Part shown: piece after piece, positions 1-64,000 of the stretch
How positions within the stretch are numbered: the stretch's first letter is position 1
Layout: each line of letters starts with the position of its first letter
NCBI GenBank assembly: GCA_017610385.1
Contig: JAFCCC010000003.1
Coordinates: 1-64,000 of the forward strand
Source: Candidatus Nanohalarchaeota archaeon
GTDB taxonomy: Archaea > Nanohalarchaeota > Nanosalinia > Nanosalinales > JAFCCC01
DNA length: 64,000 nucleotides
Reading direction: 5' to 3'
Program-made: the position numbers and the translations under genes
Notes under the pieces: generated by a model
The model's database searches: none
What the model was told of the DNA's origin: nothing
Seen by the model: the letters and a program-made list of their open reading frames with translations, nothing else

Positions 1-5
1 AAAAT

Positions 6-145
6 GAGCTTTTCAGATAAAAGCTCACGGAAACTTGTTAAGTTTCCTAAATCGGAAATTAATGCATTTCCAATTCAAGCAAAATAAGCCTTTTAGTAAA
101 GGCTTAAGCGAAAAGAAAAAGCTGTTCAATAAGGTTTTAAGCAAA
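6..145. repeat. Cluster of short palindromic intergenic hairpins (dispersed repeat family A)
   Basis: GAGCTTTT-cagat-AAAAGCTC, GGAAACTT-gtt-AAGTTTCC and AAGCCTTT-tagt-AAAGGCTT followed by AAGCGAAAA; similar units occur at about 26192, 27016 and 41885. Confidence 0.6.
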
Positions 146-196
146 ATACACCGAACTAAGAACCGTAACTTACAATAAACTTGCGTTAGAATGAAT

Positions 197-1435
197 TCAT
201 GGATAGAGAACCTTTAGAACATCTAGATTTTCCCATTCAACTTTTTGATTTAAAACTTCAGAAACATTTGGTTTTGTTCTTCCTTCGTCTCCTGTAATAA
301 ATTCTTTAACGTAAAATCCTGCTTCAGTTTTTAATGTTAACCTTAGTTTGTTATTTGAGAGCTTCTTCCAAGAAATACTTTTCAGTTTTCTTTTTCGTAT
401 TAAGTTCGCTCTTCGTTTTTCCACCCTTATCGGCGTTCTTTGTTTGATTACACCAACTAATTTATCTAGTTTTTTTAATTCGTTTCTAGAAATCTTTTTC
501 TCCAATTTTAAAATTATTCTATAAACTTTATCTGGTTTAGCCTCTTTTAATTTTCGGATTTCGTTTTTATTAGAAAATCTCAAATTAAAAATTTTAACTC
601 GCCCTTTGTTTTTTTTATTAATTTCTTTTTGCAATTTTTTCAAATTAATTTTTCTAATTTCCGGTTCTAAAATTTCCATCACAAAAGGTCTTTTTCCGAA
701 ACACCGCGCATCAACATCTTCTCTTCCGCAACCATGGAATTTCGTGTCTGTTCCTTTAGTAAATTTGAGGAACTTTTTTGCTAAAAGCTCTTGAACGCTT
801 TCTTTATAGAGTCTTCCTTCCCAGTTACATTTAGAACAGCCCCTTCCTTTACAAATTGGACAATATGTTCTAGTTTGAGCAATTCCGCGTTCTAATTTAT
901 TATATTTTCCAAAAATAAAAATCGAATTTATATATAAATTCAAATGCTCTTTTTCCAAATTAATTACTGCATTAATGTGTGGTCGCTTAAAATCAACTCT
1001 TTTTTTAATTAATGTGCTAACTTTTTTCCCAATTAATCTATTTATTTCTGATTTCATCGGTTCTGTTTCTTCAAAACCATATGTTTCCCAAAGCTCCTCC
1101 TCTTTTCTTTTTAATTCTAATGGAATTTTACAACCAATCAAAAATGTTTCAAAATCATATTTTTTTAATCCTATTGAAATAAACTCTGCGAAATACTCTA
1201 TTTTTTCAAAATAATCTCTGCATAGAAAACAATTCTTTTTTACTTCTAAATTTGGAATATTTTCTCTTTTGAATAATTTTTCTTTAATTTTCTTTTTTCC
1301 TTTCAAAGCAGTTCTAATAATTAAACCTCTTTCAAAATTTTCTAAACCGTGGCCTAATTGTGCAAATTGTCGTCCGAGACAATGGTCACAAAGCCCCAAT
1401 TTTAAAAGTGCCTTGGCTTTTTTTGTTAATTCCAT
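197..1435 (-). CDS. pus10: tRNA pseudouridine(54/55) synthase Pus10
   Basis: N-terminal LCDHCLGRQF zinc motif, THUMP-like region, FHGCGREDVDAR catalytic motif, GFYVKEFITGDEGRT. Confidence 0.95.
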   Translation of the reverse strand: MELTKKAKALLKLGLCDHCLGRQFAQLGHGLENFERGLIIRTALKGKKKIKEKLFKRENIPNLEVKKNCFLCRDYFEKIEYFAEFISIGLKKYDFETFLIGCKIPLELKRKEEELWETYGFEETEPMKSEINRLIGKKVSTLIKKRVDFKRPHINAVINLEKEHLNLYINSIFIFGKYNKLERGIAQTRTYCPICKGRGCSKCNWEGRLYKESVQELLAKKFLKFTKGTDTKFHGCGREDVDARCFGKRPFVMEILEPEIRKINLKKLQKEINKKNKGRVKIFNLRFSNKNEIRKLKEAKPDKVYRIILKLEKKISRNELKKLDKLVGVIKQRTPIRVEKRRANLIRKRKLKSISWKKLSNNKLRLTLKTEAGFYVKEFITGDEGRTKPNVSEVLNQKVEWENLDVLKVLYP

Positions 1436-1512
1436 TTTAATCTAAATTAAGCGTATATTTCTTGGTAAATTTATTATAATAGTCAATTGTATTTTATGGT
1501 TCGTTTGTAGTT

Positions 1513-2328
1513 TTATAAATCATCTAAAGGACTTTGAATATTTTTTAATTTGCTGTTTGCAACATGAGTATAAATTTGGGTTGTTTGTAATCTTGAATGA
1601 CCCAACAAAGTTTGTATATATCTTATGTTTATTCCTTTTTCCAATAAATGGGTTGCGAAACTGTGTCTTAATGTGTGACAACTTACCTTCTTTTTAATGT
1701 TTGCTTTTTTTGCAGCATATTCAAATATTTTTTGAACAGCTTTTATAGAATATTTGTTATTTCTTCCTAAAAATAAATATTTTTGATGCTGTTCAAGCGC
1801 AATATAATTTCTAAGGTCTGGTTTTAGTTTTTCCGGAAGCATAACATACCTTTGTTTATTTCCCTTTCCTAATATTTTTACTACATTTCTTTCAAAATCT
1901 ATATTATTTACTTCTAGATTTACAAGTTCTGAAACCCTTAAACCCAAACCATAGAGACATTTTAATACTAATTTGTGTTTCGTGTTATTTGCAGAATTTA
2001 TTATCTTTTTTACTTCTTCTTTTGAAAGTACGGTTGGAAGTTTATTTTCCCGTTTTGGTCGTTTTATATTTTTACAAATATCTTTTTTTAAGACGTTCCC
2101 GAAAAAGAATTTTAGTGAACTTATGGCCAAATTTGCAGTGATATTGGTATAATGTTTTTTTATAATTAAATACCGAAGATATTTTTTAATATCTCTTTCT
2201 TGAATTTGTGGTATTTCTTTTTTGATAAATTTTAAGAAATCTTTTACAAAATAACTATAAGATTTTTTTGTTTTTTTGCTAAGGCCTCTACAATCCAATT
2301 CGAGTTCCAGTTTCTCAAGTTCGTCCAT
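1513..2328 (-). CDS. Xer-family tyrosine recombinase/integrase (XerA/XerD-like), putative cassette-array integrase
   Basis: SAM-like N-domain; catalytic residues in GLRVSE, GKGNK, HTLRHSFATHLLE, LLGH and TTQIYTHV; likely start is MDELEK at 2328; no IntI-specific insertion. Confidence 0.93.
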   Translation of the reverse strand: MDELEKLELELDCRGLSKKTKKSYSYFVKDFLKFIKKEIPQIQERDIKKYLRYLIIKKHYTNITANLAISSLKFFFGNVLKKDICKNIKRPKRENKLPTVLSKEEVKKIINSANNTKHKLVLKCLYGLGLRVSELVNLEVNNIDFERNVVKILGKGNKQRYVMLPEKLKPDLRNYIALEQHQKYLFLGRNNKYSIKAVQKIFEYAAKKANIKKKVSCHTLRHSFATHLLEKGINIRYIQTLLGHSRLQTTQIYTHVANSKLKNIQSPLDDL

Positions 2329-2358
2329 ACATACATTTTTAATTGATTTATATATAAA

Positions 2359-2386
2359 AATGTGCATATAAGTTGTTATGTCTAAT
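2359..2386 (+). repeat. Recombinase-proximal dif-like site (attI-equivalent), 6-bp spacer
   Basis: AATGTGCATAT-AAGTTG-TTATGTCTAAT; resembles E. coli dif GGTGCGCATAA-TGTATA-TTATGTTAAAT. Confidence 0.75.
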
Positions 2387-2399
2387 TTTCTCGGGTGCC

Positions 2400-3044
2400 T
2401 TATAGCTTTTCCATAAAGAAATAGTTCCCAATATGTTCTTTTTTGCCTGCAGTCATGGTAATCAATTTGGCTTCAATTATACGAAAATGCGACTCAAATA
2501 ATTGTTTCATTTCTTCAAATGAAGAATAATATAATTTTGTTCCAGCAGGCATTTTTGCACCTTCAGGAATTATTCTTAAATCTTTACCTTTCGCTCCGAA
2601 ATCAGGATTTTGATTATTGAAACAAATTGATAGATATTTTCCTTTTTCATTCAAAATCCTTTTAATATTCTCTAAATATTTGTTTCTTTGCTCAGGTGGT
2701 ATGTGGTGCAAAATTGCCCATTCCAATACAAAATCAAATTTATTATTTATTTCATCTAAATCAGCAACATCAAGAGACATAAATTTGATTTTTACATTAT
2801 GTTTCGCCGCATTTCCTTTTGCTAGTTTTATTGCATTTTCTGAGATGTCTATCCCTGTTACATCAAAACCTTTTGAAGCCAAATAAATAGCATAGAATCC
2901 TTCGCCACATCCAACATCGAGAACTTTACATGGTTTAATTTTTTCACTCTCAATTAGTTTTACTAATTCTTTTGGTGGCTCGGATTCTGTCCAGACTGCT
3001 CCTTCTTCATATATTTCTTCAAACATTTCTTTATCATTACTCAT
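2400..3044 (-). CDS. Class I SAM-dependent methyltransferase (cassette 1)
   Basis: VLDVGCGEG motif I, GIDIS, FDFVLE; TehB/TPMT-like. Confidence 0.9.
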   Translation of the reverse strand: MSNDKEMFEEIYEEGAVWTESEPPKELVKLIESEKIKPCKVLDVGCGEGFYAIYLASKGFDVTGIDISENAIKLAKGNAAKHNVKIKFMSLDVADLDEINNKFDFVLEWAILHHIPPEQRNKYLENIKRILNEKGKYLSICFNNQNPDFGAKGKDLRIIPEGAKMPAGTKLYYSSFEEMKQLFESHFRIIEAKLITMTAGKKEHIGNYFFMEKL

Positions 3045-3152
3045 AATTTAGTTAATTGTTCCATATTATATAAAATTAGTGATTGACGGCACCCGAGAAA
3101 ACTCTGCGGTTTTTTGCTACGCAAAAAATCCCCAAATTCTGACTTCGTCAGA

Positions 3153-3182
3153 ACTTCAGATAATCGCGATGTTAGTTGTAAT
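3153..3182 (+). repeat. Cassette core site 1
   Basis: ACTTCAGATAA-TCGCGATG-TTAGTTGTAAT. Confidence 0.8.
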
Positions 3183-3192
3183 TTTTGGGCAA

Positions 3193-3555
3193 TCAAATAT
3201 AGACTTCGATTTTTTGTTTAGAATATTCTTTCTTCAAAAAATCTAGTTTATCTTTATCTAGAACTTTTTTCCTTTTCATATCAAATAGCAATATGTTTAT
3301 AAAATCGTCAAGAAACGGTTCGGCAAATGCTATCTGAAATTGTTCACTATTTTCCAAAATTAATTCTTTTATAATATCAATAAAATTTTTTGGTTGTTCA
3401 ACCAGATGAACAATTTCAGGCAAAGCTCCTAATATTTGCTTTTCAAGCTCATCCATTAACTTTTTATCCGCATTTGCCATATCAATACGTTCTTGCAGTG
3501 TTGATCGCTCTACATATAGACCTACAACCTTCTTGACGATTTCTTTTGAACCCAT
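3193..3555 (-). CDS. Hypothetical protein (cassette 2)
   Basis: 120-aa ORF exactly filling the space between a 13-bp inverted repeat pair; upstream TATA-like box. Confidence 0.75.
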   Translation of the reverse strand: MGSKEIVKKVVGLYVERSTLQERIDMANADKKLMDELEKQILGALPEIVHLVEQPKNFIDIIKELILENSEQFQIAFAEPFLDDFINILLFDMKRKKVLDKDKLDFLKKEYSKQKIEVYI

Positions 3556-3772
3556 ATTATAATGTTAATTTTAAAGTTCTTATATATCTGTCGATTGCCC
3601 AAAAACTCTTCGGGATTTTTTGCTTCGCAAAAATCGTTGCACTATCCCTCGGTCTTTTCTATGAAAAGACGCAACTAACAGGAATTTAACGGTTCCGAAA
3701 CCTTGCAGGTTTCTACACCCAAATTTGATTTTCCAGCTCTGTTCCGCCTTCGGCTCCACGAGGGAAAATCAA

Positions 3773-3802
3773 ACTTCGCTTAATCCTGATGTTATACGAC
3801 AT
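3773..3802 (+). repeat. Cassette core site 2
   Basis: ACTTCGCTTAA-TCCTGATG-TTATACGACAT. Confidence 0.8.
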
Positions 3803-3850
3803 TCGCTCGCAGGCACAAAATTATTAAATGATTTAAGTTAACTAATTTTT

Positions 3851-4369
3851 ATGGATGATAAAACTAGAAAAAAGATTGAAGAATATGCAAAATCAATGAG
3901 ATGGACACCTAAAGATTTTTATTGGAAACATGCATTTATGGTTAGAGAATTCGCTCTAATGATTCAAAAAAGAGTCGGCGGAGATAAAGATATTGTTGAA
4001 GTTTCAGCACTTTTACATGATATTGGAAAATCAAAATTGCTCGGTCCTAAACACGAGGAAATTAGCGCAAAATTAGCAAAGGAATTTCTTGAACAAGTAG
4101 GATTTGATATAAATAAAATCAAGAAAATTGTCGAGTGTATAGAGTATAAAAATTTTAAGTCTATTGAAGCAAGAATTTTGCGCTCCGCCGACTCTATGAG
4201 TCTACTCAGGGACAAGGAAGGTCAAAATTGGTATTTTAAGACTATCTTAAAGAATAATAATGAGCGAATTCTCAAAGAGCTAAAAAAATCTTATTCTGAA
4301 ATTGAGTTTGATTTTGCAAAGAAGTTTGTTGAAGAAAATTACAAAAAATTAGTTAAAAAATATGAATAG
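3851..4369 (+). CDS. HD-domain phosphohydrolase (cassette 3)
   Basis: H...ALLHDIGK...H...D (RSADS) HD-family motifs. Confidence 0.88.
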   Translation: MDDKTRKKIEEYAKSMRWTPKDFYWKHAFMVREFALMIQKRVGGDKDIVEVSALLHDIGKSKLLGPKHEEISAKLAKEFLEQVGFDINKIKKIVECIEYKNFKSIEARILRSADSMSLLRDKEGQNWYFKTILKNNNERILKELKKSYSEIEFDFAKKFVEENYKKLVKKYE

Positions 4370-4415
4370 AGTGCCTGCTCGCGGACGCTGCGCTTAAAAT
4401 TCTTTCTGAATTTTA

Positions 4416-4445
4416 CACTCGTATATCCCTAACGTTAGACGTAAT
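4416..4445 (+). repeat. Cassette core site 3
   Basis: CACTCGTATAT-CCCTAACG-TTAGACGTAAT. Confidence 0.7.
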
Positions 4446-4502
4446 CGTAAGAGATGCCTACAAGAAAGAAAGATTTATTAATGCCCCAATTTTACTAAAT
4501 TT

Positions 4503-4985
4503 ATGGAGAAAAAAACACTTTTAGATTTTATAGCAAGGGCACACAGACATACTTATGCCGCACCAAAAGAAGTCAGAAAACAACATAGGTGTGAGGTGCC
4601 CATTCAAGAAGGTCATAAAGATTATGAATTTGTAGAAGGAGATTTAAGATATCACGATTCCTATGCAGGAAGCCAGTGGGCACCTGGAAGAGAAGTTGTT
4701 TTCTTTCAAGGAAATCCTATTTGGTGTATGGCATATCAAGGACAGCATAATTCAAAATATAATGACGCTTTTTTCCACGAACAAGCATTTCCATTTTTGA
4801 AAAAAGCTTTAATGAATTTTGATGACAGCATGCCTTTTAGAGGTCCTAAAGAATTCTCAGATGGTGCTTTCAAATATACTTTTGAAATGGAAGGAAATTA
4901 TGATTATTTCAAAGGGCAAGAGAGAATTCTTTACAAAGGAGAAAGTGTTTTTTTCCAAGATGTTATGGGTTCATTAATAACATAG
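4503..4985 (+). CDS. DUF5680-like protein (cassette 4)
   Basis: YHDSYAG...GREVVF....PIWCMAY.G and PFRGP..F..G.F.Y pattern recalled for DUF5680. Confidence 0.7.
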   Translation: MEKKTLLDFIARAHRHTYAAPKEVRKQHRCEVPIQEGHKDYEFVEGDLRYHDSYAGSQWAPGREVVFFQGNPIWCMAYQGQHNSKYNDAFFHEQAFPFLKKALMNFDDSMPFRGPKEFSDGAFKYTFEMEGNYDYFKGQERILYKGESVFFQDVMGSLIT

Positions 4986-5135
4986 AACGACATCTCTTAC
5001 GACTTCTTCGGAGTTTTTTCAAAACTCCTCGACCACGCCTTGCAGGCTCTCCTTCGGATCGGGGGCAATTAACAGCAATTAAGAGGAAAATCCCTTGCAG
5101 GAATTTTCCCAAATTTGCTCCACTCCGTTACGCAA

Positions 5136-5165
5136 ACTTCTTATAATCATGATGTTATACGATAT
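5136..5165 (+). repeat. Cassette core site 4
   Basis: ACTTCTTATAA-TCATGATG-TTATACGATAT. Confidence 0.8.
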
Positions 5166-5216
5166 TTGTAATTGTGCATAGCAAATTTTATAAAATTAAT
5201 AAATAACTATATTTTT

Positions 5217-5477
5217 GTGAGACATGAAAAAAAAGTTTGGCCAGAATATTTTCAAAAAATCCTTGATGATAAAAAAACTTATGAGCTTCGTCTTGCTGAT
5301 TGGGAATGCAACGAAGGAGATATTTTAGTTTTGCGGGAATGGAATCCGGAAACTAAAGAATACACTGGAAGAGAAATTGAAAAGAAAGTTACTTATGTTG
5401 GCAAAACTAAAAATTTTACATTCTGGCCAAAAGAAGATGTTGAAAAATATGGTTATCAAATCATAGCTTTCAAGTAG
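5217..5477 (+). CDS. ASCH/PUA-fold (DUF3850-like) protein (cassette 5)
   Basis: HEKKVWPEYFQKILDDKKTYELR...GDILVLREW...YTGR; probable GTG start at 5217. Confidence 0.85.
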   Translation: MRHEKKVWPEYFQKILDDKKTYELRLADWECNEGDILVLREWNPETKEYTGREIEKKVTYVGKTKNFTFWPKEDVEKYGYQIIAFK

Positions 5478-5520
5478 AACGGCACATTACAAACGCTAAA
5501 GAGGACGCTACGCTCCAGAA

Positions 5521-5550
5521 ACTTCTCATAAGCCTGGTGTTATACGCAAT
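5521..5550 (+). repeat. Cassette core site 5
   Basis: ACTTCTCATAA-GCCTGGTG-TTATACGCAAT. Confidence 0.8.
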
Positions 5551-5566
5551 TTTTCGATGGGCGGAT

Positions 5567-5896
5567 CTAGTGTGGGAACAAAATCTCTGCAAGAATCCCT
5601 AGTAAAACAAAAAAACCTAAGATTGTAGATATAAATATCAAAACAGAATAATCTTTCTTTTTTGTAATGCCAATAATACCGCAAAAAAAAGCAGCAATAC
5701 CAGAAAAGAACCCGACTAACATCGGCAAGGCTATTCCAGGTCTAACTAGAATATCCTGTGGTATTGTTCTCCCAGCTGGAATAGATTCATAAAGATCTAC
5801 AAAGGATATGCCGATATAAATAAATATTGGCGTAAAAACAAGTAATGCAAATGATAATTTACCTAAATTACTCTTTGGTATAAACTTTATTTTCAT
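5567..5896 (-). CDS. Small 3-TM membrane protein (cassette 6)
   Basis: Three hydrophobic segments; enclosed by a 14-bp inverted repeat pair. Confidence 0.8.
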   Translation of the reverse strand: MKIKFIPKSNLGKLSFALLVFTPIFIYIGISFVDLYESIPAGRTIPQDILVRPGIALPMLVGFFSGIAAFFCGIIGITKKKDYSVLIFISTILGFFVLLGILAEILFPH

Positions 5897-6063
5897 ATTC
5901 TAATAAGAAATATTAATGAGACATATTATTAAGTAAATAACTGTTTGTTTTGATACTATCCCTCGTCCATCGAAAAACTTCTTCCGCTTCGCTCCAGAAA
6001 CTTCTCTTCCAGATTTATTCATTTACCCTTTTAGATTTAATCAAACAAAGTAATAGTATACTT

Positions 6064-6495
6064 ATGTTGGCTAGAATTAAAAATTTCCTGAGTTTCCTGA
6101 ATGGCCTTTTGAATTTTATTCTTTATGGGCGTTATGACTGTGTAGCCGCGATTATACTTACAAAAGATAATTGTATTTGGCTTGTTAAGTTTGCAAAGGA
6201 ATATGGATTGCCTGGAGGAATCGTAAAACATGATGAATCTTTAGAAGAAGCCATTAAACGAGAAGTAAAAGAAGAAACTGGAATTATTGCAAACTCTGTA
6301 AAGTTATTTTATTCTGAAGAACGTTCTGGCATTTCTAAAACGTTCAATGTATATGAAATTACAAATTATGAATTAACCTTAAAATCTTCTCTAGAAGGTA
6401 AACCCGTGAAAGTAAATTTAGTTCATCTCCCTAAACGGATGAGAGGAAGTCATGAAAAAATAATTAAACTATGGTTAAATCAGGAAAAATCTTAA
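6064..6495 (+). CDS. NUDIX hydrolase
   Basis: GLPGGIVKHDESLEEAIKREVKEETG Nudix box; likely start at ATG 6064. Confidence 0.85.
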   Translation: MLARIKNFLSFLNGLLNFILYGRYDCVAAIILTKDNCIWLVKFAKEYGLPGGIVKHDESLEEAIKREVKEETGIIANSVKLFYSEERSGISKTFNVYEITNYELTLKSSLEGKPVKVNLVHLPKRMRGSHEKIIKLWLNQEKS

Positions 6496-6524
6496 AATAC
6501 TTGTTCTTAAAATAAATACTACAC

Positions 6525-7553
6525 ATGAAGAAATTAAAATATTCCCTATTCAGTTTTGGAATGGCAATTGCCCTTTTAGTATTTTTTATGAATTCTGTAG
6601 GTTGGGGAGAATTATTAAGAGTATATAGAAACACAAACCCGCACATTTTGTCTTTTGCATTACTTCTTTCTTGTTCTGGGTTTTTTCTAAACACCCATGT
6701 TTGGAAAAATATTTTGGAATTTTTAAAAGTTCACATGCCCTTTAGAACCCTTTTAAGGTTATTTTATATGAGTCTATTTGCAAATTATGTAACTCCCTTT
6801 GGTCAAGCTGGTGGAGAACCATTTATGGCTTATATTTTATCCAAAAAATCAAAAATACCTTATGGACAGGGTTTAGCTACAATTATGTCTGCTGATATTA
6901 TTGGCGCAATAGCACCCATATTTTTTTCAGCGATTGGATTAGTTTACTATATTTTAACACAGAATGTGACCACAGTAATGTTTGAAGTTATTCTTGCTTT
7001 AATTTGCCTTGGCATTTTAATTATTTTTGGAATCATTATTCTTCAAACCAAAAGGAAATTTATTGAAAAAATAATTATTGCTGTTTCAAGATGGATTAGA
7101 CGGGTCTTAAGAGCAATTAAGTGGGATAAAAAAAGAATTGATCGGTATTTTGGTTATAAGCCCACCGTAGAAAGAATAAATATATTTTATAAGACATTTA
7201 CTGCAGTTATTGCTGAAAAACGATGGAGTATTGTTTCTTTTACCTTACTTTCAACTCTTGCACAGGTTTTAGCATTGTATTATTGTGTTTTAGCTTTAGG
7301 ATATACTCCAAAATTATTAGTATTTTTAGCTGTTTTGCCATTGGCCTCTCTATCAAGTTATTTGCCTTTGCCAGGGGGATTAGGTGGTATGGAGATTTCA
7401 ATAGCTTATTTGTTGGTGCTGCTTTGTAATTTGCCTATTGGTATCGCCACCGGTTCTGCTTTGTTATTTCGAGTTATTACTTATTGGATTCCATTGGGAG
7501 TTGGTGGTACATTAATGGCATATACTCTAAGAAGACCAATAATTGAAATCTAA
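6525..7553 (+). CDS. Lysylphosphatidylglycerol synthase TM / AglD2-like flippase-family membrane protein
   Basis: Multi-TM protein with NYVTPFGQAGGEP and PLPGGLGGME motifs. Confidence 0.85.
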   Translation: MKKLKYSLFSFGMAIALLVFFMNSVGWGELLRVYRNTNPHILSFALLLSCSGFFLNTHVWKNILEFLKVHMPFRTLLRLFYMSLFANYVTPFGQAGGEPFMAYILSKKSKIPYGQGLATIMSADIIGAIAPIFFSAIGLVYYILTQNVTTVMFEVILALICLGILIIFGIIILQTKRKFIEKIIIAVSRWIRRVLRAIKWDKKRIDRYFGYKPTVERINIFYKTFTAVIAEKRWSIVSFTLLSTLAQVLALYYCVLALGYTPKLLVFLAVLPLASLSSYLPLPGGLGGMEISIAYLLVLLCNLPIGIATGSALLFRVITYWIPLGVGGTLMAYTLRRPIIEI

Positions 7554-8857
7554 TTTAATCCAAATTGTTTCATAAGTTTCTTCATTGGCCCTCTTCTCAA
7601 ATTTTTTCCAGAAAATTTATTAACCATATTTTTAACTTGACGATATGTCTTTAATAATTCTCTTACGTCTTTTTCAGAAGTTCCAGAACCTTTAGAAATT
7701 CGTAATACTCTATTTCTATTTATTAATGACGGATCAGCCCTTTCTTTTGTAGTCATAGATTCAATAATATATTTAAATTTCTCAATTTTATCTCCTTCCA
7801 AATCTAAGACATTTTCTGGCATTTTCATTCCACCAGGAAGCATATCCTTAATTTGTGAGAACATCCCTGATTTTTTAGCAGTTGCTAATTGATCATAGAA
7901 TTCTTCTATGCTAAAGGTTCCTTCTAATATTTTTTTAGCTTTATCTTCGTCAAAGTTTTCCTTTGCTTTTTCTAAAAGTGATTTTAAGTCTGGAATTCCA
8001 AGCATTTTGGAAACAAACGGAACTGAATCATAAATTTCAAGATTATCTATTTTTTCTCCAGTACCAACAAATAAAACTGGAACATTTGCATGAAAACATG
8101 ATGAAAAAACCCCACCCGCCTTCGCAGAAGAATCTGTTTTTGTTACAATAATTCCTGTTATATCAATAGCATCATTAAAAGCCTTTGCCTGATCTCCGGA
8201 GGTTTGTCCAAGATCTGCAGGAACAATCAAGTATTTTTCATCTGGCTTAAATTTTTTAGAAATCTCTTTTAATTCTTCTATCAAATTAGTGTTTAAAGAA
8301 TCTCTCCCGGCAGAATCTACAATTATTAAGTTGCACTTATTCTTCTTTAGAGTTTTTAAACCATTTTTTACTATTTTTATTGCGTCTTTTGATTTTTTTT
8401 CTCCGTAAAAATCAACTTTAATTTTATCTGCTAATTGTTTTAATTGATCATATGCACCAGCCCGATAAATATCACAAGAAATAACGCCTACTTTATTTCC
8501 CTTTTTTCTGTAAAAATTAGCTAATTTTGCGGTTGTGGTGGTTTTGCCTGAACCAAATAAACCACATAGTAAGATTAATCCCCTTTCTAATTTTATTTCA
8601 GGTTTTTTCCCTAAGAATTCAATTAATTTATCATAAACTAAATTTAAAACATATTCTTTTCTTGTTAAGCCCTTTGGTAATTCTTTTTTTAATGCTTCTT
8701 TTTTAATTTTATTACTTAATTCAAAAACTAATTCTACTTCAACGTCGGATTTTAAGAGTTCTCTTTGAAGATCTTTAATTAAGGCTTCAACTTCTTCTTT
8801 ATCTACTAAACTCAATCGAGAAAACTTTCTTATACCTTCTTTTAACTTTTCAAACAT
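7550..8857 (-). CDS. srp54: Signal recognition particle protein SRP54
   Basis: GLFGSGKTTT, DSAGR and TKTDS GTPase motifs; M-domain IIESMT..ER, RISKGSG. Confidence 0.95.
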   Translation of the reverse strand: MFEKLKEGIRKFSRLSLVDKEEVEALIKDLQRELLKSDVEVELVFELSNKIKKEALKKELPKGLTRKEYVLNLVYDKLIEFLGKKPEIKLERGLILLCGLFGSGKTTTTAKLANFYRKKGNKVGVISCDIYRAGAYDQLKQLADKIKVDFYGEKKSKDAIKIVKNGLKTLKKNKCNLIIVDSAGRDSLNTNLIEELKEISKKFKPDEKYLIVPADLGQTSGDQAKAFNDAIDITGIIVTKTDSSAKAGGVFSSCFHANVPVLFVGTGEKIDNLEIYDSVPFVSKMLGIPDLKSLLEKAKENFDEDKAKKILEGTFSIEEFYDQLATAKKSGMFSQIKDMLPGGMKMPENVLDLEGDKIEKFKYIIESMTTKERADPSLINRNRVLRISKGSGTSEKDVRELLKTYRQVKNMVNKFSGKNLRRGPMKKLMKQFGLN

Positions 8858-8917
8858 AAAAGTGAATTTGGGGCCAAAGAATAAAAAGATGAATTGAGTC
8901 TTTTTGTTAAGTTCGAT

Positions 8918-9175
8918 GCGGCCATGGTCTAATGGCTATGACCCCGGCCTTCCAAGAAGCTGAATTATCAGCTTGCACTAAAAGACGTTTCGTTCGTAAA
9001 AACGAACTTAATCGCCTGCAAAAGTTTATACTTTTGTTTACCCTTTTCGAAGAAAGCCGGTGATGCGGGTTCGATTTAGCCTTTACCCAAAGTGCGGAAG
9101 CTTAATTTCCGCTAACGCTTTTTTGCGTTTACTTTTGCGAAAAAAGGTTAGGTTACGAAAATCCCGCTGGCCGCA
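8918..9175 (+). tRNA. tRNA-Gly(TCC) with two introns (37/38: 8955-9054; T-loop 59/60: 9076-9161)
   Basis: GCGGCCA/TGGCCGC acceptor stem, CCGGC-CTTCCAA-GCCGG anticodon arm, GCGGG-TTCGATT-CCCGC T arm; both introns form BHB motifs. Confidence 0.88.
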
Positions 9176-9244
9176 CTAATTTTTTTAAAATCAAAAATAC
9201 ATGGACTTTATAAAAAGCAGTAACTAAACCAAAATTGCATATTT

Positions 9245-9754
9245 TTAATCAAAAATCCCCTTCTTGGTAGAAACTGAAACTAAATTTCCCTTGATTGTGA
9301 GAAATTCAGTAGTTTTGAGAGGCAACCTTTGGATGAACTTTTCGGCGAAATTAATGTGCTCATTTTCTGGTAGGAAATTGGCCTTGTAGAGGTTAATAAT
9401 TCTGGCTCCGTCCTTGATTGATTTAAGAGCGCTTTCTGTAGCTTGAAATACTTTGATTGTCTCCAAGTTCACAGTATTAAACACAACATCAATATCTGTT
9501 ATTTGTTCCCAAACTGAATTCTCCATAGGGTTCCCGATTATAATTTCTAAATTTGGAATTTTACTTTTGAGTTGATCCAAATTCCTTTTGAATAAAGGAT
9601 TAATTTCAATTCCAATTATTTTTCCTTCCTTGATTTTTTCCGCAGCGTATTTTAAAGCAGAACCAGCTCTACAACCAACATTAACAAAATTTTTAGAATC
9701 TCTCAACAGTTTGAATTTCTCATCTAATTCTTTTAGAATATCATAAAGTTCCAT
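9245..9754 (-). CDS. FtsJ/RlmE-like Rossmann methyltransferase (divergent)
   Basis: LKELDEKFKLLR...VNVGCRAGS..YAAE....G.IIGIEI resembles the RlmE N-terminus. Confidence 0.6.
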   Translation of the reverse strand: MELYDILKELDEKFKLLRDSKNFVNVGCRAGSALKYAAEKIKEGKIIGIEINPLFKRNLDQLKSKIPNLEIIIGNPMENSVWEQITDIDVVFNTVNLETIKVFQATESALKSIKDGARIINLYKANFLPENEHINFAEKFIQRLPLKTTEFLTIKGNLVSVSTKKGIFD

Positions 9755-9812
9755 AATATTTTCTTTGCAAAGGAATGATAAATATTTAAATATATACTAC
9801 TACGAGAAGGTT

Positions 9813-10265
9813 ATGTTTGGAAATATGAACGATAAAGTTTATGCAACACTTGCTCCTTTTGCATATAATATTATAGAAACTTGTATTTTGGATCGCTCAG
9901 ATTATACGCCATTCTTAAGACGATCTCATGAGTCTATTATGAAAATTGATTATTTTTCTATGAATCTTCGCGCAATTAATTTAACTACTTCAAGAAGATA
10001 TTCTGTTTTAGAATCTGTTAAATCGTTATTGCATATAGATGCCGCGGATGTTTCTATTGTGCCTACATTTGGAAATAGAATTTATTTGAGGTACCGAAAG
10101 TACGAAAAGAACAGAGAAATACTTGATGAATTAGTAACTCTTTTATCTAATGATCCTACTACTATATTAACGATTCAAGAAGTAACTGGATTTCTTTCTA
10201 GAAAAAGAGAAATTCCATTAGATGAATTTAGCGTGCTTAGTAGAACAGAACAGACAAAAACCTAA
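9813..10265 (+). CDS. Hypothetical protein
   Basis: Open frame of about 150 aa; start uncertain. Confidence 0.55.
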   Translation: MFGNMNDKVYATLAPFAYNIIETCILDRSDYTPFLRRSHESIMKIDYFSMNLRAINLTTSRRYSVLESVKSLLHIDAADVSIVPTFGNRIYLRYRKYEKNREILDELVTLLSNDPTTILTIQEVTGFLSRKREIPLDEFSVLSRTEQTKT

Positions 10266-10282
10266 TTGCTTGTGTGATGTTA

Positions 10283-10394
10283 AGCCCCAGGCGAGATTTG
10301 AACTCACGACCTTTACCTGATTGGCGCAACTGGTTACCAAGGTCTAGCGGGATTGGGTCTTATCCTAACGCTCTACCAGCTGAGCTACTGGAGC
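10283..10394 (-). tRNA. tRNA-Thr(GGT) with two introns (anticodon stem 28/29: 10344-10366; 37/38: 10319-10334)
   Basis: Reverse complement reads GCTCCAG...GAGCG TT^ACC TTGGTA^A GGTAA AGGTC GTGAG TTCAAAT CTCGC CTGGGGC; BHB-like junctions. Confidence 0.88.
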
Positions 10395-10597
10395 AAATTT
10401 TTGAAAGATTAATTACATTTTAATTGATTATAACCTTTCACAATAAACAGACTATTAATAGAAATCTATAAAATGTTAGTGTCAGATTTTAGGTTTTTTA
10501 GAATAATCTAGAATTAAATAACGAGCAAATAAAATTAAATGAACACATTAGCGAATTAAATGAAACGAACACATTAGTTATCTTGAGAAGATATCTA

Positions 10598-10759
10598 TTA
10601 TGCTTTAAGATGCTTGTGCTTTAATCTTAAAGATTTGCTCTGGCATTTCCTACATTTAGCTCCTTTTAAGGTCTTTAGCCTATTTTTAGCATTACATCGT
10701 TGACAAATGTATACCTGACTAAAAAGTCTTTTATCTGCAATTTCGAATCGCTTTGCCAT
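10598..10759 (-). CDS. rpl40e: 50S ribosomal protein L40e
   Basis: ICQRCNAKN...CRKCQSKSLRLK zinc knuckle; start at MAKRF. Confidence 0.9.
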   Translation of the reverse strand: MAKRFEIADKRLFSQVYICQRCNAKNRLKTLKGAKCRKCQSKSLRLKHKHLKA

Positions 10760-10827
10760 TTTAACCTCAGAATTTAATTGACCGTTACATTTATAAAATG
10801 TTTGACTGTTTGTTTTTAAGAATGCGT

Positions 10828-11367
10828 TTAGAAGTAAGATGAATAACCTGTCCAATCAATTTTTCCTGGTTTAAACGGTTCTCTTGATTCAGGTTCTTGA
10901 ATTATTTTAATTATATCTGCTGCAACAGTTCTAATCGGCCTTTTAGTTGAATCTACTTCATAAACGTCCTTATGCAATTGAACTGCTTCTTGAAGTATGA
11001 TATCTAAAATTTCTGCTTGGACATTTTCGATTATTTTTCCTTTGGCCCAACCCTTTGTTTCTAATCTTCTTCGTAAATCATTTGGATTTGTTCTAAGAAT
11101 AATAACTAAATCTAATTCTTTCAAAAAATGACCTAAATGCCCATCTAAAAGAACATTCTTGGTTTTTTTCAATTCTTTTTGAACTACTTCATTTAATTTT
11201 TCCGCATCCACAACATGAGTATCTCTTTTTTCATCATAATCCTCAAAAAGATCATTTTTTTCAGCTATGTCTGTCAAACTAATTAATTTATATTTCAATT
11301 TTTCAGAAACCATTTGCGATGCAGAGGTTTTACCAGTTCCGGGAGTTCCCGTAATTGCAACTTTCAT
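10828..11367 (-). CDS. Atypical adenylate kinase (AK6/Fap7 family)
   Basis: ITGTPGTGKT, LLDGH, LRT.P..L..RL..KGW...KI.EN..AE. Confidence 0.9.
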   Translation of the reverse strand: MKVAITGTPGTGKTSASQMVSEKLKYKLISLTDIAEKNDLFEDYDEKRDTHVVDAEKLNEVVQKELKKTKNVLLDGHLGHFLKELDLVIILRTNPNDLRRRLETKGWAKGKIIENVQAEILDIILQEAVQLHKDVYEVDSTKRPIRTVAADIIKIIQEPESREPFKPGKIDWTGYSSYF

Positions 11368-11395
11368 ACTTTAGAATTAGTTTCTAATTTTAAAT

Positions 11396-12286
11396 TCATT
11401 TCTTTCTTTTAGGTTTTTTGTCAGTTTTAGTTTGTTTTTTAATTGGTTTCTTAATACGGGTATTCTTTTTTTTGTTGTAGTTCATATAGAATTTAGTATA
11501 AACTAATCCTTTAATTGGAGCGACTATAAACACAAAAATCAGAATAATAAAATTATCTAAATAAATAATTCTTGAAAATTGGTTCAATAGAATTGTTGCA
11601 ACAAAGAAAATTATAACCAGGCCTAAGAATTCAATAAAGTTCTTTTTTACTGTTTGGTAACTTAATAAAATCGCATTACGTGTGTTAGCATTGCTTACCG
11701 CTAAAGATTGTGCAGTTAGACTTAAGAACATTCTTAATAATATATTTCCAAGTATAACAAGTATAATTGTTGTAGTTATGATTCCAATTATATTTGTATA
11801 CGCAAAAGTGATGATTAACGCCAAAGAAACCACGATCGCAACAATGAAAATTAAGTAAAGCAATAACATAGTTCCTACAGAGCTTTTAAACTTTTCTTTA
11901 GCGTATTTAAACATTAAGTCGAGTTTAACTTTTTCACCTTTTAGTGCTTCTTGATACAGTTTTGTTAAGCCAACCTTAAGTGGAAATATTAACGCTCCTG
12001 CAATTGCTATTCCTAATATGATGAAAAATACCTTAAACATGAAGCCCCTCATTAATTCAAAATAGGGTTCAAATAGGTTGTTAGAAGGCATAGTTTGTTG
12101 TTGTTGTATTACTTTTCCTAATTGGGTTAGTGCTACGTTATTTGCTTGAGCATATTGTGCAAGAGGTATTCCAAATGGAAGTGCTATAATTGCTGCGACA
12201 ATTCCGATTATTATTATTCCCAAAATCAATGCCGGAAAATTTTTCTTATACGCTTTCCACGCACTTCCAAAACATTCAGAACGCAT
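11396..12286 (-). CDS. Polytopic membrane protein
   Basis: Several TM helices and a basic C-terminal tail. Confidence 0.75.
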   Translation of the reverse strand: MRSECFGSAWKAYKKNFPALILGIIIIGIVAAIIALPFGIPLAQYAQANNVALTQLGKVIQQQQTMPSNNLFEPYFELMRGFMFKVFFIILGIAIAGALIFPLKVGLTKLYQEALKGEKVKLDLMFKYAKEKFKSSVGTMLLLYLIFIVAIVVSLALIITFAYTNIIGIITTTIILVILGNILLRMFLSLTAQSLAVSNANTRNAILLSYQTVKKNFIEFLGLVIIFFVATILLNQFSRIIYLDNFIILIFVFIVAPIKGLVYTKFYMNYNKKKNTRIKKPIKKQTKTDKKPKRKK

Positions 12287-12429
12287 AACCTAAAATTGAA
12301 TTTTATGATTTATAAGCGTTAGTCCCTATACTACTTTTTGGACAATTTACGATTCTTGGTGTAAAATATGATAGAAATTTGGACACAGAAATTAAAAATT
12401 TCTTATTCCAAATTCTATGGAGAAGCTAA

Positions 12430-13380
12430 ATGATAGAAATTTGGACAGAAAAATACAGACCAAAAAGTCTTACAGAGGTTATAGGACAAGAAAAAATAGT
12501 TTCACGCCTGAAAGCGTTTGTAAAAACTAAAAGCGTTCCACATTGTTTATTTGCGGGTTCCGCAGGTATTGGTAAAACCACTTGTGCCCTTGCTCTAGCT
12601 AAAGATCTTTATGGAGAGCACTGGAAACAGAATTTTCTGGAAACAAATGCATCAGATGAACGAGGAATTAATGTTGTTAGGTCAAAAATCAAAGATTTTG
12701 CGAGAACTGCTCCGCTAAATGCACCTTTTAAGATAATATTTCTAGATGAAAGTGACGCATTAACTTCTGAAGCCCAGCAAGCGCTTAGAAGAACCATGGA
12801 AAAATATTCTAATACGTGTAGATTCATACTTTCTTGTAATTATAGTAGTAAGGTCTTAGAGCCTATTCAATCTAGAACCGCTGTTTTTCGATTTAATAGA
12901 TTAACTGATGACGATGTTCATAAGTATATCATGCGAATTGCTCAGGCAGAAGGATTTACTTTAACACCAGATGGATTAAATGCGGTAACAAAAATATCTT
13001 ATGGAGACTTGAGAAAAGCTACGAATGTATTACAAGCAGCATCTATTGTAACTGAAGAAATTAGCGAAAAAACAATATTTGATGTTTCTGCATCTCTAAG
13101 ACCAAAAGAAGTTAAAGCAATTTTAACTGATGCGTTGTCTGGCAAATTTCTAAGTGCTAGAAATAAATTAAATACTTTGATGATTGATCGTGGTTTGGAT
13201 GGTTTAGATATTATTAAAGCGATTCATAGAGAGGTTTACTCTTTAGAGATCCCTGAAAAGCAGAAATTAAAGTTTATTGAACTTTTAGGAGAATATGAGT
13301 TTAGAATTACTGAAGGAGGAACTCCGGATATCCAAATAGAAGCTTTGTTGGCGCAATTAACTTGCCTTTCTAAAACATAA
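12430..13380 (+). CDS. rfcS: Replication factor C small subunit
   Basis: WTEKYRP, GIGKT, NASDERGI, LDESDALT..AQQALRRTME; no intein. Confidence 0.97.
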   Translation: MIEIWTEKYRPKSLTEVIGQEKIVSRLKAFVKTKSVPHCLFAGSAGIGKTTCALALAKDLYGEHWKQNFLETNASDERGINVVRSKIKDFARTAPLNAPFKIIFLDESDALTSEAQQALRRTMEKYSNTCRFILSCNYSSKVLEPIQSRTAVFRFNRLTDDDVHKYIMRIAQAEGFTLTPDGLNAVTKISYGDLRKATNVLQAASIVTEEISEKTIFDVSASLRPKEVKAILTDALSGKFLSARNKLNTLMIDRGLDGLDIIKAIHREVYSLEIPEKQKLKFIELLGEYEFRITEGGTPDIQIEALLAQLTCLSKT

Positions 13381-13394
13381 ATTAAGGTGTTTTT

Positions 13395-14600
13395 ATGAAT
13401 CAATTATGGACTGAAAAATACAGACCAAAAGATTTGAAATCATTTAAAGGAAATAAGAAGGCAATTGAAGAAATAATTCTTTGGATTCAAAATTGGAAAG
13501 AATCTAAAAATAAGGCCGTGTTATTACATGGTGCTCCGGGTGTTGGTAAAACGTCTCTATCTTTCTTATTGGCTAAATCCTTGAATTATGAACTTTTAGA
13601 TACAAATGCGTCAGATATTCGAACAAAGGATAAATTAAAAGAAAAAGTAGAACAAGCGGTCAAACAAAAATCATTGTTTAAAAAAGGAAAAATTATTTTG
13701 ATTGATGAAGTAGATGGAATGGGTTCCTCTGATAGGGGTGGCGGCGCAGAACTAGTTAGACTTATTTCTGAAACGAAATTCCCATTAATTTTCACTGCAA
13801 ATGATGCATATAATCCAAAATTATCTACTTTAAGAAATAAATGTAAAATAATAAAATTTAATTCAGTACACCAAAATTCAGTTGCTGCTCGACTAAAAGA
13901 GATTTGTGATATGGAAAAAATTAACTTTGACCCGGAGGCATTAAAGGCAATCGCAAGAAGAGCTTCTGGGGACCTTAGATCTGCAATAAACGATCTTGAA
14001 TCTTTATTTTCAAATAATCACGAAATAACATTAGAAATTGTCAATGAATTAAATTTTAGAGATTTAGATCAAAATATTTTTCAGGCATTACTTATTATTT
14101 TCAAAACTAAAACATATTCTACTGCATTAGATGCCACCAATAATCTAAGTGAAAATTTTGATATGTTATTTAATTGGATTCGCGAAAATGTTCCATTAGA
14201 ATATGAAAAAAATGAGGAGATCGCGTTAGCTTACAATTTTGTTTCCAAAGCGAATATTTTCAAGGGCAGGATACGAAGAAGACAGAATTGGAGTTTATTA
14301 AAGTACGCGTATGAATTATTGTGTGCCGGCGTTGCAATTTCTAAAGATGAAAAATATTCCAAATTTACTCGATATAGGTTTCCAACTATAATTAAAAAAA
14401 TGTCTTTAGCGAGGTCTAAAAAATCAATAAGAATTTCTATGTGTTCTAAGTTCTCTAAAAAATTACATATTTCTTCTAAACACATAATGAAAGATATAAA
14501 ATTCTTTAAAATTTTAATAAATAATCCAGAAACCCGTAATAATTTAATAGAGCAGTTATATCTTGAAAAAGAAGAAATTAAATATTTAGAAGATTTTTAG
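13395..14600 (+). CDS. rfcL: Replication factor C large subunit
   Basis: WTEKYRP, GAPGVGKT, NASD, IDEVDG, GDLRSAINDL; follows rfcS. Confidence 0.95.
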   Translation: MNQLWTEKYRPKDLKSFKGNKKAIEEIILWIQNWKESKNKAVLLHGAPGVGKTSLSFLLAKSLNYELLDTNASDIRTKDKLKEKVEQAVKQKSLFKKGKIILIDEVDGMGSSDRGGGAELVRLISETKFPLIFTANDAYNPKLSTLRNKCKIIKFNSVHQNSVAARLKEICDMEKINFDPEALKAIARRASGDLRSAINDLESLFSNNHEITLEIVNELNFRDLDQNIFQALLIIFKTKTYSTALDATNNLSENFDMLFNWIRENVPLEYEKNEEIALAYNFVSKANIFKGRIRRRQNWSLLKYAYELLCAGVAISKDEKYSKFTRYRFPTIIKKMSLARSKKSIRISMCSKFSKKLHISSKHIMKDIKFFKILINNPETRNNLIEQLYLEKEEIKYLEDF

Positions 14601-14947
14601 CAAATTTCTTTTTCTAATTCGAAATATACTGATTTTAGTTTTATTTGATCACAAGAACTTAAATTAACCTCTAATAAATATCCTCTTTGGAAAGCCCAAT
14701 CTTCTAGATGTTTTTTTAGTTCTTTTTCTTGATTTGACGGTGTATTTGGCGTTTCTCTAAATGTTTTAGCTTCGGAAAATTTATTTTCTATGTTGTGAAT
14801 AGTAAAACCGACTCCAAATCTTTTTACTTCGTTTAAATCAAAATTAGAATATGCTATAAAGACTTTGGCTGTGGAGAAAAGTACAGAGATTATCATAACC
14901 GCGGTTATTATGAAAAACTGACCTTTTCTTATCATAAATACCACCAC
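14597..14947 (-). CDS. Class III signal peptide (pilin-like) protein
   Basis: RKG/QFFIITAVMII prepilin-type cleavage motif. Confidence 0.7.
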   Translation of the reverse strand: MVVFMIRKGQFFIITAVMIISVLFSTAKVFIAYSNFDLNEVKRFGVGFTIHNIENKFSEAKTFRETPNTPSNQEKELKKHLEDWAFQRGYLLEVNLSSCDQIKLKSVYFELEKEIC

Positions 14948-16590
14948 ACAGTATTTATAGTATATGGCAAATAAATGCCTTCATTAAAAGTTCCTAAATA
15001 CGGAACACCTACTGCTTCTGAACTAATTAATGTACTTTTTATTGAGCTTTCTTTTGTGCCTAAATATAATATTATTCCCCTTAATAAAGAATAATCTTCT
15101 GCATAGAATTCTTTTTTTGGAATTTGTACTACAATTCCGCTGCCATTATATACTCTTGTATTGGCATTGATCGTATAAACATTAGGATCCTCTGAGTCAT
15201 GATAAAAGTAATTTTTTCTTTTTAATATTCCATAATCAGAGCTAATATTTTTAAAATAATAATCCGAGAAATAATACGGTTTCTTTGGTTTCAATTCTAG
15301 TGGATAAATTTTTATAATTTCATAGGAATTTTTTCCAGAGGTTATAGTACCTCCTACACCATATCCAGAATTATTATCAAATATAGAATTTTCTGAGAAG
15401 TAGGCTTCATTGTAATTTGTTGATTTATTGGCTAAAACGATATTGTATGTTCTATTTCCTATATTTATGCTCTGTGTTAAATAAAAATTATCATAAGAAT
15501 TTATTCCTGAAACATTCCATCCCGCATAATACAAGATATCCGACCCTGATGTAAAATCTGTGTTAAAAGTATCTACTTTAATTGGAATATCATAAAAATA
15601 TTTGCTAACATAATATCCTATTTGTTCTGGATCCTCTGACGAAACAAATATATTTTCAGTATCTCCGAATCCCAATATTTGCTTTTCAACATTAGTGAAA
15701 TTAAATATTTCTTGAATTGGTTCATTCATTTGTGTCTCATTAATATTCTTAATTTCAATAATTGATTTATCTTGTAATAAAAAGTTCTTGATAGTTTCTA
15801 CATGAGAAGTTAATTCAGATAATGGAATTTCATCAATTAATAAAATGTCTTGATTAGAAAGTCCTTCATAATTGAGATTTAAGTTATCAATGGTATAAAA
15901 TACATTAAAATATGGTGAAATAATTGATTTTAAATTATTACTTAATTCTTTTGAATATGTGGCATTAAAAAGAACCAATTTGTCTGTAATCGGGCCGATT
16001 TCATAATAATTACCATAGCATGAGTCATTGCTTACCCCAAATGTTTTTTTACATTTGAATACACCATTAAATTCATAGGGTCCTTCAAAAACGTCATTAA
16101 ATTCTGTATCGTTATTCAAGTCAAAATTAACTGTATCATATTTTTCTTTATTATCTATTTGTGTATCTGAAACCACAAATCTAATTCCAAATATTTCTCC
16201 TTTGCGATACCATTCATTTTCTGAAGGTGGAAATCCTGTTCCTTCCCACGTACCTGCTACAGTATCTGCTATTTGAACTTGTTCTTCACGTATTAAATTC
16301 CCGATTTTGATAGATCTCTTTGGAACACCTCTAATATTTATATAATGTCCTGTGTTTGGAACCAAATCTGAAAATAAAGTTCCTAAAACGTCTAAATCCT
16401 TACTGACTATGACTTTTCCCAAAATTCCTGAATGATCTAAAGCAGTTAATAAATCTTCAGCTTCTTTTTGAATATGAACCCCCTTCCAATCGATAGTCTT
16501 GGGATTTGGGAAAATTGTTGATAGAAATACTAATAACAGTAAACTTCCAATAACAGCGTCTGTTGCATGTAGAAAGCCCTTTCTTACCAT
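14932..16590 (-). CDS. Large pilin-like/adhesin protein with class III signal peptide
   Basis: MVRKG/FLHATDAVIG followed by a hydrophobic helix; beta-rich, Asn-rich body. Confidence 0.7.
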   Translation of the reverse strand: MVRKGFLHATDAVIGSLLLLVFLSTIFPNPKTIDWKGVHIQKEAEDLLTALDHSGILGKVIVSKDLDVLGTLFSDLVPNTGHYINIRGVPKRSIKIGNLIREEQVQIADTVAGTWEGTGFPPSENEWYRKGEIFGIRFVVSDTQIDNKEKYDTVNFDLNNDTEFNDVFEGPYEFNGVFKCKKTFGVSNDSCYGNYYEIGPITDKLVLFNATYSKELSNNLKSIISPYFNVFYTIDNLNLNYEGLSNQDILLIDEIPLSELTSHVETIKNFLLQDKSIIEIKNINETQMNEPIQEIFNFTNVEKQILGFGDTENIFVSSEDPEQIGYYVSKYFYDIPIKVDTFNTDFTSGSDILYYAGWNVSGINSYDNFYLTQSINIGNRTYNIVLANKSTNYNEAYFSENSIFDNNSGYGVGGTITSGKNSYEIIKIYPLELKPKKPYYFSDYYFKNISSDYGILKRKNYFYHDSEDPNVYTINANTRVYNGSGIVVQIPKKEFYAEDYSLLRGIILYLGTKESSIKSTLISSEAVGVPYLGTFNEGIYLPYTINTVWWYL

Positions 16591-17402
16591 AATGTAAATA
16601 TCACCTCAACCATCTGATTTTCCATTTCTGCAAATCTCCTAAAAACATATATTCTTTCATTTACTATGGTTGTTGTTCCTCCATAATCAAAATACGGTCT
16701 TTCTAAAATTAGTAATTTTCCATTTGAATTTTTGATGGTTTTCCCATTTTTTACATTAAACGTTAAGGAATTAAATGATATTTCAGAAGATGTCCAAGAA
16801 GGATCATATTCTGTGAAGGCACTAAAATTAGAATATTGGCTTACAAATACTCTATAATCTTGATTTTGTGTAGCAACTAAGAAATAAAATGTTGTCCCAT
16901 TGATGATTTTAGTTCCAAAATGAATCAGGGATTCCGCATTAGCATAAAAACCACTGTTTGGTTCACCTGAAATTATAACTCCTTCTAGATCTCCCTTTTC
17001 AAAAAATCGCAGTGTTTCAATTATCACATATTCTTTTATATTGATCTGAAAATTTTCTTTTAAACCCAAGAGATACCGCAGTTGATTGTAATTTAAAGAA
17101 CCTAATGCATTAATTTTGTTCGGATCTAATTGTTGAAATTCTTTAACTAAACCCACTACCTTTATATGATTTATATGGTTTTCCCAATCTGTTCCATTTG
17201 TGCTACTATTTTTCCAGTAACCAGAATCACTTAAAAGTACATCGGTCAATGCCCAGCCAAGATTTTCCATTTTATTTTGTTCTGTTGTAGCAACATATTT
17301 TGGTAATATTGAAAATGCAGTTGTAATTACGAAAATCAATGTCAGGAAAAAAAGAACTGCCCCTGCTGTAAATTCTATATTAATTTGCCCTTTTTTGTAC
17401 AT
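16584..17402 (-). CDS. Class III signal peptide (minor pilin-like) protein
   Basis: KKG/QINIEF followed by a TM segment. Confidence 0.72.
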   Translation of the reverse strand: MYKKGQINIEFTAGAVLFFLTLIFVITTAFSILPKYVATTEQNKMENLGWALTDVLLSDSGYWKNSSTNGTDWENHINHIKVVGLVKEFQQLDPNKINALGSLNYNQLRYLLGLKENFQINIKEYVIIETLRFFEKGDLEGVIISGEPNSGFYANAESLIHFGTKIINGTTFYFLVATQNQDYRVFVSQYSNFSAFTEYDPSWTSSEISFNSLTFNVKNGKTIKNSNGKLLILERPYFDYGGTTTIVNERIYVFRRFAEMENQMVEVIFTLW

Positions 17403-17454
17403 GAATATAACCCTACAAATTAATTGCTCTTTTTAGTTTATGTAATTTTCAAGA

Positions 17455-18357
17455 TTAGACAATTAAAAGATAAATTAGAACTCCTATTGTGGCCATTATA
17501 AAGGAATGTTTAAATCCTGCTGAAATTTTTCCAGAACCAACCTGACCTCCAACTAACCCATTAAATATACCTTGAATTAAAACCATCATTAGGAATAAGA
17601 CCTTATAATAACAAAGTTTGTTTGCGGCGTTACCAAAGCCGAAAGTAGGACATAAATTACACATTGGTTTCGCAACACTCAAAGAACACATATTTATATT
17701 TGCACCGAACATTCCGTTAGAACCCAGACTTGCTCCCAACATTTTTTCTATACCTAGCTTATATAGCACAATAATTATTATAACAAATACAAAATATATT
17801 ACATAGATAATAACAACTTGCTGACTTAACATCGCTTTTCTTTGAACTTCTGCTTCTTTGATGCTAAGAACGTCCCTTGAAATTGTTTCTATTGTTTTAC
17901 TAATATTTCCTCCTGAATTATATGATTGAAGTAAAACCGCCAGAGAACGTTTAATTAATGCACTATCTTCCATTTTTTTTGCCAGACGCTCTAAAACTTC
18001 TGGTAATGGAATTCCCCATGAAATTTGATTTGCACTTTTAACAATTAAGGGAGTTAATCTCCCATATGTTCTTTCTGAGGCCGCTTGAAATGCTTGTGGA
18101 ATTGTTAGTCCACTTTTAATGGATTCTGACAAATCTCTTAAAAACGCTGGAAAGTTCTTTTCAATATTTTCAATTTTTCTTTGTTTGAAATATATATAAA
18201 ATCCATAAGGTAGTGCCCCACAAACAATTGCAGCTAAGAATAATGTTGAGCCAATACTTCCTAAACCCACTGATGATAAAACTATTGACAATATTATTAA
18301 AATGCCTCCGGCCCCAAAACTTCCGTATTTAATTTTTTGATCTTTTGTCAATTGCAT
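17455..18357 (-). CDS. Type II secretion F-domain / TadC-like pilus platform protein
   Basis: NFPAFLRDLSESIKSG...YG.L motif; multi-TM. Confidence 0.88.
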   Translation of the reverse strand: MQLTKDQKIKYGSFGAGGILIILSIVLSSVGLGSIGSTLFLAAIVCGALPYGFYIYFKQRKIENIEKNFPAFLRDLSESIKSGLTIPQAFQAASERTYGRLTPLIVKSANQISWGIPLPEVLERLAKKMEDSALIKRSLAVLLQSYNSGGNISKTIETISRDVLSIKEAEVQRKAMLSQQVVIIYVIYFVFVIIIIVLYKLGIEKMLGASLGSNGMFGANINMCSLSVAKPMCNLCPTFGFGNAANKLCYYKVLFLMMVLIQGIFNGLVGGQVGSGKISAGFKHSFIMATIGVLIYLLIV

Positions 18358-19251
18358 TTAATCCACCGGTGATATACTTTTTACTAGTAAAATAAACATG
18401 AGAGAGGCTAATGGTAGTAATATAAAAATACCTACCAATTGAATTGATAAAATTGTAGCATAACTTCCTAATACCATTGTGCCCATTATTGCAGATAAAA
18501 CCATCATGAATACTGAACCCACAATGACTAATGTAATGTAAATTTCTACAAATAAAGAAAGTGTTCTAGAAAATTTTTCTAAATCTCTCATATACCCATT
18601 CATTAAATTTCTAGAGTGTTCATATAAAAAATCTCGTAAATTCCCCCCAGAACTTAAAATATTGTGTATACCCCATAATAATTCTCGGAATTTAATACTA
18701 GGTGTTCTTTGTGCAGCTCTTTTTAATGCGGTATTAATATCTTCTCCAAATGAAGTTATATCTCGTGAAATTCTTTTACATTCCTTTGAAACTTCGCCGT
18801 ATTGCTCAAATTGTGCTAATAGGTTAAAAATCGCTGCTGGGGGAGTTCCTGTTCCAGCTAATGTAGATAAATACATTGTAGCAAATGGCAGGCTATTGTC
18901 TATTTTTTTACGTCTATTGCTTATTTTTAAAGAAGGATAAATATAAAATCCCATAAACGTAAGTGACGCTAAAACTATGCTTATGAATAGACCAGCAATT
19001 AATCCTGAAATAATTCCAGATAATCCTCCAACAATAATTCCTACAATTACACTTATAATTGGAACTAGAACTACAAAAGAAAACGCACTACTCACGATTG
19101 CAGTTGAAATATACTCTATTAAAGATAATTTAATGTCTGCTTGTTTTAATTCTTCTTTAATATCTTGAAAAAGAGGCACAAGCTTTTCTGAAATTCCTTT
19201 CGTTGTCTTATAAGCAAATTTTGTATAAAAACTACTTTTCAAAGCTCTCAC
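18358..19251 (-). CDS. Type II secretion F-domain / TadB-C-like pilus platform protein
   Basis: IDNSLPFA..Y...LAG.G, YGEVSKE, AA.RTPS. Confidence 0.88.
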   Translation of the reverse strand: MRALKSSFYTKFAYKTTKGISEKLVPLFQDIKEELKQADIKLSLIEYISTAIVSSAFSFVVLVPIISVIVGIIVGGLSGIISGLIAGLFISIVLASLTFMGFYIYPSLKISNRRKKIDNSLPFATMYLSTLAGTGTPPAAIFNLLAQFEQYGEVSKECKRISRDITSFGEDINTALKRAAQRTPSIKFRELLWGIHNILSSGGNLRDFLYEHSRNLMNGYMRDLEKFSRTLSLFVEIYITLVIVGSVFMMVLSAIMGTMVLGSYATILSIQLVGIFILLPLASLMFILLVKSISPVD

Positions 19252-19254
19252 CTC

Positions 19255-21123
19255 TTATGCGTTATTAACAACGTCCATGACTCTTTTTGGATCCTGATAA
19301 TAATAACTCAAAATTTTTCCAACTTGGGTATATTCTTGAATCCCTTGTTGTTTCATCCATTCTAATACCTTTTTTCTTCTAACAAGTTCTCCTTGTAATT
19401 TGGCAGCAGCAACACCGGTTTCATGAGAGATTTTAGATAATAATCTACTTTCTTTTCGAGCTCTGAACGTATCTGTAATTGGATCCCATTTAAAAACAGT
19501 ATTTGTAACTGGCACATTTTTATTTCTATCGTATTTTATAATTTCCATAATATTATGAACTTTTCTTACTTGCTTTTGGTTTCGTCTAACTGAGCCAATA
19601 AATATGATTAGATCCAAACTTGCGATTAATGAAGGTGATAATTCAATTGGTTTTGTGGTTAATCTATTCATAACCTTATCAATAGAGGATGCGTGAATCG
19701 TTGAGAGTCCAGGATGACCTGTAGCGATCTGTTGAAATAGAACGTATGCTTCTGAACCTCTTACTTCTCCCACAATAATGTAATCTGGTCTTTGTCTTAA
19801 ACTTTCTTTTAATAAATCATCTAGGGTTACTTCTCCCTCTCTTTCTCCACCGAAACCAAATCCAGATCGTGCTACTTCTGGAACCCAATTTGGGTGTGGT
19901 AATCTTAATTCAGGAGTGTCTTCTATGGAAATGATTTTAGATTCTGGTCTTATAAACAGAGAAAGTGCGTTTAATAAGGTTGTTTTGCCTGATGCAGTTG
20001 GTCCCGCAATCATAATTGATTTTCCTTTATCAATTGCAATCCATAAATACGCCAACATAGTAGCGCTAATTCCTCTATAATTCAGTAAATGAATGGGGGT
20101 TAGTGGTTTTTCTGTAAATTTTCGTATTGTAAAATTAGAACCCCGTCTAGCGATATCTGTTCCCAGAGTCGCTTGTACTCTTGAACCATTTGGGAGTGCT
20201 CCATCTAATAGCGGATTCGCAACAGAGATAGATCTTCCACATCTTTGAGCTAGTTTGATTACAAAAGAGTCCAATCGTTTATTATCCGTAAACATTATGT
20301 TTGTTTTTACTGAGGATATAATTGGATTTCTATGATAAACATATACTGGTATTCCAGTTCCATCACAGCTGATATCTTCTAAGTTAGAATCATTCATTAT
20401 TGGCTCTATTTTGCCCAACCCAATAAAGTCTCTGAATGCATAATAGATAAGAACTTCTTTATCTTTCTCAGTAATTTTGAATCCATAATAATCTAAAATT
20501 TTGTTGATTCTTTCCTCTAAAAACTTTTTAGATTCACTCTTTTTTAGTTCACCGAAATCTACATCAAGTGTTTCTTTTAAAATTTCCTCTACTTGTTCTA
20601 GTAATTTTTTGTTCTTTTCAGAAAGATTCGGTTCAACTAAAAAATAATTTAATTCATTTTTTTTAGAATTATATTTAATCTCAGTATACGCTTGAATTTT
20701 TTCCCCATCTTTTGGTTTCTTTGGTATTAACGGGTATTTTAAATTAACAGGGATTCTTTTAGGGAGTTTTAATTCTGGAACATCTACATTTATTTTAGTT
20801 TCAGAAGGAATTTCTATTCCTTTTACATATTCTTCTTCATAATAATTTTCAAAAAACTCTTCTTCTTCTTTTTCGCTGGGCGATTGTTTTGTAGGTGATG
20901 AAATAGGTGTTGGAGTGTGCTTTTGTTTTTTTGGTGGGGTTTTTACAGATTTTTCTCTAATTGCGGTTTTTTGAATGTTTCTTTCGACTGGTGGCGCTTC
21001 CATAATAATTGTATGCGGAACCGTGAGTGTTTCTTCAGAACTCATCAATTTAGATTTTCTTAATTCATTACTCCTTCTCAATTTTTTAATTAAAATACCG
21101 ATATCAAAAGTACTTTCTATCAT
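19255..21123 (-). CDS. Type II/IV secretion ATPase (VirB11/TadA/ArlI-like pilus ATPase)
   Basis: GPTASGKTT, SIEDTPEL, LRQRPDYIIVGEVRG, TGHPGLSTIHA. Confidence 0.95.
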   Translation of the reverse strand: MIESTFDIGILIKKLRRSNELRKSKLMSSEETLTVPHTIIMEAPPVERNIQKTAIREKSVKTPPKKQKHTPTPISSPTKQSPSEKEEEEFFENYYEEEYVKGIEIPSETKINVDVPELKLPKRIPVNLKYPLIPKKPKDGEKIQAYTEIKYNSKKNELNYFLVEPNLSEKNKKLLEQVEEILKETLDVDFGELKKSESKKFLEERINKILDYYGFKITEKDKEVLIYYAFRDFIGLGKIEPIMNDSNLEDISCDGTGIPVYVYHRNPIISSVKTNIMFTDNKRLDSFVIKLAQRCGRSISVANPLLDGALPNGSRVQATLGTDIARRGSNFTIRKFTEKPLTPIHLLNYRGISATMLAYLWIAIDKGKSIMIAGPTASGKTTLLNALSLFIRPESKIISIEDTPELRLPHPNWVPEVARSGFGFGGEREGEVTLDDLLKESLRQRPDYIIVGEVRGSEAYVLFQQIATGHPGLSTIHASSIDKVMNRLTTKPIELSPSLIASLDLIIFIGSVRRNQKQVRKVHNIMEIIKYDRNKNVPVTNTVFKWDPITDTFRARKESRLLSKISHETGVAAAKLQGELVRRKKVLEWMKQQGIQEYTQVGKILSYYYQDPKRVMDVVNNA

Positions 21124-21546
21124 TTAAATCTCCAAAGTTATTTGTTCTCCTTTTAAACTCAATGTAGCCTTTTTAACTGTGCTTTCTACAGACCCCTGTA
21201 GATTATATTTGTTTTCTAAACCAAAAACTGAGCTTATATAGGTTTTATTGTTTTTTGTTTGTATAAATATCCCCTTGGAATTTAGTTTCAAAAGATATTC
21301 ATTTCCACCAATAGACGGTGGAAGGCTAAATTCAATTTTACCTGTTGTATTTGTCTCAACTAATTCAAGTATATTTGAAGAGACAATTTGTCCTAGTATT
21401 CTTAGTTGTTCATCTCCTGTCTGATTTTTCGCTTCTTTTTCAAATACCTGAAATACTGCTAAAAAACTAAATGCAATTATTAAGCCCAGCGAAAATAATA
21501 TTATTTCCTCAACAACCAAGTATTGGCCTTTTCTTTTTTTTATCAT
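21124..21546 (-). CDS. Class III signal peptide (pilin-like) protein
   Basis: KRKG/QYLVVEEIILF. Confidence 0.72.
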   Translation of the reverse strand: MIKKRKGQYLVVEEIILFSLGLIIAFSFLAVFQVFEKEAKNQTGDEQLRILGQIVSSNILELVETNTTGKIEFSLPPSIGGNEYLLKLNSKGIFIQTKNNKTYISSVFGLENKYNLQGSVESTVKKATLSLKGEQITLEI

Positions 21547-22172
21547 AACATCTGAATCGAAACCCTAATCTTTCTTAAATCTCCTTGTGTTTTAGAAGCT
21601 GACGGAACGATTTCCTCCCCCTCATACTTAATAACTATTCGATATTTGCCACCAGTTTTCTCTGTATCGCCCACTGCTTCTAATGAAATTATTTGTCCTT
21701 TATTCGAATTTACATCTTCTAGTTCTCTGAATTCTAATCTAAACTCATTTTGGTATTGATTTGTGATTAGTCTGGCTTTGGCAAGCAAAACTCCTGGACG
21801 ATCTTCTCCTAAAAGTCCATATCCTTCTGGTAAAATGAAGGTTCCCTGAGTATCATCTTCATTTAATGCAACCCAATCTGTTGTTGCGACATACGCTGCT
21901 TTCGAATTTGTAATATAATTTATGCTGTTATTTTCTGTATCCAATCTTAAAAACCCATCTACCTTAAATTCAACAGTTCGAGAACCTTTATTTATTGAAA
22001 CGGTTTCAATCTCATTCGCAAGTTCCTTCAGACTCGAAATTGCGATATTAATACCATTTACATCTTGGTTTTTTTGAAGTAGCGGTACACCCCACAAATA
22101 TGCAGATGCGATGCCCGCAGCTAAAATACCAACTAAAAGAATTGCACTAACAACTTGAACTTGCCCTTTCAT
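21543..22172 (-). CDS. Class III signal peptide (pilin-like) protein
   Basis: MKG/QVQVVSAILLVGI..A...AYLWG.P. Confidence 0.78.
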   Translation of the reverse strand: MKGQVQVVSAILLVGILAAGIASAYLWGVPLLQKNQDVNGINIAISSLKELANEIETVSINKGSRTVEFKVDGFLRLDTENNSINYITNSKAAYVATTDWVALNEDDTQGTFILPEGYGLLGEDRPGVLLAKARLITNQYQNEFRLEFRELEDVNSNKGQIISLEAVGDTEKTGGKYRIVIKYEGEEIVPSASKTQGDLRKIRVSIQML

Positions 22173-22220
22173 AGTGTAAATTTAACTTATCTAGCATAAA
22201 AACGTTATCTTTCTACTTCT

Positions 22221-22697
22221 TTATTGTGCCTGGCAAGTTGTTTCAATTTCATAATCTGCTTCTGGGAATCTCAATAAAATAGAAGAATAATATTCTCCCT
22301 CAATAAAATCATCATTCATAGTTATGGTAACTTCACCAGTATATCCTCCTGGCGTTTGAGCCTCTTTCCAAGCAGCTGAATCACTTATATACGTTTCATT
22401 TACCCTAGTTCTGGTTAACGAAGTTACTTTTCCACCAGAATTATAAACAATAATGTCGAATGGGATCATATCTACAGGTCTTTTTCCAGAATTAATTAAG
22501 ATTAAGTTTAGATTAGGAGTTCCCGCCTCACAATCACTCTGTAAAACTTCTAATTTAGTTTCAAGTCGCTTTATGGTGGTTGTTTTTAAATCGTTTTGAA
22601 TATGCATTATCCAAACACCCGCAGCACCGGCTCCGGCCACGGTTATCATTAGTAAAAGAATAATTGCTATTACCGGCGTTATACCTTTTCTGTTCAT
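22221..22697 (-). CDS. Archaeal type IV pilin / archaellin-like major subunit
   Basis: MNRKG/ITPVIAIILLLMITVA, a typical archaeal pilin N-terminus. Confidence 0.85.
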   Translation of the reverse strand: MNRKGITPVIAIILLLMITVAGAGAAGVWIMHIQNDLKTTTIKRLETKLEVLQSDCEAGTPNLNLILINSGKRPVDMIPFDIIVYNSGGKVTSLTRTRVNETYISDSAAWKEAQTPGGYTGEVTITMNDDFIEGEYYSSILLRFPEADYEIETTCQAQ

Positions 22698-22716
22698 TTT
22701 TGCCCCTTCCTTCCTT

Positions 22717-23283
22717 TCAGATTAATTGATTTCCTATGGGTTTTTGAGGAACTTCTCTATGTTTTTGTAATGTAGTAGGTTTAAAGAAATCTCCTCGTCT
22801 TTGAGTTGCATAAAGTCGTCTTAGTCTTTTATCTAGTTTTTCTAAACCAGAAGCCATATTTGTATTAGATTCTTTTATGCCATCTACCATTTTTTCAATG
22901 TGATCTGAAACCTCTGTTAATTTATCTGCAATTGGATTAATTATATTTGTTCCTAGCTCTGAAGTAACTTCTGATTCTAAAGACGTTTCAGACGCTTCTT
23001 TTAATAGATCCATAAATGAATTAAGATTATCTACAACAGAATCCATTTTTGCAGTCAGGTTTTCCACATTATTTCTTAATTGAGTGTTGCTTTCGACCAT
23101 ATCATTAACAATCTTCTGATTGGATTTCATTATGTCTAAAATATCTCTTATAAGAGATTCATCTCTAGAAAGAGAATTACCACTTTCCAATTTTGTTAAC
23201 CGATTTTCTATGCGTCTTAAGGGACCTAAAGGAACTACTTCGTATTCCTCTGAATCTAAATTGAGCTCCACTTCTTTTGCCAT
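22717..23283 (-). CDS. Coiled-coil protein heading the pilus operon
   Basis: EYEVVPLGPLRRIE.R motif followed by heptad-rich sequence. Confidence 0.7.
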   Translation of the reverse strand: MAKEVELNLDSEEYEVVPLGPLRRIENRLTKLESGNSLSRDESLIRDILDIMKSNQKIVNDMVESNTQLRNNVENLTAKMDSVVDNLNSFMDLLKEASETSLESEVTSELGTNIINPIADKLTEVSDHIEKMVDGIKESNTNMASGLEKLDKRLRRLYATQRRGDFFKPTTLQKHREVPQKPIGNQLI

Positions 23284-23412
23284 AAATATCTTTCTCCGAA
23301 TAGAGTTATGTAAAAATCTTGGTTAGCGTGGTATAAATATCTTTGCTCCAAACTTCGAGAATTTAGTTACCATAGCGCGTTGTAAATAACCCAATAGCCT
23401 TTGTTTAATGGG

Positions 23413-24084
23413 TTACTTGATTATTTTCTCGACATGGCTCCAAATCTCTGAAAAAATTTCTTCTTTGCTTTTTAGAGTCCCATTTGCATTCATACATGCA
23501 ATAACGACCCAATTTGCTCTTTCTTGTGCAATCTCTAAATAATTTTCATTTGCATTTATTTGAAAATTTAATGATTCCTCATGTATATCTCTTTTTAATC
23601 CTTTAAGATATGCTCTTAGATCTTTGTGAGCATTAAGTTCAAATGCTGTTGAAGGAGATACATTTAGAACAAAAACCAGATCTGCTTGAGGCAATCTTTC
23701 TTCCACCTTTTCAATCCAAGACACAGCAACTTTTCTTTCTTGACCAAAATACTCTAATGGTTGAAAACCCATATTTGATTGAGTAAATCTATTAGAAACT
23801 ACGATTTTTCCTTCTGCAATGGCTTCTTGATATTCATTTTTGAACTGATAACGGTCTATTGCATAAAGTAAACATCTTATTTCAAATGGAATTTCATCTT
23901 TTTTCCCAAAATCTCCTCTCAAATAGGCTGCAACCAATTTACCGAATTTTGTTTCATAAGATGGAAAATCCGCATAAATTACACTTTTATTTAATTCTTG
24001 CAGTTTTGTTATCAGCTTCTTGGCTTGAACTGTTTTACCAGATGCGTCAATTCCTTCAATAACGATAAATGTTCCCTTTCCCAA
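23413..24084 (-). CDS. tmk: Thymidylate kinase
   Basis: FIVIEGIDASGKT, LLYAIDR, NRF..S. Confidence 0.9.
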   Translation of the reverse strand: MGKGTFIVIEGIDASGKTVQAKKLITKLQELNKSVIYADFPSYETKFGKLVAAYLRGDFGKKDEIPFEIRCLLYAIDRYQFKNEYQEAIAEGKIVVSNRFTQSNMGFQPLEYFGQERKVAVSWIEKVEERLPQADLVFVLNVSPSTAFELNAHKDLRAYLKGLKRDIHEESLNFQINANENYLEIAQERANWVVIACMNANGTLKSKEEIFSEIWSHVEKIIK

Positions 24085-24148
24085 CTCGAAATCCCTCTAT
24101 TTTCTTACTTGTTTTAAAAGAATAAAAAGTTAAAGTCCATTGCAGACT

Positions 24149-25792
24149 TTAATATTCTGGAGGCATTCCGCCAGGACCCATATTGGGTGGCATTCCTCCA
24201 GCACCACGAGAACCAGAAGCTGCGATGATATCATCTATCCTCAATATTAATTCTGACGCTTCTGCTGAACTTTGGATTGCCTGTACTTTAATTTGCAATG
24301 GTTCAACAACCCCTTGGGCATATAAGTCTTCCGCCTTTCCTGTAAACACATTTACACCAGCCCAAAGCATTCCTGATCCATGTTTAGCTCTTAAATCCAC
24401 CAATAGATCAATAGGATCTAAACCAGCGTTCTCTGCTAAAGTTCTTGGAATAATTTCTAAAGCGTCTGCAAATGCATTAATTGCTAGTTGTTCTCTTCCT
24501 CCAATTGAATCTGCAAAAGATCTTAATCTACGTGACAATTCAATTTCAACTGCCCCGCCACCCCCAACAATCTTTCCTATTCTTAATGAAGAAACAACTC
24601 CACCAATTGCATCTTCCATTGCACGTTTCACTTCATCAACAACATGTTCTGTACTTCCTCTAACTAAGATAGTTACTGCTTTTGCATTTTTGCAACCCTT
24701 TACAAAAATCATATTATCTCCAGAAACTTTTTTCTGCTCAACAACGCCCGCGTATCCCAAGTCCGTTGGATTAATTGGCTCAGATAAAGATGTTAAAATA
24801 GAACCGCCAGTTGCTCTTGACAATCTTTCCATATCCGATTTTTTAACCCTTCTAACAGCCAAAACGTTATGTTTAGACAGGTAGTGCTGCGCTAGTTCAT
24901 CAATTCCTTTTTGACATAATACCACGTTTGCTCCAGAGGAAACAATTTTCCCTGTTAATTCTTTCAGAGTTTTTTCTTCTTGATCTAAAAATTCTTGTAA
25001 TCTAGATGGATCTGTAATCTGAATTTGTGTGTCTGTTTCAGTATCTTTAATTTCTATAGGAACATTTAATAGTGCTACTTTGGCGTCTTTAATCAAATTT
25101 GGCATTCCCGGATGCACTTTTTCTTTATCTATAACAACACCATCAATTAATTCTGTATTTTCTGTTGATTCACCTTGTTTTTTCTCTAATTTTATATTGT
25201 CCATATCAAATTCATAACCATTTTCTGTTTGTTCTGAAACTTGTTTTACAGCCTTAACTGCAATCTGTGCCAAGTGAGTTTTGGACGTCTCTGCATTTTT
25301 TCCAGTCATAGCTGTAATCGCAACATTAACTAAGGTTTGATCATCATTAAACGTTACTTTTGTACTAATTTCTTCCAGAATCTGTAAAGTTTTTTCTTTT
25401 GCTAGTCTATATCCGGAAGCGATAACTGTTGGATGTATCTTTTGTTCTAACAATCCTTCTGCTTTTTTTAGTAATTCTCCCGCAATAATAACAACTGTAG
25501 TTGTTCCATCACCAACTTCTTCATCTTGTGTTTTTGCAATATTTACCATCATTTTAGCTGCAGGATGTTCGACTTCCATTTCTTCTAATATGGTTACCCC
25601 GTCATTTGTTACAACAACATCACCAATTGAATCCACCATCATTTTGTCCATTCCTCTTGGACCTAGTGTGGTTCTAATTGCATCTGCAATTGCTTTACAG
25701 GCTGAAATATTATTTATTTGTGCATCTTGACCGGTTTGCCGTAATGCATCTTTGTCTAAAATAAAAATAGGTTGTCCACCAACTTGTGCCAT
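24149..25792 (-). CDS. ths: Thermosome (group II chaperonin) subunit
   Basis: [19 protein letters not shown]-rich C-terminal tail. Confidence 0.97.
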
Positions 25793-26062
25793 AATTTAAT
25801 CACCTCTTAGATTAAGCATAAATTTTATTTTTGTATGAGAATAACTCGTGCGCAAATTTTTAAAGATATCCTTTTCTTTACGTTATACCTTTCGGTAATT
25901 TCTAAATAATACTTTAATCATAAAAATATTTAAAGTAGTAGTACTATTCTAATGCTTCTTGATTTTTGGTTTTATTTAAAAACGATTAATCTTTTTCTTT
26001 CTTTGGCGCCTTTAATATAAATTACACATTTAAATCTTATTCTTTGTATAAATTTTAATGAT

Positions 26063-26185
26063 GGACCCGTAGCTCAGCTGGTTAGAAATCTTTAGAGATT
26101 AGCTAGAGCGCCAGTCTTATATGGCTTCGTTTTGTATGTTGCCGAAGTAAGCTGGAGGCCGTGGGTTCAAATCCCATCGGGTCCA
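26063..26185 (+). tRNA. tRNA-Ile(TAT) with two introns (D-arm 22/23: 26086-26106; 37/38: 26122-26149)
   Basis: GGACCCG/CGGGTCC-A acceptor; CCAGT-CTTATA^A-GCTGG anticodon arm; GTGGG-TTCAAAT-CCCAT T arm. Confidence 0.82.
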
Positions 26186-26191
26186 ATTAAG

Positions 26192-26225
26192 TAAGCTTTT
26201 TAGATAAAAGCCCAAGCGAAAAGGA
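26192..26225. repeat. Palindromic repeat family A copy downstream of tRNA-Ile
   Basis: TAAGCTTTT-tagat-AAAAGCCC-AAGCGAAAA. Confidence 0.55.
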
Positions 26226-26306
26226 GTCTCACTCGTTTGAGTTTATTAAATAAGTTAATTTGAATTTAGGGATATATTCAGGTCCTTGCATAAGCAGGTA
26301 ATTGAA

Positions 26307-26939
26307 ATGAAAATTTTTGCGGTAGGAGATCTTCATGATCAGGAAAAAGTAGAAAAAGGAATTTTAAAGGAGTTAGAGACTGGTGACTATGAGCTTTTTA
26401 TTGGTTTAGGGGATTATACAAAGAAAAAGTATTTTGAAGACCTAATGAAAAAAATTAAAATCCAAAAAGCTTGTTTAACTGGTAATTGGGATTTTAATTT
26501 TAAAATGCCGGAAAATGGATCTATTCCAAATTTGTTTAATTTTGTGAAAGTTAATTTAAAAGCAAAAGACGGAGAATACAAAATAGTTTTATTAGGAGCA
26601 CAAATTCCACCGGATTTCCAAAAGGACATTAAGGACTGGTTAGATGATTTTGATCGCTCTAAATTAATTATTTGTTCACATTATCCTCCCTATTTATTAA
26701 GAGATCTTGCTGAGAATGGAGATCATGCTGGCATTAAAGAATTTCGGGACACTATCCTAAGATTAAAGCCTGCATTGTGGTTGTGTGGACATATCCATGA
26801 AGCTTCTGGATTCACTAAATTTTTGAGAACAACAATATTAAATGCTTCAGCATGTGATATAAATTATAAGCCAATTCGAGCAGGATATTCCATTGATATA
26901 AGTGAGAATGGCATTACGATTCAGGAGATTAAACTTTAG
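26307..26939 (+). CDS. Calcineurin-like metallophosphoesterase
   Basis: GDLHD, GLGD, GNWD, SHYPP, CGHIHE. Confidence 0.9.
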   Translation: MKIFAVGDLHDQEKVEKGILKELETGDYELFIGLGDYTKKKYFEDLMKKIKIQKACLTGNWDFNFKMPENGSIPNLFNFVKVNLKAKDGEYKIVLLGAQIPPDFQKDIKDWLDDFDRSKLIICSHYPPYLLRDLAENGDHAGIKEFRDTILRLKPALWLCGHIHEASGFTKFLRTTILNASACDINYKPIRAGYSIDISENGITIQEIKL

Positions 26940-27012
26940 GGCCTGTAGATCAGTCTGGTAGATCGCTACCTCGGCATGGTAGAGGCCTCGGGTTCGAATC
27001 CCGACAGGTCCA
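26939..27012 (+). tRNA. tRNA-Ala(GGC), intronless
   Basis: GGGCCTG/CAGGTCC acceptor with G3:U70; anticodon arm CTACC-TCGGCAT-GGTAG; TTCGAAT T-loop. Confidence 0.9.
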
Positions 27013-27015
27013 TTT

Positions 27016-27098
27016 GAGCTTTCACAAAGCTCAAGCAAACAGCGAGTTACGAGTGTAACTCACTAAGCCTTTTTAATAAAAGACGTAAGCCAAAAGAA
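27016..27098. repeat. Palindromic repeat cluster downstream of tRNA-Ala
   Basis: GAGCTTT-cac-AAAGCTC-AAGCAAA, GAGTTAC-gagt-GTAACTC, and a further AAGCCTTTT...AAAAG unit. Confidence 0.55.
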
Positions 27099-27130
27099 TA
27101 ACTAGTTAACTTTACTTAACTCATTTCACA

Positions 27131-27355
27131 ATGATCATCATGTCAGAGGATATTTTTGATGAAGTAATGAAAGAATTTGAACAGGAAATAGAATGGAAAA
27201 AAGAGAAAAAACCATTAAATGTTGAATTTACACCTGTTGAAACGGACGGTGATGAGGAGAACAAGTTTCATAAGCACAATCTAATCTTAGCTAAGGTTAA
27301 TATAATCAAAAAGCAACTCAATGAATTAAGAGAGCTTTTAAGCGCTGTTAAATAA
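27131..27355 (+). CDS. Small hypothetical protein
   Basis: 74-aa ORF with a C-terminal coiled coil. Confidence 0.55.
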   Translation: MIIMSEDIFDEVMKEFEQEIEWKKEKKPLNVEFTPVETDGDEENKFHKHNLILAKVNIIKKQLNELRELLSAVK

Positions 27356-27395
27356 CACTTTAATAACGCTTAAACGAATCAGAATAAATTCTCAA

Positions 27396-28901
27396 TTAAA
27401 TAAACGCTTCTGTGTCTTTGTTCAAATTCGCTTTTTTCTGGGCGTAGTCTTTAGCGACCTGTTCTAGATTTCTACCGGTTTCAAATTCTTTAGAACGCCG
27501 TTTTCTTACAGAAACGAAGATTGGATTTGTTACGGCCTCTCCAACAACAATACAATCTCCAACCCGTAATCCTGGAATGCTTTTTCGTACATCCGCGGTT
27601 ATGCCTTCAGAACTTTCTTCTATATGTTTTAAATCATAGGGATTTGTTACTCTCAAAAAAATGTGTGTATTACATTGAGAAAGCGCGGTTGTTGATAATC
27701 CTGCAGGTCTTTGAGAAATCAACCCCAAACACGCTCCGAATTTCCTTCCTTCTCTTGCAATTTTTATTATAATCCCTCTACTTATTGCAGAAGCTCTATT
27801 GATTCCTTCTGGGGCAAAATTATGCGCTTCTTCCACAAGCACAAAAAACGGAGGTATTTTATTTTTTTGACGTGCTCTAAATAGCCTTTTCATGAATTGA
27901 TCCACTATAATTTGTTTTTTAGTTTGATCTGTAGTATTTGATAAATCTAAAACAATCATCTTGCCTGCTTCAATTTTTTCCAAAGACGGATTGTCATATT
28001 TTCCAAATAAATAAAGCCTTTGTAATCTATCAAGTTTGTCTAAGAGGATTTCTTTTGTTTTTGTGTTAATATTAGAATCCATTAATTTATTTTCAATATC
28101 CTTTAAACCAAATGGTCCAGAATTCTCCTTGCTGTTGTGCTTTAGTTCATTTAAAATTCTTCCTAATTCTCTTTTTTGAGCTGGTTTCAAATCTGGAAAA
28201 ATATGTTCAAATTCCTGGGCACTTAATTCCATAGCACTTAATTTGATATCTCTTGCAGAATAAACTAAGATTTTATTCATATATTTTTCATCTTTTGCAA
28301 AACCAGAATACTCTCCATGTGGATCTATCGCAATTATCGCAATTTGCCCTTTTTCTGGTTCCCGGTCTAGTAATTCCTCTAATAAAACAGATGCAAGATA
28401 TGATTTGCCTGCACCAGATTTCGCCAAAATTGCAATGTGTTTTTGTAAAGTTTTTGTTAAATTTAAAACAGCTTCTAATTTGTGGTGTTGTAATGTACCA
28501 ATATTTAATCCGTAGGCCGGATCTAAACCCAAAAATTTAGATAATCTTTGCGGTTCCGCCATATAAATTTTAGTTCCTGGAGATGGCGGAAAGCAAGATC
28601 TTCTTTGAATTTTATTATCATAAATTCCTAAGATTATGCCATCACCTACTAAATATTCCCAATCTTGAGTTGGGAATAAATTTTCCATTGTTAACCCGCT
28701 TTTTTCATATTCATTGACGCTCTCTGCTTGCATAAAATACCTGTTTGTTTTCGTAATTTCAGAAACACGCGCAATTGCCTTTCCTTCTTCTGTATCAAAC
28801 TCAACAAATTGATCTTTTCGAATTGGACCTCTTATAATAAATTTAAATCTGTCTGTCGTAGGACTATCAAATGTAGAAATTATTGTTCCAACTTCTTCCA
28901 T
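27396..28901 (-). CDS. herA: HerA-family helicase/ATPase
   Basis: HAS-barrel N-terminus, HIAILAKSGAGKS, EEAHNFAP, IAREGRKFG, SQRP. Confidence 0.9.
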   Translation of the reverse strand: MEEVGTIISTFDSPTTDRFKFIIRGPIRKDQFVEFDTEEGKAIARVSEITKTNRYFMQAESVNEYEKSGLTMENLFPTQDWEYLVGDGIILGIYDNKIQRRSCFPPSPGTKIYMAEPQRLSKFLGLDPAYGLNIGTLQHHKLEAVLNLTKTLQKHIAILAKSGAGKSYLASVLLEELLDREPEKGQIAIIAIDPHGEYSGFAKDEKYMNKILVYSARDIKLSAMELSAQEFEHIFPDLKPAQKRELGRILNELKHNSKENSGPFGLKDIENKLMDSNINTKTKEILLDKLDRLQRLYLFGKYDNPSLEKIEAGKMIVLDLSNTTDQTKKQIIVDQFMKRLFRARQKNKIPPFFVLVEEAHNFAPEGINRASAISRGIIIKIAREGRKFGACLGLISQRPAGLSTTALSQCNTHIFLRVTNPYDLKHIEESSEGITADVRKSIPGLRVGDCIVVGEAVTNPIFVSVRKRRSKEFETGRNLEQVAKDYAQKKANLNKDTEAFI

Positions 28902-29085
28902 ACTTTTCAATTGTTGAAAAAAGTTAAATAAACAACGAATATGCATTACAAAACCGAAAATGCACTACGTAAAAACTACGCATTACACTTAAATTCGGAA
29001 AAAGCTTATAAACCTTGTCCTTATAGCCGAAATCTTTTTATATTATGCGTTTAATTTTGAATTAAACTCACAGAGATGATTTTAT

Positions 29086-29316
29086 ATGAGTGTTAAACAA
29101 GAGATTACTAACCTTCAAAAAGGGTTTTTGAACGCCTACATTGATGAAGCAACTTCTATGGACAAATTAAAAGAACTTTTCGAAGATTTAATCGAAGACT
29201 ATGAGGTAGAAGATATTCAAGCACTTTTAACTGGTATGAAATTGGATCCAGAGTTCAAAGATGTGGTACTTCATGCTTTTGAAGAATTTGAGGAAACTTT
29301 AGCAATTGTAATGTAA
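29086..29316 (+). CDS. Small acidic hypothetical protein
   Basis: 76-aa ORF with a GAGATGA ribosome-binding-like motif upstream. Confidence 0.6.
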   Translation: MSVKQEITNLQKGFLNAYIDEATSMDKLKELFEDLIEDYEVEDIQALLTGMKLDPEFKDVVLHAFEEFEETLAIVM

Positions 29317-29364
29317 TTGGTTGCTGAACTTATTACTCATTTAGAAGTTACCTTTCTCCTGCAA

Positions 29365-29958
29365 TTAAGAATCAAGCGCTAATAATGTTTTATATGCTTC
29401 TTCAATATTTTCTTTTGCATTTTCTATAACAACATCATCATGTCCTGGATATATGGTGCTTATATCCAGTTTTCTTAATTTTCTGATTGATTCTATAAGA
29501 TCCACCCGTGATCCTCCGTTCAAATCGAAACGACCGAAATTTCCATTTGAAAAGATAGTATCTCCTGAAAACAAGATTTTACTTTTTCTATCATAAAGAC
29601 AGATTCCTCCTGAAGTGTGACCTGGCGTAGGTATTACTTCCAAATATTCAAAATCACCTAGTTGAATTCGATTCCCAATTTTTTCAGCAGGGAAACGTAA
29701 TGAGGATAAATCTAGTTCGTGAATATAGACTGGGCATTCGTATTTCTGGCTCAATTTATATGCTCCACCAGCATGATCTGGGTGATTGTGCGTTAGAACA
29801 ATTGCAGATAATCTGCCTGTGATTTTGTCTATTTCCGATATAATTTTGTGCCCGGATTTATAGCCTGAATCTATTAATACAGGATTTTCTGCTTCAATCA
29901 AGTATATATTAGTCTTCATTCCAAAGAAAGTGCGATCCACTATCTTGTGAATTTTCAT
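29365..29958 (-). CDS. MBL-fold metallo-hydrolase (glyoxalase II-like)
   Basis: THNHPDH, TPGHT.G, FSGD, PGH. Confidence 0.92.
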   Translation of the reverse strand: MKIHKIVDRTFFGMKTNIYLIEAENPVLIDSGYKSGHKIISEIDKITGRLSAIVLTHNHPDHAGGAYKLSQKYECPVYIHELDLSSLRFPAEKIGNRIQLGDFEYLEVIPTPGHTSGGICLYDRKSKILFSGDTIFSNGNFGRFDLNGGSRVDLIESIRKLRKLDISTIYPGHDDVVIENAKENIEEAYKTLLALDS

Positions 29959-30143
29959 ATCATTGTTTTGATTTTATAAGATAAATATGCTATGAGATAT
30001 TATCTAAAAATCCAGATTTTTACTGAATTTACATATTAATTTTTATTTAACCGCACTTTGACCGAAACATTTATATAGTTATTATGAATATATATGCAGT
30101 ATCTGTTATGAATAAAAATTCATAATAGTTGAGGTGAATAAGA

Positions 30144-30455
30144 ATGCCAAGAGGCGATCGGACAGGACCAGATGGATTTGGTTCAAGAACAGGAAGAGGA
30201 TTAGGTTACTGCTCAGGATATAATAGTCCTGGGTTTACAAGAGGAACTCCTAGAGGTGGAGGATTTTTTGGAGGTCGAGGCCGAAATTTTGGTCAAGGGC
30301 GCGGTTTTGGGTTTCAGAGAAATTTGAGTCCACAAACCGTCTATGATCCCCTGACTCTAACAAAAGAAGAACAGAAGAAAATTCTTCAAGAAGATAAGAA
30401 AGAATTAGAAGAAGAATTAAAAAGAATAGATGATAAACTTAAAGAGTTAAAGTAG
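30144..30455 (+). CDS. DUF5320 family Gly/Arg-rich protein
   Basis: MPRGDRTGP.G.G.RTGRGLGYC. Confidence 0.85.
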   Translation: MPRGDRTGPDGFGSRTGRGLGYCSGYNSPGFTRGTPRGGGFFGGRGRNFGQGRGFGFQRNLSPQTVYDPLTLTKEEQKKILQEDKKELEEELKRIDDKLKELK

Positions 30456-30465
30456 GAGGTATAAA

Positions 30466-30774
30466 ATGCCAAGACCAAGAAGGTGCAGGAGGGTGTGGGG
30501 AGAACCCCGATTTAATACATTTAAACCCTCCGGAATTCCTTCTAATATGTTAGAACAAGTAATTTTAACAGTAAATGAGTACGAAGCAATTAGATTAAAA
30601 GATCTTGAAAACTTAGATCAAGAAAGAGCTGCTGAAAAGATGAATATTTCTCAGCCAACCTTTCACAGGCTTTTAACTTCTGCGCGTAAGAAAATTACAG
30701 AGGCCATTGTCAACGGAAAGTCAATTAGAATTGAGGGCGGAAATTATGAAATTCAAAAAAGAAAATTAATATGA
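30466..30774 (+). CDS. DUF134 family HTH protein
   Basis: MPRPRRCRRV...FKP.G...EYEAIRLKD...M.ISQPTF.R. Confidence 0.9.
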   Translation: MPRPRRCRRVWGEPRFNTFKPSGIPSNMLEQVILTVNEYEAIRLKDLENLDQERAAEKMNISQPTFHRLLTSARKKITEAIVNGKSIRIEGGNYEIQKRKLI

Positions 30775-30825
30775 ATTTTATATTTATTTTGCCTATGTGT
30801 AATGCTTTTGGAATTACTAGAAAAG

Positions 30826-31179
30826 TTATCTGCTTAGAACTATTTTATATGTTAAGTCAGTTTCATCTCCTGTAAGATATGGCAATATTCTTCCAGCAAC
30901 TTCGGTGCCGTAGTGTATAGAACCAGGATAGCGAGGTAGATTAAAATAACCATTTAAAATATCTTCTAATTCGTTAGGAGAGTTTGGAACCCCATTTTCC
31001 TCAAGATACTCTGCAATCTTTAAACAAGTTTCTTCAAAGCCAGGTCTAACTATTGTTAGTGATTTAAGACTTAACCACAAGGTTCGGGCGACGTCATTTT
31101 CAAATACTTCTCTGATATTTTCATCAGCACCTTTAGGATCAAAAGCTAAAGGAACTGGATTTGGAATGCCTAATCTCAT
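30826..31179 (-). CDS. Hypothetical protein
   Basis: 117-aa ORF; no motif recognised. Confidence 0.55.
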   Translation of the reverse strand: MRLGIPNPVPLAFDPKGADENIREVFENDVARTLWLSLKSLTIVRPGFEETCLKIAEYLEENGVPNSPNELEDILNGYFNLPRYPGSIHYGTEVAGRILPYLTGDETDLTYKIVLSR

Positions 31180-31395
31180 TTTTGGTCACAAAGCAATTAT
31201 GTTCTTAAAATTATTTAACTTCGCGTAGTGGTTGTTAAGTATTTACTCTAAATTTATAAAATTTCATTATAAATAAAAAACATGATAATTATAAATGCGG
31301 ATTGCATTTCTAATTGATAATACACATTTTTTATAGTTTCAACTGTTTTCTAAAAACCCATTTAAAATAATGCGTTCAATTAAATTGTGGAAGTT

Positions 31396-32862
31396 ATGAA
31401 AAAAACTGTAAAAGAATTCAAAATTAGCAAAGAGAAAAATTTTAATGATTGGTTTAATTCAGTTGTTAAACGATCAGATTTAGTAGATCAAGATTATGGT
31501 GCAAAAGGCTTCGTAGTTAAAAAACCAATGACCATGATGATTGTTGAGACGATTAGGAATATGTATGAAGCAGAATACAAAAATACAGGACATTTGCCAG
31601 TTCATTTTCCTACAGTGGTTCCTGAAAAGAATTTTGAAAAAGAGAAAGACCATGTAGAAGGATTTGCTCCAAATGTATTTTGGGTTACAGAAGCTGGTGC
31701 AGAAGGTAAAAAATTAGAGGAACGATTAGCTTTGAAACCAACTGGTGAAACTGCTATTTATCCATCTTATTCAAAATGGGTTCGTTCTTATCGAGATTTA
31801 CCTATTAAATACTATCAATTTGGTACTGTTTTTAGATATGAAACAAAGGCGACTAAGCCATATATGCGAGAACGTGAATTTCTTTGGTTTGAGTCTCACA
31901 ACGTTTATGAAACCAAAAAAGAAATGAAAGCTCAAATTAAAGAGGATCTTAAAATTACAGAAAAGATTGTTCATCAAAAGTTAGGTGTGCCGTTTTTGTA
32001 TGTTAAAAGACCACAATGGGATAAATTTCCTGGCGCAGATAACACGTATGTTGCTGATGTTCCTTTAGTTAATGGGCACGTTGTACAAATTGCTTCTACT
32101 CATGAATTAGGACAAGGATTTGCCAAAGCTTTTGATATAAAATTTACAGATAAAAACGAGAAAGTTAAATACGCTTGGCAAACATGTTATGGTCCTGGAA
32201 TTGCTCGGATGGTGGCTTCCTTAGTTTGTGTTCATGGAGATGATAAGGGGTTAGTTTTACCTTTTGAGGTGGCTGCCACACAAATTGTTATAATTCCTAT
32301 TTTGTTCGGAAAAAATAATGAAAAAGTTTTGAAGAAAGGTATAGAATTAAAGAAAAAATTAAAGAAATTTAGAACAGTTTTTGATAATTCTGATGCATCT
32401 CCAGGAGAAAAATACAATGAATGGGAATTAAAAGGAGTTCCAATTAGAATTGAGATTGGTCCAAGAGAGGTTGAAAACAAAGAATTAACATTAGTTCGCA
32501 GGGATACAAAAGAAAAAATTAAAATTAAAGAAAAAGATCTTCTGATTGAAATTAATAAATTAAAAAAAGATATTTTACAAAATATTAAAAAGACCGCAGA
32601 AAAATTGATGGAATCCAAGATTGTAACTGCGGAAAATTACAAAGATATTGTTAAAAAACTCAAAGAAGGTAAAATTGTCAAAGCACCATTTTGTTCAACT
32701 GATTTCGAAGGAGAAGATTGTGCAGACAAAATTAAAGAAGATAGTTCCGCGTTAGTTCGAGGAACCGCATTAAACGTAAAAGACAAATTAAATAAAAATT
32801 CTAAGTGTATTGTTTGCGGTAGGCCAGCAAAGGAATTGGTTTATATTGCAAAGGATTACTAG
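31396..32862 (+). CDS. proS: Proline--tRNA ligase (archaeal/eukaryotic type)
   Basis: KEKDHVEGFAP, FRYETKAT, REREF, WELKGVPIRIEIGP, C-terminal zinc motif and AKDY end. Confidence 0.95.
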   Translation: MKKTVKEFKISKEKNFNDWFNSVVKRSDLVDQDYGAKGFVVKKPMTMMIVETIRNMYEAEYKNTGHLPVHFPTVVPEKNFEKEKDHVEGFAPNVFWVTEAGAEGKKLEERLALKPTGETAIYPSYSKWVRSYRDLPIKYYQFGTVFRYETKATKPYMREREFLWFESHNVYETKKEMKAQIKEDLKITEKIVHQKLGVPFLYVKRPQWDKFPGADNTYVADVPLVNGHVVQIASTHELGQGFAKAFDIKFTDKNEKVKYAWQTCYGPGIARMVASLVCVHGDDKGLVLPFEVAATQIVIIPILFGKNNEKVLKKGIELKKKLKKFRTVFDNSDASPGEKYNEWELKGVPIRIEIGPREVENKELTLVRRDTKEKIKIKEKDLLIEINKLKKDILQNIKKTAEKLMESKIVTAENYKDIVKKLKEGKIVKAPFCSTDFEGEDCADKIKEDSSALVRGTALNVKDKLNKNSKCIVCGRPAKELVYIAKDY

Positions 32863-33043
32863 GGTACTTCTAATTTATTTAGAAATAGCCCTATAAAATC
32901 TAAGATAAATTTTATTTAAACATAAGAATTATTTTTTAAAACTGTAAATCTGTTTAATAAAGAAAAAGATCATATTAAAAAAACACGATTGAAACTAACT
33001 ACTAACTCTCTATTTTAAAAGAATAATCTATTAAATAAGATAT

Positions 33044-33580
33044 ATGAAAAACGCAATAAATGTTTCAGAAGGAATAATGACAGAAAATTACAAACGTTTT
33101 GCATCAATAATATTTATTATAATTACCTTTATTTTTTTAGTGACCTTTGTCTCCTTTTATATAAAAGAATATTCTCCGGGTTTTTGCTATTGTGGCCTAC
33201 CTTTGTGGGTTATTGTACTTGTTATTTCTTCCTCAGGACTTTTTATCGGAGGATTTGTTTACTATCTATTCAATAAAGATCACATCAAAGAAAAAAATAA
33301 GATCGTAAAAGGAATAAAAAAGACATTATGTTTTCTAGAAAGAGAGGAAAAAAACATTATTACAGCCCTAATTGAGCATTCTGGAGAAATAACCCAAAAA
33401 AATCTTTCTGATCAAACTGGTTTTAATAAAGTGAAAATATCACGAGTGATCAACAAACTTGAGGTTAAGGGATTAATCAAAAAAATGAAATACGGAATGA
33501 CTAATAAGATTGTTTTAAATGAAGACTTGAAAAATTTATTTGAGAAAGTGACTGTTTCAAAATCTGAAACCAATGTTTAA
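33044..33580 (+). CDS. Membrane-anchored winged-HTH protein
   Basis: Two N-terminal TM segments, then GEITQK.L....G..KVKISRVINKLE.KGLI. Confidence 0.8.
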   Translation: MKNAINVSEGIMTENYKRFASIIFIIITFIFLVTFVSFYIKEYSPGFCYCGLPLWVIVLVISSSGLFIGGFVYYLFNKDHIKEKNKIVKGIKKTLCFLEREEKNIITALIEHSGEITQKNLSDQTGFNKVKISRVINKLEVKGLIKKMKYGMTNKIVLNEDLKNLFEKVTVSKSETNV

Positions 33581-33662
33581 AAGGAGTTTCATACAAAAAA
33601 CAAGTATGAAATTTAAACAAAATCAAAATAGAAGTTCGTATAAGAGAACAAGGTGTCAGTAT

Positions 33663-34214
33663 ATGAAAATAGTATTCTTGAGTGCAGTATTATTATTAGC
33701 AATTATTTCATTTACTTTGCCAAAAGTTTCTGCATTGGAAAATGAAAGCAAAGTAATATTGTATCTTTTTTGGGGAAACGGATGCCCTCACTGCGCGCAG
33801 ATGGATCGTTTTTTGAATGGCCTAGAAGAAAAATACCCCGTATTTGAGGTTAAAAAATTTGAAGTCTATTCTAACCAGACAAACAGGGAATTATTTGAGA
33901 GCATTGCTAAAGCACATCATTCAAAAATTCAAGGAGTTCCAACCGCGTTTATTGATAAAAAAATTTTTGTAGGATATAGTAATGAGATCGGAATTGAATT
34001 AGAAAATAGAGTTATAGACTGTATAAAAAATGGTTGTGTTTCTCCACAAGAGATTTCAAATGACAATGAAAGTGCGAGTGGAAATATAAGTAGTTTTTCT
34101 TCGTATGAAAATACAAAATCTGGGTTAACTATCTTTATTGTTATGGTCGTTTTATTTGTAAGTTTAATAGTGTCACTAGGTTTCTTAAAAAAAATAAGGG
34201 GCATTAAAAAATGA
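33663..34214 (+). CDS. Exported thioredoxin/glutaredoxin-like protein
   Basis: Signal peptide, FWGNGCPHC, GVPT cis-Pro motif, C-terminal TM. Confidence 0.85.
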   Translation: MKIVFLSAVLLLAIISFTLPKVSALENESKVILYLFWGNGCPHCAQMDRFLNGLEEKYPVFEVKKFEVYSNQTNRELFESIAKAHHSKIQGVPTAFIDKKIFVGYSNEIGIELENRVIDCIKNGCVSPQEISNDNESASGNISSFSSYENTKSGLTIFIVMVVLFVSLIVSLGFLKKIRGIKK

Positions 34215-34912
34215 TCGTAGGTGGTCTTACCTGGACAACGCTTATAGGCGCAGCAGCAGTTGATTCAATTAATCCTTGTACTTTAGCTATTTTATTGATG
34301 TTATTGACAACTCTAATACTGGCTGAAAATAAGAATAAAATTTTAGGAGTTGGAATTGTATTTTCATTAGCGATATATATTTCTTATTTTCTTATGGGTT
34401 TAGGACTTTATTCTGCTGTTCAAATGGCAGGAAATTTACACATATTTTATTATTTTGTAATTGGAATCGCCATACTTGTTGGCTTGCTAAGTATCAAAGA
34501 TTATTTCAATTATCAACCAGGAGTTTTGGCTGTAGAAATTCCTATGAAGTGGAGATCAACATTAAAAAGCTTAATCGGACGAGTTACGTCTATTCCGGGA
34601 GCGGCAGTAATTGGATTTTTTTGTTCTTTATTTTTAATCCCTTGTTCTTCTGGCCCATATCTCGTAATCCTTGGATTATTAGCAAAAACATCAACAAGAC
34701 TTGTAGCTATGCCTTTATTATTATTTTATAATTTTATTTTTATTTTGCCTATGCTTATAATGACGTTGTTAGTTTATTTTGGAACGACTAGTGTTGAACA
34801 AATCTCTGCATGGAGAGAAAAATACATAAAACTAATTCACTTAGTATCTGGTGTTATAATGCTTGCATTAGCAAGTCTTCTAGTTTATGCTATATGTGCA
34901 GGATGGGTTTAG
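34211..34912 (+). CDS. CcdA/DsbD-like cytochrome c biogenesis / disulfide-transfer membrane protein
   Basis: DSINPC and PCSSGPY membrane cysteines; about 6 TM segments. Confidence 0.82.
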   Translation: MIVGGLTWTTLIGAAAVDSINPCTLAILLMLLTTLILAENKNKILGVGIVFSLAIYISYFLMGLGLYSAVQMAGNLHIFYYFVIGIAILVGLLSIKDYFNYQPGVLAVEIPMKWRSTLKSLIGRVTSIPGAAVIGFFCSLFLIPCSSGPYLVILGLLAKTSTRLVAMPLLLFYNFIFILPMLIMTLLVYFGTTSVEQISAWREKYIKLIHLVSGVIMLALASLLVYAICAGWV

Positions 34913-35128
34913 TGGCATATGGTTAAAACAATTTATAAAATAAAAATGATTGCCATTTGGATTTAACAGGATTGCTTGTAATTTATTTGTGGCTTATTGT
35001 AGGCTTAACGCAATCGCTTTGTATCATATTCTTAATAAGGTACAAAGCCGCAATCAGAGAAATCTTTTTATATATGCTACTGTAAGAAATATGTATAGAT
35101 TCTATAGATCCTTTCTGAGGTTTTATAA

Positions 35129-35752
35129 ATGGAAAAAGATATGAAAAAATTTAATACAGGAACGACAACTATAGGGCTTGTCGGAAAAAATGCAGTTGTT
35201 TTGGCTGCAGATAAGCAAGCGACTATGGGATACTTGAAAGCGTCAAAAAACGCTCAAAAAATATTTCAACTAGACGAGCATATTGGACTTACTATTGCAG
35301 GTTCTGTTGGAGATGCTCAACGTTTAATTCGATGGGTTAAATCTGAATTAAAATTACGAAAGTTAGAAGTTGGAGAAATGAGTGTTAAAGGCGTTTCAAC
35401 ATTGTTAGCCAATGTATTGCAATCAAATAAATTTACACCCTTTTTTAATCAGTTTATAACCGCGGGAGTAGATAAAAACGGACCAGTTTTATATGATTTA
35501 GATATGGCTGGGGGATTAATAGAGCACAGAAAATTTGTTTCAACTGGGTCTGGTTCTGTAATTGCATATGGTGTTTTAGAAGATGCATTTAGAGAAAACA
35601 TGAAAAATGAAGATTTAATATCTTTAGCAATTAGGTCCGTTAAAGCAGCTAGTCAAAGAGATGTGAATTCTGGTGAAGGTTTCAATATTTCCTTGATTAC
35701 TAAAACCGGTTATAAAGCATTATCTCCCAAAGAAATTGGAACTTATTTGTAA
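35129..35752 (+). CDS. psmB: Proteasome beta subunit
   Basis: TG/TTTIG propeptide cleavage site, AADK, GSGS, RD..SG. Confidence 0.95.
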   Translation: MEKDMKKFNTGTTTIGLVGKNAVVLAADKQATMGYLKASKNAQKIFQLDEHIGLTIAGSVGDAQRLIRWVKSELKLRKLEVGEMSVKGVSTLLANVLQSNKFTPFFNQFITAGVDKNGPVLYDLDMAGGLIEHRKFVSTGSGSVIAYGVLEDAFRENMKNEDLISLAIRSVKAASQRDVNSGEGFNISLITKTGYKALSPKEIGTYL

Positions 35753-35786
35753 CTTAATTGTAAATTGAATTCTTAAAAGGACAAAA

Positions 35787-37649
35787 ATGAAAGAACTTGA
35801 AGACTTAAAGAAGGAGTTACCTGCTGACGCAATGCTTGTTGAGGCATGTTATGAAGGATGTAATGTTGTTTTTTACACTAAAAATAAGAACTTCTTTATA
35901 AAAAACGAACAAGTTGTAAGGCAATTAGTTTCAAAGCTAAGAAAACGTGTTGAAATTAGACCTGCTTCTACAATAACCACGGAACCAGACAAAGCCAAGA
36001 TAAAAATTAAGAAAATTATTCCTACGGATGCGGGATTATCTGAATTAATTTTTCAACCAGAATTCGGTAAAGTTATTCTTAGAGCGAAAAAGCCTGGTTT
36101 AGTTATTGGTAGAAATGGCGAAACACTAGATAAAATTAAAAAAGAAACCTATTGGTTGCCTGTTGTTGAAAGAGTTCCCGCAATTGATTCTAAAATTGTG
36201 GATAAAGCAAGAGAATTAACTGTAGGAAATCCCTCCTTCAGAAAAAAGTTTTTGAATTCTGTAGGCAAGAAAATCAGATTAACTAAAAGCGTCGGAAACG
36301 AATGGGTAAGAATAACTGCGTTGGGGGGTTATAGAGAAGTAGGTAGATCTTGTACTTTGTTACAAACAAAAGGAAGCAAAGTCATGTTAGATTGCGGAAC
36401 AGGATATGGTTCTAAAACATCTTATCCTTATTTGGATGCCCCTGAATTTAATTTACAAGATTTAGATGCAGTCATTATTTCTCACGCGCATTCAGATCAC
36501 TGCATTTTTTTACCATATTTGTATGAATACGGGTATACTGGTCCAGTGTATTGTACAGAACCAACAAGAGATTTAATGATTTTAATGCAATTAGATTTTT
36601 TAGATGTTATTAAACGTGACGGCAGAAAAGCGCCATATTCTAGCCAAGCAATAAAAAAATCAATAGAACATTGTATTCCTTTAGGTTACGGAGAAGTTTC
36701 AGATATTACCGATGATATGCGTTTGACTTTGAATAATGCGGGACATATTCTAGGTTCAGCTTCTGCTCATTTGCATATTGGAGAAGGATTGCATAATATA
36801 GTATATACCGGAGATATTAAATTCGGCAAATCTGAGTTATTAGACTCTGCAGATCCTAATTTTAATAGAGTTGAAACATTAATTTTGGATAGTACTTATG
36901 GAGCACAAAGAAATCCGATGCCACCAAAAAAGGAGTCTAATGCAGGATTTATTAAGTCTGTAAAAGATACCTTAGATAAAAAAGGAAAAGTAATTGTTCC
37001 TGCTTTTTCTATTGGAAGATCTCAAGAAGCAATGTTAGTTTTGTATGATCACTTGGAACAATTCAATGTTCCTGTTTATTTAGATGGTATGATATGGGAT
37101 GCAACTGCATTACATACTGCATATCCTGAATACTTATCCAAGTCTTTACAAAAAAGGATTTTTCATCAAGGAGAAAATCCGTTTTTATCTGAACATTTTA
37201 AAAGAGTCGGTAGTAGTACCGAAAGAGAAAATGTAATTAATGGTGAGTCTTGTATTGTGATTACTACGTCTGGTATGTTGTCTGGTGGACCAGTTTTATC
37301 TTATTTAGAAAGATTAGGCGAAGATTCTAAAAATAAATTAATATTTACAGGATATCAGGCTTCAGGAACTCTTGGGAGAAAAATCCAGAGAGGGTGGAAA
37401 GAAATTCCAATCAATGGTAACAAAACAGTTCGGTTGAATCTAGAAATCGGAGCAGTTGAAGGATTTGGAGGACATAGTGATAGAGCTCAAACTATAAATT
37501 ATGTTGGAAAATTAGGTAGCAGACCAAAGAAAATCATTTGTCAACATGGCGATGATGCAGCAACCTTTAATTTAGCTTCCACGTTACACAAAATTTATAA
37601 CGTAGACACGTGTGCACCACAGAATCTAGAAACAGTGAGATTAGTCTAA
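35787..37649 (+). CDS. Beta-CASP ribonuclease aCPSF1 / FttA
   Basis: N-terminal KH domains, GGYREVGRS, SHAHSDH, AGHILGS, GHSD; adjacent to psmB. Confidence 0.93.
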   Translation: MKELEDLKKELPADAMLVEACYEGCNVVFYTKNKNFFIKNEQVVRQLVSKLRKRVEIRPASTITTEPDKAKIKIKKIIPTDAGLSELIFQPEFGKVILRAKKPGLVIGRNGETLDKIKKETYWLPVVERVPAIDSKIVDKARELTVGNPSFRKKFLNSVGKKIRLTKSVGNEWVRITALGGYREVGRSCTLLQTKGSKVMLDCGTGYGSKTSYPYLDAPEFNLQDLDAVIISHAHSDHCIFLPYLYEYGYTGPVYCTEPTRDLMILMQLDFLDVIKRDGRKAPYSSQAIKKSIEHCIPLGYGEVSDITDDMRLTLNNAGHILGSASAHLHIGEGLHNIVYTGDIKFGKSELLDSADPNFNRVETLILDSTYGAQRNPMPPKKESNAGFIKSVKDTLDKKGKVIVPAFSIGRSQEAMLVLYDHLEQFNVPVYLDGMIWDATALHTAYPEYLSKSLQKRIFHQGENPFLSEHFKRVGSSTERENVINGESCIVITTSGMLSGGPVLSYLERLGEDSKNKLIFTGYQASGTLGRKIQRGWKEIPINGNKTVRLNLEIGAVEGFGGHSDRAQTINYVGKLGSRPKKIICQHGDDAATFNLASTLHKIYNVDTCAPQNLETVRLV

Positions 37650-37697
37650 TTCTTTTAGAAAGAAACGCTAGAATACAAAAAATAATTTAGGGTAAAA

Positions 37698-38045
37698 TCA
37701 CCTATGAACTCTGGCAAAAGATGGGCATGCAACAATCCAATCTTCGTCAACACCCGCAATATCTCCATTCAGTGCAGAAACAGTCTTCTTTAATCTATCA
37801 ATTGCTCTTTTTAAATCAGTCATATCCTTGTCTTTTAATGGTTTGATCTTAATCCAAACGATATTATTCTCTCTTAACATATTTTGAACACGTTCGACAT
37901 CACCAAATTCATTTAAAGTAGCAACTCGGATTTTAACAGTCTTTTCTCCACTATCTGTTACTGCATCTAATTCCACATATTCTTCTTCATTAGAATCATA
38001 TTCCCTAGAAGCTTTTGAGGTGCCAGTTAACCATTTTAAACCCAT
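37698..38045 (-). CDS. sepF: Cell division protein SepF (archaeal)
   Basis: EEYVEL, NIVWIKI, LKRAIDRLK....GDIAGV.EDWIVACP. Confidence 0.88.
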   Translation of the reverse strand: MGLKWLTGTSKASREYDSNEEEYVELDAVTDSGEKTVKIRVATLNEFGDVERVQNMLRENNIVWIKIKPLKDKDMTDLKRAIDRLKKTVSALNGDIAGVDEDWIVACPSFARVHR

Positions 38046-38101
38046 CGAAAATCACTAATAATCTAATTATTTCGAACATATTTAATATTATTGTTTAGTT
38101 A

Positions 38102-38341
38102 CTATACCGTCTCTAATAAAGACGCTATACTCCAAATTTCTGTTCTAGAATATTGTGTTAAATTTGGATCATTACTAGCATCATCTAAAATAGAAATAAC
38201 AGTATTTACTCTGACTGAAACTTCCTCTGTTTCATCCTTTAATGAGATTAAGGCTTCTTTCATCATTTTCTTTACGTTGCTTGGAACTGCTCGGTCTTCG
38301 CAAAGTAAATCCAATTTTTCAGTAATGATTTGTACAGTCAT
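38102..38341 (-). CDS. UPF0147 family protein
   Basis: EDRAVPSNVK, ISILDDASNDPNL..YSRT.IW. Confidence 0.88.
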   Translation of the reverse strand: MTVQIITEKLDLLCEDRAVPSNVKKMMKEALISLKDETEEVSVRVNTVISILDDASNDPNLTQYSRTEIWSIASLLETV

Positions 38342-38362
38342 TTTAATTTTCCTCAGTTCTAC

Positions 38363-38665
38363 TTAGCTATCGTTTTTTAATTTATCTTGCAATTGTTTTT
38401 CTCTTAATTCAAGTGATTTGATTTTAGAATCAAAATCTTCTACTTGATCTTTTAGTTCTTTAGATATTTCTATATAATTCTTTTTAATTATTAACATTCC
38501 TATTGCTTTGTAGATTTCATCTTTTTCTTTTATAGAATTTAAAGATTCCTCTAATTCTGCTTTTTGGACTTTCAAATTTTCTTTTTGTAATAGAATGTTT
38601 TGTACTTGTTGATTTAATAGCTGAATATGCATTGTTTTTTGTTCGTCATTTTTCATTTTAATCAA
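38363..38665 (-). CDS. pfdB: Prefoldin beta subunit
   Basis: Coiled coil with IYKAIGMLIIK hairpin; conserved position in the exosome superoperon. Confidence 0.85.
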   Translation of the reverse strand: MIKMKNDEQKTMHIQLLNQQVQNILLQKENLKVQKAELEESLNSIKEKDEIYKAIGMLIIKKNYIEISKELKDQVEDFDSKIKSLELREKQLQDKLKNDS

Positions 38666-38867
38666 ATTCCATAATTTTTGAGCTCATTTTTGCTAATCTA
38701 ATTGCCGTGTTAACATATGCCCGTAACAAGGAAAGAGTTTCACTTTTAGTTTCTATTATAATTTTATTTTTTTTAACTGTGATTCTATGTGATTCTAAAC
38801 TTGGTTGAATTGCCTTTGCAATTTGCCCAGCATTTTTCACATCTAATTCTATTTTAGCAATATGCAT
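38658..38867 (-). CDS. pcc1: KEOPS complex Pcc1-like subunit
   Basis: LRAYVNT..RL motif; lies between rpoP and pfdB. Confidence 0.8.
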   Translation of the reverse strand: MHIAKIELDVKNAGQIAKAIQPSLESHRITVKKNKIIIETKSETLSLLRAYVNTAIRLAKMSSKIMEFD

Positions 38868-38869
38868 AA

Positions 38870-39010
38870 TTATCTTGCTTTAATTGTTTTAGCTATTTCA
38901 GGTCTTTTTTTAAGTAATATTCTTCCTGAACAGTTTGGGCAAATTATTCGATCCACCTTCGGATCAATTTCGATTTCTTTTTCACATTTCGCACAAATAT
39001 ATCCTGCCAT
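38870..39010 (-). CDS. rpoP: DNA-directed RNA polymerase subunit P (Rpo12), not in the ORF track
   Basis: Translated by hand: MAGYICAKCEKEIEIDPKVDRIICPNCSGRILLKKRPEIAKTIKAR. Confidence 0.92.
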   Translation of the reverse strand: MAGYICAKCEKEIEIDPKVDRIICPNCSGRILLKKRPEIAKTIKAR

Positions 39011-39011
39011 T

Positions 39012-39260
39012 TTATGCCTCCCTATGTAATCTAGCTAGTAATTTTTCTGAACCAGTATCCACCTGATATGCCCCGCCAATCATTTTGGCACCACAAGACT
39101 TACAAATCCAAATGCCTGCAGCATATCTTTTAAACGCCAACTTTCCGCATTTTGGACATTTCTTTTTTGAGTTCTGTAACTTACTTACCGTAATAACAGC
39201 ATCTCTAACTTTTTTCCCATACTTAGATCCAAACCGTCCAGCACCTTTCTTTTTTGCCAT
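39012..39260 (-). CDS. rpl37ae: 50S ribosomal protein L37Ae
   Basis: AGRFGSKYG, CPKCG...R.AAGIW.C..CG...GGAY. Confidence 0.95.
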   Translation of the reverse strand: MAKKKGAGRFGSKYGKKVRDAVITVSKLQNSKKKCPKCGKLAFKRYAAGIWICKSCGAKMIGGAYQVDTGSEKLLARLHREA

Positions 39261-39264
39261 AATC

Positions 39265-40062
39265 TCACTTATCAATCTTTATGTTTTTAAGTTTTTTCCT
39301 TATTATCTTGCTCTGATCTGAACTTTTTTTCATTAAATCTAGAATTTCATCTTTCGTTATTGGCTCAGAACCACCCTTTTGCATTGCACAAATATTTCCG
39401 TTTTCTTTAAATGCAAAGGTTAATCTTGAGTCCACAAGTTCTTCTTCCTCTGCATTAGGATCAAAAACTATTTTTCCACTAATTTTTCTCGCAGTAATTG
39501 AAATTGGAACTTCATTTAACTCTAGTTTTCCAGAATACTTTTCGAAATCGATTTTTTCCGTTTTTAAATCATATGTTGGAATTTTAGTATTCATTAATGC
39601 TACAACAGCACCCAGTGCTGCGGCATCAAAGAGATTTCCGTCATAATCTAATATCTGAATATCTAAAAATACCAGCCAAACTGCTTCGCGTTCTTTAATA
39701 CATAGAGCTTTTGTATTAATCATTTTTGATTCTCTAATGCCTCTATCAACAACACGAGCTAATTCAATTGCTGCTTCTCTTGGTGGCCCAGATTCAAATT
39801 CTGGAGCCGCAATAGGAGATAACTCCGCACCAGTCATTAATACTCCTTCATCAGGACTGTCTTGATATGGTTTACCAACACCCATTTTTACCCCAACCAA
39901 AACCTTTGTTTTTCCTATTTTTACTAGTGCACAACCTTCTGGATTTTTGTTAATATAATTCGGAATAATTTCAATATCTCTAAATTCCTCTAATTTTCTG
40001 CCATCTAATCTTATTCCTTTTTGAATGGAATTGATAATAACACTTTTATTTATCTTCATCAT
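39265..40062 (-). CDS. rrp42: Exosome subunit Rrp42
   Basis: RLDGRK..EFR, GPP...AIELARVVDRGIRES, DGNLFDA, AMQKGG. Confidence 0.95.
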   Translation of the reverse strand: MMKINKSVIINSIQKGIRLDGRKLEEFRDIEIIPNYINKNPEGCALVKIGKTKVLVGVKMGVGKPYQDSPDEGVLMTGAELSPIAAPEFESGPPREAAIELARVVDRGIRESKMINTKALCIKEREAVWLVFLDIQILDYDGNLFDAAALGAVVALMNTKIPTYDLKTEKIDFEKYSGKLELNEVPISITARKISGKIVFDPNAEEEELVDSRLTFAFKENGNICAMQKGGSEPITKDEILDLMKKSSDQSKIIRKKLKNIKIDK

Positions 40063-40787
40063 TTTTGATCACCTACTTTATACGTATTTTTTAATACGTT
40101 CTTTTGCTGATCGAATAATATCTTACAACCTTTCTGCGCGAGATCTAAAGCGGGTTTCATTTCTTTTTGATTAAGATCCCCATCCAGTTGTAATAAGGTA
40201 ATTTCGTCGCCTCCGTTTATCATCGCAATCGGAAAATCAGCACCACCATAAGAATCTTCTGCTCCCGCAACATCTAAAATTAATTTATCCTGAATTTTAC
40301 CAACTGCGCAAGCAGAAATTAAACCTTTCATTGGAATTCCTGCATCAGCTAATGCTAATGATGCTGCAGTTAATCCAGTTACTCTTGTAGATGCATTTGC
40401 TTGTATAACTTCAATTTCAATTTGAATATCTGCTCTTGGAAATTCTTCTAAAAATATAATTGGTTCCAATGCTTTTTTAATTACCAATCCGATTTCAATT
40501 GATCTTCTGTTTGGTCCTGGTCTGCACCTATCTGTTGTTGAAAATGGCAACATTTGATACCTAACACTTAAAACCGCTTTTTTAGGTTGTTGTCTGTGTT
40601 GAGGATGTAATTTAGTTGGTCCGTAAACCGCGGCTATAACCTTTGTTTCTCCTAGTTCAATTGCTGCTGAACCATCTGCCCGGTCTAAAACCCCTAGTTC
40701 CATTTTTAATGGTCTCATTTCTTCCATATCGCGACCATCTAGTCTTTTTCCATTTTTTATTAATTTAATATCTAATCCCTTTGCCAT
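40059..40787 (-). CDS. rrp41: Exosome subunit Rrp41
   Basis: RLDGR..EEMRP, ADGSA, VYGP, RRSIEI, LADAGIPM. Confidence 0.95.
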   Translation of the reverse strand: MAKGLDIKLIKNGKRLDGRDMEEMRPLKMELGVLDRADGSAAIELGETKVIAAVYGPTKLHPQHRQQPKKAVLSVRYQMLPFSTTDRCRPGPNRRSIEIGLVIKKALEPIIFLEEFPRADIQIEIEVIQANASTRVTGLTAASLALADAGIPMKGLISACAVGKIQDKLILDVAGAEDSYGGADFPIAMINGGDEITLLQLDGDLNQKEMKPALDLAQKGCKILFDQQKNVLKNTYKVGDQK

Positions 40788-41480
40788 TTATTTCACCTTT
40801 TTTGATTCCTCATCTAACCAATGAGTTATTTTATCTGTTAAACCAGAAGTATGTGCTTCAGCTTCAACCTTTTTAATGGCCCGAACTGCCAATTCTTCGT
40901 TATTTCCTTTTAACCACACTCTTCCATTTTGACCCACAATAATTACACAACCAGTCTTGTCTTTTATTGTACCAACCATTGTACCACTTTTACCAATTAA
41001 TCTGGGAACCTTTGTATGAGAAATTTCAATTATTCGTCCTCCAATTAACTTCTTGGCTCTTCTATCTTTCATAGTTAATTGAACATCTTTCGTTTGTGTT
41101 ACTTTTTTAATTTTTACAACAATCGTGTCGTCTATATCGTAGAAATCCTCTAAAGATTTCTCATTTAAATCAATAAACTCTTCAGTTCCCTCACTCAATG
41201 GCAAAATTCCTTCATATGGTGAATTTAAATCCACCTGCCAAATCGCGTGAGATACCCTACTAATGTAACCAATAACAAAATCATTCTCTCGTGGAATGTA
41301 TTTCCCTTTTAACGGAATTACTCTTACTAATCTATTATTCTTAAATTCTGCGACTCCCAAATATTTGGAGACAATTTTTTTATCATTTCTATAAGTTCCT
41401 GGTCCCGGCAAATAATCCATTCCCTCGAATAGAGCTTCACCAGGTATAACCAAACTTTTATCTTTTACTAATTCTGACAT
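40788..41480 (-). CDS. rrp4: Exosome RNA-binding subunit Rrp4
   Basis: VIPGE, YIP..D.VIG S1 domain, VPRLIGK.G KH domain, VGQNGRVW. Confidence 0.95.
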   Translation of the reverse strand: MSELVKDKSLVIPGEALFEGMDYLPGPGTYRNDKKIVSKYLGVAEFKNNRLVRVIPLKGKYIPRENDFVIGYISRVSHAIWQVDLNSPYEGILPLSEGTEEFIDLNEKSLEDFYDIDDTIVVKIKKVTQTKDVQLTMKDRRAKKLIGGRIIEISHTKVPRLIGKSGTMVGTIKDKTGCVIIVGQNGRVWLKGNNEELAVRAIKKVEAEAHTSGLTDKITHWLDEESKKVK

Positions 41481-41660
41481 ATTATCACTTTATTAAGAAT
41501 CGAGGTTACCTAAAATCATTCTTTATCAACGGTCTGAACTCAATTCTATTTTTCCTTTTTCACTTACTACTAAGAATCGAAAGCTTTATTAACGTAACGG
41601 CCAGCTTCGTTGATGTGCTTGTTGAAGTAATTTATAGTTTATTTTATTTTGTATGTGTAT

Positions 41661-42010
41661 AAGTGAGGGGACTTTCGAAGGGCTGTTACCTAACAGCTGA
41701 AATGCCAGCTGGCACCAACAGCGAGTTAACTGAATGTTAACTCACTTCACTTTTTGCATAATTAAATAAAGAGTGCTTTATAAAGTGCGTATAGCCTAAA
41801 GCGTTGATTAACTTGACCGGAAAATATAATTTAAGGTTAAGTTAGCCCAATCACGTTAATCAATTAACCGGTTTCGCGGTTAATTTTGCTTGAGCTTTTA
41901 CTAAAAAGCTCACGCGTTAACCGATTTCCCGGTTACTTTTGTGAAGGGAACTTCTGAAGGAACGTCGCATAAAGTGCTGCCTGATTTTGCAGGCATCCGA
42001 GCGCTCGGAG
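41661..42010. repeat. Structured intergenic region with repeat families A and B
   Basis: Many hairpins; 41941-42003 matches 63905-63967 at 46/63; 41739-41755 is identical to 63879-63895; family A unit at about 41885-41912. Confidence 0.6.
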
Positions 42011-42051
42011 TTAAACACAACTTTAATAGAATATACTTCTAAAAATTATTT

Positions 42052-43758
42052 ATGAAATATTCTAAATTAGCTAAAATTTATGAAAAATTAGAAAGTAATG
42101 GTTCAAGTTTAAAGAAAACAGAAATATTAGCTAATTTTTTAAAAGATAAGAATGCGGAAGTTTTAGATAAATTAATTCTTTTAGCAATGGGACGACCTTT
42201 TCCAGAATGGAGTGAACTTGATTTAGGAATTGCAGCTCAATTAATGATTGAAGCAATTTCAAAGGTAAGCGGTATTTCTAAAAAAAAGCTTAATAATTAC
42301 TGGAGGGAACAAGGAGACTTAGGTTTAGTCGCTGAAAAAGTTTTACAAAATAAAACTCAAAGAACCTTATTTTCCCGGTCTTTAAACATTGAAGAAGTTC
42401 ACAGAAATTTTCAAAAAATTGCAGTAACAGAAGGTTTAAATTCACAATCTCGAAAAATTGCATACATTTCAGAGTTGTTGGCCAATGCAGAACCCTATGA
42501 AGCAAAATATCTTGTAAGAACGATTTTACAAACTCTACGAATTGGTGTAGGTTCGGGAGTTGTTCGAGATGCCATTGTACAGGCATTTGATGTTGAAAAG
42601 GATTTAGTTGAAAGAGCCCACGAGGTTAGTAATGATTTTTCGAAAGTGGCAGTAATTGCAAAAGAAAAAGGAAATGAGGGATTAAAAAAAGTCAAAATGG
42701 AGCTTTTTAAGCCGGTTAGATCCATGGATGCTCAAAAAGTTAGAGATGTAGAAGAAGGATTCAAACGCGTTCAGAATAAAGATGGATTTTTGGTTGTAGA
42801 ACATAAATTAGATGGAATGCGTTGCCAAATACATAAAAACAAAGATAAAATACGTATATTTACAAGACGCCTGGAAAATGTTACAAAACAGTTCCCAGAA
42901 ATTACTAACTTTATTAGAGATCATGTTTCTGCTGAAAAATGTATTATAGATTCAGAACTTACTGCGTATGATCCACAAACAGGGAATAACTTGCCTTTTC
43001 AAGAACTCTCAAAGCGCATTAAAAGAAAATATGATATTGAATTAATAGTAAAAGCGATTCCCGTTTTTATCAACGCATTTGATCTCTTATTCTTAAATGG
43101 AAAAAATTTGATTACGAAACCATACAAAAAGAGATGGAATGAATTAAACGAGATTGTTGAAGAAAAAGAAAAAGAATTTGTTTTAGTTACTCATTTAGAA
43201 ACAGATAAGCCCGAAAACGTTAAAAAATTTTACAAAAGATCTTTAGAACTTAAAAATGAGGGTATTATGTTCAAAAATCTAGATGCAGAGTATAAGCCTG
43301 GTTCTAGAGTTGGTCATATGGTTAAATTAAAGCCGATTATGGAAACATTGGATTTAATAATAGTTGAAGCCGAATGGGGTGAAGGAAAACGATCTAATTG
43401 GCTATCTTCTTTTAAATTAGCGTGTCAGAATGAAACAGGAACCCCCGTAACTATTGGTAAAATGGCTACCGGATTGACAGAAGAACAATTTAGTGAAATA
43501 ACAGAAAAACTAAAACCGCTAATTCTTGAAGAAAGTGGTCGAACAGTTAAGTTAAAACCTCAAATTGTGTTAGAGGTGGCTTATGAAGAGATTCAAAGAA
43601 GTCCAACTTATGAATCGAGGTTTGCATTGAGATTTCCTCGGTTAGTACAATTCAGAGACGATCTAAGCCCAGAAGAGATAGATGACATTAAAAAAGTGAA
43701 AAATTTGTATGATGCACAGAAGCAACACAGAAGTATGGGGGTTAAGAAACGCATTTAA
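42052..43758 (+). CDS. lig: ATP-dependent DNA ligase
   Basis: EHKLDGMR (KxDG), EGIMFK, VKLK, ALRFPR. Confidence 0.96.
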   Translation: MKYSKLAKIYEKLESNGSSLKKTEILANFLKDKNAEVLDKLILLAMGRPFPEWSELDLGIAAQLMIEAISKVSGISKKKLNNYWREQGDLGLVAEKVLQNKTQRTLFSRSLNIEEVHRNFQKIAVTEGLNSQSRKIAYISELLANAEPYEAKYLVRTILQTLRIGVGSGVVRDAIVQAFDVEKDLVERAHEVSNDFSKVAVIAKEKGNEGLKKVKMELFKPVRSMDAQKVRDVEEGFKRVQNKDGFLVVEHKLDGMRCQIHKNKDKIRIFTRRLENVTKQFPEITNFIRDHVSAEKCIIDSELTAYDPQTGNNLPFQELSKRIKRKYDIELIVKAIPVFINAFDLLFLNGKNLITKPYKKRWNELNEIVEEKEKEFVLVTHLETDKPENVKKFYKRSLELKNEGIMFKNLDAEYKPGSRVGHMVKLKPIMETLDLIIVEAEWGEGKRSNWLSSFKLACQNETGTPVTIGKMATGLTEEQFSEITEKLKPLILEESGRTVKLKPQIVLEVAYEEIQRSPTYESRFALRFPRLVQFRDDLSPEEIDDIKKVKNLYDAQKQHRSMGVKKRI

Positions 43759-43891
43759 AACTAAAAAGTAATAATATCAAAAGAACTAATTAATAATACA
43801 AGACATAGGAAAGGTTTATATCTAATGAATAACTTATTTTAATTAGGTCGAAACAGTAATAACGCTAAAAAATTTTTTGGTGAAATAAAAA

Positions 43892-44704
43892 ATGGTCGCT
43901 TCAAAAGAAACATTAGATGCATTAGGGTCCATTGGACTAAATATGTATCAAAGGAAGATTTATTCTGCCCTTTTAAGTCGGGGTGTTTCAACTGCAGGAG
44001 AATTAAGTGAAATGACTGGTGTTCCTAGGTCCAGATCCTATGATGTTCTAGAATCTCTGGCCGATATGGGCTTTGCAATTTTAAAACCATCTAAACCTAG
44101 AGAATATGTCGCAATTCCACCTTATGAAGCTTTGGAGAATGTAAAGGAACTACAAAAAGGAAAATTAAAAGATAAATTGGCTAAGATCGAAAAATTGAGA
44201 AACAGCGAAGCTGTTCAGGAGTTAAACATTTTATATAATGAAGGAGTCAGTTTAGTGGATCCAGCAGATCTGTCTGGTGCTTTGAAAGGGCGTTATAATC
44301 TCTATCAGCATTTAGGAAATCTAATTAAGTCTGCTGAACAAGAAGTTAAATTGCTTACAACCGAAACCGGATTAAAAGAATTAGCAGAGAATTATTCAGA
44401 TATTCTGAGTAAAGCAAAAGCAAGAGGGGTACGTATTAAAATTATTGCGCCGATTACATCGGAAAATAAAGAATCCTATTTAACTCTCAAAGACTTTGCG
44501 GATGTAAGATTACCTGAAAGAGAAAATTTAAGTAGAATCTCTATTATAGATGGAAAAAGAACAACAATGGCTTTAACACATGAGAAAGTACATCCAACTC
44601 AAGATACAGCTTTTTGGACAGATTCTTCTCATCTAGCTTCAGGAACCCTAAATCCACTATTTGATATGCTTTGGAATTCTGGAAAGATCCCTGAAAAACC
44701 TTAA
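43892..44704 (+). CDS. TrmB-family transcriptional regulator
   Basis: TAGELSEMTGVPRSRSYDVLESL wHTH plus effector domain. Confidence 0.9.
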   Translation: MVASKETLDALGSIGLNMYQRKIYSALLSRGVSTAGELSEMTGVPRSRSYDVLESLADMGFAILKPSKPREYVAIPPYEALENVKELQKGKLKDKLAKIEKLRNSEAVQELNILYNEGVSLVDPADLSGALKGRYNLYQHLGNLIKSAEQEVKLLTTETGLKELAENYSDILSKAKARGVRIKIIAPITSENKESYLTLKDFADVRLPERENLSRISIIDGKRTTMALTHEKVHPTQDTAFWTDSSHLASGTLNPLFDMLWNSGKIPEKP

Positions 44705-44839
44705 AAAGTTTTCGGGGGAAACTATTTTATTCTAATTACCTAAATCAGACTAAAATTGATTATTTCAGTTTTAGAACTCAATCTAAAAACGAGTTTATTT
44801 TAATAGCTCAAATCAAATTATATTTCCTAGAGTGATTTC

Positions 44840-45862
44840 ATGTTAACACAAAAACAAATAATTCAGATTAGAGCGTTATTGGAAAAAGCAAAAACCCCAT
44901 TTTATTTTTTCGATGGGGATCCTGATGGACTATGTTCTTTTCTATTACTAATGAAAAAATATGAGAAAGGGGATTTTGAATGTGCAAATTTTCCTGTTGA
45001 TGATGAAAGACCTTATTTGGAAAAATCAAAGGAAATCTATTCTGATCTTATTGTTATTCTAGATCGTGCGTATATGACTCAAAAGGCAATTAATTCATTC
45101 AGAACAAAAGTTCTGTGGATTGATCATCATCCACCACTTAAACGAAATAATGTATTTTATTTTAATTCGCGTTTAAATAGAAAAGAAGTTCCGACAACGT
45201 ATATGGCATATCAAATTACTAGAGAAAATGAATGGTTGGCCACTGTGGGTACTATTGCAGATTATCATCTTCCAGCCTTTTCTAATAATTTTTCCAGACA
45301 ATATCCTGAAATTCTTCCAAAAAAGATTATTAATCTCGATGAAATCTTGTTCGATACGAAAATGGGCCAATTAATTGATGTATTTAATTTTAATTTGCAT
45401 GGCGCGGAAAATTCCATAAGAAAAAATGTGAATTATCTCTTAAAAATTAAAGATCCCTTGGAAATTTTAGAACAGAAAAATAAAGCAGGGAAATTACTTT
45501 ACAAAAATTATCAAAAGTTAAATAAAAAATATCAAAGACTCTTGAAACTGGCTTTGAAAGAAGAAAATGAAAAATTTATGTTTTTTACATACTCTGGAAA
45601 AGTTGGATTTACTGGAAAATTGAGTATGGAACTAATGTATAGAAAAGATCCAGAAGTGTCTATAGTCGCTAAAGAAGAAAAAGATTCTAATATAATTTCT
45701 ATGAGCCTGAGATCTAGGACTAAAGATGTATCCAAATTGTTAAAACAAGCTTTAGTTGGTTTAGAAGGAGGAGGAGGGGGTCACGAGCATGCTTGTGGCG
45801 CACATATTAAAAAAGAAGATTTTGAGAAGTTTATTAATACTTTTAGAGAGCTTGTTTCGTAA
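44840..45862 (+). CDS. DHH/DHHA1 phosphoesterase (RecJ/NrnA-like)
   Basis: DGDPDG, ILD, IDHH, SLRS, GGGHEHACG. Confidence 0.9.
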   Translation: MLTQKQIIQIRALLEKAKTPFYFFDGDPDGLCSFLLLMKKYEKGDFECANFPVDDERPYLEKSKEIYSDLIVILDRAYMTQKAINSFRTKVLWIDHHPPLKRNNVFYFNSRLNRKEVPTTYMAYQITRENEWLATVGTIADYHLPAFSNNFSRQYPEILPKKIINLDEILFDTKMGQLIDVFNFNLHGAENSIRKNVNYLLKIKDPLEILEQKNKAGKLLYKNYQKLNKKYQRLLKLALKEENEKFMFFTYSGKVGFTGKLSMELMYRKDPEVSIVAKEEKDSNIISMSLRSRTKDVSKLLKQALVGLEGGGGGHEHACGAHIKKEDFEKFINTFRELVS

Positions 45863-45897
45863 AAAGTTATATAAACAAAATCAGACAAAAGTAAACT

Positions 45898-46437
45898 ATG
45901 ATAAAATGGTCTAAAGCAATATTATTGGAACTTGTTCTGTATATTTTATTTTTTGTTGAGATGGTTTTGATAAGTTTAATTGGACTTACAGTTACAGGCT
46001 ATATAATTGTATATTTAGCAATTTCGCCATTAATTGTCTTGTTTTGTGCCCACAGTTATTTTAATAACCGTAAATTCAATATCCAAGAAGCCTTTTACTT
46101 AGGACTTTTCTGGGCAATTAGTACATTACTTTTAGATTCTTTGTTTACTACGATGGTATTTAAATTGCCACTAATTTATGAATTTTTAAGTTGGGTTATC
46201 TGGTTCTCCTTATTTGAAATTTTAATATTCACCACATTTTCAGGTTCTTTGATGAAAGAAGTAATTCGAGATATTCATGCAGTTAAGGAAAAACCTTCAA
46301 AGAAAACAGTTGTTAAAAAACAGATTCGAAGAACAATTAAAAAACCTGCGAAAAAGACAATCGCAAAGAAAACCAAATCTAAATCAAATTCTGTTAAAAA
46401 ACCTGCGAAAAAGAATAAATCAACAAAGAAAAAATAA
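45898..46437 (+). CDS. Membrane protein with Lys-rich tail
   Basis: Four TM segments followed by KKPAKK repeats. Confidence 0.7.
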   Translation: MIKWSKAILLELVLYILFFVEMVLISLIGLTVTGYIIVYLAISPLIVLFCAHSYFNNRKFNIQEAFYLGLFWAISTLLLDSLFTTMVFKLPLIYEFLSWVIWFSLFEILIFTTFSGSLMKEVIRDIHAVKEKPSKKTVVKKQIRRTIKKPAKKTIAKKTKSKSNSVKKPAKKNKSTKKK

Positions 46438-46438
46438 A

Positions 46439-46693
46439 TTAATCTACGACAAAGTCGATTTTCAAATGAAATATATGTGGATAATTCGGATTTTGCCTTG
46501 AACCCTTGATTCTTGGATCCTTAACACAGATTCGAATATCTCTTTTCTTTTCTAATAAATAATCTCTGAAACTTTTCCCACCGAAAATTTCTCTATTTAA
46601 AAAATGACCAACAGCTTTTTCAGCTGAAATATCTATAAAGTGAAATCGATGATATTTTCCATAACCATACTCCCAAACTTCAAAATTTTTCAT
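46439..46693 (-). CDS. Hypothetical protein
   Basis: 84-aa ORF whose start overlaps the adk stop (ATGA). Confidence 0.55.
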   Translation of the reverse strand: MKNFEVWEYGYGKYHRFHFIDISAEKAVGHFLNREIFGGKSFRDYLLEKKRDIRICVKDPRIKGSRQNPNYPHIFHLKIDFVVD

Positions 46694-47319
46694 TTTATTT
46701 TATTCACGATTTCTTGAATATCTTTCCAAACCTCCTTAAGTTCTCTATTGGCATCAATCCTTTTCAAAATACTTCTTTTTTCATAGTATTTTATAACTGG
46801 TTTGAGACTTTTATTAAAAACTCTAGTTCTTTTTCTGATAATTTTTGGTCTATCATCCTCTCTTTGAGTTAATTTTTCTCCACATACGTCACAAATACCT
46901 TCTTTTTTTGGAGGTTTTAATTTAATGTGATAGGTGATATCACAGTTTCTACAAATCCATCGGCCAGAAATTCTTTCTATTAATTCTTTTTGATTCACTT
47001 CTAAATAAAGTGCAATATCAATTGCTGTAATTTTCTCTAAAAGTTTAACTTGTTTTAAACTTCGCGGAAATCCGTCTAAAATGAAATTTTGTTTGGCGGC
47101 CCGTTTAATGAATGGTAAAATAAATTCTATGACAATGTAGTCTGGGACTAATATCCCTTTTTTAATGTATTTGTGTGGAGTTCCTTTTTTTGTTTTAGTG
47201 TTCTCATTTTTTCTTAAAATTCCGCCAGTATCAATATATTGCAATTTATATTTTCTACTGATTTTTTCTGCTTGTGTACCTTTACCTGCGCCCGGTGGAC
47301 CTAATAGTACAATTTTCAA
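46690..47319 (-). CDS. adk: Adenylate kinase (bacterial type, zinc lid)
   Basis: GPPGAGKGTQA, LDGFPR, C..C...C..C lid, QREDD. Confidence 0.93.
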   Translation of the reverse strand: MKIVLLGPPGAGKGTQAEKISRKYKLQYIDTGGILRKNENTKTKKGTPHKYIKKGILVPDYIVIEFILPFIKRAAKQNFILDGFPRSLKQVKLLEKITAIDIALYLEVNQKELIERISGRWICRNCDITYHIKLKPPKKEGICDVCGEKLTQREDDRPKIIRKRTRVFNKSLKPVIKYYEKRSILKRIDANRELKEVWKDIQEIVNKIK

Positions 47320-48687
<1,368 letters not shown>

Positions 48688-48750
48688 AATTAATAAAGGT
48701 GTTTCTCTTAATTTATAAGTTAAGCTTGAGTAGAGTAAATTGTGATATAA

Positions 48751-49440
48751 ATGCCTAAATTCCAAGTAATTTTAGATTTAGATAATACTCTTTACCCTTT
48801 TCGGGAGAATTTAACACAACTTATGCAGAAGCATTTTGTAGGAAAGGATTTAATGAAGGATTATGTGCACTCTAAACACTATCTCAACGGATCTTTTTTT
48901 GAGTGGGCATTTAGAACTGGTTATGGAAAATTAAATAAACTTCCTAGTTGGAGTCAAAACTTAAGAGAATTAGGGAATACAAGACTTTTTACTCATGGAA
49001 AGCCATACGACGGTGCGCAAGAATTAACTGACAAAATAAGTTCTTTGGATGGGCTTGTTTTCATTTTAACACACAGAGGCACCATAGATTCTCCAGACAT
49101 TTATTTTGATAATGGATTTGAAAAAACCAAACAATGGCTTGCAAATTATAATATTAAACATCATCGGCTGATTTTTACTCAGAAAAAAGTTGAAACCATG
49201 AGAAAATTGGAACAAGAATATAATTTGCCAATTTTAATTAGTTTAGAAGACGCAAAAGAAAATGCAGTGCAGATGGCTCAAGCAGGATTTACAACTTTGC
49301 TTTTAGAAAAAACTTACAATAATATAAACTCTGACTCTCTTGCTCAAGAGTTAATTTCAAACGGAAAATTAATTCTTGTTAAAGATTTGCATGAAGCCCG
49401 CGAAAAATTAGAAGAAATAGCTCATAAATTCGAAAACTAG
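48751..49440 (+). CDS. HAD-superfamily 5'(3')-nucleotidase-like protein
   Basis: LDLDNTL, ILTHR, T.QWL, LED. Confidence 0.75.
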   Translation: MPKFQVILDLDNTLYPFRENLTQLMQKHFVGKDLMKDYVHSKHYLNGSFFEWAFRTGYGKLNKLPSWSQNLRELGNTRLFTHGKPYDGAQELTDKISSLDGLVFILTHRGTIDSPDIYFDNGFEKTKQWLANYNIKHHRLIFTQKKVETMRKLEQEYNLPILISLEDAKENAVQMAQAGFTTLLLEKTYNNINSDSLAQELISNGKLILVKDLHEAREKLEEIAHKFEN

Positions 49441-49477
49441 GAAAATTAAAAGAAAAAATGAATGAGTTAATTATAAC

Positions 49478-49846
49478 TTATTCTAATAATTTTCTACCTT
49501 CTATATCCCAGAAAGTAATTTCCTCTCCCGCACTTACTTTTTTATCACCTATTTCTAGATCCATCATTTCATAGGTCTTCAGATCCATTACCTGAGCGAC
49601 GGCTCCACTAATAGAAACTACTTGACCAACCTTTTTTACGACATCTGGAGCCATAAATGGTGTGTGGCCTGGTTTTAAAAGATTTCTAGTTCTTTTATCA
49701 AAGAGACCTTCTGCCATAATTCTATATTTTGCATGTCCGTGTTTTCCCGGTGCGGATCTCTCGATTTTCTTGATTTTGCACGGTTCATTTTCCAAAATAA
49801 CATAAGATCCCACCTTTAAATCTCCAATATCTATTTGTGTAGCCAT
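49478..49846 (-). CDS. eif5a: Translation factor aIF5A
   Basis: PGKHGHAK hypusine motif. Confidence 0.95.
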   Translation of the reverse strand: MATQIDIGDLKVGSYVILENEPCKIKKIERSAPGKHGHAKYRIMAEGLFDKRTRNLLKPGHTPFMAPDVVKKVGQVVSISGAVAQVMDLKTYEMMDLEIGDKKVSAGEEITFWDIEGRKLLE

Positions 49847-49945
49847 AATTTCACCTTAATTTACTTTATAATATTTGAAGTATATTTAAAAGAGTTTCTA
49901 TCAGCTCGTATTTGTTTTATATATAAATTTACCTAAATTTAATGA

Positions 49946-50677
49946 ATGCCTTCTGAGGAACAAGTAAAAGATTATATTTTACAACAACTTGCTACAGGAA
50001 AGAATATTTTAAAGATCAGGCAAAATCTCATTAATGCAAACTGGTCACCTGCGGCTGTAGATAAACTTTTAGATGAAGTTCTTACTGTAAAAAAATCTCA
50101 GACAAAGTCTAAACCAAATACTGATAATTTTATTCATTTTTGGTTGCATTCAATTAGTGGAATTATCTTGCATCCAAATGAATTTTTCCAGAATCTTCCA
50201 GAATTAAAATTTGGCAAAATTATTTTAATTTCTCTTTTAAATTTTCTTGTACCGATTTTAGTTAATGTGGCAATAACTTCTCTTTATGTGTTGCTTTTAC
50301 CATTTTTAGCTTTCTTTGTTGGTTTTGGCATTGGTATAAGTTTGTTATATGTTTTAGTTGTTGGAATTCCAACTGCAATTCTTAGCCTTTTTGTTGGAGC
50401 AGCATACTTACATTTATTTGTCAAATTATTCAAAGGAAAAGGTACGTATAAAAAGAGCTTAGAAATTGTGGCGTTTTCATCTGCTGCGTCCCTATTGGGA
50501 TTAATTCCAATTTTAGGGGTTATCGCAGCCATTATTTTTACAATTCGCGCGCAAATAAAAGGTATTGCAACTTTACATCAAATGACTTCAAAGAAAGCGG
50601 CAATAGTTTTACTTACTTCCTGGATTTTACCAACTATTCTTATAGGGATTTATTTACTTTTTGTATTTTTAGCCTAA
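49946..50677 (+). CDS. Yip1-domain membrane protein
   Basis: P.EFF..L, HLFVKLFKGKGTY, multiple TM segments. Confidence 0.75.
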   Translation: MPSEEQVKDYILQQLATGKNILKIRQNLINANWSPAAVDKLLDEVLTVKKSQTKSKPNTDNFIHFWLHSISGIILHPNEFFQNLPELKFGKIILISLLNFLVPILVNVAITSLYVLLLPFLAFFVGFGIGISLLYVLVVGIPTAILSLFVGAAYLHLFVKLFKGKGTYKKSLEIVAFSSAASLLGLIPILGVIAAIIFTIRAQIKGIATLHQMTSKKAAIVLLTSWILPTILIGIYLLFVFLA

Positions 50678-50726
50678 AATTTTGTCGAGTTTTTTTGTTT
50701 AAATTTTTTTAAGTACACACTCTTAT

Positions 50727-51218
50727 TTACAATTCTTTCTCAAAAACTAAAGTTTTGTGTCCTTTTCCGTTGCGCACATCATCTAAAAACTCAGTTTTAA
50801 TCCTCGTGTCAAATTTTTTACTGAGATGTTTAACGATTTCATTAGCATCTTCACATACATAATTAACTTTCTTGTAACCTTCTGATCGAAGTTTTTGCAA
50901 TGCAATTCTAAACAATTTTGTTCCAATACCTCTATTTCTTTGTTGTTTTTGAACTGCTTCATTGGTTATGACCCCTGTGTCTGAATTTTCATCATCTTTT
51001 TTCCACGCCACGAACCCAATAATTTTTTTATTTTCAATAACTAGAACTGCACGTTCTTTTCTATTAAGAAGATCTTCAATCTCAGTTTCTTGTTTTTCAT
51101 CTGAAAAAGGTGGCGAATAGTTTTCTCTAACTTCTATTAAAAATGTATTCAGTTCTTTCGCGTTTTCAGGAAAAAAGCTTTGAAATTCTATTGTCATATT
51201 CTTACTTTGTGCCACCAA
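50727..51218 (-). CDS. GNAT acetyltransferase
   Basis: V....RNRGIGTKL acetyl-CoA motif A. Confidence 0.82.
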   Translation of the reverse strand: MVAQSKNMTIEFQSFFPENAKELNTFLIEVRENYSPPFSDEKQETEIEDLLNRKERAVLVIENKKIIGFVAWKKDDENSDTGVITNEAVQKQQRNRGIGTKLFRIALQKLRSEGYKKVNYVCEDANEIVKHLSKKFDTRIKTEFLDDVRNGKGHKTLVFEKEL

Positions 51219-51239
51219 GATAAAAAGAACTATTATTTT

Positions 51240-51669
51240 TTATAATAACTCTTGATAGCTTCCTTAATCGCATCTGGTCCACAGTTTACCCAAATTTTTT
51301 TAATAGCTTCATCAAAATCCATCCATTTATATCCTATATGCTCCTTTTCTCATAGTTTAACAGCTCCAGAAATGTAGTCACATGCATAAGCGACAGCGCG
51401 AATTTTTAAAAAACCATCTTTGACGGGTTTTCATCCCAATAAACTTTAAGAACTTTTCCAAGAATTTTTACTTTTATTCCTACTTCCTCATCAACTTCTT
51501 TAAGTACCGCTTGCTCTTCTGTCTCTTCGAAATGCATGGCACCTTTAATAAACTCCCAACCTGTTTCCTAATCTTCTCCCCGTCGATCAAACATGAGAAT
51601 TTTATTTTCTTTAAAAACAATAGCAGTTATAGCGTGTTGCATTCCGTCAATTATTTTGTTATTTTCCAT
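51240..51669 (-). pseudogene. Disrupted NUDIX hydrolase
   Basis: MENNKIIDGMQHAITAIVFKENKILMFDRRGED*ETGWEFIKGAMHFEETEEQAVLKEVDEEVG, then a frameshift and a further stop (KL*EKEHIGYKW). Confidence 0.8.
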
Positions 51670-51850
51670 GATTAAATTTTGATTTCAAGAAATAAAAAAG
51701 AAAGAAAAGAGAAGCTCCCAATAATTTAGCTAATTAAAGCCAAATCATTGAGGAAAGTGAACTCGAAGGTATTGGGGGAAGGGTTAGATTGTGAGTTCAC
51801 TAACGAAGCACCGATAACGGTTACGCTTCAGCACCTCCTTCAGCATGAAT

Positions 51851-52909
51851 TCAGCGAATGACTTTTAAGCCTAAATCGCTGATATTTGTGATTTTAGTAG
51901 GACTGTCCTCTAATTTTCCAAGTATGTACGGAGAATTAACTCCTGTGATAATTGATATTACTTGGATTCGTCCTTCTAATTCTGGATCAACTCTAGCGCC
52001 CCAGATAACTTGAGCTTGTGCATCTAGTTTTTCAATGACTGCTTGACCTACGTCATTGATTTCTCTTAAGGTCATGTCATTTCCTCCGGAAATATGTAGT
52101 AAAGCGCCATTTGCTCCTTCGATGTCCACATCTAATAACGGATTTGTCAACGCTTCAACAATCGCTTCTTTACCTCTGTTTCTCGTATTAGATTCACCAT
52201 ATCCTACAACTGCTACTCCACCAGAGTGCATAACTGCTTTTACATCAGCATAGTCTAAATTGACTAAGGATGGTTTGGAAATAGTTTCTGTAATTCCTTT
52301 AATCATGGTTGTAACTAATTCATCCGCAACGCCAAAGGCTTGTTCTAATGGTAAATCTCCTGCAATACCTAACAAACGGTCATTTTCAATTACAATTACT
52401 GTGTCAGCGTATTTTCTTAATTTATAAAGACCTTCTTCTGCTTTTGATATTCTGGCGCCTTCAATTTTAAATGGCATCGTAACGCTAGCAATAACAATAC
52501 AATTTTCTTCCTTAGCAATTCGTGCGACTACTGGAATCGAACCTGTACCGGTTCCACCACCCAAACCACATACTACAAAGACCATGTCAGCTTGTTTAAA
52601 AAGTTCCTTTAATTCTGAACGACTTTCTTCCGCGGCTTTAGCACCAATTTCAGGATGCCCTCCAGCACCCAAACCTTTAGTTAGGTCCTGTCCAATTAAT
52701 ATCCTTTTATCTGCACTTGAAATTAATAAATGTTGTTTATCTGTGTTTATTGCGACGGTTTCTGCGCCAGCAATTCCTTTTCGATACATTCTCGTAACGA
52801 TGTTGTTACCGCCGCCTCCGCAGCCCACGACGAGAATTCTCGCATCTTTAACATCAGCAAAATCTTGCTCATGATTATTTTCTATGACATTTCGAATGAA
52901 TGATTCCAT
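51851..52909 (-). CDS. ftsZ: Cell division protein FtsZ
   Basis: GGGGNN, GAGGHP, GGGTGTG, NLDYADV. Confidence 0.97.
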   Translation of the reverse strand: MESFIRNVIENNHEQDFADVKDARILVVGCGGGGNNIVTRMYRKGIAGAETVAINTDKQHLLISSADKRILIGQDLTKGLGAGGHPEIGAKAAEESRSELKELFKQADMVFVVCGLGGGTGTGSIPVVARIAKEENCIVIASVTMPFKIEGARISKAEEGLYKLRKYADTVIVIENDRLLGIAGDLPLEQAFGVADELVTTMIKGITETISKPSLVNLDYADVKAVMHSGGVAVVGYGESNTRNRGKEAIVEALTNPLLDVDIEGANGALLHISGGNDMTLREINDVGQAVIEKLDAQAQVIWGARVDPELEGRIQVISIITGVNSPYILGKLEDSPTKITNISDLGLKVIR

Positions 52910-53368
52910 ATTATCTCCTCTGATTTATATTTTGTAGGAACATAATGCTTTTTTAATACTGAAAGCAAATACATCTATAGAACTAGATTTAAGCGCCAAC
53001 TTAAACTGGTTTCATTCGATATTACTTCGAATACTTGAGAATTCAAATACATACAATATGGATTTACTCGATAACAACTTACTCTTAGTTCGCCAAAACT
53101 AAGTTTTGTTTATAAAGTTGTTTTGTAGCGTATGTCGCCAAACATAAGTGACTACAAATGAGTTAATTTACAATCCATAATTAGTTATTTCTGAATATAT
53201 AAAGATTTTCATAACCTCTTTTTCTTATGGAGAAATTCTGCTCCAGTGGAAATGTGGGTTCTGTTCAAAAGAAATAAAGGTTATTCCATAGGAAATAATG
53301 TAGATCAAATTCTAAATATTAGTGACAATAAATTAACTTTTTTAATTGTGCGGGTTTAATTAGTTATT

Positions 53369-54649
53369 ATGAAAATTGCAGATATTGAAAAAATGAAAGA
53401 AGGCCAAAAAGTTGAGCTTAAGGGCTGGATATACAGACAAAGAGCTTCTAAAAATGTTGCCTTTATTGTTCTAAGAGATTCAACAGGAATAATTCAGATA
53501 GTTTATGGAAAAGAAGTTGGAAATAAGATTTTTGAAAAAGCATCCACAATTTTAATTGAAAGTTCTATTAAGATTAAAGGCATAATTAAAAAAGATGCAC
53601 GTGCTCCTAGCGGATTTGAAATCGAGGGAACTGATTTTGAAATTATTAATAAAGCTGAACGATTTCCAATTACAAAAGATCAAAGTACTGAATTTTTATT
53701 AAATATGAGGCATCTATGGATTAGATCCCAAAAATTAACTAATGTTTTTAAAATTAAAGATACTCTATTCTATGCTGCTCGAGACTACTTACGAAAAGAT
53801 GGCTGGTATGAAACACAGAGTCCTATGATTACTGCTTGTGCAGGGGAGGGTGGTTCTACATTATTTAAAATGGATTACTTTGGACACAAGGCATATTTAG
53901 CTCAAACAGGTCAATTATATTCTGAAGCACTCATTTTTGCTCTAGAAAAAGTTTACTGTTTTGCTCCCTCTTTCAGAGCTGAAAAATCTAAGACAAGAAA
54001 GCATTTAACTGAATATTGGCATTTAGAGCCAGAAGGTGCTTGGATAACTCATGAACAAAACATGAAAATTCAAGAGGGATTAATTTCTTATATTTGTCAA
54101 ACGGTTGCAAAAAAGTATCCGAAAGAACTTTTGGCATTGGGCCGGGATCCAAAAGACCTTTTATTAGTTAAACCGCCTTTTAAAAGAATTACGTATGAAG
54201 AAGCGATTAAACAATTGCAAAAACGTGGTAGCAAAATAAAATATGGTGAAGATTTTGGAGTCGCAGAAGAAAAATTATTAATGAAAGGAGAAAAAGCGCC
54301 CATGTTTGTTGAGCGATGGCCTGCTGAAATGAAGGCGTTTTATATGAAAAGAGACCCAAAAGACAAGAAAATTGTTCTTTGTGATGATTTATTTGCTCCA
54401 GAAGGATACGGAGAAATTATTGGAGCTAGCGAAAGAGAAACTGATAATTCTATTCTAATTAAAATGCTAAAGAAAGAAGGTGCAAATTTAGATGATTATA
54501 AATGGTATTTGGAACTAAGAAAATTTGGATCAGTTCCGCATTCTGGATTCGGCGTTGGAATGGAAAGAGTTCTTAGTTGGATCTGCAAATTAGATCATAT
54601 TAGAGACGCGATTCCCTTTCCACGATTAACAAACAGATTTTATCCTTAG
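53369..54649 (+). CDS. asnS: Asparagine--tRNA ligase
   Basis: OB fold, FRAEKSKTRKHLTEYW, APEGYGEIIGAS.RE, VPHSGFG.G.ER. Confidence 0.92.
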   Translation: MKIADIEKMKEGQKVELKGWIYRQRASKNVAFIVLRDSTGIIQIVYGKEVGNKIFEKASTILIESSIKIKGIIKKDARAPSGFEIEGTDFEIINKAERFPITKDQSTEFLLNMRHLWIRSQKLTNVFKIKDTLFYAARDYLRKDGWYETQSPMITACAGEGGSTLFKMDYFGHKAYLAQTGQLYSEALIFALEKVYCFAPSFRAEKSKTRKHLTEYWHLEPEGAWITHEQNMKIQEGLISYICQTVAKKYPKELLALGRDPKDLLLVKPPFKRITYEEAIKQLQKRGSKIKYGEDFGVAEEKLLMKGEKAPMFVERWPAEMKAFYMKRDPKDKKIVLCDDLFAPEGYGEIIGASERETDNSILIKMLKKEGANLDDYKWYLELRKFGSVPHSGFGVGMERVLSWICKLDHIRDAIPFPRLTNRFYP

Positions 54650-54683
54650 AACTATTTATATATTGTAAAGAGAAATTTATAGC

Positions 54684-55229
54684 ATGTACAATCCAAAAGA
54701 GAAAATTCTGTCATTGGCTATTGCATTTATTTTAGTTTTCTTTTTTATTTACGGAATAGATGTTTTTTATAGTGCACCAAGCCGAGAAGATTATTGTACT
54801 GATAAAATTTATGAACGAATCATAATAAATCAAACAGATTGTGTTCTAATGGGTGGTAAATGGAATACTTATGGCGGGCTTGCCAAACCCCTCCCAATTG
54901 AAAACGAAACAAATGGTTGGTGTATTCCTAGTTATAAGTGTGATCAAAATTATAACTTGGCTAGAACGGCTTATTACAGAGTTTTTTTTATTGTAATGAT
55001 TTTTCTTGGAACTCTTTGTCTTGTAGTGGGTGCAATAATGAAAATAGAAAGTATTGGTGTTGGTATAATGATAAGTGGTTTAATCACAACTATTTATGGT
55101 TTTATACGCTCTTGGAAGTTTTTATCTGATTCTGGTAAAGTTATAGCTCTTATACCCCTTATGCTGCTATCCTTAGTGGCCTTATTCTGGATCGGAACAA
55201 AAAAACTAAACCCAAAGAAGAAAAAGTAG
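54684..55229 (+). CDS. Membrane protein with Cys-containing extracellular loop
   Basis: N-terminal TM, C...GG.W...C loop, three C-terminal TM segments. Confidence 0.7.
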   Translation: MYNPKEKILSLAIAFILVFFFIYGIDVFYSAPSREDYCTDKIYERIIINQTDCVLMGGKWNTYGGLAKPLPIENETNGWCIPSYKCDQNYNLARTAYYRVFFIVMIFLGTLCLVVGAIMKIESIGVGIMISGLITTIYGFIRSWKFLSDSGKVIALIPLMLLSLVALFWIGTKKLNPKKKK

Positions 55230-55262
55230 CACAAGAATCTATTCGTTTGCTAAAACGAACAG

Positions 55263-56549
55263 TTACTTTTTAGAAAAATAGTCAGCTAATTTCTTTGTTT
55301 CAATAGTCTTTTCTTTTCCAGTCCCCAAATCTTTTACTTTTACTTTTTTGTCTTGAATTTCTTTTTCACCTAAAACAATTAAGTACTTAAAATCTTTAGA
55401 AACAGCGTATTTAATTTGCTTGCTTAAACTTCTTTTAATCAAAGCCATTGCTGATTTTATATTTGAATTTCTTAATTTTTGAACAAGTGCAATTCCACTT
55501 TCTTCTAATTCATTATTTTGAAGGGCTATGAAAACACCTTCATTTTTCAATTTAATTTTTTCCTTTAATATTTCACACAATCTATCAACGCCAAAAGAAA
55601 AACCTACTGCATGAGTTTTCAATGAACCATATGTTTCTATTAAATTATCATATCTTCCTCCTCCTGCACAAGAAAGTTCTAATCCCTCTCCTAAAATTTT
55701 TAGTTCCATGATAAATCCTGTATAGTAATTCATTCCCCGAATTAAACTCAAATCTATTTTAATTTTATCTTGTATGCCATAGGCTTTTGATAACTTTATA
55801 ATTCTTTCAACTTCCCAGATTCCTTCGATTCCAATTTCATTCTTAATTCTTTCTTTTAAAGCTGAAATAATAGTTTCATTTTGCCCTATGATTTTAATAA
55901 ACTCTAAAATCTGTTTGATTTTTTTTAGAGGGATTTTTTTGCTTATTAATTCTTTTTCAACGCCAGATTTACCTATTTTTTCTAATTTGTCTAATGAACG
56001 GAAGATATCTTCTTTTCTATCTTCTAATTCTAATTCAGTAATAATCCCATCAGCGATTTTTCTAGAATTAATTTTAATTACGTATTTATTCACTCCTAAT
56101 TCTTTCATACAATCACATAAAACACCTATTAATTCTGTATCTGCGCTCTGATCAGAAACTCCTAATATATCAACATCTGCTTGTGTAAATTCTCTATAAC
56201 GGCCTTTTCCAGGTCTATCGTATCGCCATACTTGTCCTATTTGAAATCTTTTATATGGTTTTGGAAGCGTGGGATTGCAAGCAAACATTCTTGCTAAAGG
56301 GACAGTAAAATCAAATCGCAAGCCTAGTTCTCTTTTACTTTTATCTTGAAAATAGTAAATTTCGTCTTTAATCGCGGTTCCTCCGCCACCTTTCATAGCT
56401 AAAACATCGAAATTTTCAAAAGCAGGAGTTCTAGCTTCCTCGAAACCATATTTTTCAAAACTTTTCCTAATTTTGCTTAAAACCAAAGTCATCAGTTTCA
56501 TATCTTTTCCTAATAAATCTCTTGTTCCTCGCGGTGTTTGTACTTTCAT
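55263..56549 (-). CDS. hisS: Histidine--tRNA ligase
   Basis: PRGTRD, LRFDFT, GRYREFTQ, RGMNYYTG, GGGRYD. Confidence 0.96.
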   Translation of the reverse strand: MKVQTPRGTRDLLGKDMKLMTLVLSKIRKSFEKYGFEEARTPAFENFDVLAMKGGGGTAIKDEIYYFQDKSKRELGLRFDFTVPLARMFACNPTLPKPYKRFQIGQVWRYDRPGKGRYREFTQADVDILGVSDQSADTELIGVLCDCMKELGVNKYVIKINSRKIADGIITELELEDRKEDIFRSLDKLEKIGKSGVEKELISKKIPLKKIKQILEFIKIIGQNETIISALKERIKNEIGIEGIWEVERIIKLSKAYGIQDKIKIDLSLIRGMNYYTGFIMELKILGEGLELSCAGGGRYDNLIETYGSLKTHAVGFSFGVDRLCEILKEKIKLKNEGVFIALQNNELEESGIALVQKLRNSNIKSAMALIKRSLSKQIKYAVSKDFKYLIVLGEKEIQDKKVKVKDLGTGKEKTIETKKLADYFSKK

Positions 56550-56761
56550 TTTCGCTCCTTCTTACTATTTGAAATATTATTCTTGTTAGTTAAATAAATG
56601 TTCTGTGGTTCAATTAAAACAAAAACTTCACTATTTTCTTTGAGTTTTAGTTTTTTGCGAATAGAACCTGGAATCAAAAGCCGTCCTTTGCGATCCATCT
56701 TAGAACTAAAGCTAACTGAGATGAACTGAATCATCTGTGTATCTTTTGATGATGAACGCAA
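56546..56761 (-). CDS. AbrB/MraZ-like DNA-binding protein
   Basis: KMDRKGRLLIP..IRKKL motif; start uncertain. Confidence 0.7.
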   Translation of the reverse strand: MRSSSKDTQMIQFISVSFSSKMDRKGRLLIPGSIRKKLKLKENSEVFVLIEPQNIYLTNKNNISNSKKERK

Positions 56762-56884
56762 CCACTTTTCATTTTGATCAACTTAGAAATAACAAACGAG
56801 ATATTTAAAGATAGGTGGGATTTAGCATTACAGAAGCTTTACAAAGTCCTTAGGTTTATAAGGGTTTAATTCAAACTAGTTTTT

Positions 56885-57298
56885 ATGGCTGTTGCTGAAT
56901 TCAAAACAGAACAAGAATTCCGAAGACATTTATCTGCAACAGAGTATGGAAAAAGAATTCTAGATATTTTTGATAAGTATGCAGAAGGACACGAAACAAA
57001 ATACAATACAGACAACTTGGGCGATTTAGTTGTTCTAGAGGGAGATGATTCTTCATTATCCCTTTCTCTGATGGATGAAGGAAAAAGAGCACAAATTTTA
57101 TTTGATCTTTATGGTTGTTTAGCAGAACCACATTTTAAATTGTGGGTTAACTTAGAAACTGGGCATGCACGTTACGGTGTAGGCAGAGAAGTTGACCCCG
57201 AACTAGACTATGTAACCGGTTTTTTAGACCGTGTTACTCGACTTGGCGGATTAAAAGCTGAGCTTTTAGGATTTGCTTCTGATGAAGACGTATTTTAG
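56885..57298 (+). CDS. Hypothetical protein (paralog A)
   Basis: Similar to 57435-57839 (KTEQ.FR..L.AT.YG..I.D.FDKYAEG.ET; ELLGFASDED). Confidence 0.8.
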   Translation: MAVAEFKTEQEFRRHLSATEYGKRILDIFDKYAEGHETKYNTDNLGDLVVLEGDDSSLSLSLMDEGKRAQILFDLYGCLAEPHFKLWVNLETGHARYGVGREVDPELDYVTGFLDRVTRLGGLKAELLGFASDEDVF

Positions 57299-57434
57299 TC
57301 TATTCATAATGCAATACAGCTTCCTGATTTGTTAGTTTTTATAACAACACACTCTGTAAGCTTTTTTACTTTCTTGCATTACAGAAGCTTTACAAAGTCT
57401 TTAGGTTTATAACGTTTTAATCTAATTTATTTTT

Positions 57435-57839
57435 ATGGCTGACGAGCTAATACAACCTAAAACAGAACAAGACTTTCGAGAACAATTGGCTGCAACACCG
57501 TATGGAGAAAAAATTATAGATTTTTTTGATAAGTATGCAGAAGGTTATGAAACACGATGGTCTGACGATGAGATTCTATTTGCTCTAGAAAACAATAGAG
57601 AGTCATTATCAATGTACTTAATGGGTGATGAGAAACAAGTTCTGCTTTCGTTTTATCTTTTTACGCCTTTAGCCGGTCCGGAGTTAACTATTCAGCTTGA
57701 TTTAAATACTGGACATACTCTCTATGGTGTAGACGGAAAATTTCCTTCAGATCCAACGCGTTTTTTAGATCACGTTGAAAAAATAGCGGAATTAAAAGAT
57801 GAGCTTTTAGGATTTGCTTCTGATGAAGACATACTTTAA
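57435..57839 (+). CDS. Hypothetical protein (paralog B)
   Basis: Tandem duplicate of 56885-57298, including the upstream region. Confidence 0.8.
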   Translation: MADELIQPKTEQDFREQLAATPYGEKIIDFFDKYAEGYETRWSDDEILFALENNRESLSMYLMGDEKQVLLSFYLFTPLAGPELTIQLDLNTGHTLYGVDGKFPSDPTRFLDHVEKIAELKDELLGFASDEDIL

Positions 57840-57840
57840 C

Positions 57841-58344
57841 TTACTCAAAATGTAAAACAGCCTCTTGATTTGTTAGTTTTTTTACAACGGTTCTGAAAGA
57901 AACCTCATTAAACGGAATCCGGCCTTTATCTTTTTGAGAAATCATAATCTTTTTCTTTTCACCGTCTTTAGAAAATAATGTATTGACGCCCAGAAGTTTT
58001 ACTGGGAAAACGAGGCTTTTTACGATCTCTTCAAACTTAGGAGATTTTTCTATAATTCTAATTGATTTTCCTGTTTTTTTAGCTAAAAGTTTGACGATTT
58101 TTCCGTTTTTACCAACTACCTTTGCCCCATCACCCTCTTCTGTTAGGATTACAATAGAATCTGAAGTTGGGATGATTTCGTGAATAGTCGCGCTTTTAAG
58201 TGAAGGAATTTCTTCACCGAGCCTAAATAATGTTCTTGAAACGTCAATTATGCTTTCTGTGAGTTCTCCTTTTAACAATTTTTGACTGCAACCACTACAC
58301 AAAAAATCAGATTTTAAACAAACAGAACAAAGCGGTGTTTTCAT
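57841..58344 (-). CDS. NusA-like KH-domain protein with N-terminal zinc finger
   Basis: PLCSVCLKSDFLCSGC and VVGKNG KH motif. Confidence 0.8.
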   Translation of the reverse strand: MKTPLCSVCLKSDFLCSGCSQKLLKGELTESIIDVSRTLFRLGEEIPSLKSATIHEIIPTSDSIVILTEEGDGAKVVGKNGKIVKLLAKKTGKSIRIIEKSPKFEEIVKSLVFPVKLLGVNTLFSKDGEKKKIMISQKDKGRIPFNEVSFRTVVKKLTNQEAVLHFE

Positions 58345-58406
58345 AATTCTAATTTCGAAACTAAAACATAAATAAATGTTCAATTATGTTTATATTGGAG
58401 GAAAAG

Positions 58407-59588
58407 ATGAAAGTAGGAATCATCGGAAAACCCAGTGCAGGAAAATCAACATTATTCAAAGCAATAACTCAAAAAGATGTAGAAATTGCAAATTATCCAT
58501 TCACGACCATCCAACCAAATCTGGGCGTTGCATTTGTTACTCAGGAATGTCCCTGTAAAGAATTAAATGTAATTTGTTCTCCCCAAAATTCTAAGTGCTT
58601 AAACCACATCAGATTAATTCCCATCAATGTTTTAGATGTTGCGGGGTTAGTTCCAGGCGCTTCAGAAGGCAAGGGTTTAGGAAATCAATTTTTAGACACT
58701 CTCCGAGAGGCTTCTGTATTAATTCACGTTCTAGATCTAAGTGGAAAAACAGATGAAAAAGGAGAGCAAACAGAAAACCATGATCCTGCTATAGATAAAG
58801 AATTTGTTGAACAAGAAATTGACGCATGGTTTTTAAACATTTTTCAAAAGAACTGGAGTGAATATTCAAAAAAAATTCACATGCAACACTTAAAATTAGA
58901 TGAATTTCTTGCGGAAAAAATGTCTGGATTAGGAATAACAAAAGAGTTAGTTCAAAATGCACTAAGAAATTTAAAATTAGATTCAGATCCGCTAACATGG
59001 ACTAAAGAAGACTTTCCAAAATTTATTTTACACATGAGAAAAGAATCAAAACCTATGATTTATGCATGTAATAAAATGGATTTAGACGGAGCAAATGAAC
59101 GATTTGAAGACTTAAAGAAAAAATACCCAAATGATTTGTTTATCCCAACAAGCGCAGAATGTGAATTGGCATTAAAGAATGCTGCAGATCACGGGTTTAT
59201 TTCTTATATCCCCGGAGCAGACACTTTTGAAATTACTCACGAGTTGAATGAAAAGCAAAAACACGCATTAGGAATAATCAATGATAAAATTTTGAAAAAA
59301 TATGGGAGTACCGGAATACAAGAGGCATTAAACAGAGCGGTTTTTGATTTATTAGATTATATTGTAGTTTATCCTGTAGAAGATGAAACTCATTACAAAA
59401 GCAAAAAAGGCAATATCCTTCCAGACGCAATTTTATTAAAAAACAAATCAACCGCCTTAGATTTAGCTTTCAAAATTCATACAGAAATCGGAGAGAAGTT
59501 CGTGAAAGCCATTGATGTTAGAACACATAGAATTATTGCAAAAGATCATGTTCTAAAGAACAGAGATATAATTAAAATTGTTGTCTAA
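58407..59588 (+). CDS. ychF: YchF/OLA1-related GTPase/ATPase (archaeal)
   Basis: GKPSAGKST, YPFTTI.PN, DVAGLVPGA..GKGLGNQFL, C-terminal TGS domain. Confidence 0.9.
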   Translation: MKVGIIGKPSAGKSTLFKAITQKDVEIANYPFTTIQPNLGVAFVTQECPCKELNVICSPQNSKCLNHIRLIPINVLDVAGLVPGASEGKGLGNQFLDTLREASVLIHVLDLSGKTDEKGEQTENHDPAIDKEFVEQEIDAWFLNIFQKNWSEYSKKIHMQHLKLDEFLAEKMSGLGITKELVQNALRNLKLDSDPLTWTKEDFPKFILHMRKESKPMIYACNKMDLDGANERFEDLKKKYPNDLFIPTSAECELALKNAADHGFISYIPGADTFEITHELNEKQKHALGIINDKILKKYGSTGIQEALNRAVFDLLDYIVVYPVEDETHYKSKKGNILPDAILLKNKSTALDLAFKIHTEIGEKFVKAIDVRTHRIIAKDHVLKNRDIIKIVV

Positions 59589-60139
59589 ATATCAAAGTGC
59601 CTTGTGCTACTGAGAAATGCATTTATGTCAAATTCCTCAAGATTTTCATTTCCAAACACCCATTCGATAGGCCATTTAGCCATATTTACAATTGAAAATA
59701 ATAATGGTCTGCTCCTATGTTTTCGATATCTCTCACCAATACTTCTAGCAAGTTCAAATACTGTTGGATATTCTGGAGCAGTATATCCTGTGTCCGAGTA
59801 TTGGCTTTTACCTACTGAGCCCCACCCCTCTTCAGTTCTAAATATTGCATTAACGTGACCTGGACCCCAAAGTACAAGATTTATTAATAATGGTGGATAA
59901 CCTAATTTAGAAAGAAAATACGCACCAACCAATGCTCCATCCACACACAATGCGTTACCTTCTTTTAATGTTCTTTCAACACTATTTACATAATAATTCC
60001 TATCTATTTTACAATAGCGATATTCTAATGTATCTAATACTGATTGTATTTCTTCAGGCGTGCTTAGTTTTAAATCAGGTATCATACTCATCACAGAATA
60101 TGCTTTAAGATTCTCTTTGAAGCGTGAACTTACCTTCAA
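59585..60139 (-). CDS. Transglutaminase/papain-like fold hypothetical protein
   Basis: ALCVDGAL..A..L..LGYPP...HV.A.F....GWG..GKS; putative Cys-His dyad. Confidence 0.6.
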   Translation of the reverse strand: MKVSSRFKENLKAYSVMSMIPDLKLSTPEEIQSVLDTLEYRYCKIDRNYYVNSVERTLKEGNALCVDGALVGAYFLSKLGYPPLLINLVLWGPGHVNAIFRTEEGWGSVGKSQYSDTGYTAPEYPTVFELARSIGERYRKHRSRPLLFSIVNMAKWPIEWVFGNENLEEFDINAFLSSTRHFDI

Positions 60140-60168
60140 GAAAATCTGTTCAGGTTTTTGTAGCTTCT

Positions 60169-60465
60169 TTATTCTTCCAAGTGAGCTGCGATTATTCGTG
60201 CCACATCTTCTTTATTTTCTTCTAAATAGGCCTTTACAGCTTCTCCAACTTCTTTTTTAAAAACCGATTCCATTGCGGCATCCAAGAAATGTTCTCTTTT
60301 TTTATACTGTTCTCACGCACTGTCATTACATTCTCGCATACTCTGGTATGGAGATCCAGAACTTACTAGGCTATTTACGTACGTTTCTCTTAACCATATT
60401 GAGAGGTGTATAAGTTCTGTATAACTGCGCTCTTCAAGATTCTCTGGTAAAGTACCAACTGGCAT
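60169..60465 (-). pseudogene. Possible disrupted hypothetical gene
   Basis: Two consecutive open segments in different frames (MPVGTLPENLEER...YARM*; ...EHFLDAAMESVFKKEVGE...HLEE*). Confidence 0.3.
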
Positions 60466-60595
60466 ATAATTTTCTTTAGAACAACTTAATTTAAACCTAG
60501 GTAATGCGCACTACCAGTCCATTATTTATTTAACTCTTGCAAGGTCAGGTTTATTTAATGTGTTTAGAAAGCAAATTATCTTAAATATCTAATGT

Positions 60596-61690
60596 TTATT
60601 TGAAATGAAGTTCCAAAACATCCTCATCTAATAAAATATGATGTCGGCCTTTATTTTGTCCTTCGAATTTTGCACTTTTACCCCAAACGCGTGCATAATT
60701 AAAATTCTTTTGGAATTCTTTGTGGATTTTTTCACAAACTTGATCTACTGTTGAACCAATTTTAATGATTAATGGCGCTTTTCGATCTGGTTCTTTTCCA
60801 ATTCTTTTCATGTATACTCTCATTAATTCTAGATTATTCCATAATTGTTCTACGAATCTATTCAAATTCCAAGATTTATCTGCTGAAATAAACGTCATTT
60901 TTGGGAAATCTTTTTTAATTTTTATTAATTCCCCTTTTGAGAGTTCATCAATTTTATTTAGAATTTCTATAAAATGAATATAAACCCGATTCCCTGCTAA
61001 AAAATCAATTAAAGTATCTATTGTTATGTTTTCGCGAATTAAAACATCCGCATTTGCTATTCCATATTCTCTAAAGAGTTCCTTTATTGTATCTTCATCT
61101 AAATCTAATTTGAGTGGCGTTAATAGATTAATACCTCCAGAAACCTTCTTTTTAAGTCTAATTAGCGGTGGTTGTTGATTTAATCTGATACCAGAGTTAT
61201 AAAGTTCTTGTTCTAGTTGTTTGACATCTTTTAATCTTTTATAATCTGTTATTAAAACAATCAAATCAGTATTTCTAATAACACTTAAAACTTCTTTACC
61301 TCTTCCTTTTCCTTTTGAAGCACCGATAATTAATCCAGGGACATCTAATATCTGTATTTGTGCTCCTTTGTAGTTTAAAACTCCTGGAATGACTTTGAGC
61401 GTAGTAAATTCATAATAACCTATTTCTGATTCTGCATTTGTTAATTTATTCAATAAAGTAGACTTGCCTGCAGATGGTGGACCCACTAGAGAAATGCTAG
61501 CATCTCCAGATTTTCTTAAACCATATCCTAGACCTTTTTTACCTGAAATTTTAGATTCATGTGATTCTTTTTTATCTTCTAATTTTGCTATATTAGCCTT
61601 TAATTTCGCTCTTTCCTTTTCTGTTCCTTTATTTACTGGTGTTTTACTCAATTTCAGTTTTAATTCATCTAGTCTATCTTGAATGCTCAT
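60596..61690 (-). CDS. DRG/Rbg-family OBG GTPase
   Basis: NKGTE..R..LK, GPPSAGKST, YEFTT, DVPGLI.GA..GKGRG, TGS domain. Confidence 0.92.
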   Translation of the reverse strand: MSIQDRLDELKLKLSKTPVNKGTEKERAKLKANIAKLEDKKESHESKISGKKGLGYGLRKSGDASISLVGPPSAGKSTLLNKLTNAESEIGYYEFTTLKVIPGVLNYKGAQIQILDVPGLIIGASKGKGRGKEVLSVIRNTDLIVLITDYKRLKDVKQLEQELYNSGIRLNQQPPLIRLKKKVSGGINLLTPLKLDLDEDTIKELFREYGIANADVLIRENITIDTLIDFLAGNRVYIHFIEILNKIDELSKGELIKIKKDFPKMTFISADKSWNLNRFVEQLWNNLELMRVYMKRIGKEPDRKAPLIIKIGSTVDQVCEKIHKEFQKNFNYARVWGKSAKFEGQNKGRHHILLDEDVLELHFK

Positions 61691-61743
61691 AGTGTATTAA
61701 GAGAAACCTTGTGTTTAAATTACTTTAGTTCCGTAGTCTTTTC

Positions 61744-62397
61744 ATGGAACGAAAAATTCAGAGAGTTATTGAAATCTGTGAAAATAATTATGGAAAACCA
61801 AAACCATTTAGATTAAGTAACTCATTAGATCTTTTAGTAGAAACAATTCTTTCTCAGAATACCAATGATAAAAATACGTTTAAAGCATTCTCTGCTTTGA
61901 AAAAATATTATGTAAATTACGAAGAAGTACTTGCGGCAAATGAAACAAAATTAGCAAAAATAATTTACAGTTCAGGATTTTATAATTTAAAAGCTAAAAG
62001 AATTCAAGAGGCTCTTCGAGCAATTAAGGAAGATCGAGGGTCTTTAAATTTAGATTTTTTAAAAAATAAGAGCAAATCTGTCGCGTTTAATTATCTAATT
62101 AAACTTCCAGGAATTGGTCCAAAAACCGCTGCCATTGTTCTTACTTTTGGTTTAAATCACGAAAGTATTCCAGTAGATACACATGTTTATAGGGTTTCTC
62201 AGAGATTGGGCTTAGTTCCTAAAACTTTTGACAGAACAAAAACTCAGGAATTTTTAGAGAACAACACAAAAAGAGGATTAAAAAATGCGCTACATTATTA
62301 TTTAATTAAGCACGGAAGAGAAGTATGTCGTGCTAGAAAACCATCTTGTTCTGAGTGTTTTTTAAAAAAAGAATGCAAGCATTTTAAAAATAAATAA
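61744..62397 (+). CDS. nth: Endonuclease III
   Basis: ILSQNT.D, LPGIGPKTA HhH motif, VDTHV.R, C-X6-C-X2-C-X5-C Fe-S motif. Confidence 0.93.
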   Translation: MERKIQRVIEICENNYGKPKPFRLSNSLDLLVETILSQNTNDKNTFKAFSALKKYYVNYEEVLAANETKLAKIIYSSGFYNLKAKRIQEALRAIKEDRGSLNLDFLKNKSKSVAFNYLIKLPGIGPKTAAIVLTFGLNHESIPVDTHVYRVSQRLGLVPKTFDRTKTQEFLENNTKRGLKNALHYYLIKHGREVCRARKPSCSECFLKKECKHFKNK

Positions 62398-62403
62398 GAT
62401 ATT

Positions 62404-63795
62404 TCAAAAGTAAGTAATAGCATGTTCAGAATTTCTTATTCTGTCTCTTTTTCTAAAGAAAAATTCAAATTGTGCTTTTGGCAATTTTACAGTACCTTCT
62501 ACTTTTAATATTGGTCTAAATTTATAACTCAAAATTCGTTCTTCACCAGGATTCAGATTTCCGATTTTCCATTCTATTTCTATGCCGCCTTTTTTATTTT
62601 TTATTGAAGTTGGCTTGGCCGCCTCAAATTTATTAGATAATTTCACGATTTCTGGAACATGGTCTATAACCCTAACTTTTGTTAGAAGTTCTTTGGTGTT
62701 GTTTTTAATATAAATGTAAATGGTATGTTCTCCTTTGGATATACGAGCAACTTTCATGATTTTTGGCACCTGAAACTCATACATCGCAAAGTATCCTGTT
62801 CCAAATACAAAAAGCGCAATTAAGAATAAAATCCAATAATTTATTCTGTATTTTACTAAAATTGTTTCACCAGGTTCTAAGTCTTTTATTACCCAATTGT
62901 ATTTTATTCCGCCACCAATTTTCTCTTTTGAGGCTATTTTCAAATTTGATTTCATTAAATACGATTTTAATCTGTTAATAGATCCACTAACTATCTGAGA
63001 CTCTTTCTTGACGTTTCCGGTATTTTTAATTTCAATTTTGTATGTATGCCAGAAAAAAAAACTTTTGTCTGATTTGTCAATACTTATGCTTTGTATTGGT
63101 GGAATATTAATTCTAATAGACTTTGAACTTTCGATTTCTCCTTCTGTGTTTATCACATTCAAAATAATGTTTTGAACGCCAACTAATTTTTCATCAACTC
63201 TTATAGGAATATTAAAATAAAATGTGCTTCCCGGTTTTAACATAGGAATTGAAACAGAATTATTTGTGTTATTTAATGTTCCCATTAAAGAATAACTTCC
63301 TATCTCATATGCTGCAACATTTTTTATTTGCCCAGTAAGATTAATTATTTCTCCTGGAACATAACTTGTTTTAGTTGTTCTAAGACCGGAAACTGATAAT
63401 TTTTCATCTCTTACGACGGTTATGAAAGCTTCTAATTTAAGATAATTCTCTAAATCGCTTTTAGGGTATATGTAAATAAAGAATCCTCTATTGCCTGCTT
63501 CTGCATTTTCATCTGGCGTTACATAAATTTTAGTAGTTTTTGTAGTATTTGGTAAAAGATCTAAAGAATAATCTTGTTGATAAAACCAACCAGGTTTCAT
63601 GCTTTGTGTGTAAATCGTAAATCTATCTGCTGTTGGCATTTCGTTTGTAACTTCTACTCTAAATTCCCCGACCTCTCCAGGGTAAACATTTTGTTTAATT
63701 GCATAAATGGTTCCCTTAAATCCTTCTACACATAGGCCAAAGGAAGATAATAAGACAAATAGAATTAATGGAACCAGAATTAATGATTTTCTCAT
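62404..63795 (-). CDS. Exported Ig-like/CARDB-type surface protein with TM segment
   Basis: Signal peptide MRKSLIL..., beta-rich domains, internal TM, C-terminal W.IG.L.PGEERIL.Y domain. Confidence 0.7.
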   Translation of the reverse strand: MRKSLILVPLILFVLLSSFGLCVEGFKGTIYAIKQNVYPGEVGEFRVEVTNEMPTADRFTIYTQSMKPGWFYQQDYSLDLLPNTTKTTKIYVTPDENAEAGNRGFFIYIYPKSDLENYLKLEAFITVVRDEKLSVSGLRTTKTSYVPGEIINLTGQIKNVAAYEIGSYSLMGTLNNTNNSVSIPMLKPGSTFYFNIPIRVDEKLVGVQNIILNVINTEGEIESSKSIRINIPPIQSISIDKSDKSFFFWHTYKIEIKNTGNVKKESQIVSGSINRLKSYLMKSNLKIASKEKIGGGIKYNWVIKDLEPGETILVKYRINYWILFLIALFVFGTGYFAMYEFQVPKIMKVARISKGEHTIYIYIKNNTKELLTKVRVIDHVPEIVKLSNKFEAAKPTSIKNKKGGIEIEWKIGNLNPGEERILSYKFRPILKVEGTVKLPKAQFEFFFRKRDRIRNSEHAITYF

Positions 63796-63878
63796 ATTCC
63801 CCCAAAACAGCATTATTCGGTAATTTTTATAAGTTTATGTGCTGAATGATGTCGTTAATATTGCCGCGAATTATAAGG

Positions 63879-63967
63879 AACTCACTTCACTTTTTCGTAT
63901 TTGCGTGAAGGGGGCTTCTGAAGGAATTTCACATAGAGCATTAACCGATTTTGCAGTTATTTGAGTG
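63879..63967. repeat. Repeat family B copy
   Basis: Homologous to 41739-41755 and 41941-42003. Confidence 0.6.
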
Positions 63968-64000
63968 AAGGTTGCCTTAAGAAGTGCTTGCCGCCTGAGT

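Follow-up and report, generated by a model that had tools for sequence, protein, structure and literature searches.

The recombinase gene and the adjoining array

In the window, by which we mean the whole 64-kb stretch of DNA analysed, a tyrosine recombinase gene is transcribed away from six unrelated genes, with five full copies of a repeat between them and a half repeat at each end. The preliminary description of this DNA had already noticed a recombinase facing away from six unrelated genes, which was confirmed. The features, from left to right, are:

1513-2328, minus strand: tyrosine recombinase of the XerA family without the IntI-specific insert, presumed cassette integrase
2340-2378, plus strand: attI-like junction adjoining the recombinase promoter, with a short TTATAT/ATATAA repeat, then GT-TGTTA (read from the sequence)
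2376-3172, plus strand: cassette A, SAM methyltransferase (2400-3044, minus strand), short 3' module
2386-2399 / 3088-3101: inverted repeat of cassette A, 14 nt, perfect
3149-3184, plus strand: site S1 (L'-bulge-R' arm), by pattern and weight matrix, GTTA at 3171-3174
3173-3792, plus strand: cassette B, 120-aa protein without Pfam match (3193-3555, minus strand), long attC-like element at 3671-3804
3182-3194 / 3593-3605: inverted repeat of cassette B, 13 nt, perfect
3769-3804, plus strand: site S2, by pattern and weight matrix
3793-4435, plus strand: cassette C, HD domain protein (3851-4369, plus strand), short module
3803-3815 / 4370-4382: inverted repeat of cassette C, imperfect, 11/13 (read from the sequence)
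4412-4447, plus strand: site S3, diverged copy, by weight matrix
4436-5155, plus strand: cassette D, DUF5680 protein (4503-4985, plus strand), long attC-like element at 5065-5167
4445-4456 / 4991-5002: inverted repeat of cassette D, 12 nt, perfect
5132-5167, plus strand: site S4, by pattern and weight matrix
5156-5540, plus strand: cassette E, DUF3850/ASCH protein (about 5224-5477, plus strand), short module
5165-5177 / 5481-5493: inverted repeat of cassette E, imperfect, one bulge (read from the sequence)
5517-5552, plus strand: site S5, by pattern and weight matrix
5541-6006, plus strand: cassette F, 109-aa protein without Pfam match (5567-5896, minus strand), ending in the left half-site
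5550-5560 / 5967-5977: inverted repeat of cassette F, 11 nt, perfect

The open reading frame of the recombinase extends over 1513-2367 on the minus strand, and its start is likely at 2328, since homologues begin at MDELEK. The enzyme passes the archaeal XerA model of NCBI (NF040815, 271.7 bits against a cut-off of 220), stays below the cut-off of TIGR02249 (235.8 against 265 bits, in two stretches that skip the insert) and is similar to the solved XerA structures 4a8e and 5hxy. In the alignment with VchIntIA (2a3v), the break falls at residues 194/208 of the query and 186/244 of the chain; together with the profile match this bears out the earlier statement that the enzyme is devoid of the IntI insertion. 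The I2 helix of IntI, absent from the enzyme in the window, reads extrahelical bases and blocks second-strand exchange, as described in PMC4792948. A search for canonical IntI, which the preliminary description had suggested, gave no match above the IntI cut-off in the genome of the window (93.5% complete). In a recombinase tree the enzyme clusters with stand-alone XerA genes and that of locus L085, outside the main array-linked clade (support 86, which is not decisive). The insert was found in none of the array-linked enzymes, and 20 insert-bearing proteins form a separate clade. Among the closest relatives (61-78% identity) are proteins from MAGs labelled Methanofastidiosia, Diapherotrites and Aenigmarchaeota; for most relatives no source name is given. 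It would be this XerA-family enzyme, adjoining the array, that carries out the cassette recombination.

The cassette genes face both ways, three on each strand, as had been described before, and the earlier gene list (methyltransferase, hypothetical, HD, DUF5680, ASCH) stands; its last member, taken there for a membrane protein, is the 109-aa protein of cassette F. The pattern ACTTC-N2-WTAA-N6-TGTTA has exactly four matches in the window (3153, 3773, 5136 and 5521), all intergenic and on the plus strand, and a weight matrix recovers S3 as a fifth. One repeat per gene boundary had been reported: the five full copies hold, while the copy placed at 2359 is a right half only (TGTTATGTCTAATTT, 2374-2388), and the left half-site that closes the array (AAACTTCTC, 5998-6006) was missing from that list. 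The central region varies among neighbouring sites (CGCGAT, CCTGAT, CCTAAC, CATGAT, CCTGGT).

An inverted repeat surrounds the gene in all six cassettes, as noted previously, although two are imperfect; each of them begins within the 36-nt site window, 2-3 nt short of its end. Perfect repeats of at least 11 nt occur in 4/6 cassettes, compared with 1.5% of 2971 random genome positions of the same geometry, and in other genomes perfect repeats of at least 10 nt were found in 21/30 cassettes and 5/30 controls. The small hairpins ahead of the sites, also described earlier, are real: among eight triloop hairpins with perfect 4-bp stems, six have a T-N-C loop on the plus strand, against 6% genome-wide.

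Folding of the sites and cassette boundaries

The repeats are best read as the 3' arm (L'-R') of attC-like hairpins with an R''-L'' partner arm, and not as plain dif-type sites. In each hairpin a 2-nt bulge separates the R box (5 bp) from the L box (11 bp), and the loop is variable. The whole element, ~100-190 nt long, has the order R''ext-TAACA-L''(11 nt), loop, AACTTC-L'(11 nt)-2-nt bulge-TGTTA, and its loop contains small hairpins and the motif CCCAAATT. The predicted pairing is supported by covariation. An alignment of 15 elements gave 86.3% pairing over the R and L boxes, with changes on both sides in 9/16 pairs, and boxes plus five flanking control pairs are 78.7% paired compared with 28-40% when the 3' partners are slid; the covariation score was reached by none of 500 shuffles. 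Another 73 elements (70 distinct) from other genomes gave 93.7% against 29-43% slid, figures that are inflated by an alignment fitted to the structure of the model, with both-side changes in 10/11 L-box pairs. On the plus-sense strand, non-standard cells are A.C in 39 cases and G.T in 8, loop hairpins (n = 76) are T-N-C in 44 cases and G-N-A in one, and the bottom strand folds more stably in 63/70 elements, a bias in favour of this strand.

The earlier inference of an integron-like cassette platform with a non-IntI recombinase stands, the enzyme being of the XerA family. Its second part, Xer/dif-type chemistry at sites that are not attC, is not supported in view of the pairing (86% in the 15 elements, an inflated 94% in the 70 distinct ones), the compensatory changes and the bottom-strand preference. 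The L box covaries strongly with a partner arm far from it, which together with the strand bias calls for a folded single strand; the recombination substrate would be single-stranded DNA.

We consider it unlikely that the locus is a double-stranded Xer/dif-type system, in which two XerA monomers would bind the 34-bp unit AAACTTC...TAA-N8-TTA...AATT as a lox/dif-like duplex site, the cassettes would be small IMEX-like elements inserted through duplex recombination of the ordinary type, and the hairpins and inverted repeats would be accessory or irrelevant. Besides the folding just described, the variable central region fits two-strand exchange poorly and the arms of the unit match weakly (about 7-10/13, by eye), although the AACTTC and AAT flanks, conserved in sequence yet unpaired, and the junctions that consist of a site without partner arm (4/6 in the window, several in other arrays) would suit a duplex site. 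The XerA model score of the enzyme, its missing IntI insert and its clustering with stand-alone XerA genes also point in this direction, and IntI itself retains duplex recombination according to PMC4792948. However, XerA does not belong to the core genes of the phylum from which the window comes (above the model cut-off in 1/70 genomes, the window's own). Of 24 pattern matches in five array-bearing genomes, the 20 in fetched array regions include no solitary site that might be a chromosomal dif; the other 4 are on two contigs of one genome (G083), and all 24 are off the contigs with stand-alone XerA genes.

The position of the cassette boundary is indicated by the comparison of related loci. 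Among six loci with related recombinases, conservation extends as far as ...GCGTTTAATAGTTGTT, after which come six variable nucleotides, AATT and then nothing in common, so that conservation next to the recombinase gene stops after ...TGTT; likewise, the similarity between two copies of a cassette in L085 begins only at GTTAG. By analogy with these loci, crossover at the attI-like junction of the window would occur at GTT (2375-2377). On average, the R'' extension agrees in 3.5/5 positions with the 5' end of the cassette to which it belongs (perfectly in 7/19) and in 2.3/5 with that of the neighbour. This own-end rule fails in 8/19 pairs (match of 3/5 or less), some of which probably reflect an undetected site between two model matches. 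Breakpoint at TGTT and own-end pairing are hallmarks of integrons.

Measured against the family, the window is a degenerate sample with two imperfect long hairpins and four short junctions. The hairpin model matches the elements of cassettes B (81.2 bits) and D (59.9 bits), which self-pair in 12/16 and 11/16 positions, and the R'' extension of cassette B is complementary in 4/5 to the start of this cassette at S1. Cassette A has a weak match (3069-3184, 28.5 bits, E 0.021), and the 5' (R''-L'') arm is absent in cassettes A, C, E and F, in line with the earlier remark that most units lack R''. Possibly the array in the window is a fossil, or its site is used as double-stranded DNA.

Distribution and linkage to the recombinase

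The hairpin family is present (E <= 1e-6), usually in arrays, in 62/151 sampled genomes of another archaeal phylum. Within the phylum of the window it was found in none of 69 further genomes, and the window copy is therefore best regarded as imported; the family is distributed horizontally. Archaeal integrons are reported in PMC9668308 at a prevalence of a few per cent, and given the 62/151 genomes found here it is likely that attC models miss such sites.

The hairpin family is linked to the recombinase. Across 80 metagenome loci, 40/41 model matches are located on the strand opposite to the recombinase and upstream of it, and arrays fetched from reference genomes have such an enzyme at their head in 6/12 cases; several others stop at a contig edge. 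This linkage bears on the possibility that the locus is the remnant of an ordinary integron, with canonical attC sites (CALIN), a true IntI acting in trans and the XerA-type gene as a bystander. Most archaeal integrons reported in PMC9668308 are indeed clusters without IntI, and the logic of R and L boxes, GTT crossover, own-end complementarity and bottom strand agrees. Yet we judge a remnant very improbable: the recombinase heads the array in fixed orientation in many loci, insert-bearing proteins stand apart from all array-linked enzymes, no IntI exceeds the cut-off in this nearly complete genome, and the hairpins have no unpaired central spacer and carry their bulge on the other arm than described in PMC5027507. 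Moreover, the hairpin model is silent in 20 loci with IntI-like genes, the flanks of which may themselves hold no attC arrays.

In other metagenomes hairpin modules reach depths of 136-937 and genes 0-25. Single cassettes recur there at 90-98.5% identity with different neighbours (on assembled contigs), among them cassette E on contigs of two other metagenomes. Such recurrence, the sharp TGTT breakpoint beside the recombinase, the match of cassette ends to their own hairpins and an orientation that follows the recombinase and not the genes leave it hardly credible that the repeats are an immobile intergenic family (terminator-like, regulatory or REP-like hairpins) lying near the recombinase by chance, even though the hairpins are GC-rich islands between genes and the assembled contigs showed no movement directly, neither excision circles nor empty sites nor recombination.

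Relation to integrons and Xer-based systems

The locus is probably a distinct kind of integron-type platform for gene capture, made up of an attI-like junction, six cassettes and a XerA-family recombinase. We found no published description of such a platform, which the preliminary description had called possibly undescribed. Similar cassette rows occur in numerous other tiny archaea, which makes it look like an overlooked second form of integron gene capture.

A cassette of this family starts with TTA, five cassette-specific nucleotides, AAT and a cassette-specific inverted-repeat arm, followed by one or few genes in either orientation, the partner repeat arm and the attC-like element; TATA-like sequences suggest that the genes have their own promoters. 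In the mechanism we propose, the bottom strand of the element would fold as single-stranded DNA and strand exchange by the XerA-family enzyme would take place at GTT/AAC, a triplet in the R box; cassettes would leave as circles and enter at the attI-like hairpin adjoining the recombinase gene. Once a cassette has been excised as a circle, its own 5' end and inverted repeat could lengthen the hairpin stem by 15-20 bp, which would be impossible within the array; the extended stem might thus favour the free cassette as substrate and stabilise arrays.

With integrons, including those of archaea (Ghaly et al., 2022, PMC9668308), the locus shares a divergent tyrosine recombinase heading an array of small accessory genes, imperfectly palindromic sites with R and L boxes and a variable loop, an invariant AAC/GTT at the crossover, first cassette bases complementary to their own R'', a favoured bottom strand, an insertion point adjoining the integrase gene, and toxin-antitoxin-like and methyltransferase cargo. 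It differs from them in an enzyme that passes the XerA model without the IntI-specific (I2) domain, a hairpin without unpaired central spacer, conserved unpaired motifs (AACTTC, CCCAAATT, AAT), private inverted repeats of 10-16 bp around the genes of each cassette, an attI that is itself a small hairpin, genes facing both ways and some junctions without 5' arm. The single 2-nt bulge between the boxes lies on that arm of the bottom strand which carries AAC, opposite to its place in canonical attC as described in PMC5027507.

The archaeal XerA/dif system, which resolves chromosome dimers, as reported by Cortez et al. (2010, PMC2958812), resembles the present system in recombinase family, by profile score and structural similarity, and in relying on a single enzyme without paralogous partner. 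The dif of Thermococcales is described there as a single 11-6-11 site in the terminus region, not adjoining xerA. Here, in contrast, many sites stand in a row by the gene, each with a folded partner arm, and at the model cut-off none of the phylum's 69 other genomes has the gene. IMEX elements and Acinetobacter pdif modules are mobile DNA that exploits Xer, using host XerC/D and duplex dif-like sites, those of pdif alternating in orientation. They are alike in that modules of genes between Xer-type sites can accumulate at a single place, but the present sites are all direct repeats with hairpin partners, and the recombinase belongs to the platform.

Layout of the array and its recombinase

The array beside the tyrosine recombinase gene appears to be an imported, partly degenerate example of an integron-like cassette system that, judged by sequence comparison, is real and widespread and combines attC-like folded sites with Xer-type recombinases lacking the IntI domain. 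The assembly that holds its contig (C3) comprises 788 kb in 18 contigs (32% G+C, completeness estimate 93.5%), and the array region contains the following features:

197-1435: archaeal Pus10, on one flank of the array region
1513-2367, minus strand: tyrosine recombinase ORF (PF00589, E 3e-43)
right of the recombinase, three genes per strand: six unrelated single-gene cassettes, namely A (SAM methyltransferase), B (120-aa protein, no Pfam match), C (HD protein), D (DUF5680), E (DUF3850/ASCH) and F (109-aa protein)
4412: diverged fifth copy of the repeat, picked up by a weight matrix
5998-6006: left half-repeat that closes the array
other flank: a NUDIX gene and an LPG-synthase-like gene, with a long ORF on the same side which, on reading alone, we take to be a putative SRP54 gene

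The recombinase probably starts at 2328, because its homologues begin at MDELEK. The repeats, the gene layout and a control for inverted repeats confirm the preliminary description of six genes facing both ways and separated by a repeated site, except that the product of cassette F, read there as a membrane protein, has no Pfam match and that the copy beside the recombinase consists of the right half only. The pattern ACTTC-N2-WTAA-N6-TGTTA has four exact matches in the 64 kb, every one on the plus strand, intergenic and within the array stretch; with the diverged copy, five full sites stand in a row, and isolated ones occur on two further contigs of the genome. All array sites are direct repeats, and TATA-like stretches precede the plus-strand genes (by eye). 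A private inverted repeat encloses each of the six genes, its first 2-3 nt overlapping the tail of the 36-nt site window; of these repeats four are perfect (11-14 nt) and two imperfect, and a perfect repeat of at least 11 nt in the same geometry was found at 1.5% of 2971 random genome positions.

The recombinase passes the NCBI archaeal XerA model NF040815 (271.7 bits, cut-off 220), and all 25 close relatives match the XerA model at E <= 1e-10. Against the integron-integrase model TIGR02249 it reaches 235.8 bits, under the cut-off of 265, in two pieces split at model positions 181/240 (182-239 skipped). When aligned to the solved Vibrio IntI (VchIntIA, 2a3v), the gap spans chain residues 186-244, which is the IntI-specific segment; this segment is 19 residues long in the window recombinase vs 62 in 20 IntI-like proteins. 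The earlier statement that the enzyme lacks the IntI insertion is thus upheld by the score, the split match and the segment length. Its similarity to solved XerA proteins equals that with VchIntIA, and the R-K-H-R-H-Y columns, which we take to be the catalytic residues, are invariant across the 25 relatives. No match to a canonical IntI model over the cut-off was found in the assembly, as had been expected. A single copy in tblastn had made the recombinase seem the sole tyrosine recombinase of the genome, a reading we rejected when a profile search returned two distant others (C3:66896-67777 on the plus strand and C14:23783-24322, on another contig, on the minus strand, both beyond the window; ORFs of 431 and 489 aa). 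With 76-81 bits on the XerA model, the two fall far under its cut-off.

In recombinase trees, which resolve at clade level and not in deeper branches, the insert-bearing proteins form a single clade (support 100 and 99), 18 array-linked enzymes fall into one clade (support 93) next to a second small array-linked clade, and the window enzyme pairs with that of the locus L085 (support 98) among stand-alone XerA genes. Genome contigs were also scanned with an alignment; the matches listed, for the most part Xer and IntI proteins from bacteria (30-49% identity), served as outgroup only.

The folded element

The GC-rich spacers ahead of the sites share 74-81% identity over 84-133 nt with spacers of unrelated metagenome loci (two shorter matches of 51 nt reach 80-82%), and the loci that share them also encode relatives of the window recombinase; these spacers are no random hairpins. 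Their common plan is TAACA followed by an 11-nt block, then a stretch of variable sequence in which small hairpins occur together with the motif CCCAAATT, and then the site. The 11 nt after TAACA are the reverse complement of the 11 nt preceding the site's bulge, and TAACA pairs with the site's TGTTA; the 28-30-bp site is therefore the L'-bulge-R' arm of an attC-like hairpin. The repeats had previously been assigned to Xer/dif-type chemistry, a view that finds no support here, since across the family the repeat is one arm of a hairpin whose partner arm covaries.

Pairing was evaluated twice. In a MAFFT alignment of 15 elements, pairing across the R and L boxes (16 pairs) stands at 86.3%, and 9 of these pairs vary on both sides; with five flanking control pairs included, the value is 78.7% vs 28-40% for slid partners, and none of 500 shuffles reached the covariation score. 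At least 14 of 16 self-matches are present in 8 of 19 elements, among which six different L' sequences meet their own complement. A covariance model built from the 15 elements then picked out, among genomes of a different DPANN phylum, 73 new elements, of which 70 are distinct; in this model-fitted alignment they are 93.7% paired vs 29-43% when slid, with 10 of the 11 L-box pairs varying on both sides. The AAC/GTT columns of the R box are invariant across the aligned elements. Between the boxes lies one bulge of 2 nt (GA, GT or AA on the plus-sense strand, which reads away from the recombinase), and the opposite arm has no unpaired stretch. Rfam holds no matching family, its two matches being at chance level.

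Within the window, hairpins with both arms occur only in cassettes B (12/16 pairs) and D (11/16), both imperfect, and the 5' arm is missing from four of the six junctions, in line with the earlier remark that most units have no R'' block. In two reference-genome arrays (L198 and L203), long hairpin elements are mixed with 33-36-nt site-only junctions like those of cassettes A, C, E and F, which makes the short form a second type of junction that recurs. The array in the window may be in decay; alternatively, its recombination may proceed on duplex DNA.

The two strands differ in how well they are predicted to fold. Non-standard cells on the plus-sense strand are A.C in 39 cases vs G.T in 8 (15 of the 39 A.C come from one column), and the plus-sense loops of the small hairpins in the variable region are T-N-C in 44 cases and G-N-A in one (n=76). 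On the complementary strand the same A.C cells become G.T wobbles and the T-N-C loops become G-N-A triloops, a very stable DNA motif. DNA energy parameters make the complementary strand the more stable one in 63 of 70 elements, and among the strict triloop hairpins of the window T-N-C accounts for 6 of 8, vs 6% genome-wide. The bias, computed on folding alone, thus favours the bottom strand as the predicted folded form; in integrons, it is this strand that folds and recombines.

Cassette ends and private repeats

Six loci with 64-80% DNA identity in their recombinase regions share a conserved stretch that runs from the gene across a small hairpin (CTATTAAAC...GTTTAATAG) to TTGTT, past which follow six variable nucleotides, then AATT, and then no common sequence. 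Homology between related loci stops directly after TGTT, which places the crossover within GTT, not to one bond. In L085, where the same cassette start is present twice, the copies agree from GTTAG on and not before. The 5 nt before TAACA match the 5 nt after TGTTA of the same cassette at a mean of 3.5/5 (perfectly in 7 of 19) vs 2.3/5 for the neighbouring site; in cassette B of the window this own-end match is 4/5. Turnover is visible between the loci L121 and L128, which have 87% identity along 2.2 kb that take in the recombinase and differ in their arrays. Boundary, duplicate-cassette, own-end and turnover data are, as far as sequence can tell, the classic marks left by integron cassettes when they insert at attI and are shuffled.

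Private repeats also recur in other genomes, where 21 of 30 cassettes carry a perfect one of 10-16 nt, mostly at the same offset, vs 5 of 30 controls. In a simulated excised circle, the private repeat and the own-end pairing lengthen the hairpin stem, an extension that is impossible in the array; the free cassette could thus be a better-folded substrate than the arrayed one. We also considered that the repeats might form mRNA stems for end pairing or processing, and rejected this because their orientation is constant relative to the array and the genes face both ways; TATA-like sequence inside the repeats (by eye) likewise speaks against an RNA stem.

One array (L099) contains a tandem duplicate of a cassette with its hairpin (785-1158 and 2090-2462, 95% identity over 374 nt). 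A second cassette-borne element is a non-coding block, conserved at 83-89% identity over about 190-240 nt, that contains CCCGACCACCCGCCCCTAAATTG and lies directly after cassette-start sites of unrelated loci:

L085, 1659-1851: non-coding block
L085, 7956-8147: non-coding block
L114, 3249-3489: non-coding block
L119, upstream of the recombinase: non-coding block

Distribution and relation to known systems

Among 80 metagenome loci picked by recombinase similarity alone, 16 carry a match to the element model at E <= 0.01, and 40 of the 41 matches lie upstream of the recombinase gene on the opposite strand; 80 mostly bacterial loci, including the 20 with IntI-insert proteins, gave no clear match. 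The element is present in 62 of 151 sampled genomes of one other DPANN phylum (which includes a Candidatus Pacearchaeota MAG), often in runs of 4-7, and the recombinase heads 6 of 12 runs fetched from reference genomes. A separate, better-scoring XerA is encoded away from any array in 4 of 5 array-bearing genomes of that phylum; a search around the stand-alone XerA genes of these five genomes, allowing one mismatch, found no solitary dif with this pattern, and none of the 24 site matches in the five lies near those genes. In one array-bearing genome there are two arrays, and each has a recombinase of its own.

The platform was imported into the window's genome, because the element occurs in 0 of 69 other genomes of its phylum, no other XerA scores over the cut-off (1 of 70 genomes, the window's own) and the nearest proteins (61-78% identity) include some from MAGs named for other archaeal groups. 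A recombinase search over 40 genomes of the same order and the whole phylum likewise returned no other copy. Contigs of three other metagenomes cover the modules at depth 136-937 vs 0-25 for genes, and single cassettes occur in other metagenomes at 90-98.5% identity, the ASCH cassette with other neighbours; the three DNA metagenomes share 5-6% of sampled words, and uncovered window parts were left out of the evidence. None of the sequencing runs listed with window sequence is on record as RNA.

Integrons are the textbook gene-capture device of bacteria and are defined by the extra domain of IntI together with folded attC sites. The arrays resemble them in their sites, which form imperfect inverted repeats with paired R''/R' and L''/L' boxes (at family level), in the AAC/GTT triplet at the R box, where integrons cross over at G/TT, in an insertion point beside the recombinase gene and in a cassette start complementary to its own R''. 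In contrast to integrons, the window enzyme has no IntI-specific domain (the I2 helix around patch III), and window-type arrays have conserved unpaired motifs and a hairpin-shaped attI. Integron cassettes are mostly promoterless, in one orientation and read from a common promoter, whereas three of the six genes here lie on the opposite strand, and the private inverted repeat around every cassette is a feature that integron models leave unexplained. In a canonical attC, each arm has an unpaired central spacer of 5-6 nt, and on the bottom strand extrahelical bases face the AAC arm (PMC5027507); IntI reads these bases via its I2 domain (PMC4792948). Here, there is no central spacer but a single 2-nt bulge on the AAC arm of the favoured strand.

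The recombinase is like archaeal XerA in passing the XerA equivalog model. However, archaeal XerA/dif has a single dif on the chromosome and a housekeeping gene that relatives share, as opposed to five full sites in a row here and a XerA over the cut-off in 1 of 70 genomes of the phylum. In pdif modules and IMEX, duplex dif-like sites are served by the host's own Xer, and those of pdif modules alternate in orientation, whereas the window sites are all direct repeats with covarying partner arms.

A bolder reading is that the arrays represent a second integron lineage, independent or ancestral, in which structure-specific, single-strand recombination of cassettes is run by Xer-type enzymes that never acquired I2; we consider this a serious possibility that falls slightly short of an even chance. 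If true, the system would be a major route by which DPANN archaea exchange genes, and it would give a living answer to a question asked about integrons, namely whether the folded attC or the domain reading it arose first. Escudero et al. note that the I2 domain and attC each seem useless alone and speculate on a Xer-like ancestor (PMC4792948). Folded sites, a GTT crossover and cassette logic in the company of a domain-less Xer-type enzyme would make this question experimentally approachable. Should the cassettes be mobile, they are probably one of the main means by which these archaea with reduced genomes trade accessory genes, also across phyla, as the imported copy in the window suggests. 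Archaeal integrons have been reported from 75 of 6718 genomes with standard integron tools and an IntI bearing the I2 domain in one study (PMC9668308), whose supplementary tables might list some of the present arrays as clusters without IntI; in the literature searched we found no account of such arrays, which agrees with their having been called possibly undescribed.

The window's own genome has further cassettes of this kind that stand alone on two other contigs (C11 and C9), two of them adjoining tRNA genes:

L001 (C11), 6367-7427: isolated cassette
L001 (C11), 7442-7900: isolated cassette
L002 (C9), 6985-7803: isolated cassette
L003 (C9), 4543-4635: isolated cassette

On one of these contigs an HhH-GPD glycosylase gene stands between two elements with a cytidine/dCMP deaminase cassette beside it; on the other, a cassette with a DUF7557 gene carries a private inverted repeat of 12 nt (7000-7011 / 7565-7576). 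A distinct small hairpin element (cgcttaaRcctttt..aaaaggYtta) is found at 85-115 of the window and twice more around a tRNA gene on C11 (L001, about 8110-8140 and 8290-8325).

Follow-up and report, generated by a model that had tools for sequence, protein, structure and literature searches.

Six gene cassettes within a 64,000-nt stretch of DNA from a Candidatus Nanohalarchaeota archaeon (the window) are each enclosed by an inverted repeat (IR, with arms IR-L and IR-R) that probably makes up the outer part of the stem in an attC site of the integron type. The cassettes belong to an integron-type array, in which a divergent tyrosine recombinase gene is followed by an attI-like site and then by the six cassettes, set between junctions (Table 1). 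A conserved L'-spacer-R' core occupies the 3' end of the junctions separating the cassettes, and the 11-nt element GTTAnnnnnnA that terminates the cores ends at positions 2385, 3181, 3801, 4444, 5164, and 5549. All cores of the window array lie in direct orientation; junction orientation is constant, while three cargo genes are on the plus strand and three on the minus strand. Homologous recombinase genes in related loci have their first R' site upstream, in the same relative place as J0.

Inverted Repeats of the Window Array

An earlier sequence-only reading had listed six IR pairs, each with its left arm at the end of a core, and all six were confirmed. In every cassette the 11-nt core end is followed without a gap by IR-L, a C directly follows IR-R in all six, and the pair of cassette 5 has 12 of 13 positions paired with one base unpaired. 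A metagenome variant of cassette 5 carries one extra base, with which the right arm would be a perfect 13-nt complement. Chance pairing was gauged with an anchored IR search within 3 kb of 2000 random anchors (window positions 7000-60000) under a deliberately strict score: 0.45% of random anchors reached at least 11, 0.15% at least 12, and 0% at least 13, while the real anchors scored 13, 12, 7, 11, 9, and 11. The lowest two values belong to the 12/15 pair and the bulged pair, which are not significant by the anchored test alone and were accepted because each sits exactly between gene end and junction start. As a set, the IR pairs of the window are far beyond chance. They are cassette-specific and, as had been proposed, define the cassette as a unit; the accompanying claim that every cassette is clamped in this way holds for the window array (6/6) but not genome-wide (7/9). 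A 14/14 clamp encloses the solo cassette of contig C9, and both cassettes of a small array on contig C11 lack a partner adjoining R'.

The IRs had also been predicted to pair across the whole gene as single-stranded DNA, and folding of each cassette supports this. With integrated cassettes (409-796 nt) folded as DNA, the IR is part of the minimum-energy structure in five of six on both strands, with 11-14 of the 12-15 positions paired at mean pair probabilities of 0.70-0.99. Such folds would suit a clamp acting mainly in the integrated array, where single-stranded DNA would loop out the gene, join the two crossover points, and promote excision, and the R'' and IR-R of a cassette are matched more closely by its own R' tail and IR-L than by the neighbouring R'. 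However, the folds are thermodynamic predictions, and closing the loop would be costly for the 2.5-kb cassettes that are also clamped (L063, L073); we regard this role, itself compatible with an attC stem, as unlikely to be the main one. In modelled circle junctions the IR is the closing stem of the predicted fold, which together with the comparison of related loci supports the suggestion that it would close a structured site in the excised circle.

Table 1. Coordinates of the recombinase gene, junctions, clamp arms, and cargo genes in the window
Feature	Position	Strand	Remarks
XerA-type tyrosine recombinase, 284 aa, array head	1513..2367	-	Pfam PF00589 and PF13495
attI-like junction J0	2340..2385	+	R' GTTATGTCTAA at 2375-2385; 8 nt from longest-ORF start of recombinase gene
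IR-L, cassette 1	2386..2399	+	14/14 with 3088-3101
Cassette 1 cargo: SAM methyltransferase	2400-3044	-	Pfam
IR-R, cassette 1	3088..3101	+	Pairs with 2386-2399
Junction J1, short	3102..3181	+	5' hairpin 3108-3131; hairpin 3137-3153; L'-spacer-R' core ending 3181
IR-L, cassette 2	3182..3194	+	13/13 with 3593-3605
Cassette 2 cargo: 120-aa ORF, no family	3193-3555	-	
IR-R, cassette 2	3593..3605	+	Pairs with 3182-3194
Junction J2, full attC-like site	3606..3801	+	Model R1, E 1.7e-11
J2 5' module hairpins	3612-3635, 3651-3670	+	
J2 boxes	R'' 3671-3679, L'' 3681-3692, L' 3777-3786, R' 3791-3801	+	
J2 variable part	hairpin 3697-3713, stem 3724-3734/3763-3773	+	
IR-L, cassette 3	3802..3816	+	12/15 with 4371-4385
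Cassette 3 cargo: HD-domain protein	3851-4369	+	Pfam
IR-R, cassette 3	4371..4385	+	Pairs with 3802-3816
Junction J3, short	4386..4444	+	R''-like box 4419-4427 (8/9), 6 nt from R' 4434-4444
IR-L, cassette 4	4445..4456	+	12/12 with 4991-5002
Cassette 4 cargo: DUF5680 protein	4503-4985	+	
IR-R, cassette 4	4991..5002	+	Pairs with 4445-4456
Junction J4, long	5003..5164	+	5' hairpin 5010-5028; degenerate R'' 5065-5073; model R1, E 3.3e-8
J4 boxes	L'' 5075-5086, L' 5137-5148, R' 5154-5164	+	
IR-L, cassette 5	5165..5177	+	Pairs with 5482-5493, one bulge
Cassette 5 cargo: DUF3850/ASCH protein ORF	5172-5477	+	
IR-R, cassette 5	5482..5493	+	Pairs with 5165-5177
Junction J5, short	5494..5549	+	L'-spacer-R' core ending 5549
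IR-L, cassette 6	5550..5563	+	13/14 with 5964-5977
Cassette 6 cargo: 109-aa membrane-like ORF, no Pfam family	5567-5896	-	"Membrane-like" read from translation
IR-R, cassette 6	5964..5977	+	Pairs with 5550-5563
Junction J6, truncated; array end	5978..6006	+	J5-like up to AACTTCTC (5999-6006)

Junction Architecture and Conservation in Related Loci

Classical attC sites, as described in PMC2727003, are built R''-L''...L'-R' with conserved AAC/GTT, and sites of the window type share this build. The complete arrangement, including a pairing L box, is present in J2 and degenerate in J3 and J4; it was not found in J1, J5, or J6. J1 lacks R''/L'' (weak match to model R1, E 0.07), J5 lacks R'', and J6 lacks L'/R' beyond 6006. 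Because R''/L'' are absent, the core of these three junctions cannot pair in a hairpin, and the clamp would close a loop around an unpaired core. In J3, L'', the variable part, and L' are deleted; a longer form on a metagenome contig runs from a J3-like R'' through an L''-like box and a hairpin into sequence matching J2 from 3718. The sequence-only reading had overlooked both the inner R''/L'' arm contained in the long junctions and the fact that four of the six window junctions are internally deleted sites. An R'' that fits is kept in only two of the six.

Although R' varies widely, each R'' is exactly complementary to the R' with which its own cassette opens. The match is 9/9 in nine cassettes at seven related loci (L027, two cassettes; L063; L064; L065, two cassettes; L073; L076; L095) and 8/9 in window cassettes 2 and 3, where J2 supplies the R'' that fits the R' tail opening cassette 2. 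The R'' of J4 does not fit the R' of its own cassette 4; that of the L095 copy fits at 9/9. The fit of R'' to the beginning of its own cassette makes crossover at G|TT of R' likely, as judged from sequence comparison. What had been treated simply as the core site would then contain the crossover at its GTT, and the cassette would begin 10 nt ahead of the left arm.

Cassette borders are also visible in metagenome contigs, which are assemblies of other samples rather than reads of this organism. The match of such contigs to J1 ends at 3174 and that to J4 at 5157, in both cases just past GTTA, with divergent sequence beyond, and cassette 2 (3169 to 3649) occurs on another contig behind unrelated sequence. 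Cassette 4 recurs in L095 as the first cassette after attI, with a 14/14 IR and about 93% likeness by eye over the aligned cassette.

The IR is an outward extension of the R''/R' stem of the attC site: the 9-bp R box is followed by a conserved 2-nt mismatch and then by the unique clamp of 12-21 bp. The L box comprises 12 predicted pairs, nine of them with compensatory changes among seven sequences. With one mismatch permitted at most, 13 of 18 L boxes pair over 10-13 nt and need no indel; in the other five, window J2 included, an ungapped L box was not found. Extrahelical L-box bases mark the recombined strand of classical attC sites; the asymmetry seen here lies in the spacer, which in 11 of the 13 measures 1 nt in the R''-L'' arm versus 3-5 nt in the L'-R' arm.

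Conservation was surveyed in those 60 of the 80 related loci for which 600 nt or more of upstream sequence was available, together with the window and contig C11. Strict R'/R'' pairs, defined as 9/9 plus the flanking motif, numbered 60, against 31 in reversed sequence and 29 on the opposite strand; given these controls, about half of the 60 are expected by chance, and the true share of clamped cassettes is consequently poorly measured. An outer IR with a score of at least 10 starting right after the 11-nt R' was obtained in 18 cassettes at 13 loci, compared with 0/31 and 0/29 in the same two controls. These 18 cassettes, in arrays upstream of homologous recombinase genes, have the two-tier stem too. 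IR-R lies 2-4 nt from R'' in the six copies whose loci carry bacterial titles (mostly candidate phyla) and 43-67 nt from it in the twelve whose loci carry archaeal titles.

The check for covariation across homologous arrays, which had been suggested, yielded compensatory changes. The cassette ends shared by L073 and L067 are homologous; their IRs differ at two positions in each arm, and both IRs are perfect. These two compensatory double changes speak against the IRs being functionless scars of cassette birth, such as an inverted duplication of flanking DNA at site acquisition. That origin could account for arms that are cassette-unique and lie exactly at the cargo borders, as well as for the further nested IRs of some cassettes (L065, L073), but the arms have stayed perfect even where the cargo of a cassette has diverged, and both the clamp position and the flanking mismatch are conserved in loci titled archaea and bacteria. 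We consider a scar highly improbable.

The junctions are rich in stable hairpins; read on the bottom DNA strand, their loops are G-N-A triloops, a feature of DNA hairpins. The abundance of hairpins might be taken to favour pairing in RNA, where it could join transcript ends or serve transcript processing. However, cargo lies on either strand, whereas junctions and IRs keep a single polarity with respect to the recombinase gene, which indicates a DNA-level rather than an mRNA-level signal, and the triloops are of the DNA-hairpin type; an RNA role is accordingly scarcely credible. Rfam returned no family at the gathering score or at E values up to 1.

Recombinase and Proposed Mechanism

The window recombinase scores 271.7 bits against the NCBIfam equivalog model NF040815 (XerA_Arch; cut-off 220) and 235.8 against the integron integrase model TIGR02249, under the cut-off of 265. 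It is the only Xer homologue in the 93.5%-complete genome, where two further matches are partial (E values 1e-6 to 1e-5). Linkage between sites and recombinase gene is consistent: of the 23 matches to model R1 across the 80 loci (six of the 23 being training sequences), 22 are situated upstream of the recombinase gene and run on the other strand. The IntI-specific insertion (I2 helix region) is absent from all 15 array-linked proteins compared (the window protein and 14/14 other homologues), whereas the insertion of about 32 aa is present in three of three classical IntI. PMC7790495 holds the I2 domain necessary for single-strand attC recombination, so that a recombinase without it is a point against the attC-stem reading.

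These properties would fit another arrangement, in which direct dif-like repeats (L' arm, ~6-bp centre, R' arm) are used as duplex DNA by a housekeeping XerA, as happens with Xer-exploiting elements, and the IRs are relics or have another role. The enzyme is above the XerA cut-off, is the sole Xer of the genome, and lacks the IntI insertion, and four of the six window junctions keep only the L'-spacer-R' core. Archaeal XerA resolves dimers at a single chromosomal dif site; no separate dif was identified in this genome, and the core motif is confined to the three cassette loci. Yet intrastrand pairing is needless for a duplex site, and R''/R', L''/L', and the IR all covary; the clamp, moreover, occurs in 18 cassettes at 13 loci versus 0 of 60 control pairs. 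We judge duplex-only use to be distinctly unlikely.

Under the attC-stem reading, a cassette would begin with the TT of one core (G|TTAnnnnnnA) and finish with the G of the following core. At the 5' end it would carry the R' tail and IR-L, and at the 3' end IR-R followed by R''-L''-variable part-L'-G, with a 43-67-nt hairpin module placed between IR-R and R'' in archaeal copies. One strand of the excised circle could fold to a hairpin in the cell, with the L box and R box paired, and the IR would prolong the R-box helix by 12-21 bp past the small conserved mismatch. The clamp sequence is presumably not read by the recombinase and so could drift while pairing stays; its role may be to keep the R arm, which is weak and A+T-rich, in proper duplex form. 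To a recombinase lacking I2, the folded site would then look like a normal double-stranded Xer site, and the adjacent enzyme may be the one that cuts it.

A more ambitious proposal, which we put forward tentatively and with some doubt, is that of a working Xer-based integron: a recombinase without I2 would capture and release single-stranded hairpin cassettes whose fully paired L and R arms, held by the cassette-specific clamp, imitate a duplex dif-like site as in CTX phage. If true, this would be an extant equivalent of the Xer-like ancestor that has been proposed for integron integrases, common to DPANN archaea and candidate-phyla bacteria, and could supply the "missing" integrase of many archaeal attC clusters reported without IntI.

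Relation to Integrons and Xer-Based Elements

Like classical integrons, the array has a divergent tyrosine recombinase with an adjacent attI followed by one- or two-gene cassettes, a putative crossover at G|TT, a variable terminal structure, and a patchy distribution. Classical integrons recombine the folded bottom strand of attC and resolve the product by replication; for the present cassettes, single-strand folding is predicted. The sequence-only reading had considered the terminal IRs to be undescribed for classical attC. This is only half right: complementary cassette ends are the classical integron rule, and in a classical IntI array (L098) 12-14 continuous bp join the first bases of a cassette to R''. 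The unique clamp outside the R box does differ from the classical picture, as do the XerA-type recombinase and the mostly unbulged L boxes. Unlike classical attC sites, those described here have the 9-bp R box, 2-nt mismatch, and unique 12-21-bp clamp, the 43-67-nt module in archaeal copies, L boxes mostly pairing without bulges (13/18), and the 1-nt versus 3-5-nt spacers (11/13); cargo in both orientations is a further difference from classical integrons.

Ghaly et al. (2022; PMC9668308) describe archaeal attC cassette arrays, Nanoarchaeota included, most without an IntI gene (CALINs); the six IntIs found there carry the IntI-specific domain. The present array is likewise an archaeal attC cassette array but adjoins a XerA-type gene that standard IntI criteria would miss. 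This suggests that, in DPANN archaea and candidate-phyla bacteria, the recombinase of such arrays escapes surveys in which the IntI domain is a requirement. According to PMC7790495, the I2 insertion is an innovation enabling folded single-strand recombination, and Xer proteins are the closest IntI relatives without that ability. An array with a Xer-type recombinase in a tiny archaeon bears on integron origin: single-strand covariation beside Xer-type genes without I2 makes the Xer-to-IntI transition directly testable, with the clamp as the obvious candidate replacement for I2-based recognition. In practical terms, such an array would offer a structure-defined recombination site in which the clamp sequence is free.

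In CTX phage, as outlined in PMC7790495, a folded single strand imitates a duplex site with an unpaired centre. Xer/dif and CTX-type elements share with the present system a Xer-type enzyme without I2; the L and R arms of the present sites are ~11 nt each. CTX-type elements are, however, phages or islands inserting at chromosomal dif, whereas here a tandem cassette platform with cassette-specific stems lies beside the recombinase gene. The pdif modules of Acinetobacter plasmids resemble the present cassettes in being small gene-carrying units with Xer-type sites at their borders; the two pdif sites of a module face opposite ways, and their sequence is conserved. The cores of the present array are all direct repeats and its flanking repeats are cassette-unique, which sets it apart from pdif modules as so described.

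Cassette-Specific Clamps in the Window and in Related Arrays

The sequence-only reading had proposed that each of the six cassettes, numbered outward from the recombinase gene, is enclosed by its own inverted repeat, and all six pairs (arms IR-L and IR-R, together termed the clamp) were recovered exactly at the coordinates it gave, which are listed in the table. IR-L always starts at the base right after the 11-nt core end GTTAnnnnnnA, and the base after IR-R is C in 6/6. As a chance control, an anchored inverted-repeat search was run from 2000 random positions in the same window, where a score of 11 was reached by 0.45% of anchors, 12 by 0.15%, and 13 by none; the real anchors scored 13, 12, 7, 11, 9, and 11. 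Four pairs are each far beyond chance, and the 12/15 and bulged pairs stand on their exact placement between the end of the gene and the start of the junction. A MITE-like transposon was ruled out because the arms are cassette-specific and directly adjoin a conserved core. Rfam searches at two thresholds (gathering score and E ≤ 1) returned no family within 2300–6200.

Array features in the window, with related loci on two other contigs (C9, C11) of the same genome; arms are given as IR-L / IR-R
Feature	Position	Strand	End of preceding core	Arm pairing	Following junction	Content or remark
Pus10	197-1435
Recombinase gene	1513-2367	minus				tyrosine recombinase, 284 aa; points away from array
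J0	2340-2385					attI-like
Cassette 1	2386-2399 / 3088-3101		2385	14/14	J1, 3102-3181	methyltransferase
Cassette 2	3182-3194 / 3593-3605		3181	13/13	J2, 3606-3801	unknown 120-aa protein
Cassette 3	3802-3816 / 4371-4385		3801	12/15	J3, 4386-4444	HD-domain
Cassette 4	4445-4456 / 4991-5002		4444	12/12	J4, 5003-5164	DUF5680
Cassette 5	5165-5177 / 5482-5493		5164	12/13, one bulge	J5, 5494-5549	DUF3850/ASCH
Cassette 6	5550-5563 / 5964-5977		5549	13/14	J6, 5978-6006	small membrane-like protein
J2 inner arm	3671-3679 (R''); 3681-3692 (L'')
First hairpins after IR-R	3108-3131; 3612-3635; 5010-5028					T runs on both strands
Rfam tRNA match	10283-10394	minus				112 nt
Solo cassette (L101)	C9:36985-37810					DUF7557 ORF, 102 aa, minus strand; far from recombinase gene
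Two-cassette remnant array (L019, L103, L105)	C11 ~120300-122050	minus				adjoins tRNA gene

The window is archaeal and includes Pus10 and a recombinase of archaeal type. Within this genome (788 kb, 32% G+C, 93.5% complete), the first core ends 8 nt from the start of the longest recombinase ORF. Three cargo genes lie on the plus strand and three on the minus strand, and the inter-cassette junctions keep a single orientation throughout. The boxes of an attC-like site are ordered R''-L''...L'-R'; the 3′ end of the junction is conserved and consists of AACTTC and then L', a 3–6-nt spacer, and R', a core that may be compared with archaeal dif. The inner arm of J2 is complementary to the core, its R'' fitting the unusual tail of the R' that opens cassette 2 (8/9) and not J2's own R'. 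A fitting R'' is kept in J2 and J3 only (8/9 each), with J3 lacking L'', the variable part, and L'. The R'' of J4 no longer fits, and its counterpart in a related array (L095) does; J1 and J5 are devoid of R''/L'', and J6 stops before L'. The window array looks partly degenerate, yet all six clamps are kept.

In three junctions, the hairpin that first follows IR-R has T runs, four to six residues long, on each strand; speculatively, such hairpins could act as two-way archaeal transcription stops insulating the cassettes. Read on the bottom strand, the junction hairpins are G-N-A triloops, which are especially stable in DNA. Farther downstream, a tRNA found by Rfam and absent from the ARAGORN calls probably represents an archaeal tRNA gene with an intron.

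Related arrays were examined in 80 loci upstream of homologous recombinase genes. In L027 (twice), L063, L064, L065 (twice), L073, L076, and L095, R'' is complementary without mismatch, over 9 nt, to the R' that starts the same cassette, and this exact match is kept despite wide R' variation among these loci. In classical integrons, an R'' that fits its own cassette's R' marks a crossover at G|TT, as defined in excerpts of PMC2727003. A strict R'/R'' definition independent of the inverted repeats, applied to 60 analyzed loci plus the window and C11, gave 60 pairs, of which 18 in 13 loci carry an outer repeat of 12–21 nt directly after the 11-nt R', compared with 0/31 in reversed sequence and 0/29 on the opposite strand. 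Since the controls themselves yield about 30 R'/R'' pairs, chance accounts for roughly half of the 60, and the clamp is therefore probably present in most genuine cassettes of the array family. A looser R'/R'' definition (≤1 mismatch) was swamped by chance (41/6596 vs 16/7825 and 22/6297 in controls). Self-BLAST of the upstream regions was too insensitive for the degenerate cores, and iterated nhmmer with the 41-nt core converged at 12 matches from 6 sources, the motif being too short to list every cassette independently of the repeats.

In six clamped copies, whose loci carry bacterial record titles (mostly candidate phyla), the gap between IR-R and R'' is 2–4 nt, so that clamp and R box form a single helix with a small conserved mismatch between them; in the twelve from loci titled as archaea, a 43–67-nt hairpin module lies in between. 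The classical IntI array L098 differs in having 12–14 continuous bp outward from GTT without a separate outer repeat. The second cassettes of L065 and L073 have two further inverted repeats nested within the outer clamp; their paired ends extend over about 40–45 nt, with an insertion in one arm.

Arm covariation in homologous arrays, a check proposed by the sequence-only reading, was found in L073 and L067, whose cassettes have homologous ends and different cargo: two positions differ on both arms, and each clamp remains perfect. The first cassettes of these loci, and also L075, have the same clamp and a conserved C-rich leader of about 50 nt (AAACCCCCGACCACCC...) with different cargo; existing cassette "shells" may receive new cargo.

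An Xer-Type Recombinase and the Comparison with Integrons

The recombinase scores above the cut-off of the archaeal XerA profile (271.7 bits, cut-off 220) and below that of the integron-integrase profile (235.8, cut-off 265). In an alignment that included three classical IntI proteins, the IntI insertion (I2; about 32 residues, around patch III) was absent from the window recombinase and from 14/14 of the other array-linked homologues. According to excerpts of PMC8138268 and PMC7790495, integron function requires this IntI insertion, which reads extrahelical attC bases. In the arrays, L boxes pair over 10–13 nt without indels in 13/18 cases, and 11 of these 13 carry their asymmetry in the spacer (1 nt vs 3–5 nt), which would be in keeping with a recombinase that has no reader of extrahelical bases. 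Compensatory L-box changes were seen in 9/12 pairs from 7 sequences. The array recombinase is the sole Xer homologue in the 93.5%-complete genome, where no separate dif-like site was seen, and it may also serve chromosome dimer resolution.

The system is integron-like: it fits the site-level definitions of integrons and fails the recombinase-level definition, with no IntI domain, and so is not filed as a classical integron. According to Ghaly et al. 2022 (PMC9668308), archaeal attC arrays mostly lack IntI, and the IntIs found carry the domain; arrays like that of the window may be among those clusters. In the main texts of the literature searched, neither an outer, cassette-specific lengthening of the attC stem nor Xer-headed cassette arrays in DPANN or candidate-phyla genomes are described. 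The proposal that such a feature is undescribed for classical attC sites stands in that literature for the outer clamp and falls short for the repeats as such, which extend a classical rule. What is of interest is the combination of the clamp with an I2-less recombinase.

Predicted Folding of the Clamp and Its Proposed Role

Folding as single-stranded DNA, also proposed by the sequence-only reading, predicts that the clamp forms. With DNA parameters, it closes the fold of modeled circle junctions; in whole integrated cassettes (409–796 nt), it belongs to the predicted minimum-energy fold in 5/6 on both strands, with mean clamp pair probabilities of 0.70–0.99, the sixth being the bulged pair, for which the register count is not meaningful. 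These integrated folds make it thermodynamically plausible that, as the sequence-only reading suggested, the clamp loops out the gene within the array and brings the two crossover points into proximity. Such looping would be compatible with the best reading, in which the folded site of an excised cassette has the clamp as its distal stem.

As a distal stem, the clamp would not be read by the enzyme, leaving its sequence free to drift, and would be needed to keep the 9-bp A+T-rich R arm duplex for an enzyme that makes no I2 contact. Once folded, the site would imitate duplex Xer DNA whose center is unpaired, a strategy that excerpts of PMC7790495 describe for CTX phage. Purely double-stranded dif-like sites would account for the short junctions, leaving the three layers of covariation unexplained.

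Mobility and Distribution of the Cassettes

In L095, a copy of cassette 4 directly follows attI; across the aligned cassette it is about 93% similar as judged by eye, its clamp pairs 14/14, and its R'' is perfect. Assembled contigs from four metagenomes other than the source sample match J1 to 3174 and J4 to 5157 (through GTTA) and diverge beyond; one contains cassette 2 from 3169 to 3649 preceded by unrelated sequence. A variant of cassette 5 has one added base with which its right arm would be a perfect complement, and another contig carries a J3-like R'', an L''-like box, a hairpin, and a match to J2 beginning at 3718, showing that J3 also occurs in a longer form. As assembled sequence, these contigs speak to borders and variants and not to recombination in the source organism. 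Across four unrelated metagenomes, the summed contig depth of the long junctions (3610–3870, 5051–5181) is tens to hundreds of times that of the cargo genes, pointing to such sites as abundant repeats in those communities. Public sequencing runs contained at most 8% of sampled words from 2300–6200, and the array itself was in none.

R1, a structure model of the attC-like site built from seven sites, matched two loci of the genome beyond the window. The solo cassette on C9 carries R' GTTAGACGAAA, a clamp pairing 14/14, a full attC-like site (E 1.9e-9), and an R'' that fits at 8/9; the stretch immediately 5′ of the cassette is similar to attI-like sites at other loci. The C11 remnant opens with a fragment resembling the recombinase gene 5′ end and attI region, and its two cassettes have attC-like sites (E 1.2e-4 and 0.19) and no outer clamps. 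In the 80 loci, R1 gave 23 matches (6 of them training sequences), 22 lying upstream of the recombinase gene on the opposite strand. At E up to 0.001, it matched none of the 69 additional species genomes searched within the order (61–99% complete; stricter filters), the "phylum" search set being the same 70 genomes as the "order" set. The core pattern with 2 mismatches was uninformative in 60 same-order genomes (single matches in 11 genomes vs 10 matches in 9 genomes for the backwards control).

The array family is present in genomes with records titled as DPANN archaea and candidate-phyla bacteria, a patchy distribution that it has in common with integrons. The closest recombinase homologues (44–48% identity; L021–L038) include candidate-phyla-titled records with the same array type, which may point to movement of the entire system across domains.

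Follow-up and report, generated by a model that had tools for sequence, protein, structure and literature searches.

A row of single-gene cassettes beside an Xer-type recombinase gene in a small archaeal genome looks like an integron made from Xer/dif parts

The DNA studied here comes from Candidatus Nanohalarchaeota archaeon (GCA_017610385.1; 788 kb in 18 contigs, 93.5% complete), and the window, meaning the whole stretch analysed, covers the 64,000 nucleotides at positions 1-64,000 of contig JAFCCC010000003.1. In this window, a first site with a 6-bp spacer and a row of six single-gene cassettes come after the gene of a XerA-type tyrosine recombinase, on the strand opposite to it (Table 1). 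The first site, 28-55 nt upstream of the recombinase ATG, is divergent from the gene, whose open frame extends to 2367, into the site. The cassette ORFs are divided between the strands (three plus, three minus), and no recombinase is encoded in the window's cassettes. Cassettes are also present at two further loci of the genome, on contigs C9 and C11. The C11 locus is a second array, and C9 has a lone module between tRNA-like genes. At gathering score, Rfam matches only two tRNAs in the whole window, and a scan for bacterial-type promoters and terminators gives signals at or below the shuffled level. The GC skew in the window tracks gene direction with no terminus visible, the assembly being in 18 contigs. 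Among the sequencing runs listed, words of the window are found only in three DNA runs (5-6%, all contigs), and no RNA run is among them.

Table 1. Features of the recombinase gene, the first site and the cassette array (positions in the window).
Feature	Position	Strand	Closing-stem arms	Module and core site	Details
XerA-type tyrosine recombinase gene	1513..2331	-			272 aa from ATG at 2331
First site (attI-like), 11-6-11	2359..2386	+			arms 2359-2369 and 2376-2386; 6-bp spacer 2370-2375; break between 2375 and 2376
Cassette 1	2376..3171	+	2386-2399 and 3088-3101; 14-nt exact stem	module 3088-3171; core 3153-3182; model R1 30.9 bits at 3093-3183	ORF 2400-3044 (minus), SAM methyltransferase (Pfam)
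Cassette 2	3172..3791	+	3182-3194 and 3593-3605; 12-nt exact stem	long module 3593-3791; inverted copy 3672-3692; box 3718-3725; core 3773-3802; R1 89.3 bits at 3666-3803	ORF 3193-3555 (minus), no family
Cassette 3	3792..4434	+	3804-3816 and 4371-4383; 8-nt exact stem, more pairs by eye	short module 4371-4434; core 4416-4445; no inverted copy	ORF 3851-4369 (plus), HD domain (Pfam)
Cassette 4	4435..5154	+	4445-4456 and 4991-5002; 12-nt exact stem	long module 4991-5154; inverted copy near 5063-5086; box 5108-5115; core 5136-5165; R1 56.6 bits at 5060-5166	ORF 4503-4985 (plus), DUF5680
Cassette 5	5155..5539	+	5165-5177 and 5482-5493; one bulged base	short module 5482-5539; core 5521-5550	ORF ending 5477 (plus), DUF3850/ASCH (Pfam)
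Cassette 6	5540..6016	+	5550-5564 and 5961-5977		ORF 5567-5896 (minus), small membrane protein, no family
Degenerate terminal site of cassette 6	~6000-6016				left-arm-like start kept, remainder unlike the other sites

The recombinase consists of a SAM-like N-domain and the Pfam domain PF00589. It scores 271.9 bits over the whole protein (271.5 in the genome search) against the NCBIfam XerA equivalog NF040815, with a cut-off of 220, and 236 bits against the integron integrase model TIGR02249, under the cut-off of 265. The protein is collinear with P. abyssi XerA, whereas its alignment to V. cholerae IntI4 splits into two stretches, with IntI4 residues 187-243 (57) facing 13 residues of the query; as judged from this alignment, the IntI-specific insertion, an additional domain, is absent from the window recombinase. 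In bit score, it is equally near to IntI4 (167) and to archaeal XerA (165 and 164). The preliminary description had raised the matter of a second xerA in the genome, and none lies above the XerA cut-off, the other two tyrosine recombinases scoring 82 and 95 bits against 220. No IntI-type protein is found in the 93.5% complete genome.

The first site is, letter for letter, the 11-6-11 site of the preliminary description, and the five clear cassette sites are all 11-8-11 with an 8-bp spacer. A break G/TTA (the slash marks the predicted point of exchange) is common to all six, and the bases after G/TT are not all purines. The left arm of the cassette consensus proposed earlier fits four of the five sites, and the site at 4416 departs from it. 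The strict cassette-site pattern occurs five times in the 788-kb genome, three times in the window array, once in the C11 array and once elsewhere. That the spacers all differ is correct, yet the first site and the cassette sites resemble each other in the final bases ahead of the break. All sites have one orientation and thus form direct repeats beside the recombinase gene.

In relatives, perfect or near-perfect palindromic 11-6-11 sites lie 5-365 nt upstream of xerA. A dif consensus taken only from such palindromic xerA-adjacent sites of other genomes gives four matches of at least 19/22 in the 788-kb genome, all of them cassette sites with 8-bp spacing, and 0-1 such matches in each of five shuffles; the search returned no other 6-bp-spaced site of at least 19/22 in the genome. 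Together with the XerA score, these sites bear out the description of the sites as Xer/dif-like. The first site itself has a palindromy of 6/11. The distance from left arm to break is identical in all 25 listed rows from 14 loci or contigs, one of which is a duplicate and among which the window site at 4416 is absent. In 10 other xerA loci, the half on the xerA side and the 6-bp spacer are constant and the far arm is variable (nine sequences), in agreement with the earlier proposal that the recombinase-proximal site is the insertion point. The accompanying idea of a resident chromosomal dif with an IMEX-like pile-up of cassettes has become doubtful, because a XerA above the cut-off is found in this genome only (1 of 70 in the phylum, 0 of the 69 others), because cassettes also lie on C9 and C11, and because of the tree position of most cassette-linked recombinases. 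In a quick tree, unrooted and covering the fetched loci only, 15 of 18 cassette-linked recombinases stand apart from the clade adjoining perfect palindromic dif sites, and the window's own recombinase groups weakly on the side of that clade.

Homology breakpoints in other loci and in metagenome contigs map the predicted crossover to G/TTA, as had been proposed. At locus L108, two copies of one cassette start have unrelated left contexts, and the likeness begins at the break. Between L062 and L166 it begins five bases past the break, and between L066 and L137 it also extends 12 bases to the left. Four of the 24 listed metagenome pieces (224 more exist) start inside their record at a cassette start, at 3169, 3792, 4435 and 5154, with predicted breaks at 3172, 3792, 4435 and 5155. 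The first of these pieces, matching cassette 2, has seven differences, and the stem arm of the piece matching cassette 5 lacks the bulge. Two other pieces of the list (X1 records 6 and 7) also start inside their record, away from any break. From its base 1 onward, cassette 4 matches the first cassette of locus L083 with 90.2% identity over 691 nt. The cassettes are discrete units, each starting with the TTA that follows the break, and the same cassette recurs elsewhere in other contexts. The contig joints were considered as evidence of excision and rejected, since they derive from related modules of other organisms; in the assembled contigs, which are the only material covered, no excision circle, empty site or strand-specific intermediate is seen.

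In the long modules, the core (left arm, 8 bases, right arm) is accompanied upstream by an inverted copy in which the spacing is 6 bases. The outer left arm has a box as its pairing partner, a cassette-specific stem joins both ends of the cassette, and covariation is seen in each of these pairings. Since the inverted copy has 6-nt spacing, a folded single strand would rebuild a dif-like duplex with a 2-nt bulge. The letters of the previously described 8-bp cassette spacer stand as 11-8-11, but the best interpretation is a folded duplex with 6-nt spacing in which the core strand carries two additional bases. The spacing of copy and core differs by a constant 2 bases. The inverted copy pairs over at least 11 nt with the inner left arm and four spacer bases in 14 of 25 sites, representing 10 different sequences, and controls reach 11 nt in 5 of 582. 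In 9 of 17 cassettes, it also pairs over at least 8 nt with the first bases of the cassette to which it belongs, against a best of 7 with the arm of the neighbouring cassette and 8 in 4 of 266 unrelated controls; in cassette 2 of the window, the upstream block pairs with 8 nt of its own cassette start. For the L083 cassette, the start was predicted from the inverted copy and then confirmed on reading. A closing stem of at least 12 nt exact complement is found in 9 of 14 cassettes and in 3 of 182 cross-cassette controls.

Across 12 modules, 98.7% of cells are paired and 13 of 19 pairs have changed on both sides (compensatory), with none of 500 shuffles as high and slid controls 30-50% paired; as these 12 were chosen from 14 already showing the pairing, the percentage is inflated, and the variety of compensatory pairs is unaffected. 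The long helix contains Watson-Crick pairs only, apart from a single terminal G-T, more plausibly unpaired, and in the box helix a constant A stands opposite C on the top strand. In two cases, the segment of left arm and spacer mismatches the inverted copy of its own module, for which one fixed break point provides no explanation. The attC-like fold, with paired inverted boxes, unpaired bases and the G/TT break, is confined to long modules, in the same 14 of 25 sites. The long left-arm pairing is missing in 11 of 25 sites and the own-start pairing in 8 of 17 cassettes, three window junctions included, so that either some sites do not fold or many of them are relics. The three short modules without an inverted copy, along with degraded pairings in cassettes 2 and 4 (in the latter, that of the inverted copy), suggest that the window array is old and partly decaying. 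The modules also carry extra hairpins with conserved loops, which are superfluous to the folding model. Hammerhead-like or other ribozyme modules, considered by eye, were dropped, as the candidate core letters vary.

The locus is probably an integron-like gene-cassette platform, in which the integrase is the XerA-type recombinase and the sites follow the dif plan. In the proposed mechanism, one strand of the excised circular or single-stranded cassette, top or bottom, would fold and rebuild a complete dif-like duplex with a 6/8 spacer and two extrahelical bases, closed by the cassette-specific stem. XerA would bind both arms, cut the bottom strand at the AAC facing G/TTA and exchange that single strand with the first site, which has the same last spacer bases; replication would then resolve the junction, as in integrons and CTXphi. 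The single-strand, folded-substrate route as in IntI or CTXphi, favoured in the preliminary description, fits the strong covariation found in the compared sequences.

Alternatively, XerA may integrate double-stranded cassette circles at a dif-like site through ordinary synapsis, in an IMEX-like manner, with the inverted copy and stems being accessory or regulatory and the unequal spacers limiting the reaction to one exchange pair, as happens at cer. The core arms stand side by side as in any dif site, with dif-like scores, and some short modules, including three in the window, lack an inverted copy; according to sections of PMC5357621, the 8-bp central region of cer goes with XerC-only exchange to a Holliday junction, and VGJphi integrates as duplex DNA. 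This route is nevertheless unlikely: covariation links the inverted copy to its own cassette start, located at the opposite end of the integrated cassette, which makes sense only for a fold in a circular or single-stranded form, and the 2-base spacing difference between copy and core is constant. The first reading of the modules, as plain duplex sites with accessory hairpins, was given up on this own-start covariation.

A second alternative is that the modules are selfish structured repeats (MITE-like or small RNA genes) beside genes, the row at xerA being a by-product and the modules not its sites. The module family is high-copy in three unrelated metagenomes, the summed depth reaching 137-622 at 3671-3837 and 24-988 at 5007-5173 with other bins mostly below 40 (maximum 135), and both the conserved hairpin loops and the lone module on C9 would suit such repeats. 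However, module matches show a strict relation to xerA. The model R1, constructed without any sequence of this genome and with the closing stem left out, scores 89, 57 and 31 bits on the window's modules and gives 51 matches, about 65-270 nt long, in 29 of 160 xerA loci of DPANN and CPR (12 of the 51 being training rows). All 51 lie upstream of xerA on the opposite strand, in a search spanning 0.96 Mb downstream and 0.80 Mb upstream of the gene. In addition, the core fits the dif consensus of the same recombinase family, the cassette homology begins exactly at the break, and no Rfam family matches the modules in 2300-6100 at E up to 1. Selfish repeats are therefore quite improbable. The least probable explanation is a CALIN, with ordinary integron attC sites on which a canonical IntI outside the assembly acts in trans and which adjoin the XerA gene by coincidence. 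It would account for the attC plan (an inverted box pair around AAC ... GTT, unpaired bases, the G/TT break), and DPANN genomes with attC clusters and without IntI are recorded in supplement Data S1 of PMC9668308, but it is opposed by the lack of an IntI-type protein in the genome, by the xerA linkage and polarity kept in 29 loci, and by dif-like arms of 11 nt in modules longer than the 59-nt Nanoarchaeota attC given in that supplement.

The XerA-based platform thus combines the integron layout and a folded cassette site, yet the XerA enzyme and the dif-like 11-nt arms are kept. Integrons are the textbook gene-capture machines of bacteria, and to our knowledge their origin from Xer-like recombinases has so far been inferred from protein trees only; with XerA and dif-like arms kept in an integron layout, the step from chromosome resolution to gene capture becomes directly testable. 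The enzyme, the first site and a folding module of roughly 100 nt make up a small set of parts suitable for testing in E. coli. The platform provides a concrete means by which ultra-small archaea and CPR bacteria could exchange genes, and a candidate integrase for archaeal cassette clusters without IntI. As an example of such exchange, the cassette that is 90% identical between the window and L083 is accompanied by recombinases only 46% identical. More tentatively, the DPANN/CPR arrays may constitute a separate, widespread integron class with a plain Xer-type integrase and attC-like sites that still rebuild the dif duplex. If true, these arrays would be a living intermediate between Xer/dif and IntI/attC, and the class may supply the integrase that is missing from the many attC clusters reported without IntI in archaea.

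No description of such a system was found in the literature searched. The nearest archaeal report, Ghaly et al. 2022 (PMC9668308), describes cassette arrays in archaeal MAGs, most without IntI and several in DPANN orders; in the sections covered, canonical attC and an IntI with the extra domain are required, and no Xer-type integrase or dif-like sites are named. The motif strings searched for are absent from its supplement text (141,366 characters, which may not contain all attC sequences). With cer/psi, as described in PMC5357621, the system shares the 8-bp central region, the proposed exchange of one strand pair and, to one side of the core, accessory DNA of about 100-200 bp. In contrast to cer/psi, the flanking DNA here consists of an inverted core copy and hairpins, and the function is gene capture instead of dimer resolution. 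We know of no ArgR/PepA-type partner for the system here. Acinetobacter pdif modules are small gene modules bounded by Xer-type sites, but they are plasmid-borne with inversely oriented flanking sites, whereas all sites here are direct repeats of one polarity beside the recombinase gene.

In CTXphi, two inverted dif-like sites fold in single-stranded DNA. The inverted 6-nt-spaced copy facing an 8-nt core resembles an attP(+) of this type in mechanism only, not in family membership, and no phage genes accompany the CTXphi-type folding sites here. XerC-only catalysis and dif-like attP sites of such phages are described in sections of PMC5357621. As in Xer/dif and IMEX systems (CTXphi, VGJphi, TLCphi), a Xer-family recombinase is accompanied by 11-spacer-11 sites, and mobile units without their own recombinase accumulate in tandem. 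Unlike in IMEX, the units are single genes instead of phages, the first site adjoins the recombinase gene and is conserved together with it, and the host phylum is otherwise without XerA.

Classical attC sites have named boxes and bottom-strand chemistry. The system here differs from integrons in its 11-nt dif-like arms, in a recombinase without the IntI-specific insertion, in the extra cassette-specific closing stem, box helix and long interiors, and in ORFs on both strands. It resembles them in a recombinase gene divergent from the adjacent insertion site, an arrangement also seen in 10 other loci, in a recombinase as close to V. cholerae IntI4 as to archaeal XerA, in a row of mostly single-gene cassettes, in cassettes that end in an imperfect inverted-repeat site of variable sequence with a conserved fold and unpaired bases, and in the break at G/TT.

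The source genome is archaeal (788 kb in 18 contigs, 32% G+C, 93.5% complete), and the window is the beginning of contig C3. Downstream of the first site lie six units of 385-796 nt with a single ORF apiece, three on the plus strand and three on the minus strand. Every unit starts with TTA immediately behind a G, and at its other end a non-coding element of about 60-200 nt bears the following site. The five cassette sites have an 11-8-11 arrangement, and the array is closed by a sixth, degenerate site near 6000-6016. The letters and coordinates of the sites in the preliminary description are correct on re-reading of the sequence; its strict pattern occurs five times in the genome, three times in the window array, once in a second array and once in another place. 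The observed row of sites is real and far above chance.

Features of the recombinase/cassette locus and of related places (C, contigs; L, loci around relatives of the recombinase; G, genomes of the phylum; positions without a prefix are in the window)
Feature	Location	Strand	Description
Pus10 and SRP54	both sides of the locus		
Tyrosine recombinase	1513-2331	minus	272 aa
First site	2359-2386		11-6-11; starts 28 nt upstream of the recombinase ATG
Cassette 1 ORF			SAM methyltransferase
Cassette 2 ORF			120-aa protein, no assigned family
Cassette 3 ORF			HD-domain protein
Cassette 4 ORF			DUF5680 protein
Cassette 5 ORF			DUF3850/ASCH protein
Cassette 6 ORF			small membrane protein
Hairpin apices/boxes inside long modules	3635-3643; 3701-3709; 3734-3741 with 3759-3764; 5038-5046; 5093-5101		
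tRNA match	10283-10394		112 nt long; probably intron-bearing
R1 matches	window, three		89, 57 and 31 bits
R1 match	C11:~120380-121910	minus	two-cassette array adjoining a tRNA gene; cassette site 84 bits
R1 match	C9:36989-37800		single-cassette insertion at a dif-like place; end site 68 bits
R1 match	C9:4538-4634 (L192 1501-1597)		weak lone module, 33.5 bits
Palindromic sites, 11/11 arm positions	L034, L042		
Palindromic sites, 10/11 arm positions	L049, L134, L036, L131, L075, L067		
Broken XerA-like frames	G003:C7:58-672; G030:C11:156-815; G047:C9:4220-5014		
Sites of L039	12983, 13805, 14796		downstream of the recombinase, same strand

Four lines of evidence agree, within 3 nt, on G|TTA as the break. 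In 10 loci the xerA-proximal arm and the 6-bp spacer are identical and the far arm occurs in 9 different sequences, placing the exchange at the spacer/far-arm border and supporting the attI-like role proposed for the first site. In L108, one cassette start occurs twice behind unrelated sequences, with similarity starting at the break; between L062 and L166 it starts 5 bases past the break, and between L066 and L137 it also covers the 12 bases left of the break. Contigs from three unrelated metagenomes contain relatives of cassettes 2, 3, 4 and 5. Among the 24 contig pieces listed, with 224 others beyond these, four have record-internal starts at cassette starts (3169, 3792, 4435 and 5154, for predicted breaks at 3172, 3792, 4435 and 5155), and two more start record-internally away from any break. 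Cassette 4 and the first cassette of L083 are 90.2% identical over 691 nt from base one, and the two recombinases share 46% identity. The spacer measures 6 bp in first sites and 8 in all later ones, and thus stays with the left partner; exchange limited to the strand that is cut at the right border would give this result.

The dif/Xer character of the sites is borne out by 160 loci fetched around relatives of the recombinase, 80 genome-derived and 80 metagenome-derived. In one group the recombinase gene has, 5-365 nt upstream, an 11-6-11 site whose palindrome is perfect or nearly so. When the consensus of these sites is scanned across the genome with spacers of 6-8 bp, the top four matches (at least 19/22) are three window cassette sites and one C11 site, all with 8-bp spacing; five shuffles give 0-1 matches at this level. 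By this test, which uses nothing from the window, the cassette sites are dif-like. The scan finds no stand-alone 6-bp-spacer site scoring at least 19/22 in the genome. Archaeal dif is described as 11-6-11, with xerA/dif modules in some archaea, in parts of PMC2958812 and PMC5357621. The suggestion that the first site is the chromosomal dif itself finds no support, as XerA above the cut-off is present in none of the other genomes covered from the phylum (70 in all, one order).

The recombinase passes the NCBI XerA equivalog model (271.9 bits, cut-off 220) and falls below the cut-off of the integron-integrase model (236 bits, cut-off 265). Among solved structures, V. cholerae IntI4 (167 bits) is about as near as XerA of P. 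abyssi (165 bits) and T. acidophilum (164 bits). The IntI4 alignment breaks into two pieces, with 57 IntI4 residues, the IntI-specific domain included, opposite 13 query residues; that with P. abyssi XerA is collinear. PMC8138268 counts XerA as a simple Xer recombinase and takes an insertion, which the window recombinase lacks, as the mark of the integron group. Another xerA, a possibility raised earlier, is absent from the assembly, in which the two remaining tyrosine recombinases, of 415 and 484 aa, reach 82 and 95 bits with the XerA model.

Each cassette end forms a module, a non-coding element carrying the core of left arm, spacer and right arm. After its first 10-11 nt, a cassette carries 8-14 nt exactly complementary to the start of its own end module. 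This closing stem has a length of 12 nt or more in 9 of 14 cassettes (cross-cassette controls, 3/182). When circularised junctions are folded, a second and stronger feature comes to light: a conserved block, lying 65-245 nt upstream of the break, repeats the core in inverted orientation. The 5' part of this inverted copy complements the start of its own cassette, with runs of 8 nt or more in 9 of 17 cassettes; the neighbouring cassette gives at most 7 nt, and 4 of 266 unrelated pairs reach 8 nt. Compensatory changes are seen where the cassette starts with TTC instead of TTA. The 3' part complements the inner left arm and the first four 'spacer' bases, with runs of 11 nt or more in 14 of 25 sites (10 different sequences; controls, 5/582). 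Between the two parts the inverted copy has one base and the core three, so that the copy has a spacing of 6 nt and the core of 8. The outer five left-arm bases pair with another box across a variable hairpin, and one A invariably faces C.

Twelve long modules, drawn from 8 loci outside the source genome, were aligned; 98.7% of the 228 cells are paired, a value inflated because the 12 were picked from 14 already showing pairing; the variety of compensatory pairs is unaffected by this choice. Changes on both sides occur in 13 of 19 pairs (0/500 shuffles as high), and sliding the partner lowers pairing to 30-50%. In a forward test on L083, the inverted copy predicted the first bases of the cassette, and reading them matched the prediction. 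The folded strand would thus rebuild an entire dif-like duplex: a left arm of box helix and long helix, a 6/8 spacer with two unpaired bases, and a right arm followed by the cassette-specific stem. This covariation favours the single-strand route put forward in the preliminary description.

Within the long modules, hairpin apices and boxes are kept across genomes, with variable stems. They have no match in an Rfam search and are candidates for a host-factor site or an RNA. A common stretch of about 60 nt lies about 40-110 nt past some cassette starts in L108 (two places), L066 and L137, within cassettes that otherwise differ.

In the window itself, the inverted copy is found at only two junctions, those of cassettes 2 and 4; compared with its L083 twin, cassette 4 has degraded versions of both pairings. 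The cassette 1 junction scores weakly (30.9 bits) with R1, a covariance model of the module built without any sequence from the source genome, and has no inverted-copy anchor in script tests. Three junctions are short forms with the closing stem only. The window array may be largely fossil.

R1 matches six places in the source genome. The C11 array has a first site like that of the window (6-bp spacer) and a diverged terminal site, and no recombinase gene was found nearby. The C9 single-cassette insertion has a first site with a 6-bp spacer, an end site with an 8-bp spacer, a closing stem of 14 nt and small ORFs on the minus strand; the lone C9 module sits between two tRNA-like genes without a cassette ORF. 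The 160 loci contain 51 matches in 29 loci (12 are training rows; L108/L109 and L063/L150 are duplicate pairs), all 51 upstream of xerA on the opposite strand, under record labels including Woesearchaeota, Nanoarchaeota and Magasanikbacteria. L039, labelled Bacteroidota, contains three similar sites, which differ in polarity from the DPANN/CPR arrays and are not matched by R1.

The 70 genomes of the phylum, from one order, yield no R1 match outside the source genome at E ≤0.001 under stricter filters. Three of them carry broken XerA-like frames (2-4 stop codons, 114-135 bits), which are decayed copies of such a recombinase. Relatives of the recombinase in other DPANN-labelled records reach 78% identity and, given the absence of XerA and R1 from the phylum's other genomes, the whole system appears to have been imported. 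A quick, unrooted FastTree of 102 recombinases places 11 of 12 palindromic-site genes in one clade of 33, which contains zero modules, and 15 of 18 module-linked genes in two other clades (Woesearchaeota-type and CPR-type); the source genome's recombinase groups with L108/L109.

At the level of sequence, the layout, the break point, the discrete and transferred nature of the cassettes and the covarying fold are established. In the proposed mechanism, the folded strand would be the recombination substrate, the bottom strand would be cut at the AAC opposite G|TTA, one strand would be exchanged with the first site, and replication would complete the reaction. The final spacer bases ahead of the break are similar between first and cassette sites, which would fit a short strand swap on that side only. 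Integron and CTXphi chemistry is the source of the analogy.

The cer and IMEX parts of this analogy are backed by PMC5357621, and PMC8371274 notes that unrelated att sites in stem-loop form are bound by P. abyssi XerA as well. A full-text literature search returned no description of cassette arrays served by Xer-type recombinases in archaea or CPR. Canonical IntI/attC integrons and many IntI-less attC clusters, DPANN orders included, are described in archaea in sections of PMC9668308, and some overlap with the Xer-based arrays is possible. The C9 and C11 insertions resemble the integron cassettes inserted outside att sites that are outlined in 10.1101/2022.09.11.507474. In conclusion, the system is best filed as the integron principle in a new, Xer-based variant.
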